DNA of 20,000 nt from an uncultured bacterium (GTDB taxonomy: Bacteria; JAGOEH01). The stretch is from the NCBI GenBank assembly GCA_964632485.1, contig CAZWDO010000018.1, positions 61,415 to 81,414 of the forward strand. The letters run 5' to 3'. The translations under genes and the position numbers were made by a program. The notes below the pieces were generated by a model. That model made no database searches. It worked only from the letters and a program-made list of their open reading frames with translations, and was not told the origin of the DNA. Of the stretch, positions 1 through 20,000 are shown one piece after another (the first letter of the stretch is position 1; every line of letters begins with the position of its first letter).

Positions 1-474
1 GACGGCAGCGATGGAATAACGGTCGAACTCAACGCGCAAGCGCTTCATATTACTACGCAAACGCAAATAGAACGCGACCGCTATGATTCGTTCCAGATAT
101 TCGACCTAACTCACGGGGAAAGCCGTATCATCACAATCCATATCCCTCCCGATTCAAGCCCCGATACCAGCGTGGATGTGTGCCAAAACCAGATATTTCC
201 CCCCATCATCACCCCGAACGGAGATTGGCTGAATGACTCCCTTTATTTCAAACTTTGTCCCGATTCCCAGCCGCAAAAAATCGACATTTTTCATCCTTGG
301 GGATATCGGATACGTACACTTACTCAGCCAATCGAGGCTTACCCCTACCTGACCTATGTATGGGACGGAAAAAACGAGGAGCGTCGCGTGGTTCCCAGGG
401 GGAGTTATTATTTCTTCGTGTTCGACCAAACACAAACGATCATTCAAAAAGGAGCAATTACGGTATTTTATTGA
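1..474 (+). CDS. C-terminal part of a secreted/surface protein with a T9SS type-B sorting domain (gliding motility-associated C-terminal domain, CHU_C/TIGR04131-like); 5'-partial
   Basis: Frame 1 is open from base 1 to TGA 472-474. It ends in PPIITPNGDWLND...IDIFHPWG...WDGKNE...VPRGSYYF...KGAITVFY, matching the 'FTPNGDGxND...IFNRWG...WDG...GxYxY...KGxIxL' signature. Confidence 0.85.
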   Translation, partial: DGSDGITVELNAQALHITTQTQIERDRYDSFQIFDLTHGESRIITIHIPPDSSPDTSVDVCQNQIFPPIITPNGDWLNDSLYFKLCPDSQPQKIDIFHPWGYRIRTLTQPIEAYPYLTYVWDGKNEERRVVPRGSYYFFVFDQTQTIIQKGAITVFY

Positions 475-566
475 TTCAAATGACAATCGATGCCAGTCGT
501 ATAGCAATGCTATATTCGCGCAGCGAAGTTAACACCAAACACGTTCGGGTACTCCGAAAAAACCAA

Positions 567-2261
567 ATGATACCTGCTTTCAATAAACATATCCGCGCCC
601 TGCTATCGGCCTTGACGGCCGTACTGATCAGGAGCTGGGCGCTGAACTGCCTGTTGATCCTCACGCTTTTCTCACAGCCTGTAGCGCTCTTCGAATCCAA
701 CCCGGCCTCTATCATTCATCGCTTCCCCCCCTTCAGCCTCTATTTCCGTGAAACAATTCTAAGCCCGGACATTACCCCCTTCCATACCACGCAACTGGAA
801 TTAACCCATCGACACCAATTCGGCTTCATCGGCGCCGGCATTTCAATTCATCGCGCCGCCGCATTCCGTCAAAATCAATACTACCTGCAACTGGCAGGGC
901 GTCTCAGCGACCATTTCATCATCGGGCTGCAACCAATCCTGATGGACGACTATGTTGCCCCGGGCGACAATCCATCGATCAATCGCCTTGATCCCCTGCT
1001 CAATCGCCACTATCGCAATTTGGCCTGGGCCGGGGGATGGCTTTACTCCCATTCATGGTTGACAACCGGCATCCATTACCACCATCTCCCCCACGCCACC
1101 TATCCATATTCACACAAAGATTACCTGAGGATTCATCTGGCCGGTAAATTTCTCCACCATCATATAGAAGCCCTGATCGCCCTGGAACGGGGGTTCTATC
1201 CGCAACCTTCGGTGACGCCTTTTATCCAGGTCGGATACCATATCCATTCATTTCATTTAGCCGCCCAAATCAGGGACGACCAATTCACTTTTCATATCAC
1301 GACCTCAATCGGAACTCGTCAAATTTTTGGAATAGCCTATGATTATCTTGTCCCAATGCCGGGGGTGGGCAATTATTCCCTTGCCGGGCTGATTGCTTTG
1401 GGACAGGAGGGCCCGATCATCCGTCCCCGCCAATACCCAATCCGGGGCCGGATAGCAGTCTGCCCCCCACTCATCCATCGGTATCAAACCCGCATCATCC
1501 GCGCTCATTTGCGCGCGCCACTTTTTATCTTCTACGATTCCGCCTCCCTAGCAATCAGCGATCTGAATAAAGATCCGAGAACCCTCTTCCTTTTCGACGA
1601 ACACCCTCTATCCACTGAATTTTCCCAACTCGAACATTTAGCCCGACAAATGCGCGCCCAGAATTTTAAAATCGAACTGATCGGAAATACAATTCAGGAA
1701 CCCGCAGGAACAGGACTGGCCAGAGCCAATCGCTTAAAACAAAACTTGATCGACCAAGGAGTGGATGATTCCCTGATTGAGGTCACCGAAAAACGCATCG
1801 ATCCATCTTCTCTGAATTACCGGCTTCCCGAATGCATAGAGGAATACCGACGAGTGGAGATTCATTCGCTGGATAGCGCGCGTCAAGCGCCAATGGAAAG
1901 CATCGATTCAATCCTGACACGGGAAACCGCCATTGACCCAGCCGAACTTGACGTCGATTTGTTTGCCGTTTCAGACACATCGTGGTCGCAGATTCGCCTG
2001 GAAACCCTGTTCGACACTTTAGAGCTGCAAACCCCGGATTCCACTCTCCCGTTTAAACAGAAACTCATGCTGCCAGTATCGGAAGCGCAACTCGTTCACG
2101 ACTCTTTTACAGTGAAGTTTCTCATCCGCAATCGCGTCGATTCACTCTGGAGCGAAACCGCCTCCGTACCTGTTGTATGGACAGACAGCGAGCGAATTAT
2201 TCCGGATACCGTGGATATTTATCACCTATTGACCTATTCCTACGATCAGGGGGGATGCTAA
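567..2261 (+). CDS. PorP/SprF-like outer-membrane beta-barrel fused to a degenerate OmpA-like domain; continues through a frameshift into 2251-2574. Start uncertain (ATG 480/507/567, or CTG 642 after AGGAG 630-634)
   Basis: Hydrophobic signal-like segment (LNCLLILTLFSQ), an early NPA motif, alternating aromatic beta-strand pattern ending in FGIAYDY, then LFLFD...KIELIGNT...LARANRLKQNLIDQGV...YRRVEI (OmpA-like). It lies directly after a type-B CTD gene, as sprF/porP genes do. The ORF-track start at 255 overlaps the upstream gene and is not credible. Confidence 0.6.
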   Translation: MIPAFNKHIRALLSALTAVLIRSWALNCLLILTLFSQPVALFESNPASIIHRFPPFSLYFRETILSPDITPFHTTQLELTHRHQFGFIGAGISIHRAAAFRQNQYYLQLAGRLSDHFIIGLQPILMDDYVAPGDNPSINRLDPLLNRHYRNLAWAGGWLYSHSWLTTGIHYHHLPHATYPYSHKDYLRIHLAGKFLHHHIEALIALERGFYPQPSVTPFIQVGYHIHSFHLAAQIRDDQFTFHITTSIGTRQIFGIAYDYLVPMPGVGNYSLAGLIALGQEGPIIRPRQYPIRGRIAVCPPLIHRYQTRIIRAHLRAPLFIFYDSASLAISDLNKDPRTLFLFDEHPLSTEFSQLEHLARQMRAQNFKIELIGNTIQEPAGTGLARANRLKQNLIDQGVDDSLIEVTEKRIDPSSLNYRLPECIEEYRRVEIHSLDSARQAPMESIDSILTRETAIDPAELDVDLFAVSDTSWSQIRLETLFDTLELQTPDSTLPFKQKLMLPVSEAQLVHDSFTVKFLIRNRVDSLWSETASVPVVWTDSERIIPDTVDIYHLLTYSYDQGGC

Positions 2262-2574
2262 AATAGAGATCAATGCCACCCAGTTGACTCAAATCATCCA
2301 CATCCTGCAACGCGATCCATCGCTGCAGATTCGGATCGAAGGGCATACCTGTTCTCTCGGCGACTCGCTTTACAACCTCAACCTGGCCCGGGAACGAGCC
2401 GAAAGCATGAAACAATTGCTGATGGAACAGGGAATTCAAAGCGAACGAATTGGAATTCAAGCCTTCGGCGAACAACGCCCACTGGCGGACAACAGGTACC
2501 CACTGGGACGCATTTTAAACCGCCGCGTCCGTCTGGTATTGTACACGCCTACAGAGGGATCCTCACCGCGCTGA
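2251..2574 (+). CDS. OmpA-like C-terminal peptidoglycan-binding domain (frameshifted 3' part of the preceding gene)
   Basis: IRIEGHTCSLGDSLYNLNLARERAESMKQLL...GI...RI...AFGEQRPLADN...GRILNRRV is a canonical OmpA_C motif. Removing one G from the G6 run at 2249-2254 joins ...LTYSYDQG to DAKIEINATQLTQII..., restoring the N-terminal strand and helix of the domain. Confidence 0.85.
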   Translation, partial: GDAKIEINATQLTQIIHILQRDPSLQIRIEGHTCSLGDSLYNLNLARERAESMKQLLMEQGIQSERIGIQAFGEQRPLADNRYPLGRILNRRVRLVLYTPTEGSSPR

Positions 2575-2727
2575 ACCTCGAAAACTGATTTCACAACAAT
2601 ACATCACTAGGGTTACGGTCCAATCGCTGGGCCGGGCAGGACTGGGCCGGGCTGATCACGCGCAATCCGCCCAGCCAGACAGCTCTCCAAAGCCATATCC
2701 ATCCAGAATTCCGGGTCGCGCCACCGC

Positions 2728-2812
2728 CGTCATGCCGGACTTCGATTGCCAGCGCGGCTCGCGCCCGGCATCCAGTAATGAAAGATAGATTCCTGCTTGC
2801 GCAGGAATGACG
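2728..2812. repeat. REP/dRS3-like palindromic element (double hairpin with CGTCAT...ATGACG ends) between convergent genes
   Basis: Terminal inverted repeat CGTCAT (2728-2733)/ATGACG (2807-2812); stem 1 ATGCCGG (2732-2738)/CCGGCAT (2765-2771); stem 2 ATTCCTGC-TTGC-GCAGGAAT (2789-2808). It resembles the widespread GTCATGCCGG...CCGGCATCCAG...GATTCCYGC...GCRGGAATGAC repeats. Confidence 0.7.
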
Positions 2813-2867
2813 ACAAAAGCCCTGAATGACACAAAAAAGGCGTCGAAACGACAAAAATGAGGTATTG

Positions 2868-5800
2868 CTACTTTTCCCAGACTTTATAAACTGCTGGAAT
2901 AATAAAAAGGGTTAAAAAAGTAGTCACCAAAAGACCGCCTACCGAAACGACACCAATCGGAGCGCGGGCTTCTGAACCGGCGCCTGAGGCCCAGGCCAGA
3001 GGCAGCATTCCCAGAATAATCGCCAGAGTGGACATAATAATCGGACGTAATTTTACCGGACACGCCTCCAACAACGCTTCATCTACCTGCATTCCCCGAT
3101 TCCGCCGCAATTCGTTCGCATAATCCAGCAACAAAATAGCATTGTTCACCACAATTCCCACTAACATGATCATGGAAATCATTGACGTTACCGATAATGA
3201 TGTCCCGGTTATTAACAAAGAGGGCACAACCCCGATAAAAGAGAGCGGAATCGTCGCCATAATCATAATCGGTTGTTTGTAGGACTCCAAAAGAGCGCAC
3301 AACACCATAAAGGTTAGTATAACCGCCAACAACGCCGCTTTATAGATATCACTCAACGCATCCTGTAAAAGCTCCATATCTCCGGCAAAGGAAAAACGAT
3401 ATCCTGAAGGCAACGTCAACTCTTTTTCCAACCGGTTCCGCAACTCATGAATCGTTTGCCCCAGCGTACCTTTCGACACATTGGCTTTTATCTGGATTAG
3501 TTCATTACGATCCAGGCGCATAATTTTAGTAGGACCTGTACTATACTCTAAACGGGCGATATCTTTCACTCGTACAACGCCCTTAGGAGTTGCGATCGGG
3601 ATAGCGGCAATTTTTTCCGGATCATTGACTTGCTCGTTACAGAAGCTGACTTTAATGTCATATTCCCGGCCCTGTTCACGATACGTGGAAGCGACAATAC
3701 CCTCCACCCCCCCGCGGACCGCTACGGCTAAATGATAGACTGTTAAACCGTAATCCGCTAATTTATTGAGATCAGGGATAATTTTAATTTCCGGTTTACC
3801 GCTTTGATAATCCACGAACACATCGACACACCCGGACACCGTTTGCGTGATATTGGCGGCCTGGCGGCTCAGCGCATACAACGTATCCATATTACTTCCC
3901 GTTAATTGGAGCACGATCGCCGGCTCGTTCGGCCCGAAACTTTTCGGACTCAGCAAACTCAATTCCGCGCCCGGGATGGCAGCCAGACGGGACCGCAGAC
4001 GGTTGACCATCTCCCGTACGCTATAATCGCGCTGGCCTTTGGGTATCAAACGCAAACCTACCCGCGCATTATTTACACCCCTCGTCATATCATCATAAAC
4101 CCCCAACTGCGTAAATACTGAAATCACATCACCATACTCAGCCGCAATCTTCTCAATCTGTTCTACTAAACGCCCGGTTTGATCCAGATTCTGATGAAGC
4201 GGAAACTGAACGCGCGCTTCCAATTCTCCCTGATCCAGGGGCGGCAAAAACTCAAGTCCGGCCACCCGTACCAGGAATAAGCTGCCAACAAACAGCGCTA
4301 ATACACTTATAATATAAAAAAGCCGTTTCGGCCGCGACTGCAGCAATCCTTTCAGACGAAGGGCATACCATCTTTCCAATTTAGCGAATTGCCGATCAAA
4401 CCATATTCCAAACCGACCTTTCCGCTCAATCAATTCATTATTCAAGAGCTTTGCGCTCATCATAGGAGTTAATGTAAAGGATACAATTAATGAAAAAAGT
4501 GTCACAATAGTTACAGTTATGCCAAATTCAGAAAAAAACTGTCCAATCAGTCCTTTCATTAAAGCGATGGGCACAAACACCACAACATTAGTCAATGCCG
4601 AAGCCGCGACTGCCACCGCGATTTCGCCGGTCCCTTTTTCAGCCGCAAAACCCGGTTCTTTGCCCATTTTAAGATAGCGAATAATATTTTCCAAAACGAC
4701 AACGGTATTGGTAACTAATGTACCGACCGTAACCGAAAACCCTCCCAGAGTCAGCATATTGATGCTGAATCCGAATGCTTTCATAAAGGTAAACGACGCG
4801 ATATAGGAAATCGGCAAGACAATGGCGGCAATCAAGGTCGATCGCAGATTATGCAGAAATAGCAATAACACCAGCGCAGTCAATAAAACCCCACTCACAA
4901 TATTGGAAGTGGTATCAGAAACGGAAGCCTTAATAAAATCGGAACGATCGGTTATGATGTAAAGCCGACAGCCGGCCGGGAGTTCGGTTTTATTCACTAA
5001 TTCAATCGCTGTTAGTATTTTGGCCGAAGTTTCCATGGTATTCGATTTCGCTTGTTTCATCACAAAAAAACCAATGGAATTAGCATGGGAAAAAATTTGC
5101 GGATCAGCGACCCGATAATTCACATAATGGGCGCGAGTCGCGATTTTATCAAAACTATCATGAATACGAGCGATTTTCCCCAGTTTGACCGGCCCGAATT
5201 TTAACGAAACCAGCGTCAAGTTCTCTAACTTGCGATAATCATCCAACTTCCCGGTGACTCGTACCGTAAACTCATTATCTCCCTGTGGAAAAGCGCCGCC
5301 GGGAACATCTATATTGTTGGCTTTTATAAATTTGACAATATCTTCCATGGTAAATTCATAACGCTCCAATCGGCGGCGATCCAATTCTACCCGTATCAGT
5401 CGTTCTTGTCCACCCACCAGCTTTACACTGGCCACCCCACTAATCTGACTGAACCGATCTTTCAATTTTTCATTAGCTAAACGAAAAAGATCCTCGGTTG
5501 GATTCGGTCCGCAAAGGGCCAATTCCATAATTGGTTTATCATTGATATCATATTTCAAAACTGTTGGCTCTTTGGCAGTTTGGGGAAATTTATAGCGAAT
5601 GGCGTCAATCTTATCTTTAACATCCTGAGCAACAACGTTAATATCATGCCCCATTTCGAACTGAATTAGAACAACCGAAGCGTTTTCCAATGAATAGGAG
5701 CGCACTTTTTTAATACCTGCCAAGGCGCTGACCTCATCTTCGATTGGACGTGTCAGACTATTTTTCACCTCTTCGGGATTGGCCCCCGGGTAGATGGTTG

Positions 5801-5942
5801 TGACCGTTACAACAGGAATATCAACTTGGGGGAAAAGGTCAATGGGAATATCAAGAAAAGCAAATATTCCCAACGCTACCAGGATGGCAATCACCATAGT
5901 CATCATAATGGGCCGTTTAATTGAAAGTTCAACAAGTTTCAT
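2868..5942 (-). CDS. RND efflux transporter permease subunit (AcrB/AcrD/AcrF family)
   Basis: 1024 aa; N-terminus SIKRPI...IPIDLFPQVDIPVVTVTTIYPGANPEEV; two periplasmic loops and about 12 TM segments; C-terminal KLRPIIMST...GMLPLA...GGLLVTTFLTLFIIP; RBS AAGGAGG. Confidence 0.97.
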   Translation of the reverse strand: MKLVELSIKRPIMMTMVIAILVALGIFAFLDIPIDLFPQVDIPVVTVTTIYPGANPEEVKNSLTRPIEDEVSALAGIKKVRSYSLENASVVLIQFEMGHDINVVAQDVKDKIDAIRYKFPQTAKEPTVLKYDINDKPIMELALCGPNPTEDLFRLANEKLKDRFSQISGVASVKLVGGQERLIRVELDRRRLERYEFTMEDIVKFIKANNIDVPGGAFPQGDNEFTVRVTGKLDDYRKLENLTLVSLKFGPVKLGKIARIHDSFDKIATRAHYVNYRVADPQIFSHANSIGFFVMKQAKSNTMETSAKILTAIELVNKTELPAGCRLYIITDRSDFIKASVSDTTSNIVSGVLLTALVLLLFLHNLRSTLIAAIVLPISYIASFTFMKAFGFSINMLTLGGFSVTVGTLVTNTVVVLENIIRYLKMGKEPGFAAEKGTGEIAVAVAASALTNVVVFVPIALMKGLIGQFFSEFGITVTIVTLFSLIVSFTLTPMMSAKLLNNELIERKGRFGIWFDRQFAKLERWYALRLKGLLQSRPKRLFYIISVLALFVGSLFLVRVAGLEFLPPLDQGELEARVQFPLHQNLDQTGRLVEQIEKIAAEYGDVISVFTQLGVYDDMTRGVNNARVGLRLIPKGQRDYSVREMVNRLRSRLAAIPGAELSLLSPKSFGPNEPAIVLQLTGSNMDTLYALSRQAANITQTVSGCVDVFVDYQSGKPEIKIIPDLNKLADYGLTVYHLAVAVRGGVEGIVASTYREQGREYDIKVSFCNEQVNDPEKIAAIPIATPKGVVRVKDIARLEYSTGPTKIMRLDRNELIQIKANVSKGTLGQTIHELRNRLEKELTLPSGYRFSFAGDMELLQDALSDIYKAALLAVILTFMVLCALLESYKQPIMIMATIPLSFIGVVPSLLITGTSLSVTSMISMIMLVGIVVNNAILLLDYANELRRNRGMQVDEALLEACPVKLRPIIMSTLAIILGMLPLAWASGAGSEARAPIGVVSVGGLLVTTFLTLFIIPAVYKVWEK

Positions 5943-5953
5943 CGCTGCCCTCC

Positions 5954-6988
5954 TTAATGCTTTTCCGGATTGATGATTTTCACTTTGACCCCATCACTCA
6001 AACTCCGGTTACCCATCAGGGCAATCAGCAATCCTTCGTCCAAAGAGTTCAGAATTTCCACCTGATCAACCGTCTCAAGGCCCAAGTTGACGAGAAGACG
6101 ACGCGCCGTTTGCTGTTCGATCGCATAGATCACATACTGGTTCTGCCCTTCGGATACGAGCGCAAAACGGGGAAGAGTCAGCGCATTTTCTTTAATGCAA
6201 ACGGATAAACGACAATCCAGATATGAACCGGGACGCATGCGATGATCGGGATTCGGCGCGATTACTTCGACGGAAAACTGCCGATTCATAGCGCCCGCAG
6301 ACAAAGCCACTTTACTCACCGTGCCATTAAATTCTTCATTTGATCCCAACTTCACACTATCTCCAATGCGAATATACTGAATATCATCATTGTCCACATT
6401 CAATTTTACAATCACCGTATCAATCATCGATATTCTTATCAAAGGCAACAAGGGCATAGGGGTTTCCCCTTCCCGGATAGTGACATCAGTCACCACACCC
6501 GCCAGAGGCGCCGTGAGTTTCAGGGCATTGCGGGCCGCAATAAAATCCGCGTCAGCCGCCTCAAATTTTGCCCGGACTTCATCTAATTTTTGCTCGGCCA
6601 TACCCCCGCTATTATAAACATTTTTAACGCGGTCATAGGTTTTCGCCAACAGGTCCCGGGCAGTTTTTGCCTGATTATAGCGCGCCAACGGATTCGTAGT
6701 ATCCATGATTAATAGGATCTGATTTTTACGAACACTATCTCCCGTTTTCACGAATACACGTTCCACATTATCGGTCAGTATGGTTTTAACATCACCCTGG
6801 CGGATACCTTCCACAACGCCGGAATAATAAAAATCCCGCTTCAAGGCCTGTCTCTCCAGAGTAACGGTTGTAACAGGATACCCTTCCTCCCGTTGAATCT
6901 CAATAATACTCCGGGTATCCTCCTGATCGTTCCGGCATGAGCTTAGCGACATTAAAATAATTATTGCGCCTGCTATAGATTTAAACAT
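5954..6988 (-). CDS. RND efflux periplasmic adaptor (membrane fusion protein), predicted lipoprotein
   Basis: Lipobox LSSC; lipoyl halves VFVKTGDSVRKNQIL and LTAPLAGVV; helical hairpin; NPDHRMRPGSY; lies between tolC and the RND gene. Confidence 0.95.
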   Translation of the reverse strand: MFKSIAGAIIILMSLSSCRNDQEDTRSIIEIQREEGYPVTTVTLERQALKRDFYYSGVVEGIRQGDVKTILTDNVERVFVKTGDSVRKNQILLIMDTTNPLARYNQAKTARDLLAKTYDRVKNVYNSGGMAEQKLDEVRAKFEAADADFIAARNALKLTAPLAGVVTDVTIREGETPMPLLPLIRISMIDTVIVKLNVDNDDIQYIRIGDSVKLGSNEEFNGTVSKVALSAGAMNRQFSVEVIAPNPDHRMRPGSYLDCRLSVCIKENALTLPRFALVSEGQNQYVIYAIEQQTARRLLVNLGLETVDQVEILNSLDEGLLIALMGNRSLSDGVKVKIINPEKH

Positions 6989-6989
6989 A

Positions 6990-8411
6990 TTAGAAATCTC
7001 CTATCACTTTTTTTAGTTCCAAGTCAGCCAGAATCGTCTCAAAAAGCGCATAATTCCAATGGAGACGGGCGGCTTGCAAATCCAATTGAGCATCGAGAAC
7101 ATCCACTTGCCTGGCTTCTCCGTTACGATAACTCGTTTCGGCGATTTCAAGCGATTTTTCCGCTAATTCACCTGCCTCTTTCTGCAATGCTACGTTTTCC
7201 CGCGCATGTCGAACCCGGTTGCCGGCGTTTTTAATCTGCAGATAAATATAATCCTTCAATTGGGCTGATTGATGCATCACTTTTTCTCGATCCGCGCGGG
7301 CCTGACAAACTTTACCACTATGCTCGCCAAAACTGAACAGATTCCACCGCGCGACCACGCCAACCGTAAAAATCGTGTTGATATCATCCCCCTTGATCTG
7401 GTAATCGTCTTTCAAACCCAAATACGTATAGGATGCTAATGCGGCGATATCCGGCAGATAATCCCCATAGGCTTTTTTTACCATAAACGAAGCCGCTTCA
7501 CCTACCGACTGCAAGGCCAACATTTCCTCCCGCTTCTGCAAGGCTTGGGAATAAAGCGCATCGACATCGACCGTATCCGGCAATTCCACTACATTAAAAT
7601 TCGCATTGAGTTCCAGATTTTCATTTTGTTCCCTGCCAAGGAGCATTTTCATTTTACCATAAATCAAATCACGATTTCTTTGCGCCTCGATCCAATCCGG
7701 AGTTAGTTTTTGAATATGCACCCGAGCCTTGAGCAGCTCCCACTCAGACGCCAGTCCCTGACGGCGCATATTTTCAATAATCGCCAAATGCGCGGACCCG
7801 GTCTGTACGGTTTCCGCATGAACCTGCACTAATTGGTCGGCTAATAAGCACTGATAATATGTTTGCGTTACTTCGAAACTCAAATCCGATAAAACCAGGC
7901 GATAGCGATGCAACGCCGCTTGACGCGCCTCCTCCACCGCCCGAAAACCATTCGTAAGCTTGAAACCGGTAAATATCGGCTGAGTTAATTGTAGCGAGGC
8001 ATGAAATTCACCCAAGCGATCCGGCAATCCGCCAGGCAAATCAAGTCCGCCAATTAATTCCTGTATCTTCTGCCCCAAATAGGCCTTCATCCCCGGATCC
8101 GTTACGGAACCTAAAAAAATCTGGCTCATGGCTTCCGGTAAAAGCTTCAAATCTTCATACTTTCGATCTAATTCCGGCGCTAAATCCAATGAATTTCTCG
8201 TATAACTGCCGCTGAAATCCAAAGTCGGAAAAAAATGAGAACGAGTTTCCCGTTTTTTGCCTTCCCATTTATCCACTTCCAACTGAGCAATTTGAATTTC
8301 CCGGTTATGCTGCAACGCCAGTTGCCGGCAATTTTCCAGATCCAAGGAATGACCTTCCAGCGCGCAATACCCAAAAACAATAAATAAGAAAAAAATTGGC
8401 CGACAATTCAT
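6990..8411 (-). CDS. TolC-family outer membrane efflux protein
   Basis: Start ATG 8411 (MNCRPIFF) overlaps the tetR stop as ATGA; signal peptide; OEP repeats (LALQHN, LQLTQPIFTGF, VTQTYY, YRNGEARQVDVLDAQ). Confidence 0.95.
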   Translation of the reverse strand: MNCRPIFFLFIVFGYCALEGHSLDLENCRQLALQHNREIQIAQLEVDKWEGKKRETRSHFFPTLDFSGSYTRNSLDLAPELDRKYEDLKLLPEAMSQIFLGSVTDPGMKAYLGQKIQELIGGLDLPGGLPDRLGEFHASLQLTQPIFTGFKLTNGFRAVEEARQAALHRYRLVLSDLSFEVTQTYYQCLLADQLVQVHAETVQTGSAHLAIIENMRRQGLASEWELLKARVHIQKLTPDWIEAQRNRDLIYGKMKMLLGREQNENLELNANFNVVELPDTVDVDALYSQALQKREEMLALQSVGEAASFMVKKAYGDYLPDIAALASYTYLGLKDDYQIKGDDINTIFTVGVVARWNLFSFGEHSGKVCQARADREKVMHQSAQLKDYIYLQIKNAGNRVRHARENVALQKEAGELAEKSLEIAETSYRNGEARQVDVLDAQLDLQAARLHWNYALFETILADLELKKVIGDF

Positions 8412-9013
8412 AACGCAAACTCCTCTCGGATCCATCCCTGACTGACAAGAGTCCACACCGACTGATAGATATCTTCGATACTTCCGCCTTGTTGCCGGGA
8501 TTGACTGAACAACAGAAACATCAGCATCCCGTCCAAAGCCCCGATAATAATCCCCGGTTCCACGGAACTTAAAGCATGACCATCTATCGCCCGTTGTATG
8601 GGACCGGCTAATACCGGGTAATACTTCTTCTGCATGCTCTCAACAATCTTTATAACATCTTCAACAACTCCCGCCGATGACAGGAAAAACAACCGGAAGG
8701 AATGCCGCTCAGCAGTAAAATAGGTCAGGAACCGACGGATCCAAATCGAAAAATATTCGCTAAGAGTTTTAGCGCTTGCTAACTGTTCTACTAAGAACCT
8801 GAAAAATTTGTCGATTTCATATTCCACGGTTTTTAAATAAAGATCATGCTTATTGCGAAAATAACGGTAAATCGTCCCTTTACCCACTCCGGCCTCACGG
8901 GCAATATGCTCCAACTCGGTCTTATAAAATCCGATTGTGGAAAATTGAGTCAGAGAAGCCTGGAGTATTTTCTCCCGGCGTTCCTGCTGCAATTCTGTTA
9001 AATCTCCAATCAT
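8408..9013 (-). CDS. TetR/AcrR family transcriptional regulator
   Basis: HTH RREKILQASLTQFSTIGFYKTELEHIAREAGVGKGTIYRYFRNKHDLY; RBS AAGGAGGAG; first gene of the efflux operon. Confidence 0.97.
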   Translation of the reverse strand: MIGDLTELQQERREKILQASLTQFSTIGFYKTELEHIAREAGVGKGTIYRYFRNKHDLYLKTVEYEIDKFFRFLVEQLASAKTLSEYFSIWIRRFLTYFTAERHSFRLFFLSSAGVVEDVIKIVESMQKKYYPVLAGPIQRAIDGHALSSVEPGIIIGALDGMLMFLLFSQSRQQGGSIEDIYQSVWTLVSQGWIREEFAL

Positions 9014-9054
9014 GGGCTCCTCCTTTTTAGAACTAATTAGAATTGTTTTTCGGT

Positions 9055-9068
9055 ACTGACTGGTCAGT
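9055..9068. promoter_or_regulatory. Putative TetR operator (ACTGAC-TG-GTCAGT)
   Basis: Perfect 6-bp inverted repeat with a 2-bp spacer, overlapping the predicted transcription start of the tetR operon. Confidence 0.7.
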
Positions 9069-9071
9069 TCT

Positions 9072-9100
9072 AATATATAAAACTAATCAGTATTTTGCAA
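9072..9100 (-). promoter_or_regulatory. Putative sigma70 promoter of the tetR-tolC-MFP-RND operon
   Basis: Minus strand TTGCAA (9100-9095), 17 bp spacer, TATATT (9077-9072), preceded by a long A-tract (9130-9105) in UP-element position. Confidence 0.65.
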
Positions 9101-9191
9101 GTACTTTTTTTATTTTTTTCTTTTTTTTTTATAAATTTCAGTTATATTAATTTCAAGGAAAGAAAATTACTATCCTAACAAGGAGGAACGA

Positions 9192-10895
9192 GTGTATTTT
9201 TTACCCATTTTTTTTGTTTTATTTTTCTTTTTTACAGGTGGAGTTGGAGCTGATTCACTTCGTACGCCGCGAACTACGTCCTCGGGGATTGAATTTATTT
9301 ATCGCTCAGTCGCTGATCTGCAAAGCGTCGCGTTGATCGGTACGTTCAATGGCTGGAACAGAAAATCGCATCCCATGGAAAAAACGAATTCACAGTGGCA
9401 TATTGCCCTACCACTTGACGAAGGTCAATACGAATATAAATTTATATTGAATGACACTTTGGAAATTTCGGATCCGCTCAATCCGTTAACCAATCCGGAT
9501 GGGTCGGGGAATTCGATGTTTTTTGTATTACCCGACAGGAGTCTGGATACCACTACCGCTGAAGTCGGGGAGGATTCGCCGGGGATTTACTATCGCCTCT
9601 ATCAGGCCCAGCCAAGCCCAGACTGGGCAGCGGGTTCAATAATTTATGAACTTTTTCCAAGAGTTTATACGGCAGAGGCAAATTTTAAGGGATTAACCCA
9701 GAAGCTACCTTATTTAAATGATTTAGGTATCAACGTCCTCTGGTTGATGCCCATCTATCCGATAGGAGAGGTCAAACGCAAAGGAGCTCTGGGCTCACCA
9801 TATTCAGTCAAAGATTATCAGGCAATCAATCCGGAATTCGGCGCGTCCGAAGATTTTCGCGAATGGGTTCAAACGGCGCACAGCATGGGATTCAAGGTGA
9901 TATTGGATTGGGTTGCGAATCATTGCGCCTGGGACAATCCAATGGTAGAGGAACATCCCGATTGGTTCACCCGCGATGCCGATGGAGAGATGGTTCCTCC
10001 ATACCCGGATTGGTCGGACGTAGTAGATTTTGACTATCACAACACCGGTTTGCAAGCTTATATGATAAAATCGCTGCTTTATTGGGTGGAAACTTACGAT
10101 ATTGACGGATTCCGCTGTGATGTTGCCGGACTGGTCCCGGCGGCGTTCTGGGTGGCGGCGCGGCGCGAACTTCTTGCTATAAAACCATCACTACTGCTTC
10201 TGGCAGAATCGGAAGAACCCATGCACCATATCAAGGGTTTCGACGTCACCTATGACGGCAGTTTACGCCGTATTCTGGGAAAAATTGCCAACGGTAAAGC
10301 TACCCAGGATGAATTTTGGCTGAACTATTACGGGACACGCTATCTATACCCTCGCAACAGTTTACGGATGCGTTGGCTGGAAAACCATGATCAGATTCGT
10401 TCTCTTGAATACTTCGGAGAAGACGCCATCTATCCAGCTTCCGTGGCGTTACTCACTCTGGACGAGGTTCCTTTAATCCTTATGGGCCAGGAATTCGGTG
10501 ATCTGAATTGGCGGAATTGGCAATCGCTCTTTGATCCGTTGCAATTGGAATGGTTCAAAAACGGTTCCCCACTTTACCAACATTACCGCGAGCTTATCCG
10601 GATTCGCCGGGAAAATCCTGTTTTTTCAACTGATTCAGTCGTCAGTATCCGCAACGATAACCCATGGATTGTGAGCTATGTCCGCCGCGACCCCTCGGCT
10701 ACTATTCTGGTTTTTATTAATATGTCAAATCGTTCCGCTAAATGCCGTCTCAACCCTGAGGATTGGAACACGCATCAACTGCCTCAAAAATTACGGGGTC
10801 AGGATATTTTTTACCATTTACCTTTCTCGGTTTCATTCGAACAAGCTGTTTTCGAATTAAAACCCTGGGGATTTAAAATCCTTAAACTCGAATAA
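9192..10895 (+). CDS. Secreted GH13 alpha-amylase family glycoside hydrolase with N-terminal CBM48/AMPK-type glycogen-binding domain
   Basis: GTG start after AGGAGG; signal peptide; SVALIGTFNGWN...W...LDEGQYEYKF (CBM48-like); GH13 conserved regions ILDWVANH, DGFRCDVA (nucleophile), LLAESE (acid/base), WLENHD. Confidence 0.93.
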   Translation: MYFLPIFFVLFFFFTGGVGADSLRTPRTTSSGIEFIYRSVADLQSVALIGTFNGWNRKSHPMEKTNSQWHIALPLDEGQYEYKFILNDTLEISDPLNPLTNPDGSGNSMFFVLPDRSLDTTTAEVGEDSPGIYYRLYQAQPSPDWAAGSIIYELFPRVYTAEANFKGLTQKLPYLNDLGINVLWLMPIYPIGEVKRKGALGSPYSVKDYQAINPEFGASEDFREWVQTAHSMGFKVILDWVANHCAWDNPMVEEHPDWFTRDADGEMVPPYPDWSDVVDFDYHNTGLQAYMIKSLLYWVETYDIDGFRCDVAGLVPAAFWVAARRELLAIKPSLLLLAESEEPMHHIKGFDVTYDGSLRRILGKIANGKATQDEFWLNYYGTRYLYPRNSLRMRWLENHDQIRSLEYFGEDAIYPASVALLTLDEVPLILMGQEFGDLNWRNWQSLFDPLQLEWFKNGSPLYQHYRELIRIRRENPVFSTDSVVSIRNDNPWIVSYVRRDPSATILVFINMSNRSAKCRLNPEDWNTHQLPQKLRGQDIFYHLPFSVSFEQAVFELKPWGFKILKLE

Positions 10896-10960
10896 AATGA
10901 ATTCAACTTCCCTATTTATGGTAAAAATAATTGTTTACTTATAACTCCAGGAGAATTAAT

Positions 10961-11557
10961 ATGAAGCGACGTATATGGTTATGGATTCTAATCGGAGGAA
11001 GTTGGGGCATTGTGGAATGGGTAGGATTTCAATTTTTAAAACCGATATTTCCCGCGGGTTCGATTGGGGCGGGATTAACAGGATTCAGTATTTTCTTTTT
11101 AGGCCTGGCAATATTTTCATCTTTACCGGTACGAGACCTCTTTCTGATTGCTTTAATCACAGCGATCATTAAACCCTTCGGGTTGATCGCGTTCGGCCAT
11201 CCTTCCTGGACAAGCTGCCTCAGCGGCTCACTTTGGATTTATGGTTTAGAAACCGCTGTTTTTGCGGCCGCCGTTACCTGGATACCTTGTAGCATTCAGC
11301 GATTCAGCCGATTCCCCTTACTTTGGGGGGCAGGGATCGCAACTTTCAGCGCGGCGCTGTTTCCCTTAAATTCATTACTATTTGGTTTACCAGGTTGCGC
11401 CCGGCCCGGAACCTCCATCCCGCTCAGTTTTTTTTATTTACCCGTTAGTATGATTTGCGGCGCCGTAGCTCTCTGGAGCGCACATTGTCTAAATATGGCC
11501 ATTAAAAAAGCGCGGCCGTCTCGTACCCTCACCGCTACATCCGACCAACCCTTTTAA
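10961..11557 (+). CDS. Hypothetical integral membrane protein (about 6 TM), first gene of the xdh cluster
   Basis: ATG 10961 after AGGAG; 198 aa, mostly hydrophobic helices; ends 12 bp before xdhA. Confidence 0.75.
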   Translation: MKRRIWLWILIGGSWGIVEWVGFQFLKPIFPAGSIGAGLTGFSIFFLGLAIFSSLPVRDLFLIALITAIIKPFGLIAFGHPSWTSCLSGSLWIYGLETAVFAAAVTWIPCSIQRFSRFPLLWGAGIATFSAALFPLNSLLFGLPGCARPGTSIPLSFFYLPVSMICGAVALWSAHCLNMAIKKARPSRTLTATSDQPF

Positions 11558-11569
11558 AGAGAGCGCGCC

Positions 11570-13015
11570 ATGAGTTCGCAACAAATAATTAAATTTATTC
11601 TCAATGAATGCGCCATCAGCGTTGAAATCAACACGAATATACTATTGCTCGATTGGTTAAGACGGGAGAGGAAACTGACCGGAACAAAAGAAGGGTGCCG
11701 GGAAGGCGATTGCGGCGCCTGCATGGTATTGAGAGGATCGCCAGCGCCATCGGGAATAGATTACCGGACAGTCAATTCCTGCATGCTCCCCCTATTCGAC
11801 TGCGCGCATACCCATATCGTTACCATTGAAGGATTAAACTCAACGGGATTGAGTCGGGTCCAGCAATTAATGATTGAAGAAGGGGCGTTTCAATGTGGTT
11901 TTTGTACGCCCGGGTTCATTATTTCAATTACCGGATTTTTGTTTCAGACACGACAATTCCATGCCAATGAACTGATTGAATTTCTGAGCGGAAATCTTTG
12001 CCGGTGTACGGGGTACAAAGCGATCGAACGCATGGCTGAACGCCTTTGTAAGGCTTTAGGAGGACTTTCTACCGCAGCGGAATCCCAGCAACAGCGCCTG
12101 GAATACCTGGTTGACGCCAATATAATTCCCGCCTATTTTCGGGATATACCCAACCAATTGGGGCAAACAGCCCCGAATTCGACTATTCTTCTGCCGCTTG
12201 CTTCCAAGACGATAATTATAGGCGGCGGAACCGATCTATTGGTTCAACACGGGGAAAATATCGATGATTTACACTTATGTCCTGCCCGGCAACTGCCTGG
12301 ATTACTCATTATAAAAAAGGACCCGCACACTATCCGGCTTGGAGCGGCATTAACGGTAGCGGAACTTTCTGAATCCAATATCATGCAACAAATTATCCCT
12401 GAATGGCATGAATACGTTCAACTGATTTCATGTCCTTCAATCCGACATCGGGCCACATTAGCGGGAAATATTGTCAATGCCTCTCCCATCGGAGATTTAA
12501 GTATCATATTTCTGGCGCTGAATGCGGATATGGTTCTAAGTGGAGAGAATTACGAACGTAAGGTTTCCCTTAAAAATTTTTTTCTTGAGTATAAAAAAAT
12601 GGATTTAAATACCGGAGAAATTTTAAAAGCGATCGAAATAATCCAACCCATAAAAAATTTTAAATTCCATTTTGAGAAGGTAGCGCGGCGTCAGCGATTG
12701 GATATTGCTTCCGTCAATTGCGCTATGAGTGTAGTTTGGAGTACGGAAGATCGTCATATTGTAGAGATTCACGCAGCAGCGGGTGGCGTAGCTCCCATTC
12801 CCTTATATCTCCACAATTTTACGGCCTATCTGAAGCAACGTGAAATTAATGAGAGCGCCTTTAACAGAGCGGTTTCCATCGCCCTTGAGGAAGTCAGTCC
12901 CATCAGCGATGTCCGGGGCAGCTCCGATTATAAACGTTTACTTTTACGGCAATTATTATGGGCGCACGCGATCAAACTACTGAATATAAACCTTCAACCA
13001 GGGTCGCTGTTATGA
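11570..13015 (+). CDS. xdhA: Xanthine dehydrogenase small subunit (2x[2Fe-2S] + FAD)
   Basis: TGTKEGCREGDCGAC...NSC and QCGFCTPG...GNLCRCTGY Fe-S motifs; FAD motifs GGGTDL, RHRATLAGNIVNASPIGD, PISDVRGSSDYK. Confidence 0.95.
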   Translation: MSSQQIIKFILNECAISVEINTNILLLDWLRRERKLTGTKEGCREGDCGACMVLRGSPAPSGIDYRTVNSCMLPLFDCAHTHIVTIEGLNSTGLSRVQQLMIEEGAFQCGFCTPGFIISITGFLFQTRQFHANELIEFLSGNLCRCTGYKAIERMAERLCKALGGLSTAAESQQQRLEYLVDANIIPAYFRDIPNQLGQTAPNSTILLPLASKTIIIGGGTDLLVQHGENIDDLHLCPARQLPGLLIIKKDPHTIRLGAALTVAELSESNIMQQIIPEWHEYVQLISCPSIRHRATLAGNIVNASPIGDLSIIFLALNADMVLSGENYERKVSLKNFFLEYKKMDLNTGEILKAIEIIQPIKNFKFHFEKVARRQRLDIASVNCAMSVVWSTEDRHIVEIHAAAGGVAPIPLYLHNFTAYLKQREINESAFNRAVSIALEEVSPISDVRGSSDYKRLLLRQLLWAHAIKLLNINLQPGSLL

Positions 13016-15300
13016 AACCACGAGATACTGAGCTGCATGTGCGCGGGACAGCGCAATTTATTGATGATCTGCCTGAACCGGAGGGAGTGGTTCATGCGGC
13101 AGTTTTCGGCGCTCCTGTCGCTCACGGGCGTTTGTTGGCCATTGAAACCCATGGGGCCGATTCCATGCCCGGAGTGCTGGGCGTTCTAACGGCATCCGAC
13201 ATCCCCGGCGAAAATCAGATCGGCCATATAATTGCCGACGAACCCCTATTGGCAAATGAAACAATCGAATACTACCAGCAACCCCTCGCCGTCGTCCTTG
13301 CGCTATCCGCAACCCAAGCGCGCCGCGCGGCAAGGCGTATCCGGGCAAATCTGGAACCACTGACGCCCGTATTGGATTTGGATGAAGCCTTGCGGCTAAA
13401 GCAAATTATCGGTAAAGAACGGGTATTTGAAACCGGCAATGTGGAACGCGCCTGGAATGAGTGCGCGCTGATAGTGGAAGGACAGGTGGAATCAGGATTT
13501 CAGGAGCATGTGTATCTCGAGCCGCAATCGGCTCTGGCGCTTCCACTTGAAGGCGGACGACTCAAAGTTTATACGTCCACCCAATCGCCAACGGCAGTGC
13601 AACGCACTATCGCGCGGGTTCTGGGCTGTTCAATGAATGCGGTTGAAGTGGAAGTGATGCGACTGGGCGGTGGTTTCGGCGGCAAAGAAGAACAGGCTAA
13701 CAGTTGGGCCAGCCTGGCAGCATTAGCGGCATATCGATTTAAACGGCCGGTTAAATTAATCCTGAACCGCGCTGAGGATATCTCTATGACGGGGAAACGA
13801 CACCCCTATCGCGCTCACTTTAAACTGGGCATCGATTCTAAATATAAAATCCGGGCCTATACGGTGGAACTCTACCAGAATGCTGGCGCGTTTTGCGATC
13901 TTTCTCCCGCCATTCTCGAACGCTCTTTGTTTCATGCCACTAACAGCTACTATATTCCTAACGCGCGTTTAAAAGCGGTTTCACTGAAAACCAACATTCC
14001 CCCCAATACAGCATTCCGGGGTTTCGGCGCCCCCCAATCAATGTTCGTTATTGAAACAGCGCTCTCGGAAGCCGCCCGGCAAATGGGAATCACCACCGCT
14101 GCGCTCCAGGAAGCCAATCTGATTCAAAAAGGAGAGCCTTTCCCCTACGGCATGCAACAGAAAGACCAGCAACCCCTGGCCTGTTGGCGAAAACTGCAAA
14201 CTGATTTTCGTGTGGCTGATCTTAGAAAACGTATCGAAGCCTTTAACCAAACCCATTCCTGGCAAAAAAAAGGATTGGCGCTGATGCCGATCTGCTTTGG
14301 AATTTCTTTCACAACAACCTGGATGAACCAGGCATCCGCGCTGGTAAATATCTATACGGATGGCAGCATCAGCATCAACACCGGCGCAGTTGAAATGGGG
14401 CAGGGCGTCCACGCCAAACTGCGTCAAATTGCCGCCACAATTTTTGGAATCGAATCGACACGTATTTTTATTGAAGCAACCAATACCAGCCGGATAGCCA
14501 ATTCATCGCCAACTGCTGCCAGCACCGGACCGGACCTGAATGGCAACGCGACGCTGATGGCGTGTGAAATATTGAAAAACCGCATTATAGAGGTAGCGCG
14601 CCGTCTGCTGAATGCGGGTGCAACCACTACACTATCTATCGCAAACGAAACAATTTGCATCGACAAAACCCCGACTGCGATGAACTGGACCGAACTGATC
14701 CAGAAAAGTTATTGGGAACGAGTTTCACTTTCCGCTCATGCGTTTTATGCGACTCCGGATATCTTTTTCGACCGAGTTACAGAAAAAGGCCGGCCCTTCG
14801 CGTATCATGTCAGCGGTTGCTCCCTGACCGAAATTACCTTGGATTGTCTGCGCGGAATTTTCGTCATCGATTCAGTTTCCATTGTTCACGACCTGGGACG
14901 GCCTATTGATGAAATTATTGACCGCGGTCAGATTGAAGGCGCTCTGCTTCAGGGATTAGGATGGATTTCAATGGAAGAAATTCTTTTTGATACTAAAGGA
15001 TATTTGCTAACGCCAAATTTAGCGAAATACAAAATACCCGATATCGCGTTTGCTCCCGGGCGCGTCGTGATCCATTTCGCAGAAATCGGAGAAGAAAACT
15101 CCCGCGACGGAATTTTGGGTTCAAAAGCCATCGGGGAGCCCCCTTTCATGTACGGTATCGGACTTTTTTTCGCGCTCAAAGAGGCGATCCTGGCCTTCAA
15201 TCCAAGGGCGCAGCTTGCCAACATAGCTCCCTTGACCCATGAACGAATCTTATCGGCGCTATATCCTCAAAATCTGGTCGGGAAAGAATCATGCCGTTGA
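13012..15300 (+). CDS. xdhB: Xanthine dehydrogenase molybdopterin-binding subunit
   Basis: ATG 13012 overlaps the xdhA stop (ATGA); QEHVYLE, RLGGGFGGKE, TAFRGFGAPQ, GAVEMGQG, GQIEGA, SKAIGEPP (catalytic Glu). The substrate-binding Glu and Arg of xanthine oxidoreductases appear retained. Confidence 0.95.
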   Translation: MKPRDTELHVRGTAQFIDDLPEPEGVVHAAVFGAPVAHGRLLAIETHGADSMPGVLGVLTASDIPGENQIGHIIADEPLLANETIEYYQQPLAVVLALSATQARRAARRIRANLEPLTPVLDLDEALRLKQIIGKERVFETGNVERAWNECALIVEGQVESGFQEHVYLEPQSALALPLEGGRLKVYTSTQSPTAVQRTIARVLGCSMNAVEVEVMRLGGGFGGKEEQANSWASLAALAAYRFKRPVKLILNRAEDISMTGKRHPYRAHFKLGIDSKYKIRAYTVELYQNAGAFCDLSPAILERSLFHATNSYYIPNARLKAVSLKTNIPPNTAFRGFGAPQSMFVIETALSEAARQMGITTAALQEANLIQKGEPFPYGMQQKDQQPLACWRKLQTDFRVADLRKRIEAFNQTHSWQKKGLALMPICFGISFTTTWMNQASALVNIYTDGSISINTGAVEMGQGVHAKLRQIAATIFGIESTRIFIEATNTSRIANSSPTAASTGPDLNGNATLMACEILKNRIIEVARRLLNAGATTTLSIANETICIDKTPTAMNWTELIQKSYWERVSLSAHAFYATPDIFFDRVTEKGRPFAYHVSGCSLTEITLDCLRGIFVIDSVSIVHDLGRPIDEIIDRGQIEGALLQGLGWISMEEILFDTKGYLLTPNLAKYKIPDIAFAPGRVVIHFAEIGEENSRDGILGSKAIGEPPFMYGIGLFFALKEAILAFNPRAQLANIAPLTHERILSALYPQNLVGKESCR

Positions 15301-15776
15301 TTACAGCGCAGGATATATGGCGCGGCCTGCTTATTTACCCCCTGGGCGATACCATTGCCGCCTTAATTTCCCGGCAATTCAACATATCGCGGCTAATAGG
15401 CATGATGCTGATCGGCGCTTTACTATACGCTTTTGAAATCCCGCATTATTTTAATTGGCTGGAAAAGAAAATCGGACAGCCGCAAAATTTCAGATATCGC
15501 TTGAGAAAAAGCGCGCTGGCGGCGTTATGGTTCAATCCCCTGTGGATCGCCCGCCACCTGTTTTTTATCTATCTCTTCAGCGGCGCTTGGTATAAATTGA
15601 ATACCCATCTGATAATCATTGGCATCTATTCTTTTATCTGGAACCTGCCTGTTTCACTGTCGGCCAATTATGTGATACAAAACAAACTTTCATTGAGATG
15701 GCGTTTTTTTGCCAGCGCTGTTTTTTCTTCTTTAATGGCGATTTACTATGCGCTGAGTGGAGTATGGCTTCAATGA
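15291..15776 (+). CDS. Mpv17/PMP22 (PXMP2) family membrane protein
   Basis: 161 aa, 4 hydrophobic helices; LGDTIAALI...SRLIGMMLIG...HYFNWLEK...LRKSALAALWFNPLW...ANYVIQNKLSLRWRFFASAVFS resembles the Mpv17 pattern (GDxxAQ...RxxxMxxxG...WyxxLd...K...fxP...N...vPxxxR). Overlaps both xdhB and xdhC. Confidence 0.75.
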   Translation: MPLITAQDIWRGLLIYPLGDTIAALISRQFNISRLIGMMLIGALLYAFEIPHYFNWLEKKIGQPQNFRYRLRKSALAALWFNPLWIARHLFFIYLFSGAWYKLNTHLIIIGIYSFIWNLPVSLSANYVIQNKLSLRWRFFASAVFSSLMAIYYALSGVWLQ

Positions 15777-16756
15777 CGGATTACCAGTTCTGGCAAAGCG
15801 TGGTTAACCGCTTGGAAAACCGTCATTCGCTGCTACTGGCAATCGTTGTCCATACAGAAGGCCACAGCCCCGGGCGCCCGGGTTTCAAGATGGCGGTGAC
15901 CCGGGGCGATAGCTTCGGAACAGTAGGCGGGGGAGCGCTGGAAGAAAAGGTCATTAATCAAAGCCGATCGGCCGAGCAAACCCCCGGTTTCCAAGCGCGG
16001 CGCATTTCCATTGACCTATCCGCGGCCGCGCCCCACGGGATGGTCTGCGGGGGAAAAGCCGAAATACTGCTCGTCTCGTTGACCGAGACGCCACTTTCTG
16101 AATGGCGGGTCCTGCTCGAGCGCTATCAGCGAGGCGAAAGATCCCTCCTGCAAATTACCGCGGAGGACACTATAAGTATCAGCCCCTTAGCCGCATCCGT
16201 TCCGGATTCGATCGCCAATCGAATTGAATGGCGCTTCGTATCGCCGGAACAGTGGCAGTACCGGGAACGGGTGGGATTCTCCGACCGGATTTTCATTATC
16301 GGCGGCGGACACGTAAGTCTGGCGCTTTCAAAAATTCTGGTAGCGTTAAATTTCCATATAACGGTATGCGACGAACGCGAAAATCTACCCTCATTGATGG
16401 AAAATTGCTTTGCCCATGAGATTGTCCGCATCCCATTCGGCCGCGTCCATGAAATCCTACCTCAAGGGGAGCGCCTTTGGATCGCGATCATGACCCCTGA
16501 CCATCGCTATGATTATGAAACGCTGCACCGGTTGATCCGCATGCCCCTAACTTATATCGGCGTGATGGCCAGTCCGGAAAAAGCGCGCCAATTTTGTGAT
16601 CAGCTCCAGCAGGAGGGTATCGAAGCCGCATTGATGCGTAAACTTCATATTCCGATAGGTGTACCGATCCATAGCGAAACAGCGGAAGAAATTGCAGTCA
16701 GCATCGCCGCGCAACTGATCCAACTCCGCTATGAATTCAGCTCATCACCCGATTAA
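15773..16756 (+). CDS. xdhC: XdhC/CoxI family molybdenum-cofactor chaperone (xanthine dehydrogenase accessory factor)
   Basis: ATG 15773 overlaps the upstream stop (ATGA); TEGHSPGRPGFKM...FGTVGGGALE, GMVCGG, IIGGGHVSLAL, MTPDHRYD, YIGVMAS, HIPIGVPIHSETAEEIAVSIAAQL. Confidence 0.95.
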   Translation: MTDYQFWQSVVNRLENRHSLLLAIVVHTEGHSPGRPGFKMAVTRGDSFGTVGGGALEEKVINQSRSAEQTPGFQARRISIDLSAAAPHGMVCGGKAEILLVSLTETPLSEWRVLLERYQRGERSLLQITAEDTISISPLAASVPDSIANRIEWRFVSPEQWQYRERVGFSDRIFIIGGGHVSLALSKILVALNFHITVCDERENLPSLMENCFAHEIVRIPFGRVHEILPQGERLWIAIMTPDHRYDYETLHRLIRMPLTYIGVMASPEKARQFCDQLQQEGIEAALMRKLHIPIGVPIHSETAEEIAVSIAAQLIQLRYEFSSSPD

Positions 16757-16953
16757 CATAAAAATCTATTTCATCGTTAATAGTGTCCCCTTTAAAAGTG
16801 TGTGAATATTTTTCTAAAATTTAATGGGAAATATTACCTCCCAAGAGGATTGTGTCAATAATATCTTCAAAAAAATTCCCAGAACCAGCAGAAACGAAAT
16901 AATTCGGGACTATTGAATATAAGCCAAAATTTTATTGCAAAAACAGAAAGACC

Positions 16954-16982
16954 TTGACAAAACAATGGTAGCATTGTATAAT
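16954..16982 (+). promoter_or_regulatory. Consensus sigma70 promoter with an internal palindrome
   Basis: TTGACA (16954-16959), 17 bp spacer, TATAAT (16977-16982); the spacer holds ACAATG-GTAG-CATTGT (16962-16977). Confidence 0.8.
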
Positions 16983-17127
16983 TGTGAAAGGAAATCCTAT
17001 AGAATTTTTAAAAACCGTAACATTGACGGCGCGATAGCATTGATAATTTTCATTAAAATTGATGCATTTCTCCCAAAGGAACTGAAACGATGCAAACAAA
17101 GAACTTGAATAAAAGGAATTTAGAGAA

Positions 17128-17276
17128 ATGACCAAACAGAAATACTCCCTCTCCTGGCTTGAAGGCTTTCTCATGGATGCCTGCGATATTCTGCGCGGCA
17201 ATTATGTCGTGTAATGATTTTGGAAGATTGAGAAAAAGAGAGTGCCCGGCTTGCGGGATTTTTGAAGGAGCCGGGG
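17128..17276 (+). pseudogene. hsdM: Type I R-M methyltransferase remnant (N-terminus joined to C-terminus)
   Basis: MTKQKYSLSWLEGFLMDACDILRGN (17128-17202) resembles the HsdM N-terminal helix; after stops, KIEKKR and ARLAGFLKEPG (17244-17276) resemble the HsdM C-terminal '...RLxGFLKELG'. Confidence 0.7.
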
Positions 17277-17315
17277 TGGATTCCCAAGGAGTGGGAGGTG
17301 AAGAGGTTGGATGAG
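17274..17315 (+). pseudogene. hsdS: Type I R-M specificity subunit remnant (conserved-region motif only)
   Basis: GGG TGG ATT CCC AAG GAG TGG GAG GTG AAG AGG TTG GAT GAG = GWIPKEWEVKRLDE, matching the HsdS 'LGxIPxxWEVxxLGE' motif; lies between the hsdM and hsdR pieces. Confidence 0.65.
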
Positions 17316-18302
17316 AGCAGAGTAACTTCAAAGAAGTTGTTTTAAAAGAGGTGTTTAAAAAGAGCCTTCATAAAATTAACCGTACCGATCCAGGCAAAGA
17401 GTGGCTCACCAAAAAGCAATTGGAAGAACTCTATACAGAGATTTCTGAGGGTACGGGCGATCGGCCGGTCGCCAGTAAAAGTCTGCACGAAGCCAATAAG
17501 GCCATATTTAATCTTCTGCTAAAAAATACCACTGTTGACCGCAATGAGCTGACCGCTGAACAGTCCCCGGTAGTACGCTTTATTGATTTTGACAATTGGG
17601 ATAACAATTCATTTATCGCCATAAACCAGTTTCGTATCCAAACACCGGGCGGTTGGAAAAACTCTTAAGCGTTTAAGAAAAGGAAATTCAAGCCGTGAGC
17701 GATCCGGTGTGGTCTGGCATGCACAAGGTACGGTAAGTCTTTAACCATGGTTTTTCTGGTTCGTAAAATCAGAAGTCAGGAAGATTTGAAAGACCACAAA
17801 ATTATCATGGTAAACGACCGTACCAACCTTGAAGACCAATTGACCGTTACTGCGACACTAACGGGTTAAACAGTAACCGTTATCGATAAAAGAAAGAACC
17901 TGCGCCCACTGTTGTCAGATGATTCGTCAAACCTGAATATGGTGATGATACATAAATTTCTTGAAGAGGAAATCAAGCACTCAAAAGCTCTGATGAAAGC
18001 GTATGTTGAAGAAGGAGAAGTACCGGAGTTCAAACCATTTGAAGTTGTCATCACCTCACCGGATACTGATGCTCATTGACGAGGCTCACCGCACCCGGGG
18101 CGGTGATATGGGAGACAATTTATTTACAGCCTTCCCCAATGCCTCTAAAGTTGCTTTTACCGGAACCCCGCTATTAACCCAGCGGCATAAAATTAAAACC
18201 CACGAACGATTTGGAAGCATCTCAGAATGGATTGATAAATACCAGATTAAACAGTCGGTTAAAGAATTGACAATAAACCGTTTAAAGGAAAGTGAATTAT
18301 GA
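17315..18302 (+). pseudogene. hsdR: Type I restriction endonuclease subunit R remnant (internally deleted, frameshifted, truncated)
   Basis: N-domain piece NFKEVVLKE...VRFIDFDNWDNNSFIAINQFRI; helicase piece ERSGVVWHAQG/GKSLTM with a frameshift at about 17730; VNDRTNLEDQL; in-frame TAA 17867-17869; second frameshift near 18058; IDEAHR (DEAH at 18078-18089); AFTGTP; no motifs IV-VI. Confidence 0.88.
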
Positions 18303-19996
18303 AACGATTATTACCGAAAAACAGCGAAAACGATTTTTCAAGGTTAATTTTCGCCTTTATCCTCTATCAATTGATTTTACATAGCTACTTTTTATTTGTG
18401 GCTAAAGACCCCAAATTGTTATTTCCAGAACTAATTGCTTTCCTTCATGATATAGCTTTGTTAGGGCTTCTAAGTGGCATGTTTCAACTGACAATTGATA
18501 TTATTTCCGACAAGTACAGAATTTATTTAAATAAGATGTTTTCAATTATCATTATTTTTGGTGGTACATTTTTAGCATCATATCCTAAATTATTGCGAGA
18601 ATACTTAGTTTTTCCAGTAAACATTTTTGAATCGGATATAAGCGCCGCTCAAACATTGATTTCTGATTATTTGGGAATAAAAGCCTTGATTCCATCTGTA
18701 ATAGCTGTTGTTATTGGGATATTGGTTTACTCTTCTAAACTTCAAATTAGTGTTTCGAGAAGATTTAAAATCATTTTTGCAGTTTTAAGCATATTTATTT
18801 TAGTATTTACATTGCATCAACCATCACCCCATCCAATCTTATATAGTATTCAAAGAAGTACAGAAGCCATTTTAAGCGGGAAGAAACGTGTTGTACCATC
18901 TTTAAACCGTAATCAAAGCAAAACAGTTGTTGCAAAAAAAATTGAGACTATTAAATTTCCGCAAAATAATCGCTTAAAATATTCAAAAATATTACTCATA
19001 GTTCTGGAAGGTCAAACAGCATCTTCGTTTGAGGAAGGTTTTTTTACTATAAAAGATGGTTTCTATCAACAGAATAAAGCGCATTCTGTCTATTATTCAA
19101 ATTATTTTACCAGTAACCTTGATTCATATACCAGTCTAATTTCAATGGTCACTTCTATTCAGGTTCCTTATAGAGCTTATGCGGACGAAAGTTTATATGA
19201 GAAAGTTAACTCTGCCCCAAGCATTACTGAGGATTTCAAAAACCGAGGCTTTTATAATGTATTTATCAGTTGCTATGAGTATCAACCCTTTGTTCCCACT
19301 CGAAACTATTGGGACAAGATATTAGAAAGAAAAGACATACAAGGCGTAGATCAATGGCTTTCACTTGGTTCAAGTAAAATGGAAATGGCAACAGAAGATA
19401 AGGCGGCTTTATCAACCATGATTGAAATACTAACGAAAAACGAAAAGAGCTTTTTACTTCACGAAATGGTTTACGGACACTCGCCTGAATGGATTGCAAC
19501 AACTGGAAAAAGTCAGAACGAGTATCATAATGAGTATTTGCTTGATTTGTCGAACAAATTGAAAGAGGAAAATATTTGGGATAAAACATTACTTGTGGTA
19601 GTGTCTGACCATGGTGACAGGGCCAAATCAACAGAGTTGGAGAATTATCGCGCGCCTTTATTATTTATCGGGCAGCAAATCGACTCAATAACCCAGATTA
19701 ATTACTTTTTAACTCACACCGAACTTTCTCAATTGATTTATTATTATACGTTAAATGATACCTTTCCTGAATCTCGCCAGGAGATTTTCTTAGTTGGCTC
19801 AACTGAAAAATGGGTCTATGGAAAGGCCTTAAGTACTAAAGAGAATATCTTTATTGATGATGCAAGGGGTGTCGAACTTTTTAAAAATGGAAGTTTAAAA
19901 GCCATAGATGTTCAATCCGAATTTCAAGCATATCTGAATTCATTCAACATAGATTTTCACGGAAATATAAAGAGCGTAGTATCAGGAGTGGGATAG
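18299..19996 (+). CDS. Membrane-anchored sulfatase-like / LTA synthase (alkaline phosphatase superfamily) protein
   Basis: 565 aa; about 5 N-terminal TM helices, then a soluble domain with ILLIVLEG, NLDSYTSL (candidate Ser/Thr nucleophile), YGHSP and VVVSDHGD metal-binding motifs; visibly AT-rich. Confidence 0.8.
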   Translation: MKRLLPKNSENDFSRLIFAFILYQLILHSYFLFVAKDPKLLFPELIAFLHDIALLGLLSGMFQLTIDIISDKYRIYLNKMFSIIIIFGGTFLASYPKLLREYLVFPVNIFESDISAAQTLISDYLGIKALIPSVIAVVIGILVYSSKLQISVSRRFKIIFAVLSIFILVFTLHQPSPHPILYSIQRSTEAILSGKKRVVPSLNRNQSKTVVAKKIETIKFPQNNRLKYSKILLIVLEGQTASSFEEGFFTIKDGFYQQNKAHSVYYSNYFTSNLDSYTSLISMVTSIQVPYRAYADESLYEKVNSAPSITEDFKNRGFYNVFISCYEYQPFVPTRNYWDKILERKDIQGVDQWLSLGSSKMEMATEDKAALSTMIEILTKNEKSFLLHEMVYGHSPEWIATTGKSQNEYHNEYLLDLSNKLKEENIWDKTLLVVVSDHGDRAKSTELENYRAPLLFIGQQIDSITQINYFLTHTELSQLIYYYTLNDTFPESRQEIFLVGSTEKWVYGKALSTKENIFIDDARGVELFKNGSLKAIDVQSEFQAYLNSFNIDFHGNIKSVVSGVG

Positions 19997-20000
19997 GCCA

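What the first reader, a model, noticed from the sequence alone, without database searches (positions are those of the whole stretch)
15291..15776. Bacterial Mpv17/PXMP2-like channel gene built into a xanthine dehydrogenase operon: candidate purine/urate pore
Seen: a 4-TM Mpv17/PMP22-like ORF sits between xdhB and xdhC, overlapping xdhB by 10 bp and xdhC by ATGA, so it is translationally coupled to the purine-oxidation genes. Established: this family is characterised in eukaryotic organelles. PXMP2 is a peroxisomal pore linked to uric acid handling, MPV17 loss causes mtDNA depletion with nucleotide imbalance, and zebrafish mpv17 mutants lack guanine-crystal iridophores; the physiological substrate is unresolved. 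Canonical xdhABC operons use NCS2-type permeases. Inference: the bacterial homologue conducts hypoxanthine/xanthine in or urate out, which would give gene-context evidence for an ancestral purine-channel function of the family.
Basis: partly seen in the sequence, partly recalled or inferred. Interest (0 to 1): 0.85.

Follow-up and report, generated by a model that had tools for sequence, protein, structure and literature searches.

The report
Mpv17-like membrane gene inside xanthine dehydrogenase operon
A small, unannotated bacterial membrane protein with the fold of the eukaryotic Mpv17/PMP22 channel family is built into xanthine dehydrogenase operons, which makes it a candidate route for purines or urate across the membrane and a possible bacterial model for a poorly understood human disease protein family.

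Summary
ORF 15291..15776 (+, 161 aa) overlaps the xdhB stop by 10 nt and the xdhC start by ATGA. It belongs to a conserved family, unnamed in every listed record (1185 clusters).

- **Linkage to XDH:** xdhB lies directly upstream in 75 of 79 assessable genome loci. The exception genomes searched carry XdhB elsewhere.
- **Family membership:** Pfam's Mpv17_PMP22 model does not recognise it. The fold does match. An Atlas model aligns to a plant PF04117 cluster at TM 0.81. Two AlphaFold models of my own both hit a viral "Mpv17/PMP22 family protein" first.
- **Not a core subunit:** 21 of 26 sampled Bacteroidota genomes with an equally close XdhB lack it.
- **Genome pattern:** carrier genomes mostly lack both an NCS2 permease and OHCU decarboxylase, with either found in 3 of 19 carriers against 19 of 21 non-carriers. 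This comparison is post hoc and the genomes are related.

My best reading, at about 0.45, is an inner-membrane purine/urate conduit serving a stand-alone XDH, with urate exit somewhat favoured. The "ancestral function" claim is not supported. Function is untested.

The parts
15291..15776 (+). Mpv17/PMP22-fold membrane protein (P0001, 161 aa), the finding itself. It has five hydrophobic stretches. Conserved polar residues are D20, R34, E49, N82-P83, R88, H89, N118, N126, Q130 and R138.
   Evidence: ORF and overlaps. Family and conservation. AlphaFold model with pLDDT 90.8. Fold matches. Hydropathy.
11570..13015 (+). xdhA: [2Fe-2S] and FAD subunit of a xanthine dehydrogenase-type molybdenum hydroxylase.
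   Evidence: Pfam Fer2, Fer2_2, FAD_binding_5 and CO_deh_flav_C. TIGR02963 scores 321.7 bits, below the 467 cut-off.
13012..15300 (+). xdhB: molybdopterin subunit. The longest frame opens at 12958. The likely start is the ATG at 13012, which overlaps the xdhA stop as ATGA.
   Evidence: Pfam Ald_Xan_dh_C, MoCoBD_1 and MoCoBD_2. The best solved relative is Rhodobacter capsulatus XDH chain B, 1jro_B, at E=3.2e-155, with the Glu232, Arg310 and Glu730 equivalents conserved. M19 and K20 are nearly invariant in 26 orthologues. Sequence around the start.
15773..16756 (+). xdhC: molybdenum-cofactor insertion chaperone. Its start overlaps the stop of the membrane gene as ATGA.
   Evidence: Pfam XdhC_CoxI and XdhC_C. 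TIGR02964 scores 128 bits, below the 161.6 cut-off. Sequence.
10961..11557 (+). Second unannotated polytopic membrane protein, 12 nt upstream of xdhA (frame opens at TTG 10931, Met-11 at 10961). It is a possible QueT/ECF-S-component-like carrier. It belongs to the module in this lineage only.
   Evidence: No Pfam family. Translation. Atlas structure lead to QueT at TM 0.57/0.68 and to an ECF S component at 0.45/0.55. Also found upstream of xdhA in G001, L014, L031, L137 and L143.

Best explanation
The ORF encodes a small inner-membrane protein with the Mpv17/PMP22 fold. It is an optional fourth gene of a self-contained xdhA-xdhB-X-xdhC module and is made in step with the enzyme through overlapping stop and start codons. 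I propose that it is the module's own solute conduit, a selective or gated facilitator that lets purine bases and/or urate cross the cytoplasmic membrane. Urate made by the cytoplasmic XDH cannot be degraded further in most carrier genomes, so exit of urate is the direction I favour slightly. Entry of hypoxanthine or xanthine down a gradient kept by XDH could use the same path. Shown: the gene, its conservation, its fold class, its linkage to xdh genes, its dispensability for orthologous XDH operons, and the gene-content pattern of carrier genomes. Inferred: membrane location and topology, any transport, the substrate and the direction.
For: (1) Fold. The Atlas model of this exact protein aligns over 159 residues at TM 0.81 to a Streptophyta cluster in which 95% of members carry PF04117; the next family scores 0.46. 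My AlphaFold model (pLDDT 90.8) has as its first BFVD hit 'Putative Mpv17/PMP22 family protein [Tetraselmis virus 1]', with prob 1.00, TMq 0.72, TMt 0.79 and rmsd 3.3 over 151 columns. The second hit has TMq 0.60 and all later hits are at or below 0.39. A model of a 35%-identical divergent member (pLDDT 89.7) gives the same two top hits, with TMt 0.77 and 0.62. Characterised relatives form solute pores: Pxmp2 loss makes urate oxidase latent and raises uric acid in mice (passages of PMC2662417), and MPV17 is described as channel-like (passages of PMC12493167). (2) Linkage. xdhB lies upstream on the same strand in 75 of 79 genome loci and in 31 of 43 close metagenome loci. All 5 exception genomes searched hold a close XdhB elsewhere. 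Of the gene clusters found in at least 6 of the 80 loci, none other than the four module genes is in more than 11. (3) Accessory, not core. In a sample of 301 Bacteroidota genomes, 26 have an XdhB of 47-52% identity but only 5 have this gene. In 5 of the 8 non-carrier loci fetched, xdhC follows xdhB directly; the other 3 show no xdhC within the 1.5 kb of flank held. (4) Gene content. OHCU decarboxylase is found in 1 of 19 carrier genomes against 9 of 21 non-carriers with a close XdhB. An NCS2 permease is found in 3 of 19 against 10 of 21. Either one is found in 3 of 19 against 19 of 21 (Fisher p=2.8e-6), and within the sample alone in 0 of 5 against 19 of 21 (p=3e-4). The window's own genome is 97.95% complete and has no match to uricase, PuuD-type urate oxidase, HIU hydrolase or OHCU decarboxylase. 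(5) Conserved charged and polar residues sit inside hydrophobic stretches and at two helix breaks (FNP, NxP), as expected of a binding site or pore lining.
Against: No transport has been measured. Pfam's PF04117 model does not recognise the family, and no profile-profile comparison could be run, so homology rests on predicted folds. Not all Mpv17/PMP22 relatives are transport proteins: the abstract of PMC7318627 (listing) places Wsc and the fission factor Pex37 in the family. A permanently open wide pore like Pxmp2 would collapse the proton gradient of a bacterial inner membrane, so the mechanism cannot simply be copied. The gene-content contrast was found post hoc. The genomes are related and unnamed, so no phylogenetic correction was possible. 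Many are MAGs of unknown completeness, and the 19 carriers include non-Bacteroidota while the 21 non-carriers do not. In 9 of the 10 NCS2-positive non-carrier genomes the NCS2 gene is on a different contig from xdhB; in the tenth (G258) it is at least 146 kb away. That part may therefore be a lineage effect. 12 of 21 non-carriers also lack OHCU decarboxylase yet do without this gene. The window's genome does have one NCS2 permease and a second candidate carrier gene in the operon. In 9 of 18 divergent-branch loci the gene is not next to xdh, and the neighbours annotated in 3 of them (L107, L109, L115) are miscellaneous.
Confidence: 0.45

Rival explanations
1. Membrane dock or electron outlet for XDH. 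The protein tethers XdhAB to the inner membrane, and possibly passes electrons on to the quinone pool, rather than moving solutes.
For: The genes are translationally coupled on both sides, as is common for subunits of one complex. xdhB-X adjacency is the most constant feature, at 75 of 79 loci. It persists where xdhC is not adjacent, which is the case in 17 of 78 loci. Every carrier genome checked has XdhB.
Against: Orthologous XDH operons of equal similarity lack the gene in 21 of 26 sampled genomes. The only well-conserved histidine, H89, is not invariant: it is Q in P0165, which is weak support for a haem site. No cofactor-binding family is matched. Divergent members occur away from xdh, with xdhB upstream in only 9 of 18 loci.
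Confidence: 0.18
2. Maturation helper. The protein works with XdhC in supplying or inserting the molybdenum cofactor, for example by coupling it to a membrane step.
For: It sits immediately before xdhC with an ATGA overlap. X-xdhC pairs occur detached from xdhAB in L036, L056 and L071, and in L120, L121, L127, L148, L160, L169 and L184.
Against: xdhC is missing downstream in 17 of 78 loci that keep xdhB-X. Orthologous xdhABC operons lack the gene. From recalled literature, not from a call: R. capsulatus XDH matures with XdhC alone. There is no resemblance to known molybdate or cofactor proteins.
Confidence: 0.08
3. A membrane protein whose role is only indirectly tied to XDH, for example coping with reactive oxygen or membrane stress caused by XDH activity, or another use of the Mpv17 fold not yet described.
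For: Mpv17-family members have diverse reported roles (abstract of PMC7318627 in the listing; passages of PMC12493167). Divergent members stand in unrelated contexts.
Against: Tight operon embedding and genome-level dependence on XDH. The contrast with purine permease and urate-catabolism genes points to purine traffic.
Confidence: 0.2

Closest known systems
MPV17 / Sym1 (mitochondrial inner-membrane members of the Mpv17/PMP22 family, Pfam PF04117)
   Same: Both are small polytopic helical membrane proteins in an energised, inner-type membrane. The predicted fold matches PF04117-bearing proteins. Both have a link to nucleotide or purine metabolism: loss of MPV17 depletes mitochondrial dNTPs (passages of PMC12493167).
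   Different: This one is bacterial and is not recognised by the PF04117 model. It shares 10-16% identity with the viral family members in the fold alignments. It is encoded inside an enzyme operon. It has its own conserved motifs (GD, EIP, FNPLWxxRH, NxP, IQN, RF). MPV17's own substrate is unresolved.
PXMP2 (peroxisomal membrane pore)
   Same: Same fold family. Functionally tied to urate: Pxmp2 loss makes urate oxidase latent and raises uric acid (passages of PMC2662417).
   Different: PXMP2 is described there as a non-selective, size-limited, mostly open pore and a homotrimer. The trimer evidence is in supplements I could not open. Such a pore is not tolerable in a bacterial inner membrane. 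PXMP2 feeds urate to its degrading enzyme, whereas here the degrading branch is mostly missing.
Putative Mpv17/PMP22 family protein of Tetraselmis virus 1 (UniProt A0A2P0VP22, BFVD model)
   Same: Best structural match of both AlphaFold models, with TMt 0.79 and 0.77 and prob 1.00. Similar length, 144 aa.
   Different: It is a predicted structure of an uncharacterised giant-virus protein, so it carries no functional information.
NCS2 nucleobase permeases (Pfam PF00860, for example xanthine and uric-acid permeases)
   Same: Proposed to do the same job, moving purine bases or urate across the inner membrane. Carrier genomes seldom have one: 3 of 19 against 10 of 21 non-carriers.
   Different: Unrelated fold and size (about 450 aa, 14 helices from recalled knowledge). 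P0001 has no PF00860 match.

Membership tests
Mpv17/PMP22 (Pfam PF04117) | Match to the PF04117 profile at or above its gathering score of 27 bits | tested here: not met
   P0001 matches no family at E<=1. A six-frame search of the own genome finds nothing at the ORF. 0 of 34 close members match at E<=10. 1 of 49 diverse members matches (P0165, E=0.011, 16.2 bits, residues 111-154 to profile positions 17-60). 0 of 5 carrier genomes are over the cut-off. 0 of 301 Bacteroidota genomes match at E<=1e-3.
Mpv17/PMP22 (Pfam PF04117) | Same three-dimensional fold as recognised members | tested here: met
   Atlas: TM 0.81 over 159 residues to a plant cluster that is 95% PF04117, with the next family at 0.46. 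BFVD: the first hit of two independent AlphaFold models is a named Mpv17/PMP22 protein, with TMt 0.79 and 0.77, well separated from later rows. All the structures compared are predictions.
Mpv17/PMP22 (Pfam PF04117) | Small (about 150-200 aa) polytopic helical membrane protein | tested here: met
   161 aa. Five hydrophobic stretches. Positively charged loops at 56-73 and 131-138. Seven helices in the model.
Mpv17/PMP22 (Pfam PF04117) | Significant profile-profile sequence similarity to the family | not testable with these tools
The protein searches never reached PF04117-labelled proteins. No family member was found among solved PDB chains by fold or by sequence.
Mpv17/PMP22 (Pfam PF04117) | Oligomeric channel activity | not testable with these tools
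   Needs electrophysiology or flux assays.
Xanthine dehydrogenase XdhAB with XdhC (context genes) | Domain architecture of the three proteins | tested here: met
Xanthine dehydrogenase XdhAB with XdhC (context genes) | Active-site residues of purine-oxidising enzymes (R. capsulatus XdhB Glu232, Arg310, Glu730; their roles are recalled from the literature) | tested here: met
   All three positions are identical in the alignment to 1jro_B. XDH chains score above aldehyde oxidases, at 521 bits against at most 416.
Xanthine dehydrogenase XdhAB with XdhC (context genes) | NCBIfam equivalog cut-offs | tested here: not met
   XdhA 321.7 against 467, XdhB 738.1 against 849.5, XdhC 128 against 161.6. 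This is a divergent XDH branch, and its substrate is untested.
ECF S-component / QueT-like carriers (considered for P0001) | Fold match to solved S components | tested here: inconclusive

The most novel reading that the evidence does not exclude
This bacterial family is a purine/urate-selective facilitator and the prokaryotic counterpart of MPV17, Sym1 and PXMP2. Nucleobase or urate passage would then be a conserved activity of the fold. The long-disputed substrate of MPV17, the gene mutated in mitochondrial DNA depletion syndrome, could be tested in a simple bacterial system with a defined partner enzyme.
Probability: 0.25. Interest if true: 0.85.

Novelty: new variant of a known kind. Interest (0 to 1): 0.65.

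Why it matters
The Mpv17/PMP22 family includes a human disease gene whose transported species is still unknown. [quoted passage not shown] No family member was found among solved structures. A large, conserved bacterial family with the same fold, tied to one enzyme with known substrates and product, would give a concrete hypothesis: hypoxanthine, xanthine or urate. It would also give a tractable system for flux assays, genetics and structure work. For microbiology, it would name a widespread 'hypothetical protein' of marine Bacteroidota and Fermentibacteria-like MAGs. It would also describe a stand-alone XDH module in organisms that appear to stop purine oxidation at urate. My full-text searches found no paper linking Mpv17-like proteins to bacterial xdh operons. 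The library does not cover most subscription journals.

Tried and rejected
- **Complex prediction:** XdhB (alignment A4) with the membrane protein (A5) gave no verdict, with a score of 0.00 in two runs and the controls not folded. It says nothing either way.
- **Bridging to PF04117 by sequence failed:** phmmer over 1.84 billion representatives returned 96 hits, all carrying the family's motifs in the 48 that I aligned. A search from the one member with a weak PF04117 hit returned 22 proteins, none with a Pfam label.
- **Fused forms:** none among proteins of 283-2000 aa, which is weak evidence by the tool's own note.
- **Riboswitch or other RNA:** none in the window at E<=0.1. The promoter and terminator scans were at shuffle level.
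- **Earlier scan notes:** nothing found by sequence or by words.
- **Haem-binding membrane anchor:** considered and set aside because the single conserved histidine is not invariant.
- **Row left out of a count:** G286 has a close XdhB split into two pieces, so I dropped it from the 21 non-carriers. Adding it gives 20 of 22 and does not change the direction.
- **Doubtful row:** G352 has a 25.7-bit partial PF00860 match in a 621-aa frame. I counted it as doubtful. Counting it as positive gives 4 of 19 (p=0.10 for NCS2 alone).
Full report
**Observation.** The window carries five tightly packed genes on the + strand. They are an unannotated membrane gene (frame from 10931, Met at 10961, to 11557), xdhA (11570..13015), xdhB (likely start 13012, to 15300), the ORF in question (15291..15776) and xdhC (15773..16756). 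The ORF overlaps xdhB by 10 nt. Its TGA overlaps the xdhC ATG as ATGA, and xdhA and xdhB overlap in the same way. Pfam identifies the three Xdh proteins. XdhB is closest to Rhodobacter capsulatus XDH among solved structures (1jro_B, E=3.2e-155). It keeps the residues aligned to Glu232, Arg310 and Glu730; the roles of these residues are recalled from the literature. It scores higher against xanthine dehydrogenases than against aldehyde oxidases. All three proteins fall below NCBIfam's equivalog cut-offs, so this is a divergent XDH branch whose substrate is probable but not proven.

**The gene is real and conserved.** P0001 (161 aa) matches 1185 clusters at E<=1e-3. The 120 listed are 48-60% identical to the query, are named 'hypothetical protein' or carry no name, and have no precomputed Pfam domain. 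An exhaustive phmmer search gives 96 representatives at the 50% identity level. In 34 sequences 35 columns are invariant. Across 49 diverse members, D20, R34, Y46, E49, F54, F81, N82, P83, W85, R88, H89 and F115 stay at 90% or more. Hydropathy shows five hydrophobic stretches, and the most positively charged loop is at 56-73. The AlphaFold model (pLDDT 90.8) has seven helices, with breaks at the conserved FNP and NxP motifs.

**Is it Mpv17/PMP22?**
- By Pfam's own model, no. P0001 has no hit. 0 of 34 close members hit. 1 of 49 diverse members hits, at E=0.011 and 16.2 bits against a 27-bit cut-off, though in the expected C-terminal region. 0 of 301 Bacteroidota genomes match.
- By fold, yes. 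The Atlas model of this exact sequence aligns at TM 0.81 over 159 residues to a plant cluster that is 95% PF04117, and the next family drops to 0.46.
- My model's first hit in the viral structure library is a 'Putative Mpv17/PMP22 family protein' of Tetraselmis virus 1 (TMq 0.72, TMt 0.79, prob 1.00). A second giant-virus protein scores 0.60, and nothing else exceeds 0.39.
- A model of a divergent member (P0166, about 35% identical, pLDDT 89.7) returns the same two hits.
- No solved structure resembles it.
- I could not obtain genuine Mpv17 sequences, so no profile-profile test was run. I therefore describe the protein as having the Mpv17/PMP22 fold and as a probable remote relative. I do not file it as a member.

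**Context elsewhere.**
- 474 species genomes encode a relative and the best 80 were fetched. They are mostly Flavobacteriaceae, Saprospiraceae, Lewinellaceae and Cytophagales, with Fermentibacteria and Aegiribacteria MAGs and a few others.
- xdhB lies directly upstream in 75 of 79 assessable loci, xdhA in 66 of 70, and xdhC downstream in 61 of 78.
- Among the gene clusters present in at least 6 of the 80 loci, none other than the four module genes is in more than 11. The minor ones include a CDA-fold deaminase after xdhC in 10 loci, which is TadA-like, below cut-off and possibly a guanine deaminase. A GNAT gene is inserted before the membrane gene in 9 loci.
- Five exception genomes were searched (L036, L043, L056, L071, and L079, which lacks only xdhA nearby). 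All five have a close XdhB elsewhere.
- The only genome of the window organism's own taxonomic family has the same five-gene order.
- In metagenome contigs fetched with a divergent-branch profile, close members have xdhB upstream in 31 of 43 loci. Divergent members (under 45% identity) have it in 9 of 18.
- Neighbours were annotated in 3 of the 9 divergent loci that lack xdh (L107, L109, L115) and are miscellaneous.

**Core subunit or accessory?** In an even sample of 301 Bacteroidota genomes only 5 have the gene. This count includes the centre genome, which was chosen because it has it. By contrast, 26 genomes have a full-length XdhB of 47-52% identity to the window's. In 5 of the 8 non-carrier loci fetched, xdhC follows xdhB directly. 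The other three show no xdhC within the 1.5 kb of flank held. The enzyme therefore works and matures without this protein in close relatives. That argues against an obligatory structural, redox or maturation role and fits an add-on such as a transporter.

**Gene content of carrier genomes.**
- The window's genome (97.95% complete) has no match to uricase, PuuD-type urate oxidase, HIU hydrolase or OHCU decarboxylase. It does have one NCS2 permease, on another contig.
- Across 19 carrier genomes, OHCU decarboxylase was found in 1 and a clear NCS2 permease in 3.
- Among the 21 non-carriers with a close XdhB, OHCU decarboxylase was found in 9 and an NCS2 permease in 10, and never both in the same genome. 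In 6 of the 9 the OHCU gene lies within 7 kb of xdhB.
- Either gene is present in 3 of 19 carriers against 19 of 21 non-carriers (p=2.8e-6). Within the sample alone it is 0 of 5 against 19 of 21 (p=3e-4).
- These tests are post hoc and ignore relatedness. They mix MAGs of unknown completeness, and the carriers include non-Bacteroidota. In 9 of the 10 NCS2-positive non-carriers the NCS2 gene is on a different contig from xdhB, and in G258 it is at least 146 kb away. I treat the pattern as suggestive only.
- The pattern says that the membrane gene marks stand-alone XDH modules in genomes without the usual purine permease and without the urate-degrading branch.

**Mechanism proposed.** The protein is an inner-membrane conduit made in step with XDH. 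Urate is a dead end in most carriers, so its exit is the simplest need that the module must meet by itself. A facilitator could equally admit hypoxanthine or xanthine down a gradient maintained by XDH. The protein cannot be an open, wide pore like Pxmp2 (passages of PMC2662417), because that would de-energise the cell. Selectivity or gating, perhaps involving the buried D20/E49 and R88/H89 positions, is implied but unshown. In this window's lineage the extra upstream membrane gene gives a structure lead to QueT, a 7-deazapurine carrier family, at TM 0.57/0.68. It might be the importer, which would leave export to the Mpv17-like protein. This is speculation.

**Rivals and verdict.** The rivals are a membrane dock or electron outlet, a helper of XdhC, and an indirect role. 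They are listed with their evidence in the rival explanations. The functional idea is plausible and now has some comparative support, but no direct evidence. The claim of an ancestral function is not supported. I found no paper describing this link, within a library that lacks most subscription journals. I saw only search listings and passages of the cited papers, and supplements were closed.

Noticed in passing
window 10931..11557 (+), Met-11 at 10961: A second unannotated polytopic membrane protein lies 12 nt upstream of xdhA. It has no Pfam family. An Atlas structure lead points to QueT (TM 0.57/0.68) and to ECF S components (0.45/0.55). Homologues sit upstream of xdhA in G001 (L104), L014, L031, L137 and L143 only. 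It may be the purine importer of the module in this lineage.
   Followed up: partly
L012, L017, L027, L038, L039, L041, L044, L048, L051, L060, L062, around 9950-10100: In 26 of the 72 loci listed, my ORF caller gave a membrane-gene ORF of only 123-144 codons that starts inside the conserved region. In all 11 of these that I inspected there is no ATG, GTG or TTG between the upstream in-frame stop and the conserved N-terminal helix. An ATC, ATT or ATA codon stands where other members have Met (the 'IKL' motif). This suggests non-canonical, weak translation starts in many Flavobacteriaceae copies.
   Followed up: partly
Bacteroidota sample, handles: The 26 sampled genomes with a close XdhB fall into nearly exclusive classes: OHCU decarboxylase only (9), NCS2 permease only (10), Mpv17-like gene only (5), and none of these (2, G106 and G310). 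In 6 of the 9 OHCU-positive genomes that gene is within 7 kb of xdhB.
   Followed up: partly
L036, L056, L071; L120, L121, L127, L148, L160, L169, L184: The membrane gene and xdhC occur as a pair without xdhAB upstream. In the three genomes checked (L036, L056, L071) a close XdhB lies on another contig.
   Followed up: partly
L067:11496-11972 and 9 other loci; L055:9399-9974 and 8 other loci: A 158-aa CDA-fold deaminase follows xdhC in 10 loci. It is TadA-like at 88.5 bits, below the 150 cut-off, and could be a guanine deaminase. A GNAT acetyltransferase is inserted between xdhB and the membrane gene in 9 loci.
   Followed up: partly
P0166 model me6a8e47e0e33, residues 75-98: The divergent subfamily (about 180-200 aa, with a 'GDxIAQ' motif in helix 1) carries an insertion in the positively charged loop that is predicted to form a small three-stranded sheet.
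   Followed up: no
window 17351..17668 and 18003..18302 (+): Two short ORFs match the N terminus (HSDR_N) and part of the SWI2_SNF2/ResIII ATPase of a type I restriction R subunit. They look like remnants of a broken hsdR gene just downstream of the xdh module.
   Followed up: no
whole genome G000: The window's organism sits in a sparsely sampled lineage. Of the 40 'relatives' the tool drew from its collection of 199,900 species genomes, only one was of the same family and one of the same order. Its xdh module is nevertheless 45-60% identical to those of Bacteroidota and Fermentibacteria-like MAGs.
   Followed up: no
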